Positions 1 to 64,000 of a stretch of 64,000 nucleotides of DNA are shown here, one piece after another. The stretch's first letter is position 1. Each line of letters starts with the position of its first letter. The notes beneath the pieces are model-generated. The model searched no databases. It saw only the letters and a list, made by a program, of their open reading frames with translations, and had not been told where the DNA came from. The position numbers were made by a program, and so were the translations under genes. The stretch covers positions 39,195-103,194 of the forward strand of contig JANQEA010000072.1 in NCBI GenBank assembly GCA_028278555.1. The letters run 5' to 3'. This DNA comes from Candidatus Bipolaricaulota bacterium (GTDB lineage Bacteria > Bipolaricaulota > Bipolaricaulia > UBA7950 > UBA9294).

Positions 1-252
1 CGCGAATGCGATCTCCTCGTGCTCGACGATTTCGGCGCCGAGCGCGCGACCGACTTCGTGCTCGAGGAGCTAGCGAGGATCGTCGATTGGCGCTATCGGA
101 TGATGAAGCTGACGGCCGTTGCAACGAACCTGCTCTCCTTCAAGGAGACGATCGCCAAGTACGGTTCGCGGGCGATCTCCCGGTGGATGGGCTCGTGCAC
201 GGTCGTTCACATCGGAGGCGAGGATCGGCGTGCTGCGATGGGCCCCGGCTAG
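1..252 (+). CDS. DnaC/IstB-like AAA+ ATPase, C-terminal fragment (gene begins upstream of window)
   Basis: Frame 1 is open from base 1: RECDLLVLDDFGAER (Walker-B-like hhhhDD box), then ...ATNL...SRW..., ending at TAG 250-252. The pattern fits helicase-loader or IS21-helper ATPases. DnaC/DnaI cannot be told from IstB without the N-terminus. Confidence 0.55.
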   Translation, partial: RECDLLVLDDFGAERATDFVLEELARIVDWRYRMMKLTAVATNLLSFKETIAKYGSRAISRWMGSCTVVHIGGEDRRAAMGPG

Positions 253-1112
253 CCGGCGTCGGCGGACAGGCTGAGGATTGCGCCGCGGACGCACATCTCG
301 ACGAGAATCCGATCGGTCGGACTGAGGTCCGCGTATCGTGGCTCGGCGAGGATCGTGCGGACGACTTCATCCGGCGGCATCTCTGCGAGCAGTTGTCCGA
401 TTCGATCGAACCACTCGACGAGCCTGTGTTCGTAGGCCGCGAGGAGCGCGGGCGCTCCGCTGGCAACCCCGTAGTGTGTGAACGCAAGCCGAAGCGGCTC
501 GTATGTCTGGAGCTTTCGTAGTGTCGCGGTCCCCCGTTCGAGATCGAAACGTGGCGGGACCGTCAGCGGGGTGTCGACCGGCGTGCCGTGGTTCCCGACA
601 GCGTCGCCGGTGAAGAGGACCCGCTCCGACGGTTCGAAGAAGCAGAGATGATGCGGCGCGTGCCCGGGCGAATCGATCGCTTCGAGGACGACCCCGTCAC
701 CGAGGTCGAATTGATCCCCGTCGGTCGCCGTCCGGATGCGCGCCTCGGGGATCGGGATCGGCTCGCCGTAGAGCGGGAAGAGATGCGGCGAGGCGGCCCG
801 CGCCCCGGCGATCAGCCGACTGGGATCGATCAAGTGCCTTGCCCCGCGAGGATGGACGACCACGGTCGCTTCCGGATGCTCGGCGACGATCACGCCGGCG
901 CCGCCAGCGTGATCGAGATGGACATGGGTGACGAAGATGAACGCTAGATCCTCGTCCTCGAGCCGCTCCAGGAGGCGAGGCGCCGATGACGCAGTCCCGG
1001 ATTCGACGAGGGCCGTCCGCTCTCCGCGAACGAGATAGACGGCTCCGGATCGCGGTTGACCGAACTGATGCGTGTCGATCGTCTCGATTCGGGAGGACCG
1101 CGCGGTGGTCAT
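249..1112 (-). CDS. MBL-fold metallo-hydrolase
   Basis: HxHxDH motif in FVTHVHLDHAGG. ATG 1112 (MTTARSS...) leaves a 10-nt gap after the upstream stop at 1123. The track ORF extends to 1160. Confidence 0.75.
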   Translation of the reverse strand: MTTARSSRIETIDTHQFGQPRSGAVYLVRGERTALVESGTASSAPRLLERLEDEDLAFIFVTHVHLDHAGGAGVIVAEHPEATVVVHPRGARHLIDPSRLIAGARAASPHLFPLYGEPIPIPEARIRTATDGDQFDLGDGVVLEAIDSPGHAPHHLCFFEPSERVLFTGDAVGNHGTPVDTPLTVPPRFDLERGTATLRKLQTYEPLRLAFTHYGVASGAPALLAAYEHRLVEWFDRIGQLLAEMPPDEVVRTILAEPRYADLSPTDRILVEMCVRGAILSLSADAG

Positions 1113-1122
1113 CGGGTCGCGG

Positions 1123-2427
1123 CTAGAACCAGCCAAGCCGGACGGCGACGAGAATCGCAATCGTCCCCAACGCGCAGCTGGCGAACGCGACGGACGAGCC
1201 GCTGGCGAGCCACCGTCGGAGTGTCAGCTTCTCGCCGAGCGACTCCGACATCGAGACGATCACCACGTTCGCGGCCGAGCCGAGCGGTGTGAGGTTCGCG
1301 CCGAACCCGACCCCGATGGCGAGTGCCCACCAGAGCGGTGCAACGTCGATCCCGTGGGCAGCGAGCCCCTTGAAGATCGGAAGCATCGCGATGGTGAACG
1401 GGACATTGCTGATGATTCCCGAGGCGATCGCGCCGCCCCAGAGGACGACGAGGATCGCCAGATAGAGACCCTGTTCGGCGAGCGCTGCGATCCCGCGGCC
1501 GAGGATCCCGATCGCGCCGCTCGCTTCGAGGCCTCCGACGATGATGAACAGAGAGATAAAGAACAGAAGCACATCCCAGTGGATCGTCTTCAGGATCTTG
1601 TCGAAGTCGGGTTTGACCCAGAGAAGTCCGACGCAGGCGCCGATCAGCGCAACGAGACCCGGCTCGAGGCCGATCGCCTCGTGAACGAAGAAGAGGACGA
1701 TCGTTGCCGACAGCGTGATCAGCATCCGCCGGGTCGTCAGCGGATCGACGATCGCGCGGCGCTCGTCCATGCCGAGGAGGCGCTCGACGTTCGATGAGCT
1801 CTGCGACAGCTCACGTCGGAAGAGGAGGAGCAGCAATCCCTGCGCGACGATCCAAACGACCACGACAATCGGAGCGAGGTGCGTCAGGAAGTCGAGGAAG
1901 CCGAACCCAGCGGCCGATCCGATCAGGATGTTCGGCGGGTCTCCGATCAGCGTCGCAACTCCGCCGATGTTCGACAGGAGGACTTCCCCCATCAGGAACG
2001 GAAGCGGAGAGATGCCAAGCACGTCGGCGACGGAGACCGTGACTGGGACGATGATGATGATCGTCGTGACGTTGTCGAGGACCATCGAAACGACCGACGT
2101 GACAAGGCCGAGGTAGACGAGAAGGAGCCACGGTCGCCCGCGTGCCAGCTTCGCGGCACGGATCGCGAGATACTGGAAGAATCCGGTCTCCTGGAAGAGG
2201 CTGACGACGATCATCATCCCCATCAGGAGCGTGATCGTGTCGTAGTCGACGGAGAGCATCGCTTCGTGCGCGCTGTAGAAGGAGAACCAGGTTCCGAGCG
2301 CGATCATGAACGCCGCGCCGGCCAGGGCGACGATGGCGCGGTGAATCCGTTCGAGGAAGATCCCAACATAGGTGAGCGCGAAGGCGAAAAGCGATATGGC
2401 AAGCGGAGCGATTGCGACAGGGTCCAT
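1123..2427 (-). CDS. ArsB/NhaD (CitMHS-like) family anion permease
   Basis: 434-aa polytopic membrane protein with many hydrophobic helices. Overall resemblance to ArsB/NhaD-type permeases, by recognition only. Confidence 0.55.
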   Translation of the reverse strand: MDPVAIAPLAISLFAFALTYVGIFLERIHRAIVALAGAAFMIALGTWFSFYSAHEAMLSVDYDTITLLMGMMIVVSLFQETGFFQYLAIRAAKLARGRPWLLLVYLGLVTSVVSMVLDNVTTIIIIVPVTVSVADVLGISPLPFLMGEVLLSNIGGVATLIGDPPNILIGSAAGFGFLDFLTHLAPIVVVVWIVAQGLLLLLFRRELSQSSSNVERLLGMDERRAIVDPLTTRRMLITLSATIVLFFVHEAIGLEPGLVALIGACVGLLWVKPDFDKILKTIHWDVLLFFISLFIIVGGLEASGAIGILGRGIAALAEQGLYLAILVVLWGGAIASGIISNVPFTIAMLPIFKGLAAHGIDVAPLWWALAIGVGFGANLTPLGSAANVVIVSMSESLGEKLTLRRWLASGSSVAFASCALGTIAILVAVRLGWF

Positions 2428-2908
2428 CCGTCGACCATCTCATGTTCAAAAGATCCCCGATCCTAACGGCAACCCGAATCCGGTGCAATGGGCGTCTGCA
2501 CTGCACCGCAGACGGCGGGCGCCTTGACGACGCCCGCCGTAACTCCTCTGCGAAGGAGGTGCGCGGTGCCAATCAGCCGGCACCCGGTCGGGCTTCGCCC
2601 CGGAGCGGGAAGCCGCTGTCCGGGCGATGGTCGGCATCCGAAGAAGCGTCGGTCGATCGGTTCGGGCACATGACATGTCCGCTCGAAAGAAGCGTGGAGT
2701 CGAACGGATTGGATCGTTCGCCTGGATCCTTCGGAAGCTCGGCGACCATGGGATTCCTCCTGTAGGCCCGATGCTTTGCGCCCCGCCCTTTCGGCGCGGT
2801 TCGCCGTTTCGGGTATCCGAGTGAATATAGATTCTATCATCCGAGAAAACGAGACGCAAGACTCTCGAGTCCGGTTGAACGGAGCCCTTGTTTCCGGAGA
2901 ATGGGCGC

Positions 2909-5900
2909 ATGCACGAGGATCTCTTCTCTCTCTTCCACCCGGCAACGGTTCGCTGGTTCCGGGAGAGTTTCGCCGGCCCGACGCCTCCGCAGATCCAGGG
3001 TTGGCCCGAGATCGCGGCGGGGAATCACACGCTGATCCTCGCGCCGACCGGTTCGGGGAAGACCCTCGCCGCGTTCCTCTACGCGATCGATGAGCTGATC
3101 ACCCGCGACGAGGAGAGGAGCGGCGTCCACACGCTCTACCTCTCGCCGCTGAAAGCGCTGGCGAACGACATCGAGCGGAACCTCGACCCACCGCTGGTCG
3201 GGATCCGTGCCGCCGCGGAGCATCTCGAAGTTGATCTCCCGGAGGTCCGCGTCGGGTTGAGGACCGGCGACACGCCACCGGCGGAGCGTCAGCGGATGGT
3301 CCGGAATCCTCCCGACCTGCTCGTCACGACGCCCGAGTCGCTCCATCTCCTGTTGACCTCGACCCAGGCGCGAGAGATCCTCCGGACCGTCCGATACGTG
3401 ATCGTCGATGAGATCCACGCTCTCTGTCCGAACAAGCGGGGGACGTTCCTCGCCCTCCTCCTCGAACGCCTCGAAGAGCTGACGCCTTCACCGCCGATCC
3501 GGATCGGCCTGTCGGCGACCCAACGTCCTCTGGAGGAAGTGGCTCGCTTCCTCGGCGGCTGTGACCCCGACGGGACGCCGCGTCCCGTCTCGGTTGTCGA
3601 TGCGGGGATGCGGAAGGACCTCGACCTGGCGGTGATCACATCGATCGAGGACATGACGGACCTTCCCCGCGCAGAGGATTCGACCGTCAGCATCTGGCCG
3701 TCGATCTACGAGAGACTCCTCGAGCTGATCGAGGAGCATACATCGACGCTGATCTTCGGGAACAGCCGGCGTGTGGTCGAGCGCCTCGCTGCCGAGATCA
3801 ATCGACTCGCCGGAGCGCCGCTCGTCCGCGCACACCACGGAAGCGTCTCCAAGGAGGAACGACACCGGATCGAGCAGGATCTGAAGGCAGGCCGGCTTCC
3901 TGCGCTGGTGGCGACCGCATCGATGGAGCTTGGGATCGACGTCGGAGCGATCGATCTTGTCTGCCAGGTTGAGGCCCCTTTCTCCGTGGCAAGCGGCCTA
4001 CAGCGCGTCGGAAGGGCGGGGCATCTCGTTCGCGCGACAAGCGTCGGGCGGATGATCCCGAAGACACGTGCCGACCTGCTGATGACGGCTGCCGTCGCCC
4101 GTTCGATGCTCCGAGGCGAGATCTCGGCGATCCGCATCCCCCGAAACCCGCTTGACATCCTCGCGCAGCAGATCGTGGCGATGGTGACGATGGACGAGTG
4201 GTTTGTCGATCGGCTCTACGAGCGGCTCCGCTGCGCAGGTCCGTATCGCGAGCTTCCGCGGGAGACGTACCTTGCGGTGCTCGAGCTCCTCGCCGGACGG
4301 TATCGGACGCCGGCGGCGCCGGCTCTCCGCCCGCGGATCTCGTGGGAGCGCTCGACCGGACGCCTCTATCCGCTTTCGGGAAGCCGACACGCAGTCATCC
4401 TCAACGGTGGGGCGATCCCGGACACCGGTCAGTACGCGATGGTCCTCGAGGACGGGAAGACGCGAATCGGGGAGCTGGACGAAGAGTTCGTCTTCGAGCG
4501 ACGGCTCGGCGAGACGTTCATCCTCGGGACCGGGTGCTGGCGGATCGTCGAGGTGACCCACGATCGCGTCATCGTCGCCCCCGCCGAAGAGCACGAGGGG
4601 ATGATGCCCTTCTGGAAGGGCGAGGGACTCGGGCGGGACGTGGAGTTCGGGGAGCGATTCGGCCGATTCCTTCGTACGTGCGAAGAGCGGCTCGATCGCC
4701 AGGATACGGCAGCGTGGCTCGAAGCCGAGTGTGCTCTCACCCCTTCGGCGGCGAGGAACCTGATCGCGTACTTGAGCGTCCAGCGCGACCGAGCAATCCT
4801 CCCAAACGATCGGCGAATCCTGATCGACGTCTTCCGAAACGAGGCGGGTGATCCGCGGATGGCGATCGTCTCGCCGTTCGGCCGCGCGTTCCACTTGACG
4901 CTTCTCCTTGGGCTCCAGCGGAGGCTGAAGGCGGATGGGTACCCACCCCCGGATGCGATCTACTCGGGCGACGGGATCCTCCTCCGTCCGGGGCGACTCT
5001 CGATCGACACGTTGGTCGAAGCGATCCGGACTCTTCGGTCGGACCGGATCGGAGAGGATGTGATCGAGGAGCTGGAGAGCACGCCGTTCTTCGCGATGCG
5101 CTTCCGGCGAAACGCCGGCCGTGCTCTCCTCCTCCCAAGGGCGAAGCCCGGGCGGCGGACGCCGTTGTGGCTGCAGCGACTCCGCGCGCACGATCTTCTC
5201 ACCGTAGCAAGCGAACATCCAGAATTCCCGATCGTGACCGAGACCTATCGTGAGATCATTGAAGACGAACTCCCAATCGACGCGGCCGAACGATTCCTCC
5301 GAGCGGTCGAGAAGGGAGCGGCGAGCTTCGCTGTCCGCAGGGACCGAACTCCATCTCCGTTCTCTCACACGATGCTCCTCGACTTCACCGGGAAATACCT
5401 CTACGAGGAGGACATGCCGGTGGTCCGAAGAGAGCGATTCCGCGACGTTCGAGAAGGGGTCGCGAGGCTCCTCGGGGAGCGTGTTCAAAGTGAGGAGCTG
5501 TTCGATCCGGACGCGATCCGAACGATCGGCGAACGCCTCCAGGGACTCGCGCCCTACCATCGCGCTCGCGACGGCGCCGAATTGGTCGAACTCCTTCGCC
5601 GGATCGGCGACTTGAGGGAGGATGAGCTTCATGCGCGATGCGAGCCGGCGGCCCTCGCCGTTCTTCCGGAGCTGATCGAGGACGCGCGAATCCTCCGGGT
5701 GTCGATCGACGGCGCAGTCGATCCGGAGCGGTGGATCGCGGCGGACGATGTCGAACGATATCGAGAAGCATCCGAGGAAGACTTCCGGGAGATCGTCCGG
5801 CGGTTCGTTGCATCCCGGGCTATGACGGATCGCCCGACGATCCTGGCAAGATACCCAGCCTCGGAGAGCGTCCTCGAGGATCTTCGCCAAACCGAAGGGT

Positions 5901-7195
5901 GGGTTTCGGTTGAGAGTTCAGACGGGATCCTCGGCTGGTCTCATCCGGACGTGGCGGCCGGGATTCGACGATTGACGCTCTCCGGACGGCGACGCCGGGT
6001 GACAGCGGAATCTCCCGAAGCGTATTCCCGGTTTCTTCTGAAGCTCCATCACAGCGATATGTCGCTCTCCGAATCGGAACTCCCCGAGGTGTTCGATCGG
6101 TTGGTCGGCTGTTCCCTCCCGGTCGATGTCTGGGATGACGTCCTGGCGGCTCGGATTCGTGGCTACGATCGCGGAATGCTCGACCGACTGAGCCGAGCGG
6201 GCGAGCTCGAGTGGCGAGGACGGACGGTTGCCGGCGGGCGGCGTGAAATCACCTTCGTGCCTTCCGGCGTGGCGTCACGTGTCGAACTGGGCGGGATTGC
6301 AGATGAGGTCGAGGGTCGGATCCACGATTGGCTCGAACGACACGGCGCATCTTTTCTCCATCAGATCGCTGCCGCATCGGAGATGCCTCCTTCGGAGGTG
6401 GCGGGCGCGCTGTGGAGGCTGATCTGGGCCGGGCGCGTGACGAACGACTCACTCGACCCGGCGTGGAGCACCGAACCGAAGCCGGAGCAGTGGCAGGGCC
6501 AGCGACGAGCCTCCACGTGGGGAGGCGGACGCTGGTCCGCCGTGAAGCCGCCTTCACCGGAGGAGTCGAGCGATGAGGTGATTCGACGCCTCCGGCGCCT
6601 GCTGCATCGCTACGGGATCCTGAATCGCGATCTGCTCGGGCGAGAGGAAACCGGACTCCGGTGGGGGGATGTGTATCCCTTGCTGACGCGGTGGGAGTGG
6701 GCCGGAGAGGTTGATCGAGGGTTGTTCGTCGAGGGGCTGAGCGCGCCGCAATTCGCCGCGCCTGGGGCGATCGATCGACTTCGCGCGCCGGTGGATGAGG
6801 AGACGGCGGTTCTCCTCAGCGTCTTCGATCCGGCGTGCATCTACGGCGACCTCGTGCCGATCCTGCTCCCCGACGGGGAACGCTACGTGGTCCGCCATCA
6901 TTCGAGCAATCACCTCGTTCTGATCGCCGGACGTCCTGTCCTCGGCATCGAGCAGAGCGGCGAGCGCCTTGTCCCCCTTGTGGATTTCGAGCATGAGCAA
7001 CAAGGAAAGGCGCTGGCAACCCTCCCGAGGCTCGTCGCGGGAAGGCACCGCCCGGCGTCGCTTCGCGTGAAGTCGTGGGCCGGCCGGCCGATCGTCGAAA
7101 CCGGAGCAGCAGCGGAGCTGGAGGCGATGGGATTCGTCCGCGAAGATCGGGCGATGATCCTCTATCGAACGTACGATGCGAGGCCGGAATCGTGA
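2909..7195 (+). CDS. lhr: Lhr-type large ATP-dependent DEAH-box helicase
   Basis: Walker A APTGSGKT, DEIH box VIVDEIHAL, LSATQRP, HHGSVSKEERHRIE, motif VI QRVGRAGH, plus a long Lhr-type C-terminal extension. ATG 2909 (MHEDLFSLFHPATVRWF) follows GGAGA. The track ORF starts at TTG 2888. Confidence 0.9.
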   Translation: MHEDLFSLFHPATVRWFRESFAGPTPPQIQGWPEIAAGNHTLILAPTGSGKTLAAFLYAIDELITRDEERSGVHTLYLSPLKALANDIERNLDPPLVGIRAAAEHLEVDLPEVRVGLRTGDTPPAERQRMVRNPPDLLVTTPESLHLLLTSTQAREILRTVRYVIVDEIHALCPNKRGTFLALLLERLEELTPSPPIRIGLSATQRPLEEVARFLGGCDPDGTPRPVSVVDAGMRKDLDLAVITSIEDMTDLPRAEDSTVSIWPSIYERLLELIEEHTSTLIFGNSRRVVERLAAEINRLAGAPLVRAHHGSVSKEERHRIEQDLKAGRLPALVATASMELGIDVGAIDLVCQVEAPFSVASGLQRVGRAGHLVRATSVGRMIPKTRADLLMTAAVARSMLRGEISAIRIPRNPLDILAQQIVAMVTMDEWFVDRLYERLRCAGPYRELPRETYLAVLELLAGRYRTPAAPALRPRISWERSTGRLYPLSGSRHAVILNGGAIPDTGQYAMVLEDGKTRIGELDEEFVFERRLGETFILGTGCWRIVEVTHDRVIVAPAEEHEGMMPFWKGEGLGRDVEFGERFGRFLRTCEERLDRQDTAAWLEAECALTPSAARNLIAYLSVQRDRAILPNDRRILIDVFRNEAGDPRMAIVSPFGRAFHLTLLLGLQRRLKADGYPPPDAIYSGDGILLRPGRLSIDTLVEAIRTLRSDRIGEDVIEELESTPFFAMRFRRNAGRALLLPRAKPGRRTPLWLQRLRAHDLLTVASEHPEFPIVTETYREIIEDELPIDAAERFLRAVEKGAASFAVRRDRTPSPFSHTMLLDFTGKYLYEEDMPVVRRERFRDVREGVARLLGERVQSEELFDPDAIRTIGERLQGLAPYHRARDGAELVELLRRIGDLREDELHARCEPAALAVLPELIEDARILRVSIDGAVDPERWIAADDVERYREASEEDFREIVRRFVASRAMTDRPTILARYPASESVLEDLRQTEGWVSVESSDGILGWSHPDVAAGIRRLTLSGRRRRVTAESPEAYSRFLLKLHHSDMSLSESELPEVFDRLVGCSLPVDVWDDVLAARIRGYDRGMLDRLSRAGELEWRGRTVAGGRREITFVPSGVASRVELGGIADEVEGRIHDWLERHGASFLHQIAAASEMPPSEVAGALWRLIWAGRVTNDSLDPAWSTEPKPEQWQGQRRASTWGGGRWSAVKPPSPEESSDEVIRRLRRLLHRYGILNRDLLGREETGLRWGDVYPLLTRWEWAGEVDRGLFVEGLSAPQFAAPGAIDRLRAPVDEETAVLLSVFDPACIYGDLVPILLPDGERYVVRHHSSNHLVLIAGRPVLGIEQSGERLVPLVDFEHEQQGKALATLPRLVAGRHRPASLRVKSWAGRPIVETGAAAELEAMGFVREDRAMILYRTYDARPES

Positions 7196-8463
7196 GCCTG
7201 CGATTCGAGGAGTCTCAGCTGGAGCTTGCGCATCGGATCTTGTCTGCCGGCCCGATCTGCGACGAATGCCTCGGCCGTCCGTATGCGCGTGTCGGCCGCG
7301 GCTGGACGAACGGTCAGCGAGGCGAGGCACTCCGAACAGCACACCCCGATGTGGGCACGCCGGGAACGTGCTGGATCTGCGGCGGTCTGTTCGATGGAGC
7401 CACACTCTGGGCGGAACGCGCCCTGCAGGAAGCCTCCGGGATCGAGTTCGCCACCTATCTGTTTGGCGTTCGGCTCTCGCCCCGGTTGCAGGAGATGGAA
7501 TCGTTGTTCGCGAAGCGATTCCCGAGTGCCGAGGGAGAATCGATGAAGCACGCCTTCAACCGCGCCGTCGGCAAGGCGTTCGAAGCCGGCCTTCCACATC
7601 CGGCGACGGTCGACTTCGCATCGCCCGACGTCTCGTTCGTCGTCGGCCTCGCGCCATCCTCGCTCCGCCTACACATCACGTCCCTCTATGTCTATGGGCG
7701 GTATCGGAAGCTCACGCGGGGGATACCGCAGACCAAGTGGCCGTGCCGACGATGTCGGGGGCGTGGATGCACGGCGTGCGGCTTCACCGGGAAGCAGTAC
7801 CCCGAATCGGTGGAGGAGTGGATTGCTGCCCCGCTCCTCGACGCGGCCGAGGCGGAGATGGCCCATCTTCACGGAGCCGGGCGCGAAGACATCGACGCAC
7901 GAATGCTCGGTGATGGCCGGCCGTTCGTTTTGGAGGTCTGCGCCCCGCGGCGCAGAAGCCTCGATCTCGCGCCGTTGCGCGAAGCCGTCAACCGCCACGC
8001 GATGGGGCGGGTAGAGGTGTCGGAACTGTCGTTCGTCGATCGGCGGACGATCGCGATGCTGAAGGGAGTCGACGCAGCGAAGCGGTACCGTGCGGCGGTC
8101 GAGTTCGATGGCCCCGTCGAGTCGGATCGTCTTGCCGAAGCCCTTTCGTCGTTGTGTGGTGAGATCGAGCAACGGACGCCGCAGCGCGTCGCGCATCGGC
8201 GCGCCGATCGGATCCGCCGCCGGCGGCTGGTCCACGCGTCCGGAGAGACCCGAGATTCGTGCCATGCGGTGATCGAACTCGAAGGTGAGGGAGGGCTGTA
8301 CATCAAGGAGTTGATCTCGGGGGATGAGGGCAGGACGAATCCGAGTCTGAGCGGCCGGCTCGGCGTTGGAGCGCGAGTGACCGAATTGGATGTGCTGCAG
8401 GTCGTTTCGGATGCGTTCCCCGACCGGACACGTTCCGTGGACAACAGCGAACCGCTTCCGTAA
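7192..8463 (+). CDS. pus10: tRNA pseudouridine synthase Pus10-like
   Basis: N-terminal zinc ribbon CDECLGR...CWICGG, Cys cluster CRRCRGRGCTACGFTG, catalytic-loop signature HGAGREDIDARMLGDGRPFVLEV, and C-terminal GGLYIKELISGDEGRTNPSLS. GTG 7192 overlaps the lhr TGA (GTGA). Confidence 0.75.
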   Translation: MSLRFEESQLELAHRILSAGPICDECLGRPYARVGRGWTNGQRGEALRTAHPDVGTPGTCWICGGLFDGATLWAERALQEASGIEFATYLFGVRLSPRLQEMESLFAKRFPSAEGESMKHAFNRAVGKAFEAGLPHPATVDFASPDVSFVVGLAPSSLRLHITSLYVYGRYRKLTRGIPQTKWPCRRCRGRGCTACGFTGKQYPESVEEWIAAPLLDAAEAEMAHLHGAGREDIDARMLGDGRPFVLEVCAPRRRSLDLAPLREAVNRHAMGRVEVSELSFVDRRTIAMLKGVDAAKRYRAAVEFDGPVESDRLAEALSSLCGEIEQRTPQRVAHRRADRIRRRRLVHASGETRDSCHAVIELEGEGGLYIKELISGDEGRTNPSLSGRLGVGARVTELDVLQVVSDAFPDRTRSVDNSEPLP

Positions 8464-8475
8464 AGTTAGCCGGGA

Positions 8476-9351
8476 ATGACCATGGAGACGGAGCGGCAGA
8501 CGACACGCAAGGCCCGAAAGGCAGCCCCTTCGCTGCTCGATATCTACTTCCGCGAGATCGGCCGCTTCCCGCTCCTGTCGGCCGAGGACGAACGCCGCCT
8601 GGCGCGCCAGATGGCAGCCGGCGTCGAGGGGGCGAGGGAGCGTTTGATCGTCTCCAATCTCCGGCTCGTCGTGAAGATCGCCCAGGAATACGCCGACATC
8701 GGGCTTCCGCTGATCGATCTGATCCAGGAGGGGAACATCGGCTTGATCGAGGCGATCGATCGGTTCGATCCCGAGCGCGGCTATCGGATGAGCACGTACT
8801 CGTCCTGGTGGATTCGCCGCGCGATCCTGAACGCGGTCAGTCACCATTCCCGGATGATCCGAATCCCCGACTATCTCTTCCGCGCGGTCCGTCGGATGGC
8901 GCAGATGCGATCGATGGCCGAAGGGGGCGTGATCGAGGAGGCGGAGATCACCGACGCAGTCGGGGTTTCGATCGATCGGCTTCGTCAGATCGAGGCTCAG
9001 GTGAACGAGATTGTCTCACTCGATCAGGCCATCGGCGAGGAAGGAGACGAGACATTGGAGGAGCGGATCATCGACGAAAGCGGTCTCTCCCCCGAACACG
9101 AGGCGCTCCGTCTGCTCTTCCGCGATGAGCTCGACTCGGTCCTCGAGAAGATGCCCGCTCGGCAGGCGTTCGCGATCCGTCTCCACTACGGGATCGAGGA
9201 TGGATGCCCCTACAACTTCGCCGAGGTCGGGCGGATCATGGAGATCAGCCGTGAACGCGTCCGGCAGCTTGTCCGCGAGGGGATGAACGGAATCGCCGAC
9301 CGATGGGGGGAGCAGGCGCTCGAAGCCTATCGGACGCTGCTGTCCGGGTAG
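8476..9351 (+). CDS. RNA polymerase sigma-70 family factor (RpoD-like, short form)
   Basis: Region 2 [54 protein letters not shown]. Region 4 [21 protein letters not shown]. Confidence 0.85.
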
Positions 9352-10400
9352 CCGGTCTCTCTCGATTCGTTCGCGGCACGCAGCTGGCCGCAGCCGGCCT
9401 GAATCTCGATCCCCCGTCGAACGCGCACCGATACTGGAATCCCTCGCTGTCGGAGCACGCTCGAGAAGCGATCGACGTGCTCGTTCGGGCTACGCTTCCA
9501 CGCGCACCCGGGAACCGGGTTGAGAGGGATCAGGTTCACGTGGCAGAGGAGGCCGCGGAGGAGATCGGACAGTCGGCGAGCGTGGTCCGGCGAATCGTTG
9601 ACTCCGTCGATCAGCGCGACCTCGAAGGTGATTCGCCGGTTCGTCTTTGCGAGGTACGTCCGGCAAGCCTCCAAGAGGCGGTCGATCGGGTAGGTCTCGT
9701 TGATCGGGAGAAGCCGCGTCCGAAGCTCGTCCTCGGCGGCGTGGAGCGATACGGCAAGGTTCACTTGGAGGTCCTCGCTGGCAAGCCGTTCGATGCCCAG
9801 GACGTGGCCGACAGTCGAGACAGTGAACGAGCGGGCACCGAGGCCGAGTCCTCGCGGGTCGTTGAGCATGCGGATCGACCCGAGAGTCGCCTCGTAGTTG
9901 GCGAGCGGTTCGCCCATACCCATGTAGACGACGTTCGACAGCCGACGGTCGTGTTCCCGAAAGCCGCGCGCGGCGTGGAGAACCTGCGCGACGATCTCGC
10001 CGACCGAGAGGTCCCGCACAAACCCGGCCTGGCCGGTGGCACAGATCCGACAGCCCATCGCACAGCCGATCTGTGTCGATACGCAGACCGTACGGCGGTC
10101 GTCGTAGTGCATCGAGACAACCTCGATCGATGCGCCGTCTGCCAATCGGAGCAACGACTTGCTCGTCCGTCGGTCTGAGCTCTCCTGGGTCGCCTCGATC
10201 GAGGGGGAATCGAACGGAAGGCCGCTGGCGAGTGTCGATCGAAGTCCGACTGGCAGGGTCGTCATGGCGCCGTACTCGATCGCGAAGTCGTGGTAGACGG
10301 CCCGCCAGATCTGGTCGGCGCGGTACGCAGGCTCACCGAGTTCGGCCAGCCGATCGCGGAGCGTCTCGAACGGAAGGTCGAGAAGGGTCGACTCACGCAT
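9327..10400 (-). CDS. rlmN: 23S rRNA/tRNA (adenine-C2)-methyltransferase RlmN (radical SAM)
   Basis: [18 protein letters not shown] (CxxxCxxC), [12 protein letters not shown] 10400 ([12 protein letters not shown]) overlaps the ligA stop by 8 nt. The track ORF extends spuriously to 10673. Confidence 0.9.
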
Positions 10401-12405
10401 GCTCTTCGAGAAGGGCGAGGAACTCGGCTTCGTCGAGCCGCCGGACGCCGAGATCGCTTGCCTTGTCGGCTTTGGAGCCAGGGTTCTCCCCGACGACGAC
10501 ATAGTCGGTCGTCCGGCTGACGTTCGAGGCGACCGAAGCGCCGAGAGACTTGACGCGCTCCGCTGCGTCGCTGCGCGGCATCGACGTGAGGGTCCCGGTG
10601 AAGACGAAGCGTGATCCCTTGAGCGGCCCACCGATCTGGGGCACGGTCGGAAGCACGATCTCGAGCCCCACATGGCGCAGATCGGCGATCGTGGCGCGAT
10701 TCTCGGGGTTGCCGAAGAACCTCACAATTCCGGCCGCGGTCTTCGGCCCGATGTCCGGGAGCTCGGTCAGCGTCTCCTCGTCGGCCTCCGTGAGGGCGTC
10801 GAGAGAGTCGAACTCGCCGGCGAGGATCTCCGCGGCGCTCTCCCCGACGTCCGGGATGCCGAGCGCGAAAAGGAACCGGGCGAATGGTACGCGTTTCGCT
10901 TCGTCGAGTGCGGCGAGGAGATTATCGGCCAGTTTCGGACCGACGCGCTCCAGCTCAATCAGCGCATCCCGATCGAGCCGGAACAGGTCGGCGAGTGAGG
11001 AGACGAGGCCCGTCTCGACCAGCTTCCCGACGAGCTTGTAGCCGAGCCCCTCGACATCGAGGCCGCCGCGTCCGATGAAGTGGAGGATCGATTGCTGGAA
11101 GCGCGCCGGACACGAAGTGTTCACGCATCGGCGCGCCACTTCGCCTTCGAATCGGACGACCTCCGTGCCGCAGGCTGGGCAGCGGGTCGGCATGGTGAAC
11201 GGGCGCTCGGTGCCGGTCCGGTGCTCCGGGAGGGGCTTGACGACCTGCGGGATGACGTCTCCCGCACGTTGCACGACGACGGTATCGCCGATCAAGACGC
11301 CTTTCCGCTCGATTTCGTCTTCGTTGTGCAGCGTGGCGCTCGTGACCTCGACGCCGTGGATCCGAACCGGTTCGAGGATCGCCACCGGCGTGAGGACGCC
11401 CGTCCTGCCAACCGAGACGACGATGTCGGTCAAGCGCGTAATCTCCTGCTGGGCCGGGAACTTCCCGGCGATCGCCCATCGCGGACTCCGACTGACGGTT
11501 CCGGCGGTCCGCCTCGCTTCGAAGTCATCGACCTTGACGACGGCTCCGTCCGTCTCGTAGGGGAGCTCTTCCCGCTCCTCCATCAGGCGTCGGTAGAAGT
11601 CGATCGCCGGTTCGATCCCTCGACTGACCTCGTACAGCGGGTTGACGCGCAGCCCGAGCCGTGGGAGCACGTCGAGCAGGGCGGCTTGCGACTCGATGGT
11701 GAGTCCCTCGATGCGCCCGACGTCGTAGCAATAAATCCTCAGCGGCCGCTCGGCCGTCACGCTCGGATCGAGCTGCCGGAGCGAGCCGGCGGCGAGATTC
11801 CGGGGATTGGCGAATGGCGGTAGACCGTCCGATTCTCTGCGTGCGTTCAGCTCGAGGAGATCGGCACGCTCAATGTAGACTTCACCACGAATCTCGAGGA
11901 GCTCCGGCACGGCCCCGTTGTGTGCCCGGAGCCGAAGCGGGATCGAGGGGATCGTCCGAAGGTTCGCCGTGACGTCCTCGCCATGACGGCCGTCGCCGCG
12001 CGTCGATCCTTGCTCGAAGACGCCACGCCGGTAGACGAGCTCGACGGAGAGACCGTCTAGCTTCGGCTCGGCGACATAGTCGACTTCATCGAGCTGAAGG
12101 ATCCCCCGAACGCGGCGATCGAAGTCGCGCAGTCCATCCTCGTCGAACGCGTTGCCGAGGCTGAGCATTGGGATCGAATGGCAAATCGTCGCGAAGTTCT
12201 CGGCCGGCGTTGCGCCGACGCGTTGCGTCGGGGAGTCCGGGGAGACGAGATCCGGGTGCTCGGACTCCAGCTGGGAGAGACGGCGAAAGAGTGCGTCGTA
12301 CTCTGCGTCGCTGATCTCGGGTCGATCGAGGATGTAGTAGAGGTGGTTGTGATGCTCGATCTCCTCGCGAAGTCGCGCGATCTCCTGTTTCGGATTGACG
12401 GCCAT
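10393..12405 (-). CDS. ligA: NAD-dependent DNA ligase LigA
   Basis: N-terminal [20 protein letters not shown], adenylation site [11 protein letters not shown], zinc finger CPACGTE...CVNTSCPA, and a C-terminal BRCT-like FVFTGTL region. ATG at 12405. Confidence 0.95.
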
Positions 12406-12484
12406 CTCGTCGAAAGGGTCTTTGAGAGACCGATGGCTGTCAAGAAACAAGTTGCCACGGAAGGCGGCTTCGGCTCCTAGCGTT

Positions 12485-13669
12485 CTAGGCCGGCGGAGCT
12501 TCGTCGAGCAGATCGCCAGCGAGCCGTACGAGATCGGACCGGCCGACGCCGATCCCGGAGAGGAACCAGAAGATCCCATCGCGCTCCCAGGCGAGTTCGC
12601 ACGGCGCCTGGGACGGATCGATCCCCGATGCGTGCTCCTCCCAGAGTGCGCGGCGGTCGAGGTACCTCGCGTTCTGACTTCCGATCGCTTCGTCCTCGCC
12701 GACTTCGGCGATTGTGACCTTCCTGCGCGCCATGTTCCGGCTCATGTAATTGCCGGCGCGGAGCGAAACGATCTGCATGTCGGCTCCGTCTTTTTCGTCC
12801 GAACGCGAGAAGAACGACGCGACGATGTATGCCCGTTCTTGCTCAGCGCAGGAGGTCACGCGCACTCGGCCGCCGAGCGACTCGTACCCGGCTTCGATCA
12901 GCGGGGCGATCGTGAGGGAGAACGGGAGTTGTCCGGCCAGCTCGTCGATCGTCAACCACTTCTCGCGGAAGACGCGTGCATCGTCCGGCGGCGAAAAAGA
13001 CGGGCGGGGCTCGGCGCCGAGGCGAACGTCGGTGTACCGGACTGTGATCTGTCCTTCGGGGCCGAGCATTCGATGTGTCTCCGAGGTCGCCAGTGGCGAG
13101 AAGCGAAGCCGGATCGGGAACAGCGTCTCGGGATCGAATGCAACGATCGCCTTCCGGGTGAGGAAGCTGACATGCTTGAAGAGGTGTGTTCGATGCTCGT
13201 GTTTCGGTTTCAGCGCAAGGATGCGCGCCTCGCGGCCTCCGATCGTCTCTGGCTCGAGATCGCGGAGAAGGTAGTCGTGCGGGAGATCCCAGAGGCATTC
13301 GAGTGTTCCGAGAACGGCGAACTCGGGGAACGGCTCGAACAACGCGCGGGACGGCTTCACGAGGCAGACATGGGTCGAAGGATCGTGCAGCCAGGTTTCT
13401 TTTCCCTCGAGATGCAGCGACAGGCCGATCAACTCGTCGGCGGTGTACTCGGCATCTCCGGTGAGGCGCTCTTCGAGCTCGAGGAGCGGGTTCTCGTAGG
13501 ACTCGTACTCCACCATAAGGCGGTCCGGCCGTGACGACGCGATCCTGGCCGTGAGGCGGATCCGTCCGGCCTCGACCGTCTGTGTCGCTTCGTAGGCCTT
13601 CAGGCCCCGGGTTGCCTCGACGACCGCCTGGGCGAAGTCCGGGAGAGAGAGATCCTTGGGTTCTGCCAT
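12485..13669 (-). CDS. Hypothetical protein, possible LolA/RseB-like (lipoprotein-sorting fold) N-terminal half
   Basis: Clean 394-aa ORF from ATG 13669 (MAEPKDLSLPDF). The pattern ...RLMVEYES...LHLEGKETWLHDPSTHVCLV resembles LolA-fold proteins. The family call is weak. Confidence 0.4.
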   Translation of the reverse strand: MAEPKDLSLPDFAQAVVEATRGLKAYEATQTVEAGRIRLTARIASSRPDRLMVEYESYENPLLELEERLTGDAEYTADELIGLSLHLEGKETWLHDPSTHVCLVKPSRALFEPFPEFAVLGTLECLWDLPHDYLLRDLEPETIGGREARILALKPKHEHRTHLFKHVSFLTRKAIVAFDPETLFPIRLRFSPLATSETHRMLGPEGQITVRYTDVRLGAEPRPSFSPPDDARVFREKWLTIDELAGQLPFSLTIAPLIEAGYESLGGRVRVTSCAEQERAYIVASFFSRSDEKDGADMQIVSLRAGNYMSRNMARRKVTIAEVGEDEAIGSQNARYLDRRALWEEHASGIDPSQAPCELAWERDGIFWFLSGIGVGRSDLVRLAGDLLDEAPPA

Positions 13670-13984
13670 GGTCGCTACGGAGTATACCTGGAAGGCCGGG
13701 TTTCGTTCTTGGGCTCTGCATGCTGTCGGAAGCGCGGACAGGCCATCTGTCTTCCGCGGCAACTGGACGGATGACTTGGTGACGAACGTCCTCTCGAATC
13801 TGGAAACCGCCTAGGGGTGGTTATTTTGCTGAAGACAGCGAGCGCTTCCAGCGAGCTGCAACCGCGTAGTCGAGCCGCTTTGCGTACCGCGAATCCGGAA
13901 GTGATGCATAGACAGGTGCCACTTGACGAAGCGAGGCGTGTTCCGGTATTCAATACGCAGGGGGTTCCGCAGGGAGGGAACCGG

Positions 13985-14185
13985 ATGTCGCTTGAGGACG
14001 GCAAGGTGCTGGACACCGTCATGTTGGAAACCCTCGCCGTGATCGCAGCCGCGAATGAGCGCTCTCTTGTCGAGGAACTGAATCGCGCCGTCCGAACGTA
14101 CGTTCTCAACGAGCTCGCCGAGAGCGATGAGCTGAAGCTTCTCGAGCAGGCCGTCTCCGGCGAGGCTCGGGCATTCGTCGAGTAG
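13985..14185 (+). CDS. Small hypothetical protein (ribbon-helix-helix-like?)
   Basis: 66-aa ORF MSLEDGKVLDTVMLETLAVIAAANERSLVEELNRAVRTYVLNEL. It looks like a CopG/RHH-type beta-alpha-alpha unit. Both the start and the coding status are uncertain. Confidence 0.3.
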   Translation: MSLEDGKVLDTVMLETLAVIAAANERSLVEELNRAVRTYVLNELAESDELKLLEQAVSGEARAFVE

Positions 14186-14297
14186 TCAACCGTGCTCAAG
14201 AAGTTCGAGTCATCTGTCCAGGCTCCATGGGGTGTCTTCCGTTGTGGTCCGATTCGCCGCACGCTACACTGGGTCACTCCAGCGATGAGGGGGAGCC

Positions 14298-14795
14298 ATG
14301 AAGAACGTCGGGATATGGATTGTCATTGCATTCATCGGGATTGGTGCAGCAGCGCTCGCGCTGTCCCTTCGAGTCGGAAGTCCTCCCGAATTGGCCCCCA
14401 ACTTCACGCTCCGCAGCCTGGATGATGCTGAGATCTCGCTTGCGGACTACCGCGGGAGCGTGGTCATCCTCGACTTCTGGGCGACGTGGTGCAAGCCATG
14501 CACGCGGACGTTTCCCGCGCTTCATGCGCTCTCCGAGGAGTACGCCGAGCAAGGCGTCGTCCTTCTCATCGTCAGTCTCGACCGGAGCGAAGAGAAGGCG
14601 CGGGACTACCTGCTGGAGAATGGCTACGCGACCGACAACGTCCTCTGGGGATCGCGTCGGGCAGCACTTGCGGTGAAGGACCTCTACGACGTTTTCGGGA
14701 TCCCTCGAACGTTCGTCATCGATCGCGAGGGCTACATCCGTTTCTCTGGTCATCCCACGAGGCTTTCACCCAACGACCTCGAGCCTTGGCTCTAG
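14298..14795 (+). CDS. TlpA/ResA-family thiol-disulfide oxidoreductase (membrane-anchored thioredoxin fold)
   Basis: N-terminal TM helix, then ILDFWATWCKPCTRTFP (WCxxC active site). Confidence 0.8.
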   Translation: MKNVGIWIVIAFIGIGAAALALSLRVGSPPELAPNFTLRSLDDAEISLADYRGSVVILDFWATWCKPCTRTFPALHALSEEYAEQGVVLLIVSLDRSEEKARDYLLENGYATDNVLWGSRRAALAVKDLYDVFGIPRTFVIDREGYIRFSGHPTRLSPNDLEPWL

Positions 14796-15151
14796 GAGCG
14801 CTTTCGCCGGTCTGACGGCTCTCCCTCCCGGTGTTGCCGTCAGCGATACGTCCCCCGATCGCCTGAAGAGCCTGCCCATCCCCCTGTTATCGCGAAGCGG
14901 TGAACCGAGTCGGTGGTTCGGGCGACATACGGGGTGACAGGGAGGTGGACGACATGCGAAAGACCGGAAGAAACGACGTCGACCTTGCGATCATGTCGTA
15001 TGATGAGAAATTGAGGATGAGTATGCGTCCGACAGAGATTCGAAGCCGCCGGGGGTCGCGGAGCTGTGCGCGCCGACATGACTGTGGAGGCGTGGAGGGA
15101 AACCGCTTTCGCGAAACAGAGAAGGCGATCGATGTGCGGACGTAGGGAGGT

Positions 15152-15661
15152 TTGGTGGCTTCCGACCGTGAGCTTCTCGAAGGCGTTGCAGCCGGGAGTG
15201 AGGATGCGTTCAAGCAGCTCTACGACCGCTTCGCGGAGCGCGTCTATCGGTATGCATTCACGATCCTTCGAGTCGAGCATCTCGCTGAGGAAGTTGCACA
15301 GGAGACGATGATCGCCGTGTGGAAGGGAGCTTCGAAGTTCGCGGGTCGATCGAAGGCTTCAACGTGGATCTTCGGCATCGCCCGCAACCAAGCGTACAGC
15401 CTGGTTCGCAAGGAGAGCCGAACCGAACGGGTTCCGGATGTCTCGCTTGTCGAACCCGACCCAGCCCCCGGCATTCATCGACAGGAGAGGGTCGCGGAGG
15501 CATTGAAGCGACTCTCGGACGATCATCGCGAAGTCGTCTTCCTGACGTTCTACGAAGGGCTGTCGTACGGCGAGATCGCGTCGATCCTCGACATTCCTTC
15601 CGGGACGGTGAAATCGCGGATGTTCCACGCCAAGAAGCAACTTGCGGAGGCGCTGACATGA
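15152..15661 (+). CDS. ECF-type RNA polymerase sigma factor
   Basis: Region 2 ...VYRYAFTILRVEHLAEEVAQETMIAVWK. Region 4 LSYGEIASILDIPSGTVKSRMFHAKKQL. The start is TTG 15152 or GTG 15155, after GGGAGG. Confidence 0.85.
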   Translation: MVASDRELLEGVAAGSEDAFKQLYDRFAERVYRYAFTILRVEHLAEEVAQETMIAVWKGASKFAGRSKASTWIFGIARNQAYSLVRKESRTERVPDVSLVEPDPAPGIHRQERVAEALKRLSDDHREVVFLTFYEGLSYGEIASILDIPSGTVKSRMFHAKKQLAEALT

Positions 15662-16044
15662 GTCGATGTAGAGAGGTTCAGGAACTCGTTCCCTGGTACA
15701 TCGAGGGGGGGCTCTTGAGCGAGGAAGAGCGAGCCGTTGCAGAACACTTGAGTCAGTGCGATGCGTGCCGGGACGATTTGGTGATGACGATGCGACTCCG
15801 GTTCGACATCCGGACAATCGTCGACGCTGCACCGGGCCCGTCGAGCCGACTGCGAGACCACGTGTCCCGACGCGTTCTCGGCAGGAAGCTCGCACAACTC
15901 GATGTCGGGTCGTTCGTTCTCGGCTTCTCGATGGGGGCAAGCCTGCGGAACCGAAGGATCCCGATTCGCGGAGATCTGAACGTGATGGGGCGGAGAATCC
16001 GCCTGTTCAATACGGAGAGAAATAGGAAAGGAGGAGACGGATGA
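15658..16044 (+). CDS. Anti-sigma factor, zf-HC2 type
   Basis: The ATG overlaps the sigma stop (ATGA at 15658-15661). HxxxCxxC motif in AEHLSQCDACRDD. Confidence 0.7.
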   Translation: MSRCREVQELVPWYIEGGLLSEEERAVAEHLSQCDACRDDLVMTMRLRFDIRTIVDAAPGPSSRLRDHVSRRVLGRKLAQLDVGSFVLGFSMGASLRNRRIPIRGDLNVMGRRIRLFNTERNRKGGDG

Positions 16045-16352
16045 GTGGCGATGATTTCATCCGAAGCGTCGATGATTTGCGCGAGGTGCTCGAGGCAGTC
16101 TCGGATCAGGTCCCGGATCTTCTCAGGGGATTGCGAGACTTGATCTACTCGAAGGAGGCGGCGGAGAACATGGCCGACGCGGTGTCGACGTTCTACAAGA
16201 AGCTCGTCGACGCGGGCATCCCGAGGGACGAGGCGCTTGACATGGCTCGCGGCTACGTCCTCAATCTGCGCGAGATTCTCGGCAGCAAGGGCGGTCTGAA
16301 CATGAACATCGGCGACTTCACCAAGTCGCGACGGAGAGGAGACGCCGACTGA
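16041..16352 (+). CDS. Hypothetical protein
   Basis: ATG 16041 overlaps the anti-sigma stop (ATGA) and follows AGGAAAGGAGGA. 103 aa, helical and acidic, with no recognised motif. Confidence 0.5.
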   Translation: MSGDDFIRSVDDLREVLEAVSDQVPDLLRGLRDLIYSKEAAENMADAVSTFYKKLVDAGIPRDEALDMARGYVLNLREILGSKGGLNMNIGDFTKSRRRGDAD

Positions 16353-16390
16353 AACTGATCGTACGGATCGTTATCGGAATCTCGATTGCG

Positions 16391-16585
16391 TTGCTCCTCT
16401 TCTGGCTTGTCGGGCAGATGATCGGGTTCGCGCTCGGTCTGCTGCGCGCTCGCCGGCGGTCGCGGGACGTCTTCGAACGACGGCTCCGGCGAAACGGGCT
16501 GCCGGAAGACGTGGTCGAGGAGATCATGCAACGGTACCACGCGCGCGGCTTGCTCCGTGACCTGATCCGATCGAACGTCTCGTAG
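16391..16585 (+). CDS. Small membrane protein (hypothetical)
   Basis: TTG-start ORF with one hydrophobic helix (LLFWLVGQMIGFALGLL) followed by a basic tail. The open frame continues upstream without a canonical start. Confidence 0.35.
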   Translation: MLLFWLVGQMIGFALGLLRARRRSRDVFERRLRRNGLPEDVVEEIMQRYHARGLLRDLIRSNVS

Positions 16586-16639
16586 GACGAAGGTCGACCC
16601 GTTTGTCAGTCCGTGATTCCCTGGATACCATGAAGCCCT

Positions 16640-16716
16640 CGGGACGTGGCGCAGCCTGGTAGCGTGCTTGCATGGGGCGCAAGAGGTCCCCGGTTCAAAT
16701 CCGGGCGTCCCGACCA
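16640..16716 (+). tRNA. tRNA-Pro (anticodon GGG)
   Basis: Hand-folded cloverleaf. Acceptor CGGGACG/CGTCCCG, D arm GCGC-AGCCTGGTA-GCGT, anticodon arm CTTGC-ATGGGGC-GCAAG, variable loop AGGTC, T arm CCCGG-TTCAAAT-CCGGG, discriminator A, encoded CCA. Confidence 0.9.
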
Positions 16717-16717
16717 G

Positions 16718-16747
16718 CCGCGGGCGATCTGCTCGCGGTTTCTCTTT
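16718..16747 (+). terminator. Rho-independent terminator after tRNA-Pro
   Basis: CCGCGGG-cgatctg-CTCGCGG stem (7 bp, one G-U) followed by TTTCTCTTT. Confidence 0.5.
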
Positions 16748-16758
16748 GAAGCCGAGGA

Positions 16759-17949
16759 CTAGTCCGTCAGTCGAAGCAGGATCGTGTCGATCGACCGTCC
16801 GCTCGGCACGAGGTGAAGGCGATCGTCGACGACCGACGCCACAGGGATCGCCTCGACCAGGAGACTGTCGTCGGCGAACGTGCATCGGACGTAATGAAGC
16901 ATCCCGTAGCGCCTGGAGACGGTCCCCGGCGCGATACTCTCGGGGGCCGGGATCAACGTTGCGCCGCCGCCGCCGGTGTTGACGAAGTGGATGCCACGTC
17001 GATAGATGTGCTCGTAGCACGCCTGGGAAGCGCTGAAGACGACGTCGACCCCGTAGTAGCGGAAGAGGGACTCCCACGCGGCTGTCAATGCGCCATGCGC
17101 ACCGCCGTCGTACGACGCGCTGTAGAGCGCGTCGTACGCGAAAACGACGATGAACTTCCCGACGACCTGTGCGAGATCGTTCTCCAGCCAGGCGGTCTGC
17201 GCCCGCATGGCCGTTCCGTCCGCCGAGTCCGCAAGCGTCGAATCGAGACCGATGAAGTGGATCCCCCCGACATCGAACGACCACCATTGCTCGTCCTCGG
17301 TCCCTCCACCGACTGGGAGCGCGAAGTAATCGTAGTAGAGCGAGCCGGTCGACTCTGCCCCGCCGATGACCGTGACATACGGATGAACGCGGGCCAGGTC
17401 GGCGATCGCCCAGAAGAAGTTGTCGAAGCGTTCCTCGGACGCGGCATCGACGAGCCCGCCGGTGTGGAAGACGATCGATCCCGTCCCCTCGGACACCATC
17501 GCTTCAGCGACGAGCTTGTGCCGGTCCGGGAATGAGCGCGTTGCCCCGTAGACGGAGAACGAGAAGGAACGGGCGGTCGGATCGAGCGTGGTGAAGCTTC
17601 CGACCTCGGTCGGATAGACGGCGTCCCCCTCGTAGAAGATCAACTGATACCGATAGGCGGAGCTCGGCATCAGATCCTGAAGCCAGATCTCGGCAACGCC
17701 TTCGTGGTGATCGAACGTCAGTGTCTCCTCCCACTCGCCGGTCGCGTCGTAGACGCGTGCGAGGCTGTAGCGAAGATCGAACCCGACGGCGCGATTGGTC
17801 ATCCACGTGATCGCGACGAAGTCTTCTCCGATGGCGCCGAGGATCGGCCCCCATGTCCAGGGGGCTGAACGCTGAGCGGATCCGGCCAGCACACACGCAA
17901 CAATCAGGAGCGATACGAACAGCAATGAACGAGAGAACCTCACCGACAT
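16759..17949 (-). CDS. Secreted purple-acid-phosphatase-like metallophosphoesterase homologue, predicted catalytically dead
   Basis: Signal peptide, then an FN3-like PAP N-domain (...AYRYQLIFYEG...GSFTT), then a calcineurin-like scaffold. The metal-ligand motifs are replaced: GD->GA (VYGATR), GDxxY->GGLVD, GNHE->GGAE, GHxH->ASQACYEH. Confidence 0.6.
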   Translation of the reverse strand: MSVRFSRSLLFVSLLIVACVLAGSAQRSAPWTWGPILGAIGEDFVAITWMTNRAVGFDLRYSLARVYDATGEWEETLTFDHHEGVAEIWLQDLMPSSAYRYQLIFYEGDAVYPTEVGSFTTLDPTARSFSFSVYGATRSFPDRHKLVAEAMVSEGTGSIVFHTGGLVDAASEERFDNFFWAIADLARVHPYVTVIGGAESTGSLYYDYFALPVGGGTEDEQWWSFDVGGIHFIGLDSTLADSADGTAMRAQTAWLENDLAQVVGKFIVVFAYDALYSASYDGGAHGALTAAWESLFRYYGVDVVFSASQACYEHIYRRGIHFVNTGGGGATLIPAPESIAPGTVSRRYGMLHYVRCTFADDSLLVEAIPVASVVDDRLHLVPSGRSIDTILLRLTD

Positions 17950-18066
17950 GCCTCCTCACCTCCCAACCCGTGGTGTGAACATGAAGGCGACCATGCCACG
18001 GGAACCATTCTGGCATGAAAGGGAGGCCCGGTCAATCGACGCAGACCGAGCCTCCTAGGATGGCAT

Positions 18067-21000
18067 CTATGGAACGGCCGATGCGTCCCGGAAATCGAAC
18101 TCATGGAGGAAGACCTGGACCGTACGAGCCTCGCTTGCGGTCACACGGATCCGCGCCTTCGCTACCGTCCCTTGCGCATACGGGATCTCCACCCACTTGG
18201 AGAGTTCGACCACGTCGTCAAAGACGTCGACCCATTGACCGTTCCTGTAGACGTCGATGTCCAGTCGAAGGGTGGGGTCATATTCGATGTGGACGAAGCC
18301 GTTGATCCGCAGGCGGAGCCCGTCGGACAGAAGTCCGCCGCCCGGTGCATGGAGAACGAGCGTTGGGGACCAGCTTCCGCTCCGTTGCACCCGCGATTCG
18401 GCGTAGGTCTCAAGCTTGTTGTCGAACACCTTCTTCTCGTCTGCCCAGCCGTCAACGTCGTCGGCCGCGGTCGGTGAGACCCAGACCCCCGTTTCGGGCT
18501 CAGTCACGGAGACCGTCGTCATCTCGGACGTTGTGGCACCGTCGTTGTCGGTGACGACGAGTCGTACGCTGTACGAGCCGGGTGCGGAGAATGCGCGCGT
18601 CGCGATCGCGCCGGAGCCGGACGTGCCGTCGCCGAAGGTCCACGTATAGGCAGCGATGCTCCCGTCCGGATCATGTGACCCCGACGCATCGAATTGGACG
18701 ACCTCGCCGACTGTCGGTCCGAGCGGAGCATAGGTGAACGAAGCGATCGGCGGCTGGTTCGACACCACGGGCGTCAGGGTGACGGAGACTGTGGACGTCT
18801 GACCGGCGGTGATGACGACCTGCCGCGTCTCGGTTGCGTAGCCGCTTCGCGACAGCCGGACGGTATGGACCCCGGGCGCGACGTCTTGCCGCGTCAGCGG
18901 GGTTGTCCCGATGGGCGAGCCATCGAGTTCGACTGTAGCGCCGGACGGGGATGAGAAGACCTGGAGCGTTCCGCCGGCCGGCGGCGCCGACACGACCTGG
19001 AACGAGAGCGTATCGTACGCCCAATCGCCGCTTGGTAGCTGAGTCTGCATCGTGTTGAGGACCGAGTTCCGGAACGCCGTGGGATTCGTGCTCAACTGCG
19101 GGAACCCCGATCCGAAGCTTGTGGGGAACTGAGGGAGCGGGCTCGCCGCAGCGAACAGGTAGAGCGTCTCAGTGCCGATCGGCTCCGTGATCCGAAGTGT
19201 GTACGGTCCGCCTGGAACGACATACGTTCCTGCGGAGAGCGGATTGCCCGGCTCGATCCAGTTCGGAAGCATCAGGGTGACCCGCCCATCGGCAGCGACA
19301 TCGCAGAGGTAGACGTAGGCCGTCCGGTTCGTCGTGAACGTGACCGAAATCGCTTCGCCGACTTCGTACGTTGTCCTCGGAATCGAGAGCTGCACCGAAA
19401 GCGGCGGCCCGACAGCAGCAATGACCGCTTGGGTTGAATCGGTCGACTGGAGTCCGCCCTGTCCGTAGACCGTCAGCGTCACCGGATAGGTCCCGGGACT
19501 CGCGTAGGCGTGGCTGACAGAGATCCCTTGCCCGGTCGTACCATCACCGAATGACCAGAGGTACGTCGTGATCTGCCCGGTCGAGCCGGATCCGTCGAAG
19601 ACGATCGCTGAACCCGGGATACCGGCGTACGGTCCGCCGGCGTCGGCGGAGGGCGGTACGGCGGCTGAGGCGACGGTCGAGCTGCGGGTGTTGTTCGATT
19701 CGTTCGATTCAGCGACCTGGCCGAGATCATCGGCGGTCGCAGTGAACGTTTCGGGACTCGTCGTCAGCGGAAGCGCCAGCGTGAACGTCTGACTCGCACC
19801 GGCAGCCAACTGGGTAACGTAGGTCTGCGTCGAAGACGCGCTACCGACCAGCCGGACACGGAACAGACCCGCGCCGGCATTTCCAGCGTTTCGCACCGTG
19901 ATCGTGAACGCGACGTTCTGGCCGATGGTCGGACTCGTCGGCGAGTGGACCATGTTCTGGATGACGAGATCCGGGGCTCCGGCAGACTGAACGCTGACCG
20001 TTCGTGTCGTCGTGTCCGACGCGCTGTCGTCATCGAGGATCGTCAGTCGGACCGTGTATGTGCCGGGCGTCGCATAGACGTGTTGAGACGTTTGCCCGGT
20101 GCCGAACGACCCGTCACCGTACTCCCATTGGTAGGAGACGATCGCTCCGTCCGGGTCGAAGGAAGCAGCCGCGTTGTACAGGAACAGGGTCCCGGCCGGT
20201 CCAGAACCCGGGGAGACCGTGAACGATGCCGTCGGCGGTTGATTCGCCGGCGCCGACACGTAGATCGTCGAGCTTGCCGTGTCGGTCGCGCCGTCGTCAT
20301 CGGTGACCGTCAGCCGGGCCGTGTAGCTACCGGGTGTCGCATAGACGTGCGAAGTCGTCGGGCTCGAGCCGTTCGCTCCATCCCCGAAGGTCCACGCGTA
20401 GGAGACGATGGCACCGTCCGGATCGGTCGAATTCGTTCCGTTGAACGAGACCGGGGCTCCGGCCAGCGGCGAAGGCGGCGAGAACGTGAACGCGGCCGTC
20501 GGCGATTGGTTCGGGGACGTTGGCGGGAAGAGGGAGAGGCGGCCATTCCCGAAGATGTTCGGGCTTCCCATCGGAATCGTCTGCGACAGGAGGCGGGCGC
20601 GGAGCGCCGGCTCGTTCAGGCTCGGGTTCTGATCGAGAAGGAGGGCGGCGGCCCCGGCCGCGAACGGCGCGGCACCGGAGGTTCCATGGAACGTCGTGTA
20701 CGGCGCCGTTCCTGTACTCGTTTTGTCCGGCGCGCAGAGATCCGGCTTCGTCCGGCCGTCATTCGTCGGGCCTCGTGAGCTGTAGGGCTCCTGAGGACCG
20801 GTCGTGTAGTGCGCATGGTCGATCGCTCCGACGGCGATCACTTCGGAGACGTTCGCCGGAGCGAGGATCGAGCTGGAGGCGACGACGGGCGAAAGGGAGT
20901 GGTTGAGGCTGAACAGCTCGAGAGACTTGTGCCCGCTCCCCTGGATCCGAATCGTGTAGGTTCCGCTCGTCGACGCCGATACCTGGATCGACTCGGTCGG

Positions 21001-22572
21001 CTCCTCTGTTCCCGTCTGGTACTTCGTCGAGGACGCGATCAGGTTGTCCGAGGGATCGTACAGATACAGGTCGTAATCGGACGACGCCTGCGGCCAGTCG
21101 TTCCACGTCAGGAAGAGCACGATCTGCGCCCCCGCGGTGGCGGAAAGCGTGACCTCCTGGTCGAGCCAACCGTCGGAGTTGCCGTCGGAGAAGATCCCCT
21201 CCCAATGGCTCTCCGCCTCGTTTCCTGCAGCGTTCACCCAGAGAATGCCTCCGGAGATCGCACGTCGAGCCGTGTCGGCAATCGTCCCCGTCCCGTCGTA
21301 GAAGTTGGTGTTGTACCACCCGAGGGAGTGGTTGATGATGTCAATCCCGCGGCTGAGGCAGTAGGTGACCGCGGCATCGAGGTCGACTTCGTCGGCAATC
21401 TTGATCAGATGAAGCTCAGCCGACGGAGCGACGTCATGAATGATCTCGGCGACGGCGGTTCCGTGGGTGATCCCAGAGGTCAAACCGGTTCCGGTCAGGT
21501 CGTTCTGCTGCACGGAGTACGGGAGATCTCCGTTTGCCTGTGCCTGCGAGAGCCCGGCGAAGCCGAGATCGATGACGGCGATCTTGACGCCGTTCCCGTC
21601 GAGCCCCGCGGCATGGAATGCATTGGCACCGATGGCCGAAACGCCTTGGCTTGACGTCGCAAGCGGAAAGGGAACGTACGGCGGACGGATGAACGAGATG
21701 CCGCTGACACGGCTGGCAAGATCGGAGAGCTGCTCAAGTGAGACGGTCGCCTTGACGAGCGACGAGGTCGTCTCGATCGCCGCTCGACCGACGCCGATCG
21801 AAGCGAGCGCAGCCGCAGTCGACGTGGCACTCCGCCCCGGCGACGACCTGAGAACGACGGTGATCGTCCCGGTTGCGGGAGAGAACGGGATGCCGAACTG
21901 CGCGGCAACACCGGCGAGAGCCGGCCCCACCCCCACTCCCGCCGTTGGTCCGCCGGCTGCCGAGGATGGCGTGCTCGTCGCGAGGCGTGCGGCCTCGAGG
22001 ACCGCCTCGAGCGCTCCGTCGAGGATCGGGTTGTGGTCCGAGGCAGGCAGCTTCTGCTTCGAGATCGAGGCAACGGCCGTTTGAGGCGTCGAGGGGACCT
22101 CAACGGAAGTCGTGCTGCCTGATGCGGCGTGAACGAGGAACTCGACGGCCAGCTCCCGATCCTCCGGCCATTCGATCACAGCAAGAAACCACCCGGTGGC
22201 GAACGGCAGCGGGACGCCGGCGACGCGACCACCGAGGGTGATCGTCCGGACACCGCGTGCGGCGAGGGCCGCCGCTTCCTCCTTGAGGTCGACAAGGTAC
22301 CGGGCGAGGGATGAACCCCAGCTTTCGGGGACCATCACCAGATGCAGCTCGCCCGACTTGCGGAACGACTGCATGACGATCTGCTGGGCGATGTCCGTCT
22401 GCCGATAGGTCTGAAGGTCGACCGACGCGTCGAACCGCGCGGTGAAGGACCGGACGATCCCTTCCCACTCCGCTTCGGTCTGCTGCTCGATCCCGACAAT
22501 CAGGTCCGCCTGGCCCAAAGCAGGAAGCGCCACGAGCCCGAGGAACAACACGACGAGGATGCTTCGCTTCAT
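18067..22572 (-). CDS. Giant secreted S8 (subtilisin-family) peptidase with PKD, CARDB-like and PEGA-like domains
   Basis: Signal peptide MKRSILVVLFLGLVALPALG (ATG 22572). Catalytic triad contexts KIAVIDLGF / GITHGTAVAEII / HGTSGAAPFAAGAAALL. Four PKD-like repeats (...DPDGAIVSYAWTFGDG...). PEGA-like SSPSGATVELDGSPIGTTP. Confidence 0.85.
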   Translation of the reverse strand: MKRSILVVLFLGLVALPALGQADLIVGIEQQTEAEWEGIVRSFTARFDASVDLQTYRQTDIAQQIVMQSFRKSGELHLVMVPESWGSSLARYLVDLKEEAAALAARGVRTITLGGRVAGVPLPFATGWFLAVIEWPEDRELAVEFLVHAASGSTTSVEVPSTPQTAVASISKQKLPASDHNPILDGALEAVLEAARLATSTPSSAAGGPTAGVGVGPALAGVAAQFGIPFSPATGTITVVLRSSPGRSATSTAAALASIGVGRAAIETTSSLVKATVSLEQLSDLASRVSGISFIRPPYVPFPLATSSQGVSAIGANAFHAAGLDGNGVKIAVIDLGFAGLSQAQANGDLPYSVQQNDLTGTGLTSGITHGTAVAEIIHDVAPSAELHLIKIADEVDLDAAVTYCLSRGIDIINHSLGWYNTNFYDGTGTIADTARRAISGGILWVNAAGNEAESHWEGIFSDGNSDGWLDQEVTLSATAGAQIVLFLTWNDWPQASSDYDLYLYDPSDNLIASSTKYQTGTEEPTESIQVSASTSGTYTIRIQGSGHKSLELFSLNHSLSPVVASSSILAPANVSEVIAVGAIDHAHYTTGPQEPYSSRGPTNDGRTKPDLCAPDKTSTGTAPYTTFHGTSGAAPFAAGAAALLLDQNPSLNEPALRARLLSQTIPMGSPNIFGNGRLSLFPPTSPNQSPTAAFTFSPPSPLAGAPVSFNGTNSTDPDGAIVSYAWTFGDGANGSSPTTSHVYATPGSYTARLTVTDDDGATDTASSTIYVSAPANQPPTASFTVSPGSGPAGTLFLYNAAASFDPDGAIVSYQWEYGDGSFGTGQTSQHVYATPGTYTVRLTILDDDSASDTTTRTVSVQSAGAPDLVIQNMVHSPTSPTIGQNVAFTITVRNAGNAGAGLFRVRLVGSASSTQTYVTQLAAGASQTFTLALPLTTSPETFTATADDLGQVAESNESNNTRSSTVASAAVPPSADAGGPYAGIPGSAIVFDGSGSTGQITTYLWSFGDGTTGQGISVSHAYASPGTYPVTLTVYGQGGLQSTDSTQAVIAAVGPPLSVQLSIPRTTYEVGEAISVTFTTNRTAYVYLCDVAADGRVTLMLPNWIEPGNPLSAGTYVVPGGPYTLRITEPIGTETLYLFAAASPLPQFPTSFGSGFPQLSTNPTAFRNSVLNTMQTQLPSGDWAYDTLSFQVVSAPPAGGTLQVFSSPSGATVELDGSPIGTTPLTRQDVAPGVHTVRLSRSGYATETRQVVITAGQTSTVSVTLTPVVSNQPPIASFTYAPLGPTVGEVVQFDASGSHDPDGSIAAYTWTFGDGTSGSGAIATRAFSAPGSYSVRLVVTDNDGATTSEMTTVSVTEPETGVWVSPTAADDVDGWADEKKVFDNKLETYAESRVQRSGSWSPTLVLHAPGGGLLSDGLRLRINGFVHIEYDPTLRLDIDVYRNGQWVDVFDDVVELSKWVEIPYAQGTVAKARIRVTASEARTVQVFLHEFDFRDASAVP

Positions 22573-22585
22573 GGCATCTCCTTTG

Positions 22586-23368
22586 TTACGGAACGGACGG
22601 GCGGTATGGCGTGCGCACGTAGCTGACGCCGCCTGATCGAGCCAAGGCAAGCAATCGATCGATCGGGAGAGAGAGCTTCACGAGTCCCTCGGCTTCTTCG
22701 ATGACGTACGGCGTGAACGCAGCGTCGAGGGACGCGCCTGCGTCGATCTCCGCGACGACTTCGACACGAAGGCCACTGAGAGTGAGTCCCACGCTCGCGG
22801 CATAGTCGAACCAATCGCGTGCGATCAGCAGGCTGTACAGCGTCGATTCGATCGCGACATCGGCCGGGGGTGGCGGCCCCTTGGGATCGTCCTTCCGGAA
22901 CGAGTCGATATTCAGGTTCGCTTCATGGCCCAGAACCCCGAGCGATTGGAGTTCGCCGAGCACGGCGCCAAGGACGTCCGACACGGCCAGGTCGCGAAGC
23001 GGGTCGATGACCAATTCGTAGGCCGGATCGGACGGGCGAACGGTGAATGCGAACCCATCCCCAACACCGCGCAAGAGGATCCGCTCACGATCGACGATCA
23101 GCAGCTGTGCGTCCGTCGAGACGGCTTCCGGAGCGATTGGGTCGCCTCCCCGATAGCCTTGGGCCGTGTCCCCGTCATAGAGGATCACGGAGTATCCGCT
23201 CGATTGCACCGCCTGTTGGATCGACTCGGCGTCAGATGCAATCGGACCGAGAGACAGAAGGTAGTAGTGGGTCTGCAGGAAACTCGTCGTGGCGTGCGCT
23301 GCTCCGACGGACAGCAGGCTCATGAGTAGAGCGGCAAGAAGAAAGGCCGCGTGGGTGCGTCGCGTCAT
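22586..23368 (-). CDS. Secreted hypothetical protein
   Basis: ATG 23368 gives the signal peptide MTRRTHAAFLLAALLMSLLSVGAAHA. It ends 14 nt upstream of the S8 peptidase start on the same strand. Confidence 0.5.
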   Translation of the reverse strand: MTRRTHAAFLLAALLMSLLSVGAAHATTSFLQTHYYLLSLGPIASDAESIQQAVQSSGYSVILYDGDTAQGYRGGDPIAPEAVSTDAQLLIVDRERILLRGVGDGFAFTVRPSDPAYELVIDPLRDLAVSDVLGAVLGELQSLGVLGHEANLNIDSFRKDDPKGPPPPADVAIESTLYSLLIARDWFDYAASVGLTLSGLRVEVVAEIDAGASLDAAFTPYVIEEAEGLVKLSLPIDRLLALARSGGVSYVRTPYRPSVP

Positions 23369-23428
23369 TCGGGCCTCCTTTTCATCCTTTCCATGCTGCA
23401 CGTACACAGGATGGAGAACGAAGTTCCG

Positions 23429-24859
23429 TCAGTACGGAAGGTCGAATTCGCGGAGGAGTTCCTCGAGCTCGCAGGCACACGACGTCTCGAACGCGGCGAT
23501 CAGATCGCGCGGCGATGCGATCTTCCCGTCGTTCTGCGCGTAGTAGTCGGCGAGCGCGGTGAAGAAGGGCGTATCGCCGATCGCTTGGCGGACGGCGTGG
23601 ATGAAGACGCCGCTGCCGCTGTAGATGAGGCGCGAGTAGGTCGACGACTCGCCGAAGGCGTAGATCGGGCTGGCAATCGTCTCGTGGGATGCTTCGAGAC
23701 GGACGGCCTTGTAGGTGTCTTCCCATCTTCCGAGGACGTTTTCGGCGACGCCGGGCGCGGCGTACGCATCGAGGTAGAGGTAGGAGAGGTACGTGGCGAG
23801 GGACTCATCGAGCCAGGGGTGCTCGACCGGATCGCTCCCGACCCCGCCGTAGAACCATTGGTGCGCGACCTCGTGCGAGATGATGATGTCGTAGAAGACG
23901 TCGTCCGGATCCTCGGCGAAGGACGTGCCAACGAGGATCAGCCCGGAGAACTCGACGCCGGCCGCCACTTGCAGCGGCACTTCGGCAAACTCGACCTCGG
24001 CGTAAGGCGGTCCACCGAACAACCCCGAGAAGAGCCTCAGCGACTTGATCCCCCGATCCATGGTGGTCTCCGCGGCGCGTCCCTTCTCGGACGTGAACCA
24101 CGTTCGAACGGACAAGCCGTCCCCCTCGGCGACCTGCTGGACGTACCCGTCGAGGAGGACGGCGGAGAAGTCGCGTGCACGCGCGACGGCGTAGCGATGG
24201 ACCGAGAACTCGTCCTCCTCGGAGTGCGCGACCAACCGGCCGGACGCGGCGACGTCGATCCCGACTGGAACGGTCAGGGTTACGTCGTAGGTCGCCGCAT
24301 CGCTCATCAGCGCGTCGCCGAACGCGAAGACCGGCTCGAGGCCCCATCCAGCCTCGGTGCGGAACGCGAGGACCGGATAGAAGGCCGTCAGGGTCATCGC
24401 GTGTGGGGTGCGTGTCAACAGGCCATAGACACGAGGCGACGAGGGTCCTTGGCGCCAGTCCTCGGCGTTTCCCTCGAACGCGAACGTGACAACGAGGCGA
24501 TCGCCTGGCAGGAGCGGCTCGGGGAGAGGGACGAGGAGGACCGTCCCCTCGACGTACAACGCTGTCTCGATTCGGCGATCCTCGATGCGGGTCTCTGTCA
24601 CACGGATCGAGGCGGTTCCGTAGATGCCGGCTCCGTTCGCGTAGAGTCGGAAGAAGAGCTCGTTCAGCTCGGAGCCGGTCGTGTTCTCGTACGCGACCTG
24701 GACTTCACCGGCGAACGTTCCCGCTTCGTAGTCGACGTGCAAGTCGATCGTGTAGTGAGGTGCTTCTGCCGCGACGCAGAGGGAGAGCACGCCGATGAGA
24801 AGGATCCCCAGAATCAATCCGATCGATCCGTCGACTCGGCTCTTCAAGTGTCTTCCCAT
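23429..24859 (-). CDS. M1-family zinc metallopeptidase (aminopeptidase N-like), membrane-anchored or secreted
   Basis: HEVAHQWFYG...HPWLDESLATY (HExxH plus distal E). N-terminal hydrophobic anchor. Confidence 0.85.
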   Translation of the reverse strand: MGRHLKSRVDGSIGLILGILLIGVLSLCVAAEAPHYTIDLHVDYEAGTFAGEVQVAYENTTGSELNELFFRLYANGAGIYGTASIRVTETRIEDRRIETALYVEGTVLLVPLPEPLLPGDRLVVTFAFEGNAEDWRQGPSSPRVYGLLTRTPHAMTLTAFYPVLAFRTEAGWGLEPVFAFGDALMSDAATYDVTLTVPVGIDVAASGRLVAHSEEDEFSVHRYAVARARDFSAVLLDGYVQQVAEGDGLSVRTWFTSEKGRAAETTMDRGIKSLRLFSGLFGGPPYAEVEFAEVPLQVAAGVEFSGLILVGTSFAEDPDDVFYDIIISHEVAHQWFYGGVGSDPVEHPWLDESLATYLSYLYLDAYAAPGVAENVLGRWEDTYKAVRLEASHETIASPIYAFGESSTYSRLIYSGSGVFIHAVRQAIGDTPFFTALADYYAQNDGKIASPRDLIAAFETSCACELEELLREFDLPY

Positions 24860-24871
24860 CCAGCTTCCCTT

Positions 24872-25990
24872 CTACGTGTCGAGCACGCTCCGATAGATCG
24901 CCTCGTACTGCGGGACGAGATTCCGATAGTCGAACGCTTCGGCAGCAGCGGCCTTCGCCGCTTCGCAGAAATGTCGTCGAAGGTCGTTGTCCTGCAGGAG
25001 GCGAACAGCATGCTCCGTCATCTGCCGGACGTCTCCGACCGGAGCAAGGTATCCGGTCGAGCCGTGGCGGACGACTTCCGGAATCCCGCCGATGTCGCTG
25101 GCGATCACGGGAACGCCGCTTGCCATCGCCTCGAGCGCGACGAGACCGAAGCTCTCCGTCGAACTCGGAAGGAGAAGGAGATCAGCGGCGGCGAGGAGCG
25201 GTGCAACGCGATCGACGACGCCGACAAATGTGACGCGCTCGAGGACGCCGAGCTCCTCCGCCAGTTCTCGAGCAACCGGGATCTCCGGTCCATCGCCGAC
25301 GAGGATCAGCCGTGCGTCGAGAACGGCGGAGACCTCTGCGAACGTCGCCACAACGTCGCGTACGCGCTTGACCGGACGGTAGTTGGAGATGTGCATCAGC
25401 GTCTTCTGGGTACGTCGCGTGCAGTCCGGAATGCAGTGGCACGTCTCCAACTGGTGCCGCTCGGGATCGATGAAGTTGTAGACGACAGAGAGTTCGCGTT
25501 CGACAGGGAATTGGCGAAGCGTCTCATCCTTCAGCCAGTTCGATACGACGGTCACAGCGTCTGCGCTCTGGATGGTCATCGTGGTGACCGGCTTGAACGA
25601 CGCGTTGTTGCCGACGAGGGTGATGTCGGTTCCGTGAAGCGTCAGAACGACCTTCAGATCGCGCTCGGCGACGATCTGCTTGGCGAGGAGGGCTGCGGCG
25701 CCGAACGGGATCGCATAGTGGGCGTGGAGGATGTCCAGCTCCTTCAGCCGGGCGACCTCGGCCATCTTCGATGCGAGCGCGAGCGTGTACGGGAAGTGCT
25801 TCAGCAACGGGTATTGTTCGATCTCGACCTCGTGGAAGCTAACCCGCGGCGGGAGCTCCGTCAGCCGGAGGGGAGCAGCGTAGCTGATGAACGCGACCTC
25901 GTGCTTGCGCTCGGCGAGGTGTTTCCCCAGTTCGGTGGCGACGACGCCACTCCCGCCGTGCGTCGGATAGCAGCAGATTCCGATACGCAA
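24872..25990 (-). CDS. bshA: N-acetyl-alpha-D-glucosaminyl L-malate synthase BshA (GT4)
   Basis: MRIGICCYPTHGGSGVVATELGKHLAERKHEV...HEVEIEQYPLLKHFPYTLALASKMAEV...LHAHYAIP closely follows the Bacillus BshA (YpjH) N-terminus as I recall it. Confidence 0.9.
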   Translation of the reverse strand: MRIGICCYPTHGGSGVVATELGKHLAERKHEVAFISYAAPLRLTELPPRVSFHEVEIEQYPLLKHFPYTLALASKMAEVARLKELDILHAHYAIPFGAAALLAKQIVAERDLKVVLTLHGTDITLVGNNASFKPVTTMTIQSADAVTVVSNWLKDETLRQFPVERELSVVYNFIDPERHQLETCHCIPDCTRRTQKTLMHISNYRPVKRVRDVVATFAEVSAVLDARLILVGDGPEIPVARELAEELGVLERVTFVGVVDRVAPLLAAADLLLLPSSTESFGLVALEAMASGVPVIASDIGGIPEVVRHGSTGYLAPVGDVRQMTEHAVRLLQDNDLRRHFCEAAKAAAAEAFDYRNLVPQYEAIYRSVLDT

Positions 25991-26005
25991 TCCGTCCTCC
26001 TTCCG

Positions 26006-26722
26006 CTAGAACGACTTGAAGTCCAGTGTCAGTGGATCGGCGACCGCAAGGTGCCCGCGGATGAGGAACCCCTCGCCGTAGCGGGCGTGGATTCTCGCCC
26101 CGTAGTAGGCCATCCGGCTTCGGATCAGCCAGTCGGTGGTCGGGGCCGTCAGGCGCGTCGGCGGGTCGGGCGAGCCGTCCGGTCGAAACTGAGTGGAGTA
26201 CGCGTAGATCGATTCCATCTTCCGCTCGAACTGATCGGTGACATCGACAATGAACGTCGGATCGAACTCGTACCACCCCATGTAATAGATGAGCCGCGTC
26301 GGGCGATGCCGTTCCTGGCCGGTGTCGAACCGAGACAGGCCGGCGAGGAACGTCCCCTCGTAGACGAGCCGCGAAGCATGGGAATGGTCCGGATGACGGT
26401 CCTCCCAGTACGGGAGGAAGACGGTCTCCGGGCGCCAGCGGCGAACCGCTTCGGCGACGCGTCGGCGCCCCTCGGCGGTCACCCGGATGTGCCCGTCCTC
26501 CAGTCCGAGGTTCTCACGGTCCACGGCACCGAGGATCTCGGCCCCCTTCGCCGCTTCCTCGGCGCGGATCTCGACGCTCCCGCGCGTCCCCATCTCCCCG
26601 CGGACGAGGTCGACGAGGACCACCCTGCGGCCCGCATCGCTTAGCTTGATCATCGTGCCGCCGCACCCGATCTCGATGTCGTCGGGATGGGCGCCGAAGA
26701 CGAGCACGTCCGCGCTATTCAT
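26006..26722 (-). CDS. bshB1: Bacillithiol biosynthesis deacetylase BshB1 (LmbE/PIG-L family)
   Basis: VLVFGAHPDDIEIGCGGT, YWEDRHPDHSHA and AYSTQF match the LmbE-type zinc deacetylase and BshB1 pattern. Confidence 0.85.
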   Translation of the reverse strand: MNSADVLVFGAHPDDIEIGCGGTMIKLSDAGRRVVLVDLVRGEMGTRGSVEIRAEEAAKGAEILGAVDRENLGLEDGHIRVTAEGRRRVAEAVRRWRPETVFLPYWEDRHPDHSHASRLVYEGTFLAGLSRFDTGQERHRPTRLIYYMGWYEFDPTFIVDVTDQFERKMESIYAYSTQFRPDGSPDPPTRLTAPTTDWLIRSRMAYYGARIHARYGEGFLIRGHLAVADPLTLDFKSF

Positions 26723-28277
26723 CCGTATCCCCCAGAGTCACGACGTTGTGCGCATATTCGCTGGGATCGGCGGAGGACTCAAGCCGATCGATCCACCGAA
26801 GGCCGTGTCGTGCGGCGACGTGAACCAGAGAGAGCACTCTCTCCTGCGGCTTCCCTGTCGGACGGATCTCCGTCTTCAGACGTCGAAGCTCGCGAAGCGA
26901 GATGCCGCTCCGGGCTAGATCGGCTCGGATAGCGCGTTCTTCCAGCCCATCGATCTGCTGCTGGATACGGTCGTCGGTCTGCTTCCATCGCGCCTGGAGG
27001 CCAGGATCGAGGGCTACCAGCGGCTCGAGGAGCGGCTCGAGCGCCGTCCGTACGGCCGAGCGGCGCAGCGCGAACGCTTCGAGAAGGTCCGGCGAGACGA
27101 ACGGGTGGACGGCGGCCTCAGGATCGAACGTCTCGCTCAACACGTCAGTGACGGTCAGTCCGCACCGTTCGAGGAGGGCTGCATGGTGCGGTGCGACGAG
27201 CGTGTAGCCGTAACGCGGCAGAAGGATCGGCTGCGGGATCCCGAAGGACCGGTAGAGCGGGCGGATCATCGCCTGATAGGCGATTTCGCTTGCTCCAAGA
27301 ATGCTCGCGATGGTCGGGAAGAGGGAATCGACCAGAATCGGGCGGAGGAGCGCATCGGGAGAGTAGGCATCCGGGTTCGTCCTACTGTGGGCCTCATGCT
27401 CTGACGGGTCGGTGACCCGCACGCGGCGGCCGTCGGCACCGAACGTGAAGAGACCTCCTGCAACCGAGGGATCGATCGGAGCCGGGTAATCGGCTCGCCT
27501 GAGCGCCTCGGCGGACGCGGTCAGATCGGCTCGGATTCGGTCGGCCGATGCGAGCGCCCGCGGGAAGAAGTCGCCGGCCATCGAACGGACGGTCCTCGGC
27601 TCGACGAGGACGAGTCCCTTGTCGGCGAACAGGCGGGCCCAGATCCTCGCGTGCCACATGGCATAGTCGTCGGACGGCTCCGGGAGGAACACGTCACGGT
27701 CAGACCCACGCGCCTCCGGGAAGAACGCGAGCGCTTCATCCGTCGCGGCGCGGATCTCCTCGGTGATCGGGAGTCGCTCGATCGGGCGTCCGCGATCGCT
27801 CCAATCGAACAAGACCGTCCGGAGGTCGCCCGACTCGGCGAGGAATCGGACCCGGTTGATCTCGGTGAAATCGTGATCCTCGCTTGCCAACCAGAAGATC
27901 GGCACGACGCGTCGCTGAAGCCGCTCGGCGAGGGTTTCGGCAGCACGGAGTACGGAAAGGGCCTTGTAAACCGTGAACAGCGGGCCGCCGAGGAAGCCAA
28001 CCTGCTGCCCTCCGATGACGCAGAGGCTGTCGGGCGTCGCAAGTGCATCGATGTTGGCCCGCACAGCGGCGGCGGATCCGAGTCGCTCGTTGTAGGCCCG
28101 CAAACGATCGGCGAGCTCTTCCCGAGGAAAGGAGACGGCGAGCCTCGCCTCGGCGGCCTCGGCCAGCGCGTCGGGCGGATGCTCGAAGAACTCGAGCGCC
28201 GACTGCTTCCTCTCGATGTAATCGAGGAAGAAACGGTTCTCCGGATGGAGCAGCCGAGGATCGATCTTCTCATTCAT
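26715..28277 (-). CDS. bshC: Bacillithiol biosynthesis cysteine-adding enzyme BshC
   Basis: VIGGQQVGFLGGPLFTVYKALSVL...VPIFWLASEDHDFTEINRV matches the BshC (YllA) signature GGQQ...GPLYT..K...IFW.AGEDHD..EIN. Confidence 0.9.
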   Translation of the reverse strand: MNEKIDPRLLHPENRFFLDYIERKQSALEFFEHPPDALAEAAEARLAVSFPREELADRLRAYNERLGSAAAVRANIDALATPDSLCVIGGQQVGFLGGPLFTVYKALSVLRAAETLAERLQRRVVPIFWLASEDHDFTEINRVRFLAESGDLRTVLFDWSDRGRPIERLPITEEIRAATDEALAFFPEARGSDRDVFLPEPSDDYAMWHARIWARLFADKGLVLVEPRTVRSMAGDFFPRALASADRIRADLTASAEALRRADYPAPIDPSVAGGLFTFGADGRRVRVTDPSEHEAHSRTNPDAYSPDALLRPILVDSLFPTIASILGASEIAYQAMIRPLYRSFGIPQPILLPRYGYTLVAPHHAALLERCGLTVTDVLSETFDPEAAVHPFVSPDLLEAFALRRSAVRTALEPLLEPLVALDPGLQARWKQTDDRIQQQIDGLEERAIRADLARSGISLRELRRLKTEIRPTGKPQERVLSLVHVAARHGLRWIDRLESSADPSEYAHNVVTLGDTDE

Positions 28278-29038
28278 GGTGCAGAGGCCTCGCCCGGCTT
28301 GCGTGCGACGGCGATCAGCCGCGGGCTGGTCGCGTCGTGAGGACGTCCGTCGAGTGCGCCATGCAACCGGACATCGATCAGCCTGGCCCGCTCGAGAAGG
28401 GCGTGCAACTCCTCTGCAGCATACATCCGGACCGACTCGTGATAGACCTTCGGTGTTTCACCCTCGCCTTCGATGCGGATCGTCTTCTCGACGCGGCGTC
28501 GATTGTCGGAGATCCTTCGTTCGATCCGAATGTGGGTCGAATCGATCGTCCTTTCGCTCAATGGCTCCAGATCCTCGATGACTCGCACGCGATTGAGCGT
28601 GTCGAGCAGGAATGTGCCCCCGGGCCTGAGGGCATCATAGACCGAATGGAGGACCGCTTCGTCCTCGGTCGGCTCGTTGAAGTAGCCGAACGACGTGAAC
28701 AGCGAGAGGATCGTCGCGAACTGCGAACGGAACGGGATCTGTCGCATGTCCGCCCGAATCAGCCGCACTCGATCGGAGTTGCTGCCGCCGAGGCGATGCT
28801 GGGCTACGTCGAGGAGGTGCTCCGAGAGGTCGATCCCGGTCAGGTCAGTGAACCCGGCCTCGAGGAGCGCGACAAGATGCCTTCCGGCTCCGCAGCAGAG
28901 GTCGAGGAGCGGCTCGGACGCAGGCGGATCGATCAGTCGGAAGATCGCCGCGACGTCGGACCGCGCCTCCGCGTCGTCTCGATGCGGGTAGAGCGCGAGA
29001 TAATCCCTTCCGAACGCCTGCTCGTACCAGTCGGTCAC
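28274..29038 (-). CDS. Class I SAM-dependent methyltransferase
   Basis: Motif I LLDLCCGAGRH. The start overlaps the upstream stop by 4 nt, and the stop overlaps the bshC start by 4 nt. Confidence 0.8.
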   Translation of the reverse strand: MTDWYEQAFGRDYLALYPHRDDAEARSDVAAIFRLIDPPASEPLLDLCCGAGRHLVALLEAGFTDLTGIDLSEHLLDVAQHRLGGSNSDRVRLIRADMRQIPFRSQFATILSLFTSFGYFNEPTEDEAVLHSVYDALRPGGTFLLDTLNRVRVIEDLEPLSERTIDSTHIRIERRISDNRRRVEKTIRIEGEGETPKVYHESVRMYAAEELHALLERARLIDVRLHGALDGRPHDATSPRLIAVARKPGEASAP

Positions 29039-29676
29039 TCGATCCCGTGTTCTTTCTTGTACGCCGCCCAGTTCCTCTTCAGATCGATGAACGATTCGAC
29101 GTCCGAGTGGAGGAGGAACGGGTTCGTCTCCCGTTCGTGCTGGATCGTCGATTCGGGCTCTGCGCCGACATCGTGCCCCGGGAAGATGCGCGTCTCATCC
29201 GGGAGCGTCAGGAGTTTCTTGTGGAGCGAGTCGTACTGCGTCCTCGCTCCGTCGCTGAGGTCGGTTCCACCGACCTTGCCGACGAAGAGGGTGTCTCCGG
29301 TGAACAGGGCATCCCCAATGTGAAGGCAGATCGAGTCGGACGTGTGCCCCGGGGTGTGAACGATCCTCACCGCGAGCTCGCCGAGCGAGAAGACGACGTC
29401 ATCTGCGACCGCCTGGCCTGTTTCGGGATCGGTCTCCCCGAAGAGGAGCGGGCGGATACCGGAGAGCCGCTCGAACTCGGCGTTCCCATTGGTGTGATCA
29501 TGGTGATCGTGCGTGCAGAACGCGCGGACGATCGTCAAACCGTTCTCCTGTGCGACGCGGACGACCTCCCCGGGCGTGTACGAGGGGTCGACGGCGACGG
29601 CCGATCGAGTCGCTTCGTCGGCGATGACGTACGCGAAGTTCCGATCTCCGCCGGTTTGGATTTGGTGAACGAGCAC
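29035..29676 (-). CDS. MBL-fold hydrolase (glyoxalase II / persulfide dioxygenase-like)
   Basis: GDRNFAYVI...CTHDHHDHTNG (HxHxDH), HTPGHT, PGHD. GTG 29676 (VLVHQIQ) follows AAGGAG with 5-nt spacing. The track ORF to 29988 is an over-extension. Confidence 0.75.
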   Translation of the reverse strand: MLVHQIQTGGDRNFAYVIADEATRSAVAVDPSYTPGEVVRVAQENGLTIVRAFCTHDHHDHTNGNAEFERLSGIRPLLFGETDPETGQAVADDVVFSLGELAVRIVHTPGHTSDSICLHIGDALFTGDTLFVGKVGGTDLSDGARTQYDSLHKKLLTLPDETRIFPGHDVGAEPESTIQHERETNPFLLHSDVESFIDLKRNWAAYKKEHGIE

Positions 29677-29830
29677 GGGTCTCCTTTCTGGTTGCACTTT
29701 GGTCGGGCAGCTCTCGATTCTACGCAGGAAGCGAGTGTCGCCGCAATGCCGCGGCTTGCCGAGTTTCTGTTCATATGTTATCCTCACTTCTCTGATCTTC
29801 GGTATCGGCGCGCTAGGAATGGAGGTTCGA

Positions 29831-30727
29831 ATGAGAATGCGAAGCGGGAGAGTCGTATGGATGGCGCTTGGACTGGTCGTGGCGATCTCCGTTGCGAGCT
29901 TGGCGACGGAGGTCGTCATCAGCGAGATCGCGTGGAGCGGAACGGCGGCCAGCCCAAGTGACGAATGGATCGAACTGTACAACACCACGGCGACGCCGGT
30001 CGACTTGGTGGGATGGAGACTCGTCTTCGGAGAGATAACCGTCCAATTGAGCGGAATCGTCGGACCGGAGGATTACTACCTGCTCGAGCGAACCGATGAC
30101 GAGTCGATCTCCGACATCGAAGCGGATCTGTTCTACACCGGCGCGCTGGCTAATAGCGGAGTGGCGGTTGAACTCCTCGATGCCGAAGGAAACGTCGTCG
30201 ATCGGATCGATGTATCCGAGGCGGGTTGGCCGGCGGGGACTGACGGCGGCGGGGAACCTCGCTACGCATCGATGGAGCGGGTCGATCCGTTCGCCGAGAC
30301 GGCCGCCTGGGCGAGCAACGACGGGACGATCCGAAACGGATCGGATATCGGCGGCAATCCGATCAACGGAACACCCGGCGCGGAGAACAGCGCCACGATC
30401 CTCGCCCGGGTCGCCCCGAAAGTCGAGCTAATCGTCCCTGGCGAGGAAGGCGCTATCCTCGCCGGTGTCATCGTGATCGAGTGGTCGGCGGTCGATCCCG
30501 ACGGGCCGGCCGAAGGGCTGGCGATCGCGATCGAGATTTCGTTGGATGGCGGCGAGACATGGCAGACTGTGGTGGGGAATCTCGCCAACGGCGGGAGCTA
30601 CGCGTGGGATACTGCACTTCATGCCGACAGCTCCGAGGTCAAACTGAGGATCCTCGCGGTGGACAGTGACGGGTACCGTGGCGTGGCTGAGAGCCCGGTC
30701 TTCACGATTCGGAACGAAACCGACTAG
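29831..30727 (+). CDS. Secreted lamin-tail-domain (LTD) protein
   Basis: ATG 29831 after GGAGG. Signal or anchor helix, then VVISEIAWSGTAASPSDEWIELYNTTATPVDLVGWRL, typical of an LTD. Confidence 0.6.
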   Translation: MRMRSGRVVWMALGLVVAISVASLATEVVISEIAWSGTAASPSDEWIELYNTTATPVDLVGWRLVFGEITVQLSGIVGPEDYYLLERTDDESISDIEADLFYTGALANSGVAVELLDAEGNVVDRIDVSEAGWPAGTDGGGEPRYASMERVDPFAETAAWASNDGTIRNGSDIGGNPINGTPGAENSATILARVAPKVELIVPGEEGAILAGVIVIEWSAVDPDGPAEGLAIAIEISLDGGETWQTVVGNLANGGSYAWDTALHADSSEVKLRILAVDSDGYRGVAESPVFTIRNETD

Positions 30728-31590
30728 CCCGGCTCGCTGAGTAGAGCCCGGATGTCTTCCAGGCGGGTGCGGACAACCTCCTCGCCCGCCTGGATCGCTT
30801 CTCGGGTGTGTTCAAAGCCGAACATCTTGATCCAGCCGACGTTTGGGCGGAGGTGGATCAGCCGTTCTTCAAGCGTCTCCCGAGCGCGCATCAGCTGGAG
30901 ATTCGTTAAGTACTGCGACGTCGCACGTTGCGACTGAAGGATCGCATCAAGGTAGGTTTCGACGGCCCGATCGAGCGGCGCGCCGGTATCGACGGCCAGA
31001 ACAGCGTCGCCCCCCATCTCGATCACGGTATCGACCGGGAGCTTCTCGAGGATCCCTCCGTCGATCAGGAAGCGACCGTCTCGGGCGACCGGCGAGAAGA
31101 CGCCAGGCACGGACGTGCTTGCCGTGATCGCGGTTGCCAGGCTCCCTTCTCGGAGGACGACCCGCTCGCCGGTCTCGAGATCGGCGGTGACGGCGGCAAA
31201 CGGGATCTCCGTCTCCTCGAAATCCTTCCCCGCCGTCAGCAGCGAGAAGAGCTCACAGAGGCGCGCCAGATCGTGCGGCGACGCCCCCTCTTCCCGCCAC
31301 GGCGAGCCACGGACGTACTCCATCAGGCTACGCCCGATGATCTTCTGGACCTCGCGAAGCGTGCTGTCGGTCACCTGAAGGAGGTCGTTCAGATCGATCG
31401 ACTCGAGGACGCCACGGACCATATGCAGATCGGCGCCGACCGCCTTGGTTGCGCCCATCGCCGCGCCCATGCTCGTTCCTGCGATCAGCGAGACGGGGAT
31501 CTCCGCTTCGTCGAGAGTGAGAAGGACGCCGAGGTGCGCGAGTCCGCGGGCGCCGCCGCCGCCGAGTGCCAGTCCGAGTTTGCGTGTCAT
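30724..31590 (-). CDS. Patatin-like phospholipase
   Basis: GGGGARG oxyanion box, GTSMG nucleophile elbow, and LIDGG (Asp of the dyad). Confidence 0.85.
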   Translation of the reverse strand: MTRKLGLALGGGGARGLAHLGVLLTLDEAEIPVSLIAGTSMGAAMGATKAVGADLHMVRGVLESIDLNDLLQVTDSTLREVQKIIGRSLMEYVRGSPWREEGASPHDLARLCELFSLLTAGKDFEETEIPFAAVTADLETGERVVLREGSLATAITASTSVPGVFSPVARDGRFLIDGGILEKLPVDTVIEMGGDAVLAVDTGAPLDRAVETYLDAILQSQRATSQYLTNLQLMRARETLEERLIHLRPNVGWIKMFGFEHTREAIQAGEEVVRTRLEDIRALLSEPG

Positions 31591-31666
31591 CGTGCCAAAG
31601 AAAACCCCTTCCGCCCGATCATAGTCGAGCGGAAGGGGGTGACCAAACGTTCGTTCTGTTCTCCGC

Positions 31667-33283
31667 CTAGTAGGGCATCCCGCCGGGCATCGGAGGCGGA
31701 GCCGCCGGCTCGTCTTCCTTGATCTCGCCGACGAGCGCGTCGGTCGTCAGGAGCATTCCGGCGATCGACACGGCGTTCTGCAGGGCAGATCGTGTCACCT
31801 TGGTCGGGTCGATGATCCCAGCGTCGAACATGTCGTGATACTTCTCGCTGACGACATCGAACCCGACTCCCGTTTCCTCTTCCTTGACCTTCTCGACGAC
31901 GATCGCGCCCTCGAACCCAGCGTTGAGCGCCAGCTGTCGGAGCGGCGCCTCGAGCGCCCGCTGCAGGATCGCAACACCGACGGCCTCATCGCCCTTGAAC
32001 TTCTTGCTGTCGAGCGCTTCCGAAGCGTTGATGATCGCGACACCGCCGCCGGGGAGGATTCCCTCGTCGACGGCGGCCTTCGTCGCCTCGACCGCGTCCT
32101 CCATCCGGTGCTTCTTCTCGGAGAGCTCGGTCTCGGTCGGCGCACCGACCTTGATGACAGCGACGCCACCGGCGAGCTTCGCCTTCCGCTCCTCGAGCTT
32201 CTCGCGGTCGTAGTCGGAGTCGGTCGTCTCGATCTGGGCCTCGATCTGCTCAACGCGGCCATGGATCGACTCGGCTTTGCCCTTCCCGCCGATGATCGTC
32301 GTGTTGTTGTTGTCGACCTTGACGTTCTCGGCGGTCCCGAGCATGTCGAGCGTCGTGTCCTTGATCTGCATCCCGGCGTCCTCGGCGACGACAGTTCCGC
32401 CGGTGAGGACGGCGATATCCTCGAGCATCGCCTTCCGACGATCACCGAAGCCCGGGGCCTTGACGGCGCAGCTGGAGAGGGTCCCCTTCAGCTTGTTCAG
32501 GACGAGCGTCGTCAGCGCCTCGCCGGTGACGTCCTTGGCGATCAGCAGGAGGGGCTTCCCGGTCTGGACGACCTTCTCGAGCAGCGGGACGAGGTCCTGC
32601 GCCGCCTTGACCTCCTGGTCGGTGACGAGGATGAGCGGCTTGTCGAGGAGGACCTCCATCTTCTTCGGGTCGGTGACGAAATAAGGCGAGATGTACTCGC
32701 GATCGAACTGCATTCCCTCGACGACCTCGAAGTAGGTCTCGATCGTGTCGGAGTCCTCGACGGTGATGACGCCATCCTCGCCGACCTTCTCCATCGCATC
32801 GGCGATGATCTTGCCGATCGATTCGTCGTTGGCGGAGTTGGCGCCGACTTGCGCCATCTCCGCTTTCGTCTTCAGCTCGCGGCTCATCTTCTTCAGCTCG
32901 TCGACGACGATCTGCGAACCCTTCTCGAGCCCGCGCTTCAGCTCCATCGGGTTCGCCCCGGCGGCGAGGTTCTTGAACCCCTCTTCGATCATTGAGTGGG
33001 CGAGGATCGTCGCTGTCGTCGTTCCGTCACCGGCGATGTCGTTCGTCTTGGAGGCGACCTCCTTGACGAGCTGCGCGCCCATGTTCTCGAATTCGTCCTT
33101 GTACTCCTGCTCCTGGGCGATCGTCACACCGTCGTTGGTGATGTCCGGGCTGCCGAACTTCTTGTCGATGATGACGTTCCGGCCCCGGGGGCCGAGGGTG
33201 ATCCTCACCGCGTCGGCCAGCTTGTCGATTCCATCCTTCATCCGGCGCCGTGCTTCTTCGCCGAAAATGACTTCCTTGGCCAT
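31667..33283 (-). CDS. groL: Chaperonin GroEL
   Basis: [15 protein letters not shown]...[12 protein letters not shown]...; C-terminal [10 protein letters not shown]. Confidence 0.97.
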
Positions 33284-33307
33284 TCTTCAGATTCCCCCTT
33301 TGACTGG

Positions 33308-33580
33308 CTACTCGACGATCGCGAGGATCTCGGATTCCTTGACGAGCAGGTACTTCTCCTCGCCCTCGATCACTTCGGTGTTGGAGAAGCTGTCCGAGAT
33401 GATGATCTGATCGCCGACTTTCACTTCGAGCTTCTCGTCCGTCCCGACGGCGACGACTTCTGCGCGGACAACCTTCTCGCTCTTGGCGCTATCCGGCAGC
33501 ACGATCCCCCCGGCCGACTTCTTCTCTTCCGGGTCGAGCTTCTTGACCAGAACACGCTTTCCCAACGGCTTGATTGCCAT
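33308..33580 (-). CDS. groS: Co-chaperonin GroES
   Basis: [35 protein letters not shown]...; 24 nt upstream of groL. Confidence 0.95.
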   Translation of the reverse strand: [90 protein letters not shown]

Positions 33581-33605
33581 GTTCTATCTCCTCCCGCGAT
33601 GTTGA

Positions 33606-33632
33606 TTAGCACTTGCAGTGCGAGCTTGCTAA
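33606..33632 (-). promoter_or_regulatory. CIRCE-like HrcA operator
   Basis: TTAGCACTT-N9-GCTTGCTAA against the consensus TTAGCACTC-N9-GAGTGCTAA. Lies 26-52 nt upstream of the groES ATG. Confidence 0.7.
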
Positions 33633-33635
33633 CGA

Positions 33636-33664
33636 ATTGTATCCCTCGGTTCCCAGGCCGTCAA
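33636..33664 (-). promoter_or_regulatory. Sigma-70/SigA-type groESL promoter
   Basis: Minus strand reads TTGACG-17 nt-TACAAT, immediately upstream of CIRCE. Confidence 0.65.
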
Positions 33665-33712
33665 GGCGGTTGCCCGGGGGATGATAACCGGCTATCGTGG
33701 CGCGGGGGAGCG

Positions 33713-34192
33713 ATGCCGTCCGGGAGAACCCATCTGCGTATCGAGATCGTGCTGCTTGGCCTCTGGATCGGGGTAGGCGTCCTGTGCGCATGGCAGGGGT
33801 GGGTCGGGACGGACGGGATCGCCGCGTTCGTCGCTGCGTACGCCTTCTCGATGCTCCTCCTCAGTCCGGATCTCGACTTGGCGATGAGCGACTCGTACCG
33901 CCGGTGGGGGCCGCTTCGATGGCTCTGGGTGCCGTACGCGGCGGCCTTCCGTCATCGACGGGTCTCCCACCACCCCCTGTTCGGCCCGATCACACGGATC
34001 GCCTACGTCGGACTCCTCGCGCTGGTCGGACTGCTCGTCTATCTCGGAGTCAGCCGGAGGGCCGCGCCGGAGCTGAGTCTGCGGCCCGACCTCGTGATCA
34101 CCACGCTGATCGGCCTCTACCTCCCGAACTTGTTGCACATCGCTGTCGACGGACTCCAATCGATCTGGGTCCGCTTCCGGTCCCGGTTGTAG
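33713..34192 (+). CDS. Integral membrane protein, DUF2227-like putative metal-binding protein
   Basis: ATG 33713 after GGGGGAG. 159 aa with 3-4 TM helices and FRHRRVSHHPLFGPITR. The family call is from memory only. Confidence 0.4.
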   Translation: MPSGRTHLRIEIVLLGLWIGVGVLCAWQGWVGTDGIAAFVAAYAFSMLLLSPDLDLAMSDSYRRWGPLRWLWVPYAAAFRHRRVSHHPLFGPITRIAYVGLLALVGLLVYLGVSRRAAPELSLRPDLVITTLIGLYLPNLLHIAVDGLQSIWVRFRSRL

Positions 34193-34222
34193 GCCCTTCG
34201 CGGCCTCCCTATACTCAGGCCG

Positions 34223-34597
34223 ATGAACGAAACGACGCTCTATGTCATCGGCACCGTTGTCCTCGTCGGCCTGGCGATCGTCTTCTCGATGTTCGGTCCG
34301 TACTACGAAACCGGGATTGCGTCCTGGTACGGCCCGGGCTTCGACGGAAACCTGACGGCGAACGGCGAGGTCTACGACATGAACGGGATCAGCGCCGCCC
34401 ACAAGACGCTCCCGTTCGGGACGGTCGTCCGCGTCATCGATCTGGAGACCGGACGGAGCATCGTCGTGCGGATCAACGATCGCGGGCCGTTTGTCGAAGG
34501 ACGGATCATCGACCTCTCCAAGGGGGCGGCGGAGAAACTCGGGATGGTCGAGCGCGGGATCATCCAGGTCGGGCTCCGGATCGTCCGCTGGCCATAG
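34223..34597 (+). CDS. RlpA-like double-psi beta-barrel (septal ring lytic transglycosylase family) protein
   Basis: TM anchor, then ASWYGPGFDGNLTANGEVYDMNGISAAHKTLPFGTVVRVIDLETGRSIVVRINDRGPF. Confidence 0.8.
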   Translation: MNETTLYVIGTVVLVGLAIVFSMFGPYYETGIASWYGPGFDGNLTANGEVYDMNGISAAHKTLPFGTVVRVIDLETGRSIVVRINDRGPFVEGRIIDLSKGAAEKLGMVERGIIQVGLRIVRWP

Positions 34598-34715
34598 CCG
34601 AGCCTGTGTGACGCCCCTTCACCCGCGTTTCACGATATCATATGCTACGCCGTCGTGCGGACCGTGCCTGAGAGTCCGCCGCGGCCTGAGTCGAATCACG
34701 AAGGGAGACTGGAAT

Positions 34716-35279
34716 ATGGGCCTTGCTGTCAGTGAGATGCGTCGGGGGATGGCGATTCTATACGACGGGGAGCTCTACGAGATCGTCGAGTACGAACACT
34801 CAAAGCGCGGCCGAGCCGGCGCCGTGGCGAAGACGAAGCTGAAGCACCTGAAGACGGGCAAGGTCCTCTCCGCCACGTTCAAGGGGTCGGAGAACACCGA
34901 ATCCGCATTCCTCGAGACACGGGAGCTGCAGTACCTCTACCACGACGGCTCCGACTACGTCTTCATGGACAACGAACGCTTCGATCAGTTCCCGATCGCC
35001 AAGGAGGTGCTCGGAGAACAGTCCGAGTTCCTCAACGAGGGGACGAACGTGCAGGGCCTCTACTACCAAGGGGCGTTGGTCAAGGTCGCCATCCCGACGT
35101 TCGTCGAACTGGTGGTCACAAGCACCGAGCCGGGTGTGAAGGGAGACACCGTCTCCAACGTCGAGAAGCCGGCGACGCTCGAGACCGGCGCGGTCGTGCA
35201 GGTCCCTCTGTTCGTGAAGGAGGGAGACCGATTGAAAGTCGATACCCGCACGGGTCGTTACGTGGAACGCCTACTGTAA
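34716..35279 (+). CDS. efp: Translation elongation factor P
   Basis: Aligns with E. coli EF-P along its length: ...TEPGVKGDT...KPATLETGAVVQVPLFVKEGDRLKVDTRTGRYVERL. ATG 34716 after AAGGGAG. Confidence 0.9.
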   Translation: MGLAVSEMRRGMAILYDGELYEIVEYEHSKRGRAGAVAKTKLKHLKTGKVLSATFKGSENTESAFLETRELQYLYHDGSDYVFMDNERFDQFPIAKEVLGEQSEFLNEGTNVQGLYYQGALVKVAIPTFVELVVTSTEPGVKGDTVSNVEKPATLETGAVVQVPLFVKEGDRLKVDTRTGRYVERLL

Positions 35280-35288
35280 GGAGGAAGC

Positions 35289-35672
35289 ATGGCCGACAAG
35301 AGAGTGGAGATCGTCGACGAAGACGGCCAGATCTCCATCGCTGAAGACGTCATCGCGTCGATCGCGCGGATCGCTGCCGAGCGAGTCGACGGAATCGCAC
35401 ACTCCTCCGGGGGTTCATCGGGCGGTCTGAGGAGCATCTTCGGCGGTGAGGATCTGGCGCCGAACATCAAGACCGAGCTGACGGGCGAACAGGTGAGGGT
35501 GGAGCTGCGTATTGCCGTGGAATACGGCTATCCGGTTCACGAAGTGGCGCAGGGTGTGCAGACGAACGTGCAGCGTGACATCGAGAGCCTCGCGGGGATC
35601 CAGGTGTCCGGCATCGATGTCTACGTGAAGAAGGTCGCCGCGCCGCATACGCACGACACCGAGGAGGCTTGA
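35289..35672 (+). CDS. Asp23/Gls24-family envelope stress protein
   Basis: ISIAEDVIASIARIAAERVDGIA...VRVELRIAVEYGYPVHEVAQGVQTNVQRDIESLAG. Confidence 0.8.
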   Translation: MADKRVEIVDEDGQISIAEDVIASIARIAAERVDGIAHSSGGSSGGLRSIFGGEDLAPNIKTELTGEQVRVELRIAVEYGYPVHEVAQGVQTNVQRDIESLAGIQVSGIDVYVKKVAAPHTHDTEEA

Positions 35673-35673
35673 G

Positions 35674-36033
35674 ATGGCTGAGGCAGACAAGGGGAGTGTC
35701 GGGATCTCCAAGGACGTCGTGACTGCGATCGCGGGGATCGCCGCATCGGAGATCGAAGGGATCGCCAACCTGCAGGCCGGGGACAGCTCGTTCCGCCGAG
35801 GAGAGGGGATGAAGCGCTTCGTCGACACGACCGTCGACGGTGACGTCGTCACGGTGACCATCCGGATCACCGTCCTCTACGGGAATCCGATCCACAAGGT
35901 CGCTAAGCAGGTGCAGACCCGAATCAAGGCGGAGATCGAGCGGATGACCGGGCTGCGCGTCGGCTCGGTGAACGTCGACGTGCAGCGACTCGTCGAGTCC
36001 GATCAGGAGCCAGAGGAGGTCGAGGAAGAATGA
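35674..36033 (+). CDS. Asp23/Gls24-family protein (second copy)
   Basis: ISKDVVTAIAGIAASEIEGIA...VTVTIRITVLYGNPIHKVAKQVQTRIKAEIERMTG. Confidence 0.8.
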   Translation: MAEADKGSVGISKDVVTAIAGIAASEIEGIANLQAGDSSFRRGEGMKRFVDTTVDGDVVTVTIRITVLYGNPIHKVAKQVQTRIKAEIERMTGLRVGSVNVDVQRLVESDQEPEEVEEE

Positions 36034-36599
36034 GGCAGTTCAGGCCGCTGACGATTCTGCACTACCTCGCATTCCTCTTCTCCCTCGGGCTCGGGATCGT
36101 CGTGCTCCTGGCGGGAGCAGGTGTTCTGGCCGAGGAGAGCATCGCAGACGCGTTCGGCGAGACAGGCTGGACGATCTTCCTGGTTCTGCTCGGCGTCGGG
36201 CTCCTGTTGATCGCGCTCCACTTCCTCCTCGTCCTCGCCGAGGACCGGCTGAACGAGGTCCTCTACTCACGCTCCGGGGAATGGGGCCGCGTCGAGGTCT
36301 CGCCGACCGCCGTCCGCGAGTTCATCAGCGGGATCCTTCGTGAGGACATCGGGATCGATCGATTCCGCGTCTACCTGCGGCGTCGTGAGAACGGCGTTGC
36401 GATCCGCGTCCGGACTGCCCTCACCCCGGACCAGCGCGTCACCGACGTCGGCGAGCGGATCCAGCGCGAGCTGACCGAGCACGTCAGCGATCGAACCGGC
36501 GTCGAGGTTCGCGAGGTGACGGTCTTCGTGCGGAGCATCCGCGCTCGAGATGCAGAATCGACGATTCGGGAGGCATCCGACGATGAACTGGAAGCTTAA
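36030..36599 (+). CDS. AmaP-like alkaline-shock membrane anchor protein
   Basis: Overlaps the upstream stop. Two N-terminal TM helices, then an Asp23-like soluble part. Position after the asp23 genes is as in Firmicutes. Confidence 0.55.
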   Translation: MRQFRPLTILHYLAFLFSLGLGIVVLLAGAGVLAEESIADAFGETGWTIFLVLLGVGLLLIALHFLLVLAEDRLNEVLYSRSGEWGRVEVSPTAVREFISGILREDIGIDRFRVYLRRRENGVAIRVRTALTPDQRVTDVGERIQRELTEHVSDRTGVEVREVTVFVRSIRARDAESTIREASDDELEA

Positions 36600-36786
36600 C
36601 GGGAAGATCATCGGTGTCGCGGTCAGCCTGCTGGTCGGGCTTCTGTTCATCCTCGTCGGCTGGCGGATCGTCCTCATCCTCCTCGGGTTCGCCGTCGTCG
36701 GGTTCCTGATCGGCATGTGGCTCGACTCGCGCGAGGACATCAAGCGCAAACTGCGAAGGCTGATCGAACGGATCTTCGGCCCTTGA
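36583..36786 (+). CDS. Small integral membrane protein (DUF2273-like)
   Basis: MNWKLNGKIIGVAVSLLVGLLFILVGWRIVLILLGFAVVGFLIGMWLD: two TM helices, in the usual companion position of asp23/amaP. Confidence 0.5.
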   Translation: MNWKLNGKIIGVAVSLLVGLLFILVGWRIVLILLGFAVVGFLIGMWLDSREDIKRKLRRLIERIFGP

Positions 36787-37181
36787 TGCAGCGGCGCGAA
36801 GCACGGGAGTTCCTCCTCTCCGCGCTCTACCGGCGCGAGCATGTCGACACGTCGCTCGACGAGATGCTTGCCGACGTGACGCCTGGCGAGCAGCGCGACT
36901 ACATCGTCTCAGTCTTCGAGGGGATCCTCGCCCGACGCGACGAGATCGACCGGATGATCGGCGAGCGGACCGTCGGGTGGCGATTCGAGCGGCTCGCGTT
37001 GATCGATCGAAACATCCTCCGGCTCGGCGTCTACGAACTCCTCTTCCTCGACGAGGTTCCGGCCGAGGTCGCAATGGACGAAGCTGTCGAGCTGGCGAAG
37101 AAGTTCGGCACCGAGCAGGCACGATCGTTCGTCAACGGGATTCTCGATCGAATCTGGAAGGAGCACGAGAAGCCGGAATGA
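36786..37181 (+). CDS. nusB: Transcription antitermination factor NusB
   Basis: REFLLSALY...RLALIDRNILRLGVYELLFLDEVPAEVAMDEAVELAKKFG...SFVNGILDRI. The ATG overlaps the upstream TGA by 1 nt. Confidence 0.85.
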   Translation: MQRREAREFLLSALYRREHVDTSLDEMLADVTPGEQRDYIVSVFEGILARRDEIDRMIGERTVGWRFERLALIDRNILRLGVYELLFLDEVPAEVAMDEAVELAKKFGTEQARSFVNGILDRIWKEHEKPE

Positions 37182-38029
37182 GCCGGGGTTACGCAGATCT
37201 CCACCTCCACACCGTCGCCTCGGACGGGACCGTCACCGTCGCCGAGCAGATCCGAAGGGCGAAGACAGTCGCGCTCTCGTGTATCTCGATCACCGATCAC
37301 GACGTCATCTCCGACGACATCATGGCCCGGGTCGAGACGATCGATGGGATCGAGGTGATCGCCGGCGTCGAGATCAAGGCCGATTTCGACGGGATCACCG
37401 GCGAGATTCTCGGCTACTTCGTCGATCCGAAGGATGGCGAGCTGCGGCGATTCCTTTCAGGCATGGAGGCGGCTCGGATCGAACGGATGGAGATCATGAT
37501 CGATCGGTGCCGGCAGGAGCTGGACATCGAGATCGGCCTCGACGACGTACGAGCGGTCGCGGGCGGCAACCTCGGGCGGCCGCACCTCGCCCGCGTCCTG
37601 GTCGCTAAGGGAGTCGTCGCCGACTTCTCCGAGGCGTTCAGCCGGCTCCTCAGACGCGGTGCTCCGTGCTATGCGCCGATCGAGAAAGACGACTTCCGCT
37701 CCGTTGTCAACGTCGTCCACCGGGCGGGCGGGGTGGCCTGTCTGGCACATCCGTGCTTGATGCGGGTCGAGTCGTGGGACGGGTTCCTCGACGAACTCCT
37801 CGCCGGCGGCGTCGACGGGCTCGAGACGATCTATCCATACGATCCGTCCGGCCGGAGTCTAACGATCGATCCTCGGATTCTCCGGACTCTGGCCGAGAAG
37901 CGCGGCTTCCTCGAGTCCGGAGGCTCGGACGATCACGGCCCGGACTCGACGAAGGAGAGCATCGGCGTGGTCCGGCTCGCCTACGAGCACGTGGAGGCCC
38001 TGCGCAACGCCCTTCCTGTTCCGATCTAG
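37178..38029 (+). CDS. PHP-domain metal-dependent phosphoesterase
   Basis: ADLHLHTVASDGT...ISITDHD...HP...GGSDDHG. ATGA overlap with the nusB stop. Confidence 0.8.
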   Translation: MSRGYADLHLHTVASDGTVTVAEQIRRAKTVALSCISITDHDVISDDIMARVETIDGIEVIAGVEIKADFDGITGEILGYFVDPKDGELRRFLSGMEAARIERMEIMIDRCRQELDIEIGLDDVRAVAGGNLGRPHLARVLVAKGVVADFSEAFSRLLRRGAPCYAPIEKDDFRSVVNVVHRAGGVACLAHPCLMRVESWDGFLDELLAGGVDGLETIYPYDPSGRSLTIDPRILRTLAEKRGFLESGGSDDHGPDSTKESIGVVRLAYEHVEALRNALPVPI

Positions 38030-38102
38030 CCCGCGTCGTTCCAGACGGAGTCCTCGGTGACCTTCCGACGCAAAGCCATCGTGGACGTCGATTTGATCGC
38101 TA

Positions 38103-38340
38103 CCTAGCCATCCGAAAAGGCAAGTTCACTCCGAAGTGCGAGACGAAGTGGCAGGCTACCGTACCTCGTCGTTGGCCACTGAACAGTACCAGCCATCCGA
38201 TCTCGTCGCAGAAGGTCGATGCCTAGCCATCCAAGTCGGCAATCGTGGCCTGAACTGCGAGTGGAAGTTGCGAACTACCGCAATTCGTCGTTCGCAACTT
38301 CCCCATCTACCAGGGTGATCAATCGATTCACCCGATCGAG
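38103..38340. repeat. Two-copy degenerate tandem duplication (about 119-bp unit) of the ABC-ATPase 3' end plus its terminator hairpin
   Basis: CCTAGCCATCC starts at 38103 and at 38222. On the minus sense, copy 1 reads ...VANDEVR-stop and the real gene end reads EVANDELR-stop. The downstream 60 nt also align. Confidence 0.6.
38263..38302 (-). terminator. Perfect 13-bp hairpin spanning the stop codon of the ABC ATPase gene
   Basis: GGAAGTTGCGAAC-14 nt-GTTCGCAACTTCC. No U-tract, so the terminator function is inferred. Confidence 0.4.
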
Positions 38341-38967
38341 GAGTCGGTTGTCGTGGGTGGCGAAGAAGAACGTCGCCCCCTTCTCCGAGTTGAGGCGGCG
38401 CATCAGATCGATCAGGTCGAGGCTCGTCGTGGTGTCGAGGTTGGCGGTCGGCTCGTCGGCGAGGACGATCGACGGATCGCTGACGACCGCACGGGCGACG
38501 GCGACGCGCTGCTGCTCTCCACCGGAGATCCGGTTCGGGTACTGGTCGGCGTACTCCTCGATCCCGAGCTCGCCGAGGATCTTCCTCGCCCGCTCGATCC
38601 GTTCGCTCCGGACGATCCCCTGAAGTTCGAGGACGAACGCCGTGTTCTCGAGAACGGTCAGCACCGGGATCAGGTTGTACGCTTGGAAGACGAAGCCGAT
38701 GTTCGTCAGGCGGAGGCGAGAGAGCTGATCCTTGGAAAGGCCCGACATCGCGGTCCCCTCGAGGAAGATCTCGCCCGATGACGGCCGGTCGAGTCCTCCA
38801 AGCAGATGGAGAAGCGTCGACTTCCCCGAGCCGGACGGTCCGGCGACGGCGGTGAACTCCCTCGCGTGCAGCTCGAGGTCGACCCCGTTGAGGGCCGGCG
38901 TCTCGACCGATCCGGTCCGGTACGTCTTCTCCAAGGCCACCGTCTGAATCAGAGCGTCATTCGACAT
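38275..38967 (-). CDS. ABC transporter ATP-binding protein (MacB/LolD-type)
   Basis: Walker A GPSGSGKST, signature ISGGEQQRVAVARA, Walker B IVLADEPT. Confidence 0.9.
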   Translation of the reverse strand: MSNDALIQTVALEKTYRTGSVETPALNGVDLELHAREFTAVAGPSGSGKSTLLHLLGGLDRPSSGEIFLEGTAMSGLSKDQLSRLRLTNIGFVFQAYNLIPVLTVLENTAFVLELQGIVRSERIERARKILGELGIEEYADQYPNRISGGEQQRVAVARAVVSDPSIVLADEPTANLDTTTSLDLIDLMRRLNSEKGATFFFATHDNRLLDRVNRLITLVDGEVANDELR

Positions 38968-40192
38968 ATCTCATCGCCTCCACAGGTTCGAACTTCGTTG
39001 CGCGCCATGCCGGGAACAGAGCGGCGATCATCGCGATGGCGGCCATGATGACCGCCGAGAGGATCACGTTTGCGGTGTCGATCCTCAGGTGGAGGACACC
39101 GGAAAGACCGAGTGCACGCATCATGTCCGCAAACTGTCTCGGCAGCGGAATGCCGCCGATCGCCTCGACAATCCAGATCAATGCGACGCCGACAACCGCG
39201 CCGTACAGCGCACCGATCCCGGAGATCAAGCCCGCCTCGGTCAGGATCATCCCCATCACCCGACGCCGGGACGAGCCAAGGGCGAGGATCAGGCCGATCT
39301 CCCGCGTCCGCTCCATCACCGACAGGTAGAGGGTGTTGACGACGACCAACGCTCCGAGGGCAAAGAACGTCCCGGCGATGAGGAGCAACATCGGGCGCAG
39401 GATCCGCATATAGCTATCGACGATCGGCGCGAGCTGCCGCCAGTCGACGATCTCGAAGCCTGCGGGGAGAGAGGCGCTGATGTCCGATGTCACCTCATCG
39501 ATCACGTCGACGTCCCATGGGCCGGTGACGCCGTCGACCATCGCGACGACCGCGGTCGCTGCCGTGGGGCGGCGGACGAGCGCTCGTGCCGAATCGAGGT
39601 CGATCTGAATCAGCGAGCGGCCCATCGACGCGTCCGGCGCATCGTAGATCCCGACGATCGGGACCCTCAGCACCCCCATCGCCGCATCCGGATGGACGCC
39701 GAGGAGGATGACGTCGTCCCCGACTGTCAAATCGAGCGTCACGGCGAGTTCCTCTCCGAGGACGGCCCCGTTCGTTCCGCTTGCCAAGTACTCCCCGTCG
39801 ACGATCAGCGTCTCGATCGGCGTGATCCGAGCGACCGTCTCCGGTTCGACGCCCTGCACGAGGATCGCCTGCGAGCGATTGCCGGCCGAGGCAAGCGCCG
39901 GAACGTCGAGGCGGACCGTCCGCCACGCAACACGCTCCTCCGCGTCGAGCGTCGCGAGGATCGGCGCAGCGTCGTCGATCAGCGGGAGCGTCCCTCCGGT
40001 CGCACGTTCCTGGACCTCGCGAACCTGGAAGTGTCCCGACTCCAATCCAGTCGCCGTCTCGAACATGTCGCGGAGGTTGGCCGACGCGAACCCGAACATG
40101 AAGACGAGGGTGTAGACGGGGATCAACACCGCGAGGAGCGTCAGCAGGCTCCGCCCCTTGTTCCTCTTCAGGTGACGTATTGCGGCCTTCAT
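38957..40192 (-). CDS. ABC transporter permease, FtsX/MacB-like
   Basis: N-terminal TM, a large extracytoplasmic domain, and three C-terminal TM helices with ERTREIGLILALG. Confidence 0.8.
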   Translation of the reverse strand: MKAAIRHLKRNKGRSLLTLLAVLIPVYTLVFMFGFASANLRDMFETATGLESGHFQVREVQERATGGTLPLIDDAAPILATLDAEERVAWRTVRLDVPALASAGNRSQAILVQGVEPETVARITPIETLIVDGEYLASGTNGAVLGEELAVTLDLTVGDDVILLGVHPDAAMGVLRVPIVGIYDAPDASMGRSLIQIDLDSARALVRRPTAATAVVAMVDGVTGPWDVDVIDEVTSDISASLPAGFEIVDWRQLAPIVDSYMRILRPMLLLIAGTFFALGALVVVNTLYLSVMERTREIGLILALGSSRRRVMGMILTEAGLISGIGALYGAVVGVALIWIVEAIGGIPLPRQFADMMRALGLSGVLHLRIDTANVILSAVIMAAIAMIAALFPAWRATKFEPVEAMRYVE

Positions 40193-40974
40193 GGCGAGTC
40201 CGTCCCTCCGATCAGGGTCTCCAGCGTGAAGAACGATGGATCGAGGTCAAGATTGAACTCGGGGTCGATCACCTGCTGGAGGGTTCGATCCCCGCTGGCG
40301 CTCTCGATGACGACCATCGTCGGAACGAGGAGGCCGTCGATCTCGATCACCTCGGAGAACGTCGCCGTCTGGAGGACCGCGCCGCGCTGGTCGTAGTAAA
40401 GGAGCTTCTCCATCACGAAGTCGGCCGTCACCCAGATCTCGAGCTTCCCGTAGACGACCGGCGCGTCGGCGTGCGGGATCAGCGTCAGGAACCAGTGCGC
40501 GTCGCTCTCGTCTGTCTCATCGTCCGGGAGGATCTCGACGGACACGTCGTAGTCATCGGAGAGCGTCCCGTGAGATAGATCGTCGAGCGACGGGCCGGAG
40601 CCGAAGAGCGCATCGGTGAGCGCGACGACCGGAAGCTCGATCGCCATGCCGACGAGTGGCGCGTAGTACCAGAGCTTCCCGTCCGCCTCGAGGTAGCCGG
40701 AGCCGGCGTCCTCCTCCGGCTCGAGGACCCGGATCAGCGCCAGATCCTCTCCGAGGGTCCAGATCTCGAGGACGTGGATCTTCGTCGCCCCGCCGAGTGT
40801 GATTTCCAAGCGGATGGTTCCGTGGAAGCTCTCCCCTTGCCACGCTTCGCGGGTCCGTTCGAGGATCTCCTCTGCAGTCAGCTCAGGCGTCTCCTGCGCT
40901 GCGATGATGAGGGACAGTCCGATCCCGAGCATGAAGAGCACGAGCAGCATCACGGTTCGTTTCATGTCGATCAT
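40189..40974 (-). CDS. LolA-like outer-membrane-lipoprotein-sorting-fold protein (secreted)
   Basis: Signal peptide. ...EITLGGATKIHVLEIWTLGEDLALIRV...EADGKLWYYAP... is typical of LolA-fold partners of FtsX-type ABC systems. Confidence 0.55.
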   Translation of the reverse strand: MIDMKRTVMLLVLFMLGIGLSLIIAAQETPELTAEEILERTREAWQGESFHGTIRLEITLGGATKIHVLEIWTLGEDLALIRVLEPEEDAGSGYLEADGKLWYYAPLVGMAIELPVVALTDALFGSGPSLDDLSHGTLSDDYDVSVEILPDDETDESDAHWFLTLIPHADAPVVYGKLEIWVTADFVMEKLLYYDQRGAVLQTATFSEVIEIDGLLVPTMVVIESASGDRTLQQVIDPEFNLDLDPSFFTLETLIGGTDSP

Positions 40975-40980
40975 CCTTTC

Positions 40981-42207
40981 CTACCCTTCTCGGATTGCCG
41001 TCACCGGCTCCAGCTTGGTCGCGCGTCGCGCCGGATACCACGCGGCGATCAGTCCGGTGAAGACGACGACGGAAAAGCTGGCAATCCAGTAGATCCCGGA
41101 GGACGACGCGTAGAGGACCGTCGGGATTCCGAACTCGGCCCCCAAGTCCCCGATCATCCCTCCGAAGTCGAGCCCGACGCGAGAGAGATAGAGAAGACCC
41201 GCGTATCCGACCGCCCCCCCGGTGACGAACCCGATCGCAGACACGTAGAGCGACTCGAACAGGATGACGAGCGCAAGCTGCTTGGCGCTCATCCCGACGG
41301 CCGTCATCATCCCGAACTCCCGCGTCCGCTCGAGGACCGAATAGAAGACGGTGTTCGCCACACCGAAGCCAGCGAGGAGCGCGACCATGACGACGAACGG
41401 AATCAGTTTGACCGTGCTCCCGGAGAGCATCAGGCGGAGCATCGGATTCAGCTCGAAGTAGGTCAGGACCTCGACATGGGCGTGCCCGTCCAGCGCTGCT
41501 TGGAGTCGGTTGGCGGCACGGTCCCGGTTCGTCCCCCGCGGGATCGAGACGACGACCGATGTCGCGGCTTCCTGTGCGGCAAGCGTTCGTGCATCATCCA
41601 GCGGCACGAAGACGGTCGCGTCAAGCGTCGTCAGCCCGGCATCGACGATTCCGACCGTAGTGAACGACTGCGACGTCGACGCGCCCTCGGCGAACGCCAA
41701 CAGGACGACCCGCTCGCCGACGCGAACGTCGAGATCCCCGGCCGCCTTCCGGGTGAGGACGATCTCCCCTGGCCCGGCGACGAAACGACCCTCCCGGACC
41801 GTCTCATCGACTTGCGTGACCAGCGGCTCGCGGATCGGATCGATCCCGCGGATGACGACGGCGAGCGTCCCGTAGGCGCTCCGAAGCATGCCACCGGTCT
41901 CCATCCGGAGGCTCGATGCCCAGGTCGTCGGGAACTCGGTCAACGTCGACTGGATCGTCGCGACCTCGGCCGAGGTCAGACCGTTCTCCGGGATGGGGTC
42001 GTCGCTGTAGGCCGGCGTGCGGACTTGGAAGTCGCCCGAGTCGTAGTCGATCTGCGTCGAGATCATCGAGTCGATGAAGCCCTCGGTGAGTCCCCACATC
42101 AGCAGGATCAGGGCGCTGCCGAACGCGACGATCGCGATCATCAGGATCGTCCGCTGCGGATGCCGCCACAATCCCCGCCATCCTATCTTCGCTAACGTTC
42201 CATTCAT
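40981..42207 (-). CDS. ABC transporter permease, FtsX/MacB-like (second)
   Basis: Same architecture as 38957-40192. ERTREFGMMTAVG motif. Confidence 0.8.
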   Translation of the reverse strand: MNGTLAKIGWRGLWRHPQRTILMIAIVAFGSALILLMWGLTEGFIDSMISTQIDYDSGDFQVRTPAYSDDPIPENGLTSAEVATIQSTLTEFPTTWASSLRMETGGMLRSAYGTLAVVIRGIDPIREPLVTQVDETVREGRFVAGPGEIVLTRKAAGDLDVRVGERVVLLAFAEGASTSQSFTTVGIVDAGLTTLDATVFVPLDDARTLAAQEAATSVVVSIPRGTNRDRAANRLQAALDGHAHVEVLTYFELNPMLRLMLSGSTVKLIPFVVMVALLAGFGVANTVFYSVLERTREFGMMTAVGMSAKQLALVILFESLYVSAIGFVTGGAVGYAGLLYLSRVGLDFGGMIGDLGAEFGIPTVLYASSSGIYWIASFSVVVFTGLIAAWYPARRATKLEPVTAIREG

Positions 42208-42393
42208 CGCATCTCCGTTTCCTCACCGACCAGGAAAGCCGTTCCGATCGGAGGCTTTCCGAGGAACGAGGGCCGCTACGCGAGCGGTCCGTTCCCGCCG
42301 ATCCTTCGCTAGCGTCCGATTCATCTCGCCTCCTGTCTGTTCATCATCTCATCCTCCGGGCGTGCGCTTCGCAGCCCATCATGCACACCTCGT

Positions 42394-42531
42394 CCACCAA
42401 GAGAACCGCTGAGCGGTTCTCTCACGCGCCGGCGCCGCCTGTGCGGCGACTGCGCGAACTCATCCCACCGAGAGAACCCGTTCATTGGCGATTCTCTCAC
42501 GCGCCGGCGCCGTCTGTGCGGCGACTGCGCG
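42394..42531. repeat. Two tandem copies of a 71-75-nt intergenic unit containing hairpins
   Basis: A 40-nt core TTCTCTCACGCGCCGGCGCCGYCTGTGCGGCGACTGCGCG occurs at 42417-42456 and 42492-42531 (39/40 identical). Both are preceded by CCACC(A/G)AGAGAACC. Confidence 0.7.
42401..42421. promoter_or_regulatory. Perfect 9-3-9 palindrome, candidate TetR-family operator
   Basis: GAGAACCGC-TGA-GCGGTTCTC lies between tetR and the downstream ABC genes. A degenerate second copy is at about 42472-42498. Confidence 0.35.
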
Positions 42532-42548
42532 CAGGGCTCTTCTCGTCC

Positions 42549-42597
42549 GCGGATGGACTCACTTGACTCGCCTCGCAGGACAAGTGAGTCCATCCGC
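42549..42597 (-). terminator. Perfect 17-bp hairpin overlapping the last 12 codons and stop of tetR
   Basis: GCGGATGGACTCACTTG-15 nt-CAAGTGAGTCCATCCGC. The tetR stop (42559-42561) lies inside the left arm. Confidence 0.4.
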
Positions 42598-43179
42598 GAT
42601 GATCTGCGGCGCCAGGTCGACCATCGATGTGTAGAGCGGTCCGGGAATCCGGTCCCGGTTGAATGCGAGCATCTTCACCAGGCCGAGCGAGTAGGAGATC
42701 AGGAAGGGATCCCCCTCGATGATCTCGCCTCGCTCTTGGGCTTCAGCGATCTTCTGAAGCATCGGTGCGAATGTCGGGGCGACCTGCTGCAAGACCGCGT
42801 CGTAGTCGATCACCGACGCGATCCGCTCAATCTCCGATGGGTCGTCCATCAGAATGCGCGCCATCGCGTTCTCCTCCATCTCACGGACAATCCCCTTCAT
42901 CAGCAGGATCAGCGCCTCGCGTGTGTCGTCGGTCGTTCCGAACGACTCATCGGTCAGCCGCTGCATCATCGCCGGGATCTCCTGCATGAAGACCTCGACG
43001 AAGAGCTTCTCCTTGCTGTCGAAGAAGAGGTAGAAGCTCGCCTTGGCGATGCCGACCGGCTTCGTCAGATCCTCGATCGTCGTCTTCTTCAGCCCATAGC
43101 GGAGAAAGCACGTGCGGCCTGTCTCCAGCAGCCTCTCTCGGATCGTCGTCTTCTCTACATCTGTGAACGCTCTCGGCAT
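42559..43179 (-). CDS. TetR/AcrR-family transcriptional regulator
   Basis: N-terminal HTH TIRERLLETGRTCFLRYGLKKTTIEDLTKPVGIAKASFYLFFDSKEKLF. Confidence 0.85.
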   Translation of the reverse strand: MPRAFTDVEKTTIRERLLETGRTCFLRYGLKKTTIEDLTKPVGIAKASFYLFFDSKEKLFVEVFMQEIPAMMQRLTDESFGTTDDTREALILLMKGIVREMEENAMARILMDDPSEIERIASVIDYDAVLQQVAPTFAPMLQKIAEAQERGEIIEGDPFLISYSLGLVKMLAFNRDRIPGPLYTSMVDLAPQIIADGLTCPARRVK

Positions 43180-43557
43180 GGCTGTGTCCTTGTGAATCTT
43201 TTTCTTATGCGGTCACAGAGTATACAGCGCGCTCCGCTGGAGTCAAGGACTGCGGAGCGCGGAGCAGTTTCGCACAACGATGAGACGGTGCGAAACATGC
43301 TGCCGGTAGGAGAGGCGACATGAGAGAGGAGGAGAGGGAGCAATCTCGAGTCCGAAGCGCATGAAGTATTGACCATGGGGTCGCACGGTCGTAGCATGGC
43401 ACGCACGGATGATCCTGCCGACGAGGGGTGGAAAGAGCAGTCAGTAGGGAGCTGCCCGGACGGAAACGGCCTCAATACCAGACACGCTTTCGCGCACTAA
43501 TCGGAGCAGTGTCCTGTAGACGACCGGCGAACCGTTGGGGCTAGCTAGGGAGCGAGC

Positions 43558-44415
43558 ATGGATCTGGCCGAGAAGTCACTTGAGCTACTCAAATCGCTGG
43601 AACGACATGCAGAACACCTTCCCTATAGTCGTGACGATCTCCGCACAGCGTTCTTCCTGAAGGTCGTTGAATGCTTGAATGCGTTCTTCTTTGCGCATCT
43701 GAGCGTTGATCTTGCGTCACGGATCGACGCAGGACAGATCAAGCTTGCACTTCAGCCGGGTCACGTCCGACCAGAGAACCTAGAGAAGATTCTGTGCCTC
43801 GACCGCCCCCCATGGAGAGCCAACTACGCGGCCAGCGTGAATCGCCATCTTCTGGTCGATACCTGGGCGGCCTTTGAGGCGTGCAATGCCGGTATCGCGT
43901 ATGAAGTACTCTCAAGGGCAGAAGTGGAGAAGATGCAACTCGCTACGTTCCATGAGGTATGCAAGGTGCTCGCTCGAAGCGGTGTGGCACTCGATTCAGA
44001 CGCAGAGGACCGGCTGAGGCAGAAGCTCAGGACTAGGCACATCCCGATTCCTCGTATGTTCGCTGCCATTGTCAAGAGTGGCAGTCGGCAATACGGACGC
44101 GACCGAAGGCGTGACATGGCATTCCTGGACTTGTATGGGCGCTTGCGGAACTCAATGCACTCGAACTTCGTTTATCACGGCCAGGCGAGGAATTTAGTGT
44201 GGAGGGGTACGGAATTCAGGTTCGAGGATGGCCGCTTCCCGAGGTTCTCTTGCTCCGAGGATGCGTTCCCATATCTCCTGCTCGATATGGTTGACGAGCT
44301 CACACAGGTCTTTGACTCAGCAGTTTCTGTTGTGGATCACAATGAGGTCATTCGGGATCCGATCGAAGAACCGGGATCTCATATCCGGGTCGAAAAGCCA
44401 GAAGGGAGTTCCTAA
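43558..44415 (+). CDS. Hypothetical protein with possible HEPN-type Rx5H motif
   Basis: 285-aa all-helical-looking ORF in low-GC DNA. LYGRLRNSMHSNFVYHG near the C-terminal third resembles HEPN/Abi RNase motifs. AGGGAG lies before the ATG. Confidence 0.45.
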   Translation: MDLAEKSLELLKSLERHAEHLPYSRDDLRTAFFLKVVECLNAFFFAHLSVDLASRIDAGQIKLALQPGHVRPENLEKILCLDRPPWRANYAASVNRHLLVDTWAAFEACNAGIAYEVLSRAEVEKMQLATFHEVCKVLARSGVALDSDAEDRLRQKLRTRHIPIPRMFAAIVKSGSRQYGRDRRRDMAFLDLYGRLRNSMHSNFVYHGQARNLVWRGTEFRFEDGRFPRFSCSEDAFPYLLLDMVDELTQVFDSAVSVVDHNEVIRDPIEEPGSHIRVEKPEGSS

Positions 44416-44674
44416 GTGGCAGGGGCAGATCTTCGATCCAGGGGTGCTCATTCTCCTTCACTATTTCCAACATCAGCAAGATGTATCGGCTATGGCGCAT
44501 CACGATGACGAGGATGATGAATGTGATGCCAGCAACCTGAGCAGGAGGGCGGATGCGGCTGCGTCGGCTGAAAAGCGGCCGGAGGAGATCAGGGGCGCAA
44601 ACCACGACTCAGCGCGAAGATAAGGTGTATGCCCTCCGAACTGCCCCAAACCACCCTGCGAGCGGCTTGCGCTG

Positions 44675-45694
44675 CTAGGGCTCGGCATTGGTACGGGGAG
44701 GCAAGAGCTTCCGATAGATCTCGATGATCAGGTCGTCAATGCGATTCCAGTTGAATGAGTCGTCACTGGTGCCTTCGTACAGGTCAATCATCCTGTAATC
44801 GGACAGGTCGGGATTCCCGCCTTCTGCGATCACTTCGGCGCTTGCCCAGGGGAGGAGTCGCCAATCCGCAGGTAGTTCGGGATCGATCCGCGCTACGACT
44901 TGTGCCACGTTGTTGTAGTAGTCATAGAGGAACATCTCCTTCGTGTACTGGCGGTTCTCCTCCTCGTTGTAGTACTCGTCATCCTCTTCATAGGTCCAAT
45001 CGTCGTTCCCGTCCTCTTTGTGCATCTCCCGCAGACGCTCGATCCAGTCGTACTCGATCTCCTCGGACTCCGAGTAGTCTAGGAGATACTCCACGAACTG
45101 ATCGGAGTAGAACGAGTCAGCGATCGCCGTGATTCCTGCCCCCATGAACCACAGTATGAGTCCGCCGTTCAGGAGGAGTTCCTCCATCACGATCATGATG
45201 TCGCCCGTGAACCCACCGAATGTCGAGTGGAGACCAGCATCCTCAATCTCGAAGTGCCTCTCCGCGACCATCCACGACAGGAGCTCTCGAACGCGACGCT
45301 CATCTGCGTCGTGGTATGCCATAGCTGCCCGAAGTGGAATCGGAGAAGATGTGTCTCGTCGTAGTGTCCCGCTACCGGGATCGAAAGCGAACACTTTGCG
45401 GCCCGACCTGAGAGCATAGTCCCGTTCGAACGATACCCAGAACGACTTGCAGGACGAGCCGCCCTCGAGGTAGATGAGGCCGGTGCAGTCCAAGATCGTG
45501 GGGATGATCTCACTGCTGACGGGTTTCGAAGGATCCGGCTCCTGACGCGGGAAGGTCACGGCGTTGACGCTCTTGGGGAGTAACTTGCGCAGCTTCTTCA
45601 GTGCAGCGTCGTCGTCGTAGGAATGGGACACGAAACAACTATCAGGTAGATCTCCCGGTTCGACAACACTTCGTTTTGATCTGCTCTTGCCCAT
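44675..45694 (-). CDS. TIR-like domain protein (one clear, one possible second TIR-like module) with acidic C-terminal region
   Basis: SCFVSHSYDDDAALKKLRKLL...GLIYLEGGSSCKSFWVSFERDYALRSGRKVFAF fits the TIR/DUF1863 pattern (hhSHS..D ... S.W...E). A second stretch AAMAYHDADERRVRELLSWM is weaker. Confidence 0.55.
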   Translation of the reverse strand: MGKSRSKRSVVEPGDLPDSCFVSHSYDDDAALKKLRKLLPKSVNAVTFPRQEPDPSKPVSSEIIPTILDCTGLIYLEGGSSCKSFWVSFERDYALRSGRKVFAFDPGSGTLRRDTSSPIPLRAAMAYHDADERRVRELLSWMVAERHFEIEDAGLHSTFGGFTGDIMIVMEELLLNGGLILWFMGAGITAIADSFYSDQFVEYLLDYSESEEIEYDWIERLREMHKEDGNDDWTYEEDDEYYNEEENRQYTKEMFLYDYYNNVAQVVARIDPELPADWRLLPWASAEVIAEGGNPDLSDYRMIDLYEGTSDDSFNWNRIDDLIIEIYRKLLPPRTNAEP

Positions 45695-46153
45695 CGTACC
45701 GACCGCCGTCTTGCTGCTTCTCTACCTCCGTTGGAGCTGCACGCATGCTCGCATCTCATCCAGTCCGCTCACGTCAGCGGTGCGTCAGATTCTCTCGCCA
45801 GGCAAGGTTATCATACATTCGGAGAAGAAGGGAGACAAGTAGTGGGCTCTGGGAGAGACCGGGGAGGCACAGACCATAGCTCGGCGCAGAGATGAGGTAT
45901 GTATCCCCACACACGATCCCCGTGGAGACCATATAGACTGCAGGAATCAGTGCAAGTAGGAATCCTGCCCTCTCACGACAGAATACCCGGGCAATCATGC
46001 GTCATGAGCTTGCTGTGGAGGTTGCATGGTTGTAGGGTGGAATGCGGGGATGCTAATGGCACTGTTGGAGACGGAAGAACACGGGGAGAGGAGCGAGACT
46101 TGAGAGGGCTGCACTGAGCGGGCAGCAGTCATTGTCAGCCGCCAAGCAGGAGT

Positions 46154-47056
46154 GTGAGGATGGGATCGGATGCGCTTGTCACTCTGCTCACGTGGGATCG
46201 CCTTGTGCCTTGGAAGGTTCTGTCGCTGCCCGGACGAATCACAGACGACTTCGTCCCAGTGGGATATGGATCCAGGAGCACCGTGTTTCGGGGCCGAGCC
46301 AAGCAGAAGGGCAGCACTCTCTGGGTTGTCACCAGACCTAGGCCCGAGGGCCTTCATCCGCCCTCGCTTGTGGCCCGGCTGACGATCGAGGGACTCTACA
46401 CGAAGCAGGATTGTCCCGCACGCTATCGGTCGAAGGCTGTGGAGGAGTTGCTCGAGCAATGGGGCTGGGTCGCTGTGAGCAACCCTGAGGAGAGTGAGTT
46501 CTTCGAACTCAACGATGCGAGTTCAGCCCTTCAAACCCTTCAGATCAAGTCATTCAGCGTCATGCGGAGCTTCCCGGGAGGTACGGAGAGAGTCCAAGAG
46601 GCGTTTGGCTCTTGCATGAGACAGGCCCGCGATCGAGTAGTGTTCCTGAGCCATACACATCAGGAGAGCGCGGAGTTTGCTCTGGCTCTATCGAGAGAGC
46701 TGAGAGAAGAGGGCTTCAGTCCTTGGCTGGACTCCCTCACTCTGCCGTCGTACAAGATCGATCGTGTGGCAAGTCCCTCGCCTAGGCGACTCTCGAAGCT
46801 GATTCGGATCGGGATCCAGAGGAGTAGTCTGGCGGTGGTCATCGGAACCGAGAGCTTCGGGAACACAGTATGGACGAGCAGAGAGCGGGAGTGGATCCGT
46901 GCGCGGAGGAGGCAGAGCGAGCAGTTTCGTTGCGTCGAAATCGAGCGGGGAGCGAGGAAGCTGCGCAGCTGCGATGGCAGGTTTGCCGAAGAACCGCCCA
47001 GAGCCCTCGCTCGTAGGATCTCTGCTTGGTGGCAGGAGAGCGGGGCAAGCCGCTAG
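46154..47056 (+). CDS. TIR-domain protein with uncharacterised about 165-aa N-terminal domain
   Basis: C-terminal RVVFLSHTHQESAEFALALSRELREEGFSPWLDSLTLP...IQRSSLAVVIGTESFGNTVWTSREREWI matches the TIR layout, including the W..xE glutamate. The start is GTG 46154 or ATG 46160. Confidence 0.7.
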   Translation: MRMGSDALVTLLTWDRLVPWKVLSLPGRITDDFVPVGYGSRSTVFRGRAKQKGSTLWVVTRPRPEGLHPPSLVARLTIEGLYTKQDCPARYRSKAVEELLEQWGWVAVSNPEESEFFELNDASSALQTLQIKSFSVMRSFPGGTERVQEAFGSCMRQARDRVVFLSHTHQESAEFALALSRELREEGFSPWLDSLTLPSYKIDRVASPSPRRLSKLIRIGIQRSSLAVVIGTESFGNTVWTSREREWIRARRRQSEQFRCVEIERGARKLRSCDGRFAEEPPRALARRISAWWQESGASR

Positions 47057-47122
47057 ACATGAGACTCAAGCGGTCGGCCGCGGCGGTCTTGGAAATGTTG
47101 GGATGAGGTGCGGAGACATCAG

Positions 47123-47674
47123 ATGAAGGACAGAGAACCAGTGGACCTGCAAGGCAAGCTAGTCGGTTTGGATTCGGAGAGCTATGGGCCGGAGCATCGG
47201 AAACACACGTTAGACCTATACACGGCATACGCGCAGACAGTCGAGTGGGTGAGCGATCGGCGCCAGAGAGCCAACTCGTTCTTCCTCTCGATCAACACGG
47301 CGGTCATTGCGCTCATAGGATACGCTCAATCGGTTGGAGGAGTGGACATGGCATCACCGATCAACCTCCTCGTGCCACCTGCCGGGATGATCATCTGCTA
47401 CACATGGTATCGGGTGCTTCGATCATATGGGGGATTGAACAAGGGGAAGTTCGACGTCATTCTAGCGCTCGAGGAGATTCTGCCAGTGCGCCTCTTCAAA
47501 GCGGAGTGGGTGGCGCTTGGAGAAGGGCGAGAGCCAAGACGGTACAAGCCGCTTGGCAAGCTTGAGGCCGTGATTCCTTGGGTCTTCTTTGCCATACATC
47601 TTGCTGTTGCTTCTCTTGCGGTCTACAACTGGCTCGCCATCGGTATGTGCGAGCGAATCGCGGTTCGCCCATGA
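47123..47674 (+). CDS. Three-TM membrane protein (SLATT/RipA-like?), candidate effector
   Basis: ATG 47123 after GGAG (alternative GTG 47108). LYTAYAQTVEWVSDRRQRANSFFLSINTAVIALIGY (TM1), INLLVPPAGMIICYTWYRVL (TM2), AVIPWVFFAIHLAVASLAVYNWLAI (TM3). The family name is from memory only. Confidence 0.6.
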   Translation: MKDREPVDLQGKLVGLDSESYGPEHRKHTLDLYTAYAQTVEWVSDRRQRANSFFLSINTAVIALIGYAQSVGGVDMASPINLLVPPAGMIICYTWYRVLRSYGGLNKGKFDVILALEEILPVRLFKAEWVALGEGREPRRYKPLGKLEAVIPWVFFAIHLAVASLAVYNWLAIGMCERIAVRP

Positions 47675-47754
47675 TCGAGTGATGGTGCAGAGGCCAGGGG
47701 ACACAGTCCGAACTCCTTTGGCCGGATGGCTCCGATGTGGTAGCGTCCAGCGAG

Positions 47755-48000
47755 ATGAGCTCTCGACGGAGTGCACGGACAGTTCGAGTCTACTGCGCTA
47801 GCTGCGGCTTCTACCTCTACAAGTACCGGAAGGGTGGGGGCGGGAAGCTGGTCAAGTGCTTCGTGGACAAGATCGTCCAGGACAACACAGAGGGGGATCT
47901 GCGCTGTCCGAGCTGCGGGCAGGCATTCGCCCGAGAGACGATGGTCTACGGCCGGCCGGCGAACAAGATCATCCAGGGGAAGGTGACGGTGAAGCGGTGA
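47755..48000 (+). CDS. Small zinc-ribbon protein (hypothetical)
   Basis: CASCG...CPSCG pairs in an 81-aa basic protein. The track ORF starts at 47737. Confidence 0.45.
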   Translation: MSSRRSARTVRVYCASCGFYLYKYRKGGGGKLVKCFVDKIVQDNTEGDLRCPSCGQAFARETMVYGRPANKIIQGKVTVKR

Positions 48001-48073
48001 GGGCTCAGTGCACGCAGAGGACGTGCTCCGCGTCGACGACCGGCAGTGACATCCAACTCCGGGGAGGAACTCA

Positions 48074-48274
48074 ATGAGTGGCACCGAACGGAGCAGGATA
48101 CGGCCCGGCTCAGAGGTGCAGATCGTGCAGAAGCAGGATCAACGAACCGGCGTTCTGACCAGAGGAATTGTCAGGGACATCTTGACGAAGTCCGCAACCC
48201 ATCCACATGGAATCAAGGTCCGACTCGAGACCGGTGAGATCGGCCGGGTGAAGGAAATCGTATCGGAGAGCTGA
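48074..48274 (+). CDS. YwbE-family (DUF2196) small protein
   Basis: IRPGSEVQIVQKQDQRTGVLTRGIVRDILTKSATHPHGIKVRLETGEIGRV matches the YwbE pattern. Confidence 0.7.
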   Translation: MSGTERSRIRPGSEVQIVQKQDQRTGVLTRGIVRDILTKSATHPHGIKVRLETGEIGRVKEIVSES

Positions 48275-48282
48275 ACGAAGCG

Positions 48283-49005
48283 ATGCCATTGAACTTCGAA
48301 GAACTCGACTACCAAGAGACGCCGCTGGGGGCGATCAGCCTCAGGCGACGGGCGGACCCACGGCTCGGTGGGGAAATCGTCTACGAAGTTAAGCTCGGCG
48401 ACGAGTATCTGATGTCCAGCTTGTTCACCGTCGGGGAGATCCAGCTCGCCAAGCTCGGGCTCGCCGCTCTTGAAGGTTCGGGTCTGGACATCGTGGTCGG
48501 AGGATTGGGCCTCGGGTATACGGCGAACGCAGCCTTGGAGGCCCGGTCCGTCAGGTCGGTGGTGGTCGTTGAGGTGCTGGAACCTGTCATCGACTGGCAT
48601 CGGCGGGGGCTCGTGCCGCTAGAGAAGAAGCTGGCGTCGGATCCTCGCTGTTCCCTTGTCCACGCCGACTTCTTCGAATGGGTGTCATCCGGAGAGCAGC
48701 ACGGTCTTGAGACGGTCCCATGGCCTGCCCACGCGGTACTGCTCGACATCGACCATTCCCCCAGCCACTGGCTCGCTCCGACGAACAGTACGTTCTACTC
48801 GAAGCGCGGACTTCAGGGCCTGGCCGAGAAGCTCCATCCCGGAGGTGTCTTCGGCATGTGGTCCGATGACCCTCCAGATGCGGGATTCACAGACTTGCTA
48901 CGCGGCGTGTTCCGGTCCTGTGAGCCTCATGTCGTGACGTTCCCCAACCCCTACACTGGCGAGGAGTCGTCCTGCACGATCTATCTGGCTAGCAAGCATA
49001 CGTAG
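48283..49005 (+). CDS. Spermidine-synthase-like class I methyltransferase-fold protein
   Basis: LDIVVGGLGLGYT (motif I-like), VVVVEVLEPVIDW, LLDIDHSP. Confidence 0.5.
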   Translation: MPLNFEELDYQETPLGAISLRRRADPRLGGEIVYEVKLGDEYLMSSLFTVGEIQLAKLGLAALEGSGLDIVVGGLGLGYTANAALEARSVRSVVVVEVLEPVIDWHRRGLVPLEKKLASDPRCSLVHADFFEWVSSGEQHGLETVPWPAHAVLLDIDHSPSHWLAPTNSTFYSKRGLQGLAEKLHPGGVFGMWSDDPPDAGFTDLLRGVFRSCEPHVVTFPNPYTGEESSCTIYLASKHT

Positions 49006-49267
49006 ACACGGACCACAGTCTCGAGGCCAGGCGCAGAGGAGTTCGATCAGCTCGCGGAACGCCTGCTTGCCGCCAGTTCGTGCATCTGCTTGTCTCCCGA
49101 CTCTCGTACTGATGTTGTTCAAGCAGATGGAGACGCGTAGACTCAGACGTAAGGTTGCCGATGTTAACAGGAGAAGCGGCAAGCGATGAGAAAAGCGCCA
49201 GCCGCTGCAAGAGACCGCGGGCTCGAAGATCGAGTGCAAGGTGAGCGTCGTGCAAGGGAGGCGTAGC

Positions 49268-50293
49268 ATGAAACGAAACGGTGATTCCCCGGCAGCCGCT
49301 AGCCCCGTGGGCTGGGCGATCGGCTGGGACTCAGAGGGTACGGCGGCGATTCTGCATACGAGAGACGGCGGTTCGAGCTGGAGTGTCCAGGGGGATACAT
49401 CTCTCTGGACAGGACTCGGAGGAAACGACATCAGCGCCGTCGATCACCAGACGGCTTGGGCAGCGCTCGGAACCGGGGATGGTATTGGCGGCCTCATTGT
49501 CCATACGGAGAACGGCGGTGCCACGTGGGAAATCCAACCTCTGCCGCCGGAGATGCTCAGTGGGGTCAAGGGCATCAAAGGTGTATGCAGGAAAGAGGCG
49601 TGGGCCGTGGGTCTGAGAGGGCCTGTCGTGCGCACTCAAGATGGAGGCAAGTCCTGGAGCGTGGTCGACACAGACGGGATCGCGATGGAGCAGGTGAATC
49701 GCATGGATGTCCTCGGTGATGACATCTGGATCGCCGACAGCAAAGGCGGTGCTGAAGGGATCATTCATTCGTGGGACTCCGGACAAACCTGGCGCCGGGA
49801 GAAGCTGCCCAAGGTGAGGCCGAATTGCGGTCCCATGACGATGAGCATCGTCAACCCTCTGGTGGCCTGGACCAACGTGAATGCTGATGGGAACCTCTAC
49901 CGTACCGTTGATGGCGGCGTGTCCTGGAACATCGACGCGCCGGATGTGTCAGGCGGGAACGACATCGACGACGTTTGCGCGGCCAGCAGAAACGATGTCT
50001 GGGCTGTGCAGAATATCAGCGGCATGTCTGCCGGCCATGTGATGAGGATTCGGCTCACAGGCTCCAAAGTCGACTCGAAGAATTGGAACTTCCCCGACTA
50101 CGTGTACGAAGGTGTGTCTGCATTCGATGAGCTCACGGCGTGGGTCGTCGGCTTCAGATCTGTCGGAGCGCCTTCAAGCCTCCCCGCCGGTTCCATCCTG
50201 CACACCGCCGACGGCGAGACGTGGAAACCCCAGCCTCTGCCCGTCGACGACGTCCGACTCTGGAAGGTCTCTTTCGTCGGAGCACGTCGCTAG
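49268..50293 (+). CDS. BNR/Asp-box repeat beta-propeller protein (Ycf48-like)
   Basis: Six S/T-x-D-G-G-x-S/T-W-type Asp boxes: TRDGGSSWS, TENGGATWE, TQDGGKSWS, SWDSGQTWR, TVDGGVSWN, TADGETWK. ATG 49268 after AGGGAGG. Confidence 0.65.
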   Translation: MKRNGDSPAAASPVGWAIGWDSEGTAAILHTRDGGSSWSVQGDTSLWTGLGGNDISAVDHQTAWAALGTGDGIGGLIVHTENGGATWEIQPLPPEMLSGVKGIKGVCRKEAWAVGLRGPVVRTQDGGKSWSVVDTDGIAMEQVNRMDVLGDDIWIADSKGGAEGIIHSWDSGQTWRREKLPKVRPNCGPMTMSIVNPLVAWTNVNADGNLYRTVDGGVSWNIDAPDVSGGNDIDDVCAASRNDVWAVQNISGMSAGHVMRIRLTGSKVDSKNWNFPDYVYEGVSAFDELTAWVVGFRSVGAPSSLPAGSILHTADGETWKPQPLPVDDVRLWKVSFVGARR

Positions 50294-50625
50294 GCCGATC
50301 CTGGCAGATCCCTCTGAGAGCTGGGCCGCGGGCTCAGCTCTGGCTTGTCACCGGTGAGCACCGAATCCGGACCGGTTTCTCGGTTCCGGGTGTAGCGCTC
50401 GACGTTCACAGAGGCGGTCGGGCGGGACGTAGTCTGGGGGGCACATCCCCGGTTGCGAGTCAACTGGAGTTAGGGATGCGATACGTATCCCTCGGTTATC
50501 TTAGGCGTGCATCGGGAAGGGAGCTGTGGCACCGGCTCCGCAACGGCAATCGATCGCAAGCGGGCAAGTCGAAGGCGAGTCGGGAGCGTTGGCCACCAGA
50601 ACGAAAGGCTGGAGGGAAGAGACAG

Positions 50626-50991
50626 GTGAACAGTACAGAAGAGAACAAGCGCGTTGTGAAACGCTGGCTGGAGGAGGGCTGGAACAAACGAGATGCGGAG
50701 GTATTCTTCGCAGCGCTGGCGGATGATTTCGTGAATCACTGCACTGGGCGCGACCTCGAGAGGATGAGGACCGACCTTCATGCTCAGTTCGAGAAGACGC
50801 ATCCCACCTCGAGAGTGGTTATCGACGAACTGATCGCCGAAGACTGCCGAGTGGCCTTGCGAACGACTCACTTGGAAGACGGCAAGGAGCCGCGTTTGGA
50901 ACTCGTGGTTTGCCACCTGCGGGACGGGAAGATCACGGACGTGTGGAATTGCTTCGGGTCGACCACCCCATCGGAATCTCGACGATCGTGA
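50626..50991 (+). CDS. SnoaL-like / ester-cyclase (NTF2-fold) protein
   Basis: GTG 50626 after GGAGGG. ENKRVVKRWLEEGWNKRD...DFVNH...GKITDVW. Confidence 0.55.
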   Translation: MNSTEENKRVVKRWLEEGWNKRDAEVFFAALADDFVNHCTGRDLERMRTDLHAQFEKTHPTSRVVIDELIAEDCRVALRTTHLEDGKEPRLELVVCHLRDGKITDVWNCFGSTTPSESRRS

Positions 50992-51061
50992 TGCGCCGTG
51001 AAGCTGCTCCATGGGCCGACAGTGCGGCAGACAAGTGTTGGTATAAGGAGAGAGCGCGAAG

Positions 51062-51385
51062 ATGAGAATCATCCGGGAGAAGGATACGGCAGGCCGGCAT
51101 TGGCAATGCTCCGGCGGCGAGGGGATGATGAAACGGATCGTCGATGATCCGGAAGTCAAGATTGGGACAAGCGTTATCGCGCCGAACTCACGGGTCCCCG
51201 ACGAGCCGCATGTGCACAGCAAGCACGAGATGCTGTTTGTGAGAGAAGGCCATGTCGAGGTGCACGTTGGGCAGGAAGCAAGAAGTGCGGGACCTGGGGA
51301 TTCCATCCTCTTCGAGCCCTATGAAGGGCATACGCTCACAACGGGGCACGAAGAGGTCAGCCTTTTCGAAGTCTTCTGGAAATGA
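51062..51385 (+). CDS. Cupin-domain protein
   Basis: PHVHSKHEMLFVREGHVEVHVG...PGDSILFEPYEGH (cupin motifs 1 and 2). Confidence 0.6.
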   Translation: MRIIREKDTAGRHWQCSGGEGMMKRIVDDPEVKIGTSVIAPNSRVPDEPHVHSKHEMLFVREGHVEVHVGQEARSAGPGDSILFEPYEGHTLTTGHEEVSLFEVFWK

Positions 51386-51621
51386 GCCGTGCAGAGAGAA
51401 GCTGCCCGGTGAGTGAGGGAGAAGCTCAGCCGAAAGCGAGTCCCACGGAAGGGAACGATGGTGCACCGGCACGATGCTCCTTGTGGGTTGCAATGTGGTG
51501 CTTGTGGAACCGTGCTGGCGGACAACAGCGTGTCGATTGAGGCTCTCGGAAGGAATGGAGCATGGAACCCGACCAGCTTGGCGTTCGCGGGGAGGCATGC
51601 GTGGATCATTCGGTGGAGAGA

Positions 51622-52035
51622 ATGAAGAATGAAGACGCAAGATTGATCGAAGCAGCACAAGCCGTGTGGGGTGGCTTTCGCTTGCACGAGGACTTCTCCG
51701 CAGGAACCGTAGGCGCAGCGATCCGAACCGCAGCCGGGAATATCTATACGGGCATCTGCATCGACCTCGCCTGCGGTCTAGGATTCTGCGCCGAAGCGGC
51801 CGCAATCGCGGAAATGCTTAAACAACGAGAGTCGCACATTGCAGCCGTTGTCGCAGTTGGAGCAGACGGTGTTCTGGGCGCGCCCTGCGGCCGCTGCCGC
51901 GAGATGATCGCCCAAGTTGACAGGCGGAACCTCTGCTGCCGAGTTCTCCTGCCGAATGGGAAGGAGACGACATTGGCCGCATTGCTGCCCGATCACTGGC
52001 TTGAACCAGGAACCCCGAAACAGGCAGTTGAATGA
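51622..52035 (+). CDS. Cytidine-deaminase-fold protein, blasticidin-S-deaminase-like
   Basis: CAE...PCGRCRE zinc site (GFCAEAAAI / APCGRCREMI). About 137 aa, with overall colinearity to fungal BSD as I recall it. ATG 51622 after GGTGGAGAG. Confidence 0.6.
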   Translation: MKNEDARLIEAAQAVWGGFRLHEDFSAGTVGAAIRTAAGNIYTGICIDLACGLGFCAEAAAIAEMLKQRESHIAAVVAVGADGVLGAPCGRCREMIAQVDRRNLCCRVLLPNGKETTLAALLPDHWLEPGTPKQAVE

Positions 52036-52112
52036 CACTGTAGACATCCAACGGTCCGAACGGCGGCAGGTTGCCCGCGCGGCACATCTTCCGGAGTAGG
52101 ACCGCTGATGGC

Positions 52113-52562
52113 TCAGCCCGACAGCAAATCCGGGTGGCTCTTGGCGAGCCAACGCCGGATGGTCTTGGAGATTCGCTCGGCGAGTGCTCTCGTTTCAGTG
52201 GCCAGATTGTCGGAGACTTCGCCGATTCGGATGTAGTCCGCTGTGTTGCGCTTCTTCTGGATCGCCTCAATCTGCAACACAGTCCCGGAGTCCAGCCCTA
52301 CGGTATGCCGAAGCGATTGGATCACGTAATAGTGGTGGCTCCGGGTACTCTTCGACACGCGGTAGCCGGAGGCATGGAGGGCGGCGCGGGCCGCAGAGAG
52401 AATCGCGCCGTAGCAGCAGCCGAGCTTCCGTTCGGGGCTCAGCTCGGGGATCGCCGCATCGCGCAGATCCGTCTCGACGACGTTGAGCAGATCGGAGATC
52501 TCCTGATGTGTCGGCTGGTGGGGCGAAATCAGGTCGTTCTCACGCCACGCTTCGAGAGTCAT
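52113..52562 (-). CDS. HEPN-like protein, putative toxin partner of the adjacent nucleotidyltransferase
   Basis: 149-aa helical protein whose start overlaps the NTase gene end by 23 nt. KKRNTADYIRIG sits where HEPN carries Rx4-6H, with D/Y in place of H. Confidence 0.45.
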   Translation of the reverse strand: MTLEAWRENDLISPHQPTHQEISDLLNVVETDLRDAAIPELSPERKLGCCYGAILSAARAALHASGYRVSKSTRSHHYYVIQSLRHTVGLDSGTVLQIEAIQKKRNTADYIRIGEVSDNLATETRALAERISKTIRRWLAKSHPDLLSG

Positions 52563-53148
52563 CCTCTTCTCCGATCAGCTCGATCTTCGGGTCTTCCTCG
52601 ACCCTCGTCAGGAAATGCTCCTTGTCCGCTAGCCGCTTGGCGTACTCGGCGGCGGTGAAGACGGTCGGGTTGATCTCTCGCCCGAGTGTCTCTTGCAGCG
52701 GAGAGACTGTGCTGACCACATCGAAGAACGAGACGTCGCCGATGACCATCAGATCGATGTCACTCTCGGAGCGCTCGTCGCCGCGAGCGACCGACCCATA
52801 GAGGAACGCTCGGTCGATGGAGTCGCCAAGCGGCAGGAGGGCCGTCTGAATGAGCCCGGCGACGCCGGCCGTCTTCTGGACGAGCGCGCGCAGCTCCTCG
52901 AAGACCGGGGTGGCGCGGTTCGCTTGGAAGTAGGCGAGATTCCCCTCGCGGGTCTTCACGAGGATACCGGCGCGGACGAGGCGGGCGAGTTCCCGCTGGA
53001 CCGCGCCTTGCCCGGCGCTGAGGAGGCGGATGATCTGACGAAGATAGAGCTTCCGTTCCGGCTGGGTGAGCAAGAGAGACAGAATGGCCAGCCGCGTTTG
53101 GCCAAGGAGCAATGCCCCGAGGGTCGATGCCAGCCTGACTGCACTCAT
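52540..53148 (-). CDS. Winged-helix + minimal nucleotidyltransferase (MNT-type antitoxin-like) protein
   Basis: wHTH LAILSLLLTQPERKLYLRQIIRLLSAGQGAVQRELARLVRAGIL, then the NTase motif LYGSVARGDERSESDIDLMVIG. ATG 53148 (alternative TTG 53187). Confidence 0.75.
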   Translation of the reverse strand: MSAVRLASTLGALLLGQTRLAILSLLLTQPERKLYLRQIIRLLSAGQGAVQRELARLVRAGILVKTREGNLAYFQANRATPVFEELRALVQKTAGVAGLIQTALLPLGDSIDRAFLYGSVARGDERSESDIDLMVIGDVSFFDVVSTVSPLQETLGREINPTVFTAAEYAKRLADKEHFLTRVEEDPKIELIGEEDDSRSVA

Positions 53149-53227
53149 TACGGGTACGTTTGTACCCTGAAGAGGTACGGATGTCAAGCCACAGCCCAGC
53201 CTGCTTCAGCCTCGCGTGAATCCTTGC

Positions 53228-54511
53228 CTAGTAGTCTTCGAACAAATCGTGGGTCGGCCAACGGGTGACGCCTTCGACGGCATCCCACATCGCCCAGTCA
53301 AGCTCGAGGCTGAAGTCATCGAAGTTGCGTGGCCGGTAGTTCGCGACGGCGAACCACGACAGGCCGTTTGATGCGCGGACGAGAAGGGATGTGGTCCCAT
53401 CGAGCGACCCGCTGTGCCACCAGTTCCCCCACTTGTTGACATCCCACCCGAGCGCGTACCAGAAGTCGGTTCCGCGCCAGTCCGACAGGCTCGGGCGTCG
53501 GGTCATCCGCTCGATCGACGACGACTTCAGGATGTCCGATGGGTTCGAGCGACCGTCGACGTGCGTGACGAAACGCATCATGTCGATTGCCGAGGCGATC
53601 CAGCCGCCGTGAGAATCCATCGCCTCCACGTAGAAGCCACCGTCCGGCCAGGCGACGGTCCCACCGCCCGGGAAGACCGATTGGGTTCTCCCGCCGGGGA
53701 GCCCGTAGTAGAGCACTTCGCCGCTCGCTCGCTGGGTGAGCTTGGTATGGCCGATCTGCATGCGTGTGATCCCCATCGGGCGGAGAATGCTCGACTTCAC
53801 GTAGCTTTCGTAGCTGCTTCCGGTGATCGCCTCGATGACACGCCCGAGGGCGTTGTAGCCGAGGTTCGAGTAGGCGAAGCGCGAACCGGGGGCGAAGTTC
53901 AGGCGCTCACCCATCATGTAGCGGATGATCGCCTCCGCGTCGGCCGGACGTGATGTACCGAGTGCTTCCGCAGCCGTCCGATGCAGGTCGAACATCGGGT
54001 CATACCCGAGCCGGTCGATGTCCCACCCTGCGGCGTGCGTCAGAAGATGCTCGATCGTGATGTCGCCGAGCCGTGAATCGGGACTCGCCCCGGTCGGCGG
54101 CTCGAGATCGTCGAGGATCTCGAAGGCCTTGTCAGAGAGGCTCAGCTTCCCCTGTTCGGCCAGCTTGAGGATTGCCACGGCCGTGATCGGTTTCGAGACG
54201 CTGGCGATCCGGAAGAGAGAGTCGGGCTGGACGGCCTTCTTTCTCGCCTCGTCGGCGTAGCCGTACCCGCGAGCGAAGACGAGACGGCCGTCCTTCACGA
54301 TCGCTACGGCCATGCCCGGGACGTTCCAGTCGTCCATGAAATCCTGGATCACGGTATCGACGCTCGCCATGCCACTGACGGCTTGCCCAGTCATCGGGAT
54401 GTCGGCCAACGCAAGAGTGCCAAGGCCTAGAATGCACACCACTGAGACGATGCCGATCTTTGCCCTTCGATTTCCGCGGCTACCCACTGCGTACCTCCTC
54501 CTGATGAACAC
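53228..54511 (-). CDS. Serine hydrolase, beta-lactamase/PBP4*-family (secreted)
   Basis: SxxK in FRIASVSKPITAVA, YxN in AYSNLGYN. N-terminal anchor or signal. Confidence 0.8.
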   Translation of the reverse strand: MFIRRRYAVGSRGNRRAKIGIVSVVCILGLGTLALADIPMTGQAVSGMASVDTVIQDFMDDWNVPGMAVAIVKDGRLVFARGYGYADEARKKAVQPDSLFRIASVSKPITAVAILKLAEQGKLSLSDKAFEILDDLEPPTGASPDSRLGDITIEHLLTHAAGWDIDRLGYDPMFDLHRTAAEALGTSRPADAEAIIRYMMGERLNFAPGSRFAYSNLGYNALGRVIEAITGSSYESYVKSSILRPMGITRMQIGHTKLTQRASGEVLYYGLPGGRTQSVFPGGGTVAWPDGGFYVEAMDSHGGWIASAIDMMRFVTHVDGRSNPSDILKSSSIERMTRRPSLSDWRGTDFWYALGWDVNKWGNWWHSGSLDGTTSLLVRASNGLSWFAVANYRPRNFDDFSLELDWAMWDAVEGVTRWPTHDLFEDY

Positions 54512-54664
54512 GAGTTCCTGCGCCTGAACGAGTCTCCTATTTCTGGTGGTTGTGTGTCAAGAACAGGGAACTCAGGTGCAAGGCAGAGGGTGTTGCCAGC
54601 TGATGGCAACGAAGCTTGTACGACGTGGCGACGAATGAAGAATCGAAACCGGTGACGAAGCGCT

Positions 54665-54775
54665 CTACTCCTCGGACTCGGCCGAATCCGCGCAGAGCGT
54701 CGACCAATCGATCTCTGAGCTTGGGATGACTGCAATGCCGCGCGCCGCCCAACGCGCGTTGTATTCGTTCGGTTG
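54665..54775 (-). pseudogene. Truncated duplicate of the 3' end of the isochorismatase-family gene
   Basis: Minus-sense translation ...EYNARWAARGIAVIPSSEIDWSTLCADSAESEE-stop, against the intact gene ...EYNARWTARGIAVIPSSEIDWSTLCAATAGTEE-stop. About 84 nt are near-identical (54688-54771 vs 55484-55567). Confidence 0.75.
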
Positions 54776-55019
54776 ACCTAGTCGCCGCCAAGCCATAGAA
54801 TTTCATGAATGGCAATGGGCACACTGGGATGATATGAAGATTTCTGTAAAACCTCGCTTGCGGAGAACTCTCGCTTCCTTCAGCCCCCCATCGATCGAAC
54901 TCCTCGTGTAGATGCAGAGCATGACATGCTCAAAGGAGGTGGTCAGCAAGATCAGCTGATATGCGTGGAAGTGGATCGCAAGATCCGCCGTGAAGGGAGC
55001 TGCGAATAGGAGGAAACGC

Positions 55020-55358
55020 ATGTCTGTTGTAGGGAAATGGACGCTCTTTTACGACTGGAACTGCGATGAAAGCTACAGTTCGACGTCGATGGATGTCAAG
55101 GCGGACGGAACGTGGACCAATGGCGAGGGCTTCAGTGGTCTGTGGGTCCATGTGGCCGGCATGTTCATGTTCCACTTCAACAACTATGAGACGACATACG
55201 CCGGCAATCACGCCAGCCTATCGATCACCGGGATCATGACCACGTTCAGTGGGAAGAGCTCTCTGACGGGTTGCTTCTACATGCTGAAGTCGGGCGTGCG
55301 GACGACCTTCGCCGACGAGCGCGACATGAAGAAGGCAAACTCTCTGGGCGAGCAGTAG
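55020..55358 (+). CDS. Hypothetical protein
   Basis: ATG 55020 after AGGAGG. 112 aa, Trp/Gly/Thr-rich and beta-looking (GKWTLFYDWNCD...DGTWTNGEGFSGLW). No recognised family. Confidence 0.45.
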   Translation: MSVVGKWTLFYDWNCDESYSSTSMDVKADGTWTNGEGFSGLWVHVAGMFMFHFNNYETTYAGNHASLSITGIMTTFSGKSSLTGCFYMLKSGVRTTFADERDMKKANSLGEQ

Positions 55359-55460
55359 TCGGAGTCCGCAGAGCTGAGACGTGCCGCACTAGCACTACGC
55401 TCAAAATGAGCGAGCAGCATTTCAGGGCCGGACAGTCACCGACCAGCTGTCCGGCCTTCT

Positions 55461-56084
55461 TCATTCCTCAGTGCCCGCCGTTGCCGCGCAGAGCGTCGAC
55501 CAGTCGATCTCCGAGCTTGGGATGACCGCAATGCCGCGCGCCGTCCAACGCGCGTTGTATTCGATTGCGTTCTCTCCCTTCCAGAAGCCGGTGTGCCCGT
55601 CTTCGATAACGATGACGTCGTAGTTCCTCCGCTTGGCGCCGTAGACGGTCGCGTCGACGCAGCCGTGAGAGGCGAGTCCGGAGATCAGGACTCGGGTGAT
55701 CCCTGCCTCCTCGAGCTGCTCGACGAGGTCGGTGAATGCGAACGCGTCGGGGTTCTTCTTCGTGACGACAAGGTCGCCTGCCTGCGGGGCGATGGCGTCC
55801 GGGAAGGCGAGCTCCTCTTCGGTGGCGGAGCCCCTGAGCGAGATGTCTTGGATGTAGATGACGGGAAGTCCGGCCGCTCGAGCGACCTCGAGGAGCGCGA
55901 CGATCTTGTCGATGATGTATGTCCCGTCGGCCGTCGTATGCCATACTTCGTTGTTCGCCCATCGGTTCTGCACGTCGATGACGAGCAGCGCCGTGGTGCA
56001 GGCTGGGTCTGCTTCTGCCGCGGAGAGGATCGTGGGGCAGCAAAGGAGCGCAACGACGAGGAGACCGATCAGTCGGATTCGCAC
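55461..56084 (-). CDS. Isochorismatase-family cysteine hydrolase (with signal peptide)
   Basis: ALLVIDVQN..., ...VVTKKNPDAF..., ISGLASHGCVDATV (catalytic Cys context). Confidence 0.8.
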   Translation of the reverse strand: MRIRLIGLLVVALLCCPTILSAAEADPACTTALLVIDVQNRWANNEVWHTTADGTYIIDKIVALLEVARAAGLPVIYIQDISLRGSATEEELAFPDAIAPQAGDLVVTKKNPDAFAFTDLVEQLEEAGITRVLISGLASHGCVDATVYGAKRRNYDVIVIEDGHTGFWKGENAIEYNARWTARGIAVIPSSEIDWSTLCAATAGTEE

Positions 56085-56444
56085 GGGTTCCTCCTTAGGG
56101 TTCCCTTACATGCGGCTGTGAATCTGCCAATCCGTCGGCACGATGATAGCCGAAGGATGTCTCGCCTGCGCGGCAGGCAGATCGCTTTCACGCGGGATTT
56201 CCAGCGCCTCCCGAGGCCTTTCGGGAACAACCGCGCGGGCGAGGTGTAGGCTACACGCACACCGGAAACCCTCCCGCCAGCCGAGGCCCAGACCCTCCGG
56301 GATCTGGGCCTCCCTCTTCGTACGAGACGGAGTCAAGGAGCGGTACTGCTCGAAGGATCTCGCGGACATACGTCTCCCGGCAAGGCCGCGGAGGTGATGT
56401 TCGTTACAGAAGCGGCTGCGTACCCTCTCGCCGAGGAGGGAGAC

Positions 56445-56630
56445 ATGCAAATCACATCGGATGGAGTCCCTCTGGCGGACTGGGTACGGACGCACTTCGG
56501 GATCGAAGACGAGGATGAGTTGAACGCGCTCCTCGGTGACCCCGGGCAGATCCTCGCGCTGCTCGACGTGGCGCGAGCGGAGCACGACGAAGCAGAGAGC
56601 GTGAAGTCCCTATCGATGCCGCACGTCTAG
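56445..56630 (+). CDS. Small acidic hypothetical protein
   Basis: ATG 56445 after a strong GAGGAGGG. 61 aa: MQITSDGVPLADWVRTHFGIEDEDELNALLGD... Coding status is uncertain. Confidence 0.35.
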   Translation: MQITSDGVPLADWVRTHFGIEDEDELNALLGDPGQILALLDVARAEHDEAESVKSLSMPHV

Positions 56631-56973
56631 CAATGAAGTGCAGCTAGACAGGACTGAGCTCGGGCTCCGGTCTACGTGCTGTCTGCGAAAAGGCCGTGCG
56701 GAGGATCCCAGCGTCCGACTCGCGATCTCCCAACGCGGGGACACCCGCGGCTCGATGCACGAGGCCGCAATCGCACGACTCGAAATCGCTCGTCCCGTTC
56801 TTCGAGCTCGATTGGCGTTGCAGTTGTTCGCGGACTCTCTGAACCGCCCGCCACGTCACGTTTGGGTTTTGAATCGCCCATCGTCTCACCACCCCGAGCG
56901 AACGTAACGAAAACCGTCGGAACCTGTCAAGTACAGATGTCGTCGAGCGAAGTGCGCGATTCCGGAGACAGCG

Positions 56974-58002
56974 CTACGGAGTGATCACGGTTCGGACTCC
57001 GGCTCCGAACTGCTGGAGGCGCTGGATGGCGCCATTCACCGTTTCACCGTCGAGCGGGATCGTCTCGGTGACGATACGAGTGAGGTCGAGGCGTCCCTGC
57101 TCGGCGTATCCGAGCAGCAGCGGAAGCTCCTCCAGCAGGTGATCGGAGCAGCCGATGATCTCGGCTTCCCTTCCGAGGATCTCGCGATACGTGTCGACTG
57201 CGAGGTGTCGATCGGTCAGCCCAACGAGGACGGCGCGTCCTCGCGGTGCGAGTGATTGAATCGCCTGGCGCATCGAGTCCGGCGATCCGACCAACGCGAG
57301 CGCGACGTCGACCCCGCGTCCGCCGGTCCGATCCCGGATCTCGCGAACCGGGTCTCCGTCAGCTGCGTTGACGGGGATGGCGTCGAACGTCTTCGCCAAC
57401 TCTAGCCGTTCGGCCTGGATGTCGACGGCATAGACGTCGAGTGCCCCGAAGATCCGCGCCAGCTGGATCGCAGACATTCCGAGCCCGCCGGCGCCGAAAA
57501 CGGCAACGGTCTCGCCGGCTCGGAAACGGCCTTTCCGAAGGGCATGGAAGACTGTTGCCGAGGAGCACATCATGATGGCTCCGTGCTCGAACGAGATCGC
57601 GTCGGGCAGGAGGACCGCGTTTCGGGCCGGCACAACGGTGTATTCCGCGTGGCCGCCGTCGATGTCCTTCCCGAGCATCAAGCCGTCCTCGCAGAACTGC
57701 TCGTTCGACGATCGGCAGTGCGAGCAGTCTCCGCAGGTGATCAGATAATGGAGGCAGACGCGCTGCCCGATGGCGTGCGACGTGACGTTCACACCGATCT
57801 TCTCGATGACGCCGGCGACTTCGTGGCCGAGCGTCTGGGGAAGCGGACCGGTCGCGGCGATCCCCTCCCAGTAGTGAACGTCGGAGTGGCAGATCCCGGC
57901 AGCCTTGATCCGGACAAGAACGTCGCCGTCGCCGATCGACGGAATGGGGACTTCCATCTCCTGGAGCGGCTTCCCGATCTCAGTCAGGCGAACGGCTTTC
58001 AT
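56974..58002 (-). CDS. Zinc-dependent alcohol dehydrogenase (MDR family)
   Basis: GICHSDVHYWEG, structural-zinc CGDCSHCRSSNEQFC, Rossmann VAVFGAGGLG. Confidence 0.85.
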   Translation of the reverse strand: MKAVRLTEIGKPLQEMEVPIPSIGDGDVLVRIKAAGICHSDVHYWEGIAATGPLPQTLGHEVAGVIEKIGVNVTSHAIGQRVCLHYLITCGDCSHCRSSNEQFCEDGLMLGKDIDGGHAEYTVVPARNAVLLPDAISFEHGAIMMCSSATVFHALRKGRFRAGETVAVFGAGGLGMSAIQLARIFGALDVYAVDIQAERLELAKTFDAIPVNAADGDPVREIRDRTGGRGVDVALALVGSPDSMRQAIQSLAPRGRAVLVGLTDRHLAVDTYREILGREAEIIGCSDHLLEELPLLLGYAEQGRLDLTRIVTETIPLDGETVNGAIQRLQQFGAGVRTVITP

Positions 58003-58206
58003 TCGTGACCTCCGAGGAATCGGAGCATACCTTGCTTGTCAGGGGGATTCTAGTCCATCGGATGCGCACCCCGGCACACCGCCCGAAGGACAGTCTCATG
58101 GTAGGCAGACGGGAGCGGTCATGTATGATGCTGGACGTCTTGTCCTGGCAAGTGCGGCCGAGCGAACACGACGCACTCGAAGCGAGATGGAGGAGGATGA
58201 GATCGG

Positions 58207-58404
58207 ATGATCACGGTGGAATGCCTCGCGTGTGGCCGCCAGTTCGAGGTGGAGCCGGACATCCTGTTTCTGGCGAATCGCTTCCATTGCTCGCTCTGCG
58301 ATGCACTGCTCGAGGTGATTGAGGAAGACCCGCTGATTCTCGATGTCGTTGAAGAGGCACAACTCGCCTCCGAAGACGAGGAGGACGAAGACGACGAATG
58401 GTAG
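58207..58404 (+). CDS. LysW-like zinc-ribbon protein with poly-acidic C-terminal tail
   Basis: CLACG...FEVEPD...CSLCDALLEVIEEDPLILDV...EDEEDEDDEW. The layout is as in the amino-group carrier LysW, but the terminus is ...DDEW, not ...EDWGE. GGAGGAGG lies 10 nt upstream. Confidence 0.5.
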   Translation: MITVECLACGRQFEVEPDILFLANRFHCSLCDALLEVIEEDPLILDVVEEAQLASEDEEDEDDEW

Positions 58405-58431
58405 ATCGCCTATCGAGTTGCTTCCGAGAAG

Positions 58432-58965
58432 CTAGCGAACCTCTTCCGTTGACCGGCGGGCGAGTTCCTTCCGATAGCGAACGACCGGCAGCTTTGCTCC
58501 GGCATCGATGAGCTTCATCGTGCCGTCCGCAGCATAGCCCATCGCCTCGTAGAAGCAGCACGCTGCGCCATTCCCTTCGAAGACCCAGAGAACGACGAGC
58601 TCGTACCCCCGCGTTGAGAGCATTGCCTCGGCTCGACGACAGATTTCCGAACCGATCCCCTTCCGCCAGAACGCTGGCAAGAGGTAGATCCCCCAGATCT
58701 CGCCGACGCTCCGGCTCTCGAGGTCGTCATCCCGGCAGGGTCCGATCGTCAGATGGCCGACCGGTACGCCGTCGACTTCGATGATGTACGTACCCCGTTC
58801 GCCAGTTTCGAGGAATCCCCTGAATCGTTTCGCCCTTCGTTCATGATCGAGCGCAGCGAGGAACTCGTCAGGTACGAGGCCACGATAGGCGGCCCGCCAC
58901 GCCTCGATGTGGACGGTGGCCATCGTCGCGGCATCGTTCGGGGTCGCTTCTCGCAGGCGGATCAT
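58432..58965 (-). CDS. GNAT-family N-acetyltransferase
   Basis: LLPAFWRKGIGSEICRRAE (acetyl-CoA loop R/Q-x-x-G-x-G/A), ...FYEAMGY. Confidence 0.8.
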   Translation of the reverse strand: MIRLREATPNDAATMATVHIEAWRAAYRGLVPDEFLAALDHERRAKRFRGFLETGERGTYIIEVDGVPVGHLTIGPCRDDDLESRSVGEIWGIYLLPAFWRKGIGSEICRRAEAMLSTRGYELVVLWVFEGNGAACCFYEAMGYAADGTMKLIDAGAKLPVVRYRKELARRSTEEVR

Positions 58966-59025
58966 CCGCCCACTCTACGGGGCGTTCGGCGGGCGGGCAA
59001 CCTGTGTCGGATTCGAAGGGCAGGC

Positions 59026-59610
59026 TCAATCGGGGGGCGCTTGGGCGGGGGGCACGCGCACGTCGGGCAGCCGCGTGTTCGAATAAGAGAACTGCATCTG
59101 GTGGAACTTCCAGGCTCCGTTGACCCGGACTGCCACTGCGGTGAAGCGAAACGGCCAGACGAACGTCTCGCCGAGCGGCGACTCGAAGAGCAAGTCGGCG
59201 CCGAGACGCGTGATCTCGATCATCTTATCTCGTGGTGACAGCACTTCGTCTTCCAATGTGTTCTTCGTCTGAGCGAGGAACCCGCCATAAACATGGTCGG
59301 TCGGAATGGTCATCGTGGCGGTGGCCGCAGTGGCGAGCCAAGCGACGTCGCCTTGGACGGTGATGTGCGCCCCATCGACATCGAAGACGACGTCCCCCCA
59401 GCCCTGCCAGTCGTCCTCGATCAGCCCACGGACTGCTGCAGTCCCACAGCACCATTCTTGCTCCCCCGGTCTGATTCCCTTGGTCCCGATGACCTCCAGC
59501 TCGTCACTCTGGACAAACAGATCCATGAACCGATCGAGCCTGTCTCTGTCACGGGCCGTGTAGCCATTCTGGAACTCTTGTAGCAGCGCACGAACTTCCT
59601 CGACACTCAT
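59026..59610 (-). CDS. NTF2-fold (SnoaL/DUF4440-like) protein
   Basis: VRALLQEFQNGYTARDRDRLDRFMDLFVQSDELEVIGT... is typical of SgcJ/EcaC-type NTF2-like proteins. Confidence 0.5.
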   Translation of the reverse strand: MSVEEVRALLQEFQNGYTARDRDRLDRFMDLFVQSDELEVIGTKGIRPGEQEWCCGTAAVRGLIEDDWQGWGDVVFDVDGAHITVQGDVAWLATAATATMTIPTDHVYGGFLAQTKNTLEDEVLSPRDKMIEITRLGADLLFESPLGETFVWPFRFTAVAVRVNGAWKFHQMQFSYSNTRLPDVRVPPAQAPPD

Positions 59611-59744
59611 CGGACCTCCTCGTTCGCCGAAGGCGAGCTTACCTCATCGTGTCTTCGCCCGTTTGTGCCGGGCTTCGTGGCGGCGGTTCATATCCGAGTC
59701 AGTGTGGTTGCGCCGTGAGGGCATACAGCCCATCCTGTATCGGC

Positions 59745-60986
59745 ATGATGGAGAGGCGAAACGATCGGATGTATTGGAAGTTCAGAGCCTACGGCTTTCT
59801 GAAGAATCTCCGCTTCTTCGACCCGTTCTTCGTCCTCTTCCTTCGCGAAGCGGAGCTCTCGTTCCTGGCGATCGGATCGCTCTACGCGATCCGCGAGATC
59901 TGCGCGAACCTGTTCGAGATCCCGACCGGGCTGATCGCCGACGCCTTCGGACGTCGACGTGCGATGGTCGCGTCGTTTGCCTCGTACCTCGTTTCGTTCA
60001 TTCTATTCGGCCTCTTCTCGAACTACGCCGCGTTCGTCCCCGCGATGATCCTGTTCGCCCTCGGCGATGCCCTTCGCTCGGGGACGCACAAGGCGATGAT
60101 CCTCGAGCATTTGCGCCAGCATTCGCTCGAAGACCGGAGGGTCGCCTACTACGGCAAAACGCGAGCGGCTTCGCAGTTCGGCTCGGCGCTGGCGGCGCTG
60201 ATCGGCGCCGGCGTCGTCTTCTGGGCCGGGAGCTATCGGGTCGTTTTCCTCGCCTCGATGATGCCGTACGTGCTCGCGTTGTTCCTGATGCTCAGCTATC
60301 CGAAGGGGCTCGATGGACACGTCGAGCAGATCACCCGATCGCGGGCGGCCATTCTCGCTCGGCTTCGGGATACATGCCGTGTGTCGTTTGCCGCGCTTCG
60401 CCGGCCGGATCTCTGGCGAGGATTGCTCAGTGGCGGCGTATTCGATGCGGTCTTCCGGGCGACGAAGGACTACCTGCAGCCGATCCTCCAGGCCCAGGCG
60501 CTGTCCCTTCCGCTTCTCCTGTCGCTTCAGGACGAGCGTCGCGTCGCGATTTTCGCAGGCGCGATCTTCTTCGCGATCCACCTCGGAACGAGCTTCGCCT
60601 CGGCGAACGCCGGAAACGTGCGAGACCGCGCTCCGTCGCTGTCGAAGGCGATCAACGGGGTCTACCTCGCCGGCGCTGGACTCCTCGCAGCGGCCGGGGC
60701 GACTGCGTGGGGCGGTTGGGCCGCAGGAGCGATCGTCGCTTACCTGCTGCTCTACGCGGCGCAGAATGTGCGTCGCCCGATGGTCATCGGCTATGTCTCG
60801 GAGCAGATCGACGCTCGATTGATGGCGACCGGGCTCTCGATCAAGACGCAGCTGCGGACACTCCTCGTGGCGATTCTCGCGCCGATCGTCGGCCTCCTCG
60901 CCGATCGCTTCGGAGTCGGGCCTGCGATCCTGATCAGTGGGGGCCTGGCACTTGCGGCGTACCCGATCGCGCGGATCCGCGGCTAG
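59745..60986 (+). CDS. MFS-type transporter
   Basis: About 12 hydrophobic helices. GLIADAFGRRRAM (MFS motif A-like). The start could be ATG 59745 or 59769. The track ORF begins at 59649. Confidence 0.6.
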   Translation: MMERRNDRMYWKFRAYGFLKNLRFFDPFFVLFLREAELSFLAIGSLYAIREICANLFEIPTGLIADAFGRRRAMVASFASYLVSFILFGLFSNYAAFVPAMILFALGDALRSGTHKAMILEHLRQHSLEDRRVAYYGKTRAASQFGSALAALIGAGVVFWAGSYRVVFLASMMPYVLALFLMLSYPKGLDGHVEQITRSRAAILARLRDTCRVSFAALRRPDLWRGLLSGGVFDAVFRATKDYLQPILQAQALSLPLLLSLQDERRVAIFAGAIFFAIHLGTSFASANAGNVRDRAPSLSKAINGVYLAGAGLLAAAGATAWGGWAAGAIVAYLLLYAAQNVRRPMVIGYVSEQIDARLMATGLSIKTQLRTLLVAILAPIVGLLADRFGVGPAILISGGLALAAYPIARIRG

Positions 60987-61945
60987 GCCGAGGGGCTGGA
61001 ACGGTCGGACGATCCACCCTTCGTGAGGAGGGCGTTCAGGTTCCGGGAGACGACCGAAAGCGTGTCCTCGTCATCGAAGCCGATCCGCAGCTTCTCTCCG
61101 GCGGTCTTCAATGCGGGGTCGTCGGCCTGCCCCGCGAGGAGCGCCCGTGTCTCCTCCTCGGAGATGTCCGGGAGTCGACCGGCGACGGCGACGGCGTCAC
61201 GATTCGCCGGGCAAGAGAGCTGACAACGCATGCAGCCGATGTACGCGTTGTGGACCTCCGTGGGGAGCCAGTCGGGGAAATCCCCGGGGACCTCGTTGTA
61301 GAGCGGTATGCACTTGCCCGCGTCGATGACGAACTCGCTGTCTCGGATCGCCCCGGTTGGGCAGCATGTGAGGCAGATTCGGCACGACTCGCATTCACTC
61401 AGCTGCGCGAGGTCGGTCCATTCGTCCGGGAGCTCGCAATCGGTCACAAACGCAGCGAGCATGAGGAACGAGCCCATCCCTTCGACGTAGGAGATGTTGT
61501 TCCTCCCGTAGCGGGCGAGGCCGCTGCGAACAGCGAGGAGCTTCAGATATCCGTGGGGAAGCCGTTCGAGTCGGTGTTCGGGATTCGGAAGGATCTCGTT
61601 TCGGATGATCGTCGTCAAAGCGTCCTTCGGGAGGCCAAGGCCGTAGTACTGCGGCGGGACTAGGATTTCGTGTCCAATGCCGTCGAGATAGAACGTCGCC
61701 CGCATCAGCTTGACATCCAACGCGAACGCGATGATCGACGGAGCCTCCTCGAAGTCCTCCGGCAACGCATATCTCGCGTGCTCGATGTATTCACGATACG
61801 TCTCGTGCTCGCTCAGTCGACCGTCCTGATCGAGTCCGTCGACAAACGCTTGGAGCTCGTCGAGATGCTCGATCGAGATCGTGCCGTAGTTGTAGGTGAG
61901 GGATACCCCTTCTACATCGGTCGTTCGCGTCGGCCTCACGGCCAT
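60983..61945 (-). CDS. 4Fe-4S double-cluster protein, epoxyqueuosine-reductase (QueG)/reductive-dehalogenase-like
   Basis: CESCRICLTCCPTGAI and CMRCQLSCPAN ferredoxin-type motifs in the C-terminal half. The stop overlaps the MFS stop region. Confidence 0.5.
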   Translation of the reverse strand: MAVRPTRTTDVEGVSLTYNYGTISIEHLDELQAFVDGLDQDGRLSEHETYREYIEHARYALPEDFEEAPSIIAFALDVKLMRATFYLDGIGHEILVPPQYYGLGLPKDALTTIIRNEILPNPEHRLERLPHGYLKLLAVRSGLARYGRNNISYVEGMGSFLMLAAFVTDCELPDEWTDLAQLSECESCRICLTCCPTGAIRDSEFVIDAGKCIPLYNEVPGDFPDWLPTEVHNAYIGCMRCQLSCPANRDAVAVAGRLPDISEEETRALLAGQADDPALKTAGEKLRIGFDDEDTLSVVSRNLNALLTKGGSSDRSSPSA

Positions 61946-62029
61946 CGATCCTCCTTCGCGCTAGGGTCCGAGCAAGGGCTGCACGGCAGCTTGGGCGACT
62001 CGCGTCACAACACCGCAACAGCCCTTGGC

Positions 62030-64000
62030 CTAAAACGGGGCGGCGAACTCGAAGAAGGGAGCGGCTTCCCCGTCGAGCCCGTAGAGCGGGTGTGCGTAGC
62101 CGACGGAAAGGACGATCGAGGTTCCGAGGAAGCCGTCGAACCGAAGCGTAAGCTTCGCCCCCGCCTCGGCCCGGATCCCCGACTCGCAGACCTGTTCACA
62201 GCCACCCCACGTCCGGCCGCCTTGGAGATAGGCGCTGACGATCATGTCCACGAGCCGCGTCAGGTTGAAGATCGCGTACCCGACGTTCCGGGCGAGCGGC
62301 GGCAGGACAAGCTCGCCGCGGCCGTAGATCTGGTAGTGGCCATACGGCGGGAGCGCAAACGCGTGAAGACGATCGAGGGAGAACATGAACTCCGTCGGGA
62401 GACTCTCGAGAAGCGCAGCGCCAGCAGAGGCTGAGAGATCGAGATAGAGAAGATGTGCGAAGCGGAAGCGCTTCAGCCCCGCCCACTCGGCGGTGGCAAA
62501 GGATGTCTCGCTGAACCCGGGGATCCCCGCGCGGAGCGTCACACTGTTGACCATGAAGGACGCCAGCAGATCGGATCGTGCAAACGTCACGGCGACGAAC
62601 GGGATCGGTCGCGTGAGGTCGCCCCGTGCTCCGAGGGTGAGATCGAATTGGTGCGTCGGGTACCAGTATCGGCCGGCCGTGCCGATCTCCGGATGGGTGA
62701 ACCCCCGCGTGTGAATGGTGAACCACGCATCGAGCTTTCCGGAGCCGTCCGCCGGGTCGAGGCCTGTCACCATCGCGACAGTCGAGAGCGAGAGCCACCG
62801 ATCGACGTCTGCCGCGAAAAGGCCGATGAGATCCCATCGAGCGAAGACGTCGTTGAGATCGTCGTACGTCTCGTCCTCGTCGACATGGGGTGTCACAACG
62901 AGGCTCCAGCGGTGATCGTTCCGGAAGCTGCCCGAGATGTTCGTCGGCGAGATGCTGATCACGTAGGCATCGAGCGGCCTTCCGGTGCCCGGATCGTCCT
63001 CGAACCGGAACGGATGATCGACGAGGATCCGCCGCGGGGAATGATTGTTGAATCGGTTCGCGTCCGGGAGCATCTCCTCCGGATCGACGTGCACACGGAG
63101 GACCGGGGACAGGCTCTCAAGGACGATCGTCCCTTCGGCAGCGCCGGCGTGCCAGAGCCGGTCGACGGTCGAGCCGTCAGCGAACGTCACCCGAACCTCG
63201 ACCGGAAGGCCGCGACCCTCCCGTCGTAGGTGAATCGTCGTTGTGTAGACGTCTTTAGACTCGACCGACTCGAATCGGTCGACGGCGATATCGAGCCGCT
63301 CGTCACCGCGTAGCCAATCGGCGAAGAAGGCCGAGAGATCAACCCCGGAGGCGTCCTCCGCCAGGCGCTGGAAGGCATCGACGCTCAGCACCTCGGATCG
63401 CCACCGCTGGTTCGCTTCGACAAGGGCTGTCCGGAGGCTCTCCTGGCCGATCACCGATTCGAGTGCCCGGAGGACGAGATACCCCTTGTTGTAGGTTCGC
63501 ACGGTCTGCCCGTTCAGGTACTCGACTTCGGCGAGCGGCTTGACGATCGCCTCGTCGAAGTCGAGACGGAGCAGATCGACGTAGGGCGCCTCGCTCAGGT
63601 GCTGGCGGAGGTTCAGGTAGCCGTACTGTTCGAGAAGGATGTCCTCGATCAGCCCGGACCCGAGGTGCGTCAGCAGGTTCGACTCGAACCCACCGTACTT
63701 CTCCTCGAAATAGCCGATCGACAGGTACTCCGCGAAGCCCTCGGAGATCCAGTTCTCCGCATTGAAGTCGGTTCCGATGCCGATCCCCCACCACAGGTGC
63801 GCCGCTTCGTGCGCGAGGAGGTACTCGATCAATCGATCGTAGGCGCCGAGCGCGGGCATGTCCTTCAACGCCACGGCGCTCTGGCCGACGAGGATCATCC
63901 CGTCAGCGGCCATCCCGTACAGCCCGGGCGTCGGGGCCTCGACGAGGACGAGGCGACCGTAGCCGAGGGGGCCGAAACGTTCGCTGAACCAAGAGAGGAT
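62030..64000 (-). CDS. M1-family zinc metallopeptidase with long C-terminal extension (5' end outside window)
   Basis: HEAAHLWWG...WISEGFAEY (HExxH plus E). The frame stays open from 63913 to the window edge (ILSWFSERFGPLGYGRLVLVEAPTPGLYGM...), so the gene is partial. Confidence 0.75.
   Translation of the reverse strand: MLSWFSERFGPLGYGRLVLVEAPTPGLYGMAADGMILVGQSAVALKDMPALGAYDRLIEYLLAHEAAHLWWGIGIGTDFNAENWISEGFAEYLSIGYFEEKYGGFESNLLTHLGSGLIEDILLEQYGYLNLRQHLSEAPYVDLLRLDFDEAIVKPLAEVEYLNGQTVRTYNKGYLVLRALESVIGQESLRTALVEANQRWRSEVLSVDAFQRLAEDASGVDLSAFFADWLRGDERLDIAVDRFESVESKDVYTTTIHLRREGRGLPVEVRVTFADGSTVDRLWHAGAAEGTIVLESLSPVLRVHVDPEEMLPDANRFNNHSPRRILVDHPFRFEDDPGTGRPLDAYVISISPTNISGSFRNDHRWSLVVTPHVDEDETYDDLNDVFARWDLIGLFAADVDRWLSLSTVAMVTGLDPADGSGKLDAWFTIHTRGFTHPEIGTAGRYWYPTHQFDLTLGARGDLTRPIPFVAVTFARSDLLASFMVNSVTLRAGIPGFSETSFATAEWAGLKRFRFAHLLYLDLSASAGAALLESLPTEFMFSLDRLHAFALPPYGHYQIYGRGELVLPPLARNVGYAIFNLTRLVDMIVSAYLQGGRTWGGCEQVCESGIRAEAGAKLTLRFDGFLGTSIVLSVGYAHPLYGLDGEAAPFFEFAAPF

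Follow-up and report, generated by a model that had tools for sequence, protein, structure and literature searches.

The DNA analysed here, referred to as the window, is a stretch of 64,000 nucleotides from a Candidatus Bipolaricaulota bacterium (contig JANQEA010000072.1). It carries two divergently oriented TIR-family genes, designated gene A and gene B, and gene B is followed on the same strand by gene C, which encodes a small membrane protein (Table 1). The first-pass annotation of this locus, made from the sequence alone, had described three open reading frames, and all of them were found together with the motifs quoted for them, namely CFVSHSYDDD, KSFWVSFERDYA, AMAYHDADERRVRELL and an acidic stretch rich in Tyr, Asp and Glu in gene A, VVFLSHTHQES and SLAVVIGTESFGNTVWTSREREWI in gene B, and DRRQRANSFFLSINTA in the protein encoded by gene C, which starts 66 nt past the gene B stop as reported. 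Only the start of gene B had to be revised. Both the source gene call (298 aa) and the alignment of homologues place it at the ATG at 46160 rather than at the listed GTG (46154-47056), and therefore the divergent spacer measures 465 nt and not 459 nt.

Table 1. Genes and intergenic features of the locus (positions within the window).
Feature	Position	Strand	Description
Gene A	44675..45694	-	339 aa; N-terminal TIR-like domain, conserved middle, acidic linker, C-terminal motif
Divergent A-B spacer	45695..46159	.	465 nt; presumed site of both promoters
Gene B	46160..47056	+	298 aa; N-domain (~residues 1-155) and C-terminal TIR_2 with W238-x3-E242; proposed ThsB-like sensor and signal producer
B-C intergenic region	47057..47122	+	66 nt; GGAG ribosome-binding site ~8 nt ahead of the gene C ATG
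Gene C	47123..47674	+	183-aa three-helix membrane protein, Pfam PF24838 (8xMP); proposed signal-activated effector

Ribosome-binding sites of the GGAG type were found upstream of both gene B and gene C, and a terminator scan returned no terminator-like site between the two genes, which fits their co-transcription. The divergent spacer contains one weak promoter-like site on the minus strand (45838-45810), and no regulatory RNA was recognised in it by Rfam. In silico analysis of the open reading frames between 34.5 and 58 kb revealed no SIR2, SLOG, Macro or cyclase gene within about 10 kb, in agreement with the absence of such partners noted earlier. The segment at 43-48 kb has a GC content of 55.5-59%, compared with 62-66% in its flanks, and lies between housekeeping genes. 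Searches around it for the borders of a mobile element brought up neither a tRNA or integrase nor a repeat that convincingly flanks it; the insert is marked by the GC dip alone, and the window is no classical multi-system defence island. The same segment holds a 285-aa open reading frame (43558-44415), for which Pfam, PADLOC, NCBIfam, PHROGs and the PDB gave no match; a search of nine loci of the A and B families brought up no homologue of it either.

Gene B is a bona fide TIR_2 protein with intact catalytic motifs, as had been proposed for its C-terminus. The TIR_2 model is matched at 31.9 bits (Pfam gathering threshold 28; E=2e-7), and the gene B family profile matches AbTIR, PdTIR and other solved TIRs with E-values of about 1e-9 (3e-9 to 2e-8). 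In the family alignment of 23 homologues W238, T239 and E242 are invariant, and the W238-x3-E242 motif aligns with the WTEYE motif of AbTIR-type structures. The AF2 model of the protein (pLDDT 89) has TIR domains as its top Foldseek matches; at full length it retrieved TIR matches alone and none for the fold of the N-domain. By profile comparison, the closest counterparts of the TIR domain are TIR_2 domains of the AbTIR type and not the characterised Thoeris TIRs, to none of which gene B shows detectable similarity at E<=1e-3. Two candidate assignments were rejected: the PADLOC match to PDC-S66 is limited to the TIR core (residues 162-252, E=6e-7) where the full length is required, and the NCBIfam model for Thoeris type III ThcB4 is matched at 23 bits, short of its cut-off of 220.

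The extra N-terminal domain anticipated for gene B does exist, although it comprises about 155 residues and not roughly 165. Its profile retrieves 132 representative proteins, and the Pfam families recognised in the 84 of them that were scanned are TIR_2 (59) and ThsB_TIR (1), with no others. The domain, which has no name, thus appears to be found only ever in fusion with TIR and nowhere else. It is a candidate phage-sensing module, and its presence gives this particular locus a twist of its own on the pairing of TIR genes with 8xMP genes described below.

Judged by its profile matches, gene C clearly belongs to the Pfam family PF24838 (8xMP), a designation that we take to denote an octameric membrane protein family. 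It scores 116 bits (cut-off 30, E=1.5e-33) over model positions 1-134 of 136, and PF24838 is carried by all 36 database homologues of the gene. A search of the literature for the origin of the name, including octameric TIR-linked membrane proteins, returned nothing. The three transmembrane helices reported earlier fit both hydropathy and the AF2 monomer model (pLDDT 86.7), which place them at residues 25-71, 73-117 and 144-181, the second being weakly hydrophobic by hydropathy. R47, N51, N106 and K109 of gene C are invariant and map to what is predicted to be the cytoplasmic side of the membrane; in the family as a whole the conserved residues R46, R47, N51, S101, Y102, N106 and K109 group at the predicted cytoplasmic helix ends. 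No solved relative was found either by sequence or by fold (Foldseek best E-value 0.47), and no PADLOC model matched at E<=1. The resemblance to SLATT/RipA-type effectors suggested by the first-pass annotation has to give way to PF24838: no such match was obtained for gene C at E<=1 or for any of 28 8xMP members at E<=10. An identity with the type V effector ThsF (DUF2270, PF10028) was likewise rejected (0/28 members at E<=10), and so was a PycTM-like identity, for which PADLOC gave no match.

Gene A is, by profile comparison, probably a weaker but real TIR-family protein. Its own scores are marginal (ThsB_TIR 21.8 bits, cut-off 21.2; TIR_2 20.6 bits, threshold 28) and are accompanied by a weak PADLOC match to ThsB; among 22 relatives, however, TIR_2 is matched in 12 (best 3e-8) and ThsB_TIR in seven. 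SFWVxFERDYA in the TIR-like domain is invariant in the family (SFWVxFE in the alignment), and NWNRxDDLII constitutes a conserved C-terminal motif. The W-x3-E glutamate, noted earlier in both TIR genes, is indeed kept in both, E90 of gene A being as invariant in its family as E242 is in that of gene B. Comparison of the two families by hhalign gave a probability of 2.5%, though in the correct register, and no PDB profile matched gene A. The second module that had been suspected in this protein was not borne out, profile matches being confined to residues 21-105 with none beyond them. In Nitrospira, a homologue of gene A adjoins a SIR2-Macro gene and a further TIR gene.

Relatives of 8xMP number 187 among species-representative genomes and are distributed over many bacterial phyla, CPR bacteria and archaea; in IMG/VR the family is encoded in only four loci. 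Our analysis of 80 GTDB species-representative loci revealed a TIR gene adjoining 8xMP in 61. The adjoining gene is a ThsB-like open reading frame in 59 loci (Pfam confirms ThsB_TIR for 64 of 71 such frames), two further loci have a CAP12-PCTIR TIR or a TIR-STING neighbour, and in three further ones the end of the contig cuts the neighbourhood. An adjoining TIR_2 or ThsB_TIR gene was also present in all five metagenome and genome contexts, and TIR was found together with 8xMP on all three inspected plasmids, namely pIITB6_1 of Synechococcus elongatus and plasmids of Clostridium perfringens and Halorubrum lacusprofundi. This adjacency of 8xMP and TIR genes is systematic and far in excess of chance, and the recurrence that the first-pass annotation had proposed to look for among homologues of the membrane protein is hence observed. 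The TIR genes linked to 8xMP come from five or more distinct lineages, a pattern suggesting that 8xMP depends on what a TIR makes and not on any single partner protein. About a fifth of the loci have no detectable TIR neighbour. Some of these are flanked by pentapeptide-repeat or ankyrin proteins; in locus L053, one 8xMP frame is apparently fused to a periplasmic-binding-protein-like domain.

The combination found in the window recurs as such. An orthologous pair of genes B and C (68% and 67-72% identical, respectively) was identified in another locus, L001, with unrelated flanking genes, and DNA similarity to the window is restricted there to the two coding regions; the divergent spacer is not conserved, homology beginning only at 46152. 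The B-C pair moves as a unit. Together with the TIR adjacency of the family, this recurrence supports the proposed coupling of a TIR signal generator to a small membrane effector. The three-gene module originally envisaged holds for genes B and C but not for gene A, whose relatives adjoin neither an 8xMP nor a B-type gene in any of 51 other loci (48 metagenome loci and three longer contigs); all-against-all clustering of their neighbours in these 51 loci gave no recurrent partner either. Because of this, gene A is probably a TIR gene that stands alone, independent of the B-C pair and no conserved part of it, and most likely it just happens to share the small low-GC insert with that pair.

The pairing has a prior description. 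In a survey that selected TIR clusters enriched in the neighbourhood of defence genes, Yirmiya et al. (bioRxiv 10.64898/2025.12.03.692087, Dec 2025) list "3TM" as a predicted, putative class of Thoeris effector (their Table S1), separate from the class "DUF2270" and not among the operons tested in their Table S2. Most ThsB genes beside 8xMP find their best match among the TIRs linked to "3TM" in Table S1; for example, TIR 2678864786 shares 96.9% identity with the TIR that adjoins 8xMP in locus L075 and 95% with its counterpart in L087. Given this identity of 95-97%, TIR with 8xMP would already be catalogued as a candidate Thoeris type, and we infer that the "3TM" class is the 8xMP family, on the basis of TIR identity and not of effector sequences. 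The architecture that the first-pass annotation had regarded as not yet characterised is therefore one already listed as a candidate. The window agrees with putative "3TM" Thoeris in that a TIR gene adjoins a small three-TM protein and gene C would fall in the same 8xMP family, but no similarity of gene B to the short ThsB-type TIRs listed in the survey was detectable at E<=1e-3.

A number of characterised systems offer partial parallels. The validated analogues are type V and type VII Thoeris, in both of which a membrane effector is activated by a TIR signal. In type V (ThsB and ThsF, DUF2270/PF10028; signal 3'cADPR) the effector is likewise small and spans the membrane with three helices; its predicted assembly is a homo-oligomeric ring in which positively charged pockets lie between protomers, and the logic of a TIR signal leading to membrane damage would be shared; however, PF10028 is matched by none of the 28 8xMP proteins at E<=10. 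Type VII (ThsB and the SLATT protein ThsH; signal cADPR), as well as SLATT-based CBASS, also relies on a nucleotide-activated membrane-spanning effector, and some of the TIRs adjoining 8xMP fall in the type VII TIR cluster. In contrast to SLATT effectors, no 8xMP member among the 28 is matched by a SLATT model, and the 8xMP topology consists of three helices and a conserved 45-aa cytoplasmic loop. Type IV (TIR and the caspase-like ThsE; signal N7-cADPR) provides the best characterised relative for 64 of 70 TIRs adjoining 8xMP, yet the window has no caspase gene and gene B appears unrelated in sequence to type IV TIRs. Types I and II differ in that no SIR2-SLOG (ThsA) or TM-Macro effector lies near gene B. 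Finally, small 3TM proteins also serve as effectors in Pycsar and Pucsar (pJV1-spdB3; the PucTM hexamer), where PucTM-type effectors form a cylindrical homo-oligomer acting in nucleotide-activated abortive infection (bioRxiv 10.64898/2026.08.12.744502); their partners, however, are cNMP cyclases and not TIRs, and no cyclase is found near gene C.

On balance we favour, as the probable though by no means certain reading, that the pair of genes B and C is a horizontally acquired cassette against phage, akin to Thoeris, in which a TIR signal acts on a membrane effector. Gene B would detect infection via its dedicated N-terminal domain, and its TIR domain would turn NAD+ into a small signal derived from ADP-ribose by means of the conserved E242. 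This signal may bind the conserved, positively charged cytoplasmic face of gene C, presumably a homo-oligomeric three-helix membrane protein, which upon activation would open or disrupt the inner membrane, and the infected cell would arrest or die ahead of phage release. Signal production, ligand binding, an oligomeric pore and a defence function are thus all attributed to the pair by inference. More tentatively, 8xMP could represent a hitherto unrecognised class of membrane effector gated by TIR signals, whose fold differs from all solved structures and which bacteria and archaea alike combine with five or more unrelated TIR lineages. In the window it would be driven by an undescribed sensor of N-domain and TIR_2 with a signal unlike those of Thoeris I-XI, to which gene A might contribute a second input. 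This is a possibility that we regard as doubtful; if true, the locus would constitute a new Thoeris type, novel in its sensor domain, its effector fold and perhaps its signalling molecule.

B-type TIR genes also occur in other surroundings. An 8xMP gene was found within 4 kb in two of six contexts and was lacking in four (L091/92, L093, L094/95 and L096), and therefore gene B may work alone, as a self-contained abortive-infection protein that joins an N-terminal sensor to an NAD+-depleting TIR, with gene C as an accessory or an unrelated neighbour. The constancy of the two-domain architecture over a family of about 130 representative clusters and the closeness of the gene B TIR to AbTIR-type NADases are consistent with this. 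However, some of the contexts lacking 8xMP are short contigs or interrupted by a group II intron, the B-C pair is kept in two unrelated genomic contexts, and the link of 8xMP to several TIR lineages argues for TIR-product dependence; we thus consider a self-sufficient gene B unlikely.

Less probable still is a three-gene system in which genes A and B serve as alternative TIR sensors, in the manner of multiple ThsB proteins, feeding gene C as the single effector. A single 8xMP gene is often accompanied by two TIR genes (10 or more of the 59 loci, e.g., L002 and L005), the Halorubrum plasmid pHLAC01 has an extra divergent TIR gene beside TIR-8xMP as in the window, and the retained W-x3-E glutamate of gene A, like the company of its Nitrospira homologue, would be in keeping with such a role. 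Nevertheless, the 51 loci of gene A relatives speak against it, gene A is absent from the orthologous B-C locus L001, and it is transcribed divergently. As for a non-immune TIR-8xMP pair, where 8xMP would serve as membrane sensor, as regulator or as immunity factor for the TIR, or where both proteins would take part in another NAD-linked membrane process, the roughly 20% of 8xMP genes without a TIR neighbour, the housekeeping flanks of the window and the fusion in L053 could be accommodated, but we regard it as very improbable given the closeness of most neighbouring TIRs to validated type IV Thoeris TIRs, the C. perfringens plasmid operon of a caspase-family protein, TIR, 8xMP and a second TIR, the several loci among toxin-antitoxin genes, transposases and RhuM genes, and the defence-gene enrichment by which the surveyed TIR clusters were picked.

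Thoeris-type TIR signalling connects bacterial, plant and animal immunity, and to our knowledge every Thoeris type validated so far has brought to light either a novel signal derived from NAD or a novel mode of cell killing. The pairing of TIR with 8xMP is real, yet it is no new discovery, being listed as the candidate "3TM" in the 2025 preprint (bioRxiv 10.64898/2025.12.03.692087), and it comes as no conceptual surprise, since a systematic survey had already flagged it. Its practical value lies in a short list of operons and point mutants open to test. The family is widespread and is found, among others, on plasmids of the tractable Synechococcus elongatus, Clostridium perfringens and haloarchaea. 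If 8xMP proves to be a TIR-activated membrane effector, the validated Thoeris types and the known effector folds would each gain a new member.

The membrane protein encoded by gene C, which lies with the TIR-like gene A and the TIR gene B in one segment of the window, matches the octameric membrane protein family (8xMP, Pfam PF24838) with a score of 116 bits (cut-off 30). The first-pass annotation had likened it to SLATT proteins, a resemblance that was not borne out, as SLATT and DUF2270 models matched none of 28 C relatives even at E<=10 (0/28), and both identities were discarded. No PADLOC model matched C. The AlphaFold2 monomer is confident (pLDDT 86.7), and together with hydropathy it gives a long cytoplasmic helix leading into TM1, a TM2 leading into a conserved 45-residue cytoplasmic loop, and TM3, with the invariant or near-invariant R46, R47, N51, S101, Y102, N106 and K109 at the predicted cytoplasmic membrane face. 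No solved structure resembling C was found by sequence, the best Foldseek match by fold had E=0.47, and our literature search found no paper describing the 8xMP family.

The gene neighbourhoods of 8xMP are the decisive evidence of our analysis. In an exact-protein look-up, a TIR_2 or ThsB_TIR gene was immediately adjacent to 8xMP in 5/5 homologue contexts. When each GTDB species was represented by one genome, 187 8xMP relatives were found, spread over many bacterial phyla as well as CPR bacteria and archaea; a ThsB-like ORF adjoins the 8xMP gene in 59 of the best 80 of these loci, in nearly every case as its immediate upstream neighbour on the same strand, and Pfam assigned ThsB_TIR to 64 of 71 such adjacent ORFs and TIR_2 to 18. 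Two loci beyond these 59 have a divergent CAP12/Pycsar-type TIR gene (L026) or a TIR-STING gene (L052) adjoining 8xMP, which is therefore also associated with TIRs usually seen as CBASS/Pycsar NADase effectors, and three more of the best 80 end at a contig end. Two TIR genes occur at 10 or more 8xMP loci, and a TIR gene accompanies 8xMP on the Synechococcus elongatus plasmid pIITB6_1. Other 8xMP loci have different neighbours, including pentapeptide-repeat and ankyrin proteins. At L030, L082 and L084, the last from a Methanotrichaceae archaeon, large proteins with such repeats flank TIR-less 8xMP genes, and this is a second context for the family. In addition, an 8xMP domain (residues 32-169) shares a 477-aa ORF with a periplasmic substrate-binding domain of NMT1/THI5-like type, which may reflect a genuine fusion or the merging of ORFs.

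Positions of features in the window and at homologue loci from other genomes and metagenomes
Feature	Sequence	Positions	Strand	Remark
Gene A	window	44675-45694	minus	339 aa; ORF scan
Gene B	window	from ATG 46160	plus	298 aa; ORF scan from GTG 46154
Gene C	window	47123-47674	plus	183 aa; starts 66 nt downstream of B
ORF	window	43558-44415	plus	285 aa
Zinc-ribbon gene	window	47737-48000	plus	87 aa, double CxxC
YwbE/DUF2196 gene	window	48074-48274	plus	
Direct repeats	window	42413-42456, 42488-42531		44 nt each
Inverted repeat	window	42548-42598		18 nt, perfect
c-di-GMP-I riboswitch aptamer	window	2730-2815	minus	
8xMP with CAP12/Pycsar-type TIR gene	L026	1133-2684		
8xMP with TIR-STING gene	L052	2740-4552		
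Repeat-protein flanks	L030	2542-3981		
Repeat-protein flanks	L084	2360-3961, 4552-5853		
Repeat-protein flanks	L082	4426-6267		
8xMP/NMT1 ORF	L053	605-2038		
Caspase-family operon	L102	1998-4311		plasmid NZ_CP065633.1
SIR2_2-Macro, TIR and A homologue	L099/L100	552-5335		
Group II intron reverse transcriptase	L091 (also in L092)	4295-5635		
B homologue and neighbours	L093	1243-5220		

Gene B scores above the gathering threshold of TIR_2 in Pfam. Its family profile matches AbTIR, PdTIR and related solved TIR domains (E = 3e-9 to 2e-8), the invariant W238-T239-x2-E242 aligning with WTEYE of the solved domains, and a confident AlphaFold2 model (pLDDT 89, pTM 0.88) retrieved only TIR domains with Foldseek, e.g., RPP1, AbTir and EcThsB. 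Residues 1 to ~155 make up a strongly conserved domain to which neither Pfam, PDB nor Foldseek assigned an identity. Among 1.84 billion representative proteins, its profile recovered 132, nearly all of which measure 280-420 aa and carry the domain N-terminally, and a Pfam scan of 84 of them yielded only the TIR_2 (59) and ThsB_TIR (1) families; the domain is therefore a dedicated TIR partner, and plausibly a sensor. B matched no characterised Thoeris TIR at E<=1e-3.

Both B and C are preceded by GGAG-type ribosome-binding sites, and a terminator scan found no terminator-like site between them. At the homologue locus L001, a B orthologue of 297 aa (68% identical) that shares the N-domain precedes a C orthologue (171 aa, 67-72% identical), the flanking genes (acetyltransferases, RND adaptor) are unrelated to those of the window, and nucleotide similarity is limited to the B and C coding regions; B and C therefore move together as a cassette. 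Domain identities, adjacency statistics and cassette mobility are shown by this analysis. The three genes and all quoted peptide motifs of the first-pass annotation are present, the start of B being moved according to the source gene call and 22 aligned homologues. The cassette and the 8xMP neighbourhoods, in which TIR genes recur, support its core reading of a TIR with a membrane effector, probably Thoeris-like, and the canonical partners are absent as it stated, with no SIR2, SLOG, Macro or cyclase gene found nearby. The link of the B family to 8xMP is not obligate, since no 8xMP gene lies within 4 kb of the B-family TIR in four contexts (L091/L092, L093, L094/L095 and L096). A B-type TIR adjoins 8xMP in none of the best 80 genome loci, and the TIR/effector combination of the window is a rare one. 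A stand-alone NADase function of B with C as an accessory is rather unlikely. In L091/L092, a group II intron reverse transcriptase (RVT_1 + GIIM) immediately downstream of the B homologue (72% identical) occupies the position of the window's 8xMP gene. In L093, the B homologue (62% identical) adjoins ankyrin, MAP3K_TRAF_bd/TPR-S and TPR-S-Patatin proteins, a candidate different conflict-system neighbourhood for this TIR family.

The 43-48 kb segment has a GC content of 55.5-59% vs 62-66% on either side. Housekeeping genes flank it: to the left lies an ABC system of the MacB/FtsX-LolA-like kind together with a TetR gene, and to the right YwbE with a spermidine-synthase-like gene and a BNR protein. 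The 285-aa ORF of this insert, convergent with gene A, was not matched by Pfam, PADLOC, NCBIfam, PHROGs or PDB, nor did a search of nine A- and B-family loci reveal a homologue; it could be a further cargo gene. GC is likewise low at the zinc-ribbon gene, which directly follows C and is not present in L001, and at the YwbE gene next to it. Between the MacB-like operon and the TetR gene, two direct repeats (95% identical, 75 nt apart) precede an inverted repeat, and these may be operator or terminator elements. The riboswitch aptamer scored 61 bits, well above the Rfam gathering score.

Gene A by itself is only marginally TIR-like in Pfam, and its profile-profile match to the B family is weak, yet in the correct register. 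SFWVxFERDYA is invariant in the A family, and 12/22 relatives match TIR_2 and 7/22 ThsB_TIR, so that at the sequence level the family supports a TIR assignment. A second TIR-like module suggested in A gave no profile match. On three longer contigs and at 48 metagenome loci, no 8xMP or B-type gene was found near A relatives and clustering of the neighbouring ORFs gave no recurrent partner; A is also not present in L001. It is probably a stand-alone member of its TIR family, located beside the B+C cassette without being the conserved component that had been proposed. The layout of the window does recur on Halorubrum lacusprofundi pHLAC01, where a divergent TIR gene lies beside TIR + 8xMP; a true three-gene system with A as second sensor is nevertheless improbable. 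On Nitrospira-related contigs (L099/L100), a SIR2_2-Macro protein (589 aa), a CAP12/Pycsar-type TIR (295 aa) and a 444-aa A homologue follow on one strand, and could form a multi-TIR system with a SIR2-Macro effector.

A recent survey of TIR genes in defence islands annotates 29 putative Thoeris types and validates types V-XI, among them type V with a three-TM DUF2270 effector and 3'cADPR, and type VII with a SLATT effector and cADPR (Yirmiya et al., bioRxiv 10.64898/2025.12.03.692087, Dec 2025). Its Table S1 holds at least 100 entries of a putative '3TM' effector class, absent from the 30 tested operons of Table S2, and the architecture is thus not uncatalogued as first claimed. For 13/13 '3TM'-linked TIR sequences from this source the best matches were TIRs beside 8xMP genes in our loci, one being 96.9% identical to the L075 TIR and 95% to that of L087, which suggests that the '3TM' class is the 8xMP family. 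Among characterised Thoeris TIRs, the two of type IV (caspase-linked, N7-cADPR) are closest to 64/70 8xMP-adjacent TIRs, and this similarity is a hint that a cADPR-type signal may act on many 8xMP proteins. It also fits a Clostridium perfringens plasmid operon encoding a caspase-family protein, a TIR, 8xMP and a second TIR, which looks like a type IV Thoeris/8xMP-class hybrid whose two effectors may share one signal. The hexameric 3TM effectors of Pycsar/Pucsar (pJV1-spdB3 family) provide a further functional analogue; they are cyclase-linked, and their family was not detected in C.

A non-immune or regulatory role of the TIR-8xMP pair is very unlikely. We favour, with somewhat better than even confidence, a mechanism in which B would sense infection via its N-domain and its TIR would convert NAD+ to a small ADP-ribose-derived signal, which would bind the basic cytoplasmic face of oligomeric C; C would then compromise the membrane, leading to abortive infection. 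What we propose on signal production, ligand binding, oligomerisation and defence draws on the analogy to types II, V and VII. The effector class is one already predicted, paired here with an unusual TIR family. The pairing will not surprise a specialist, yet the 8xMP family, which occurs widely and is structurally novel, lends itself to direct tests.
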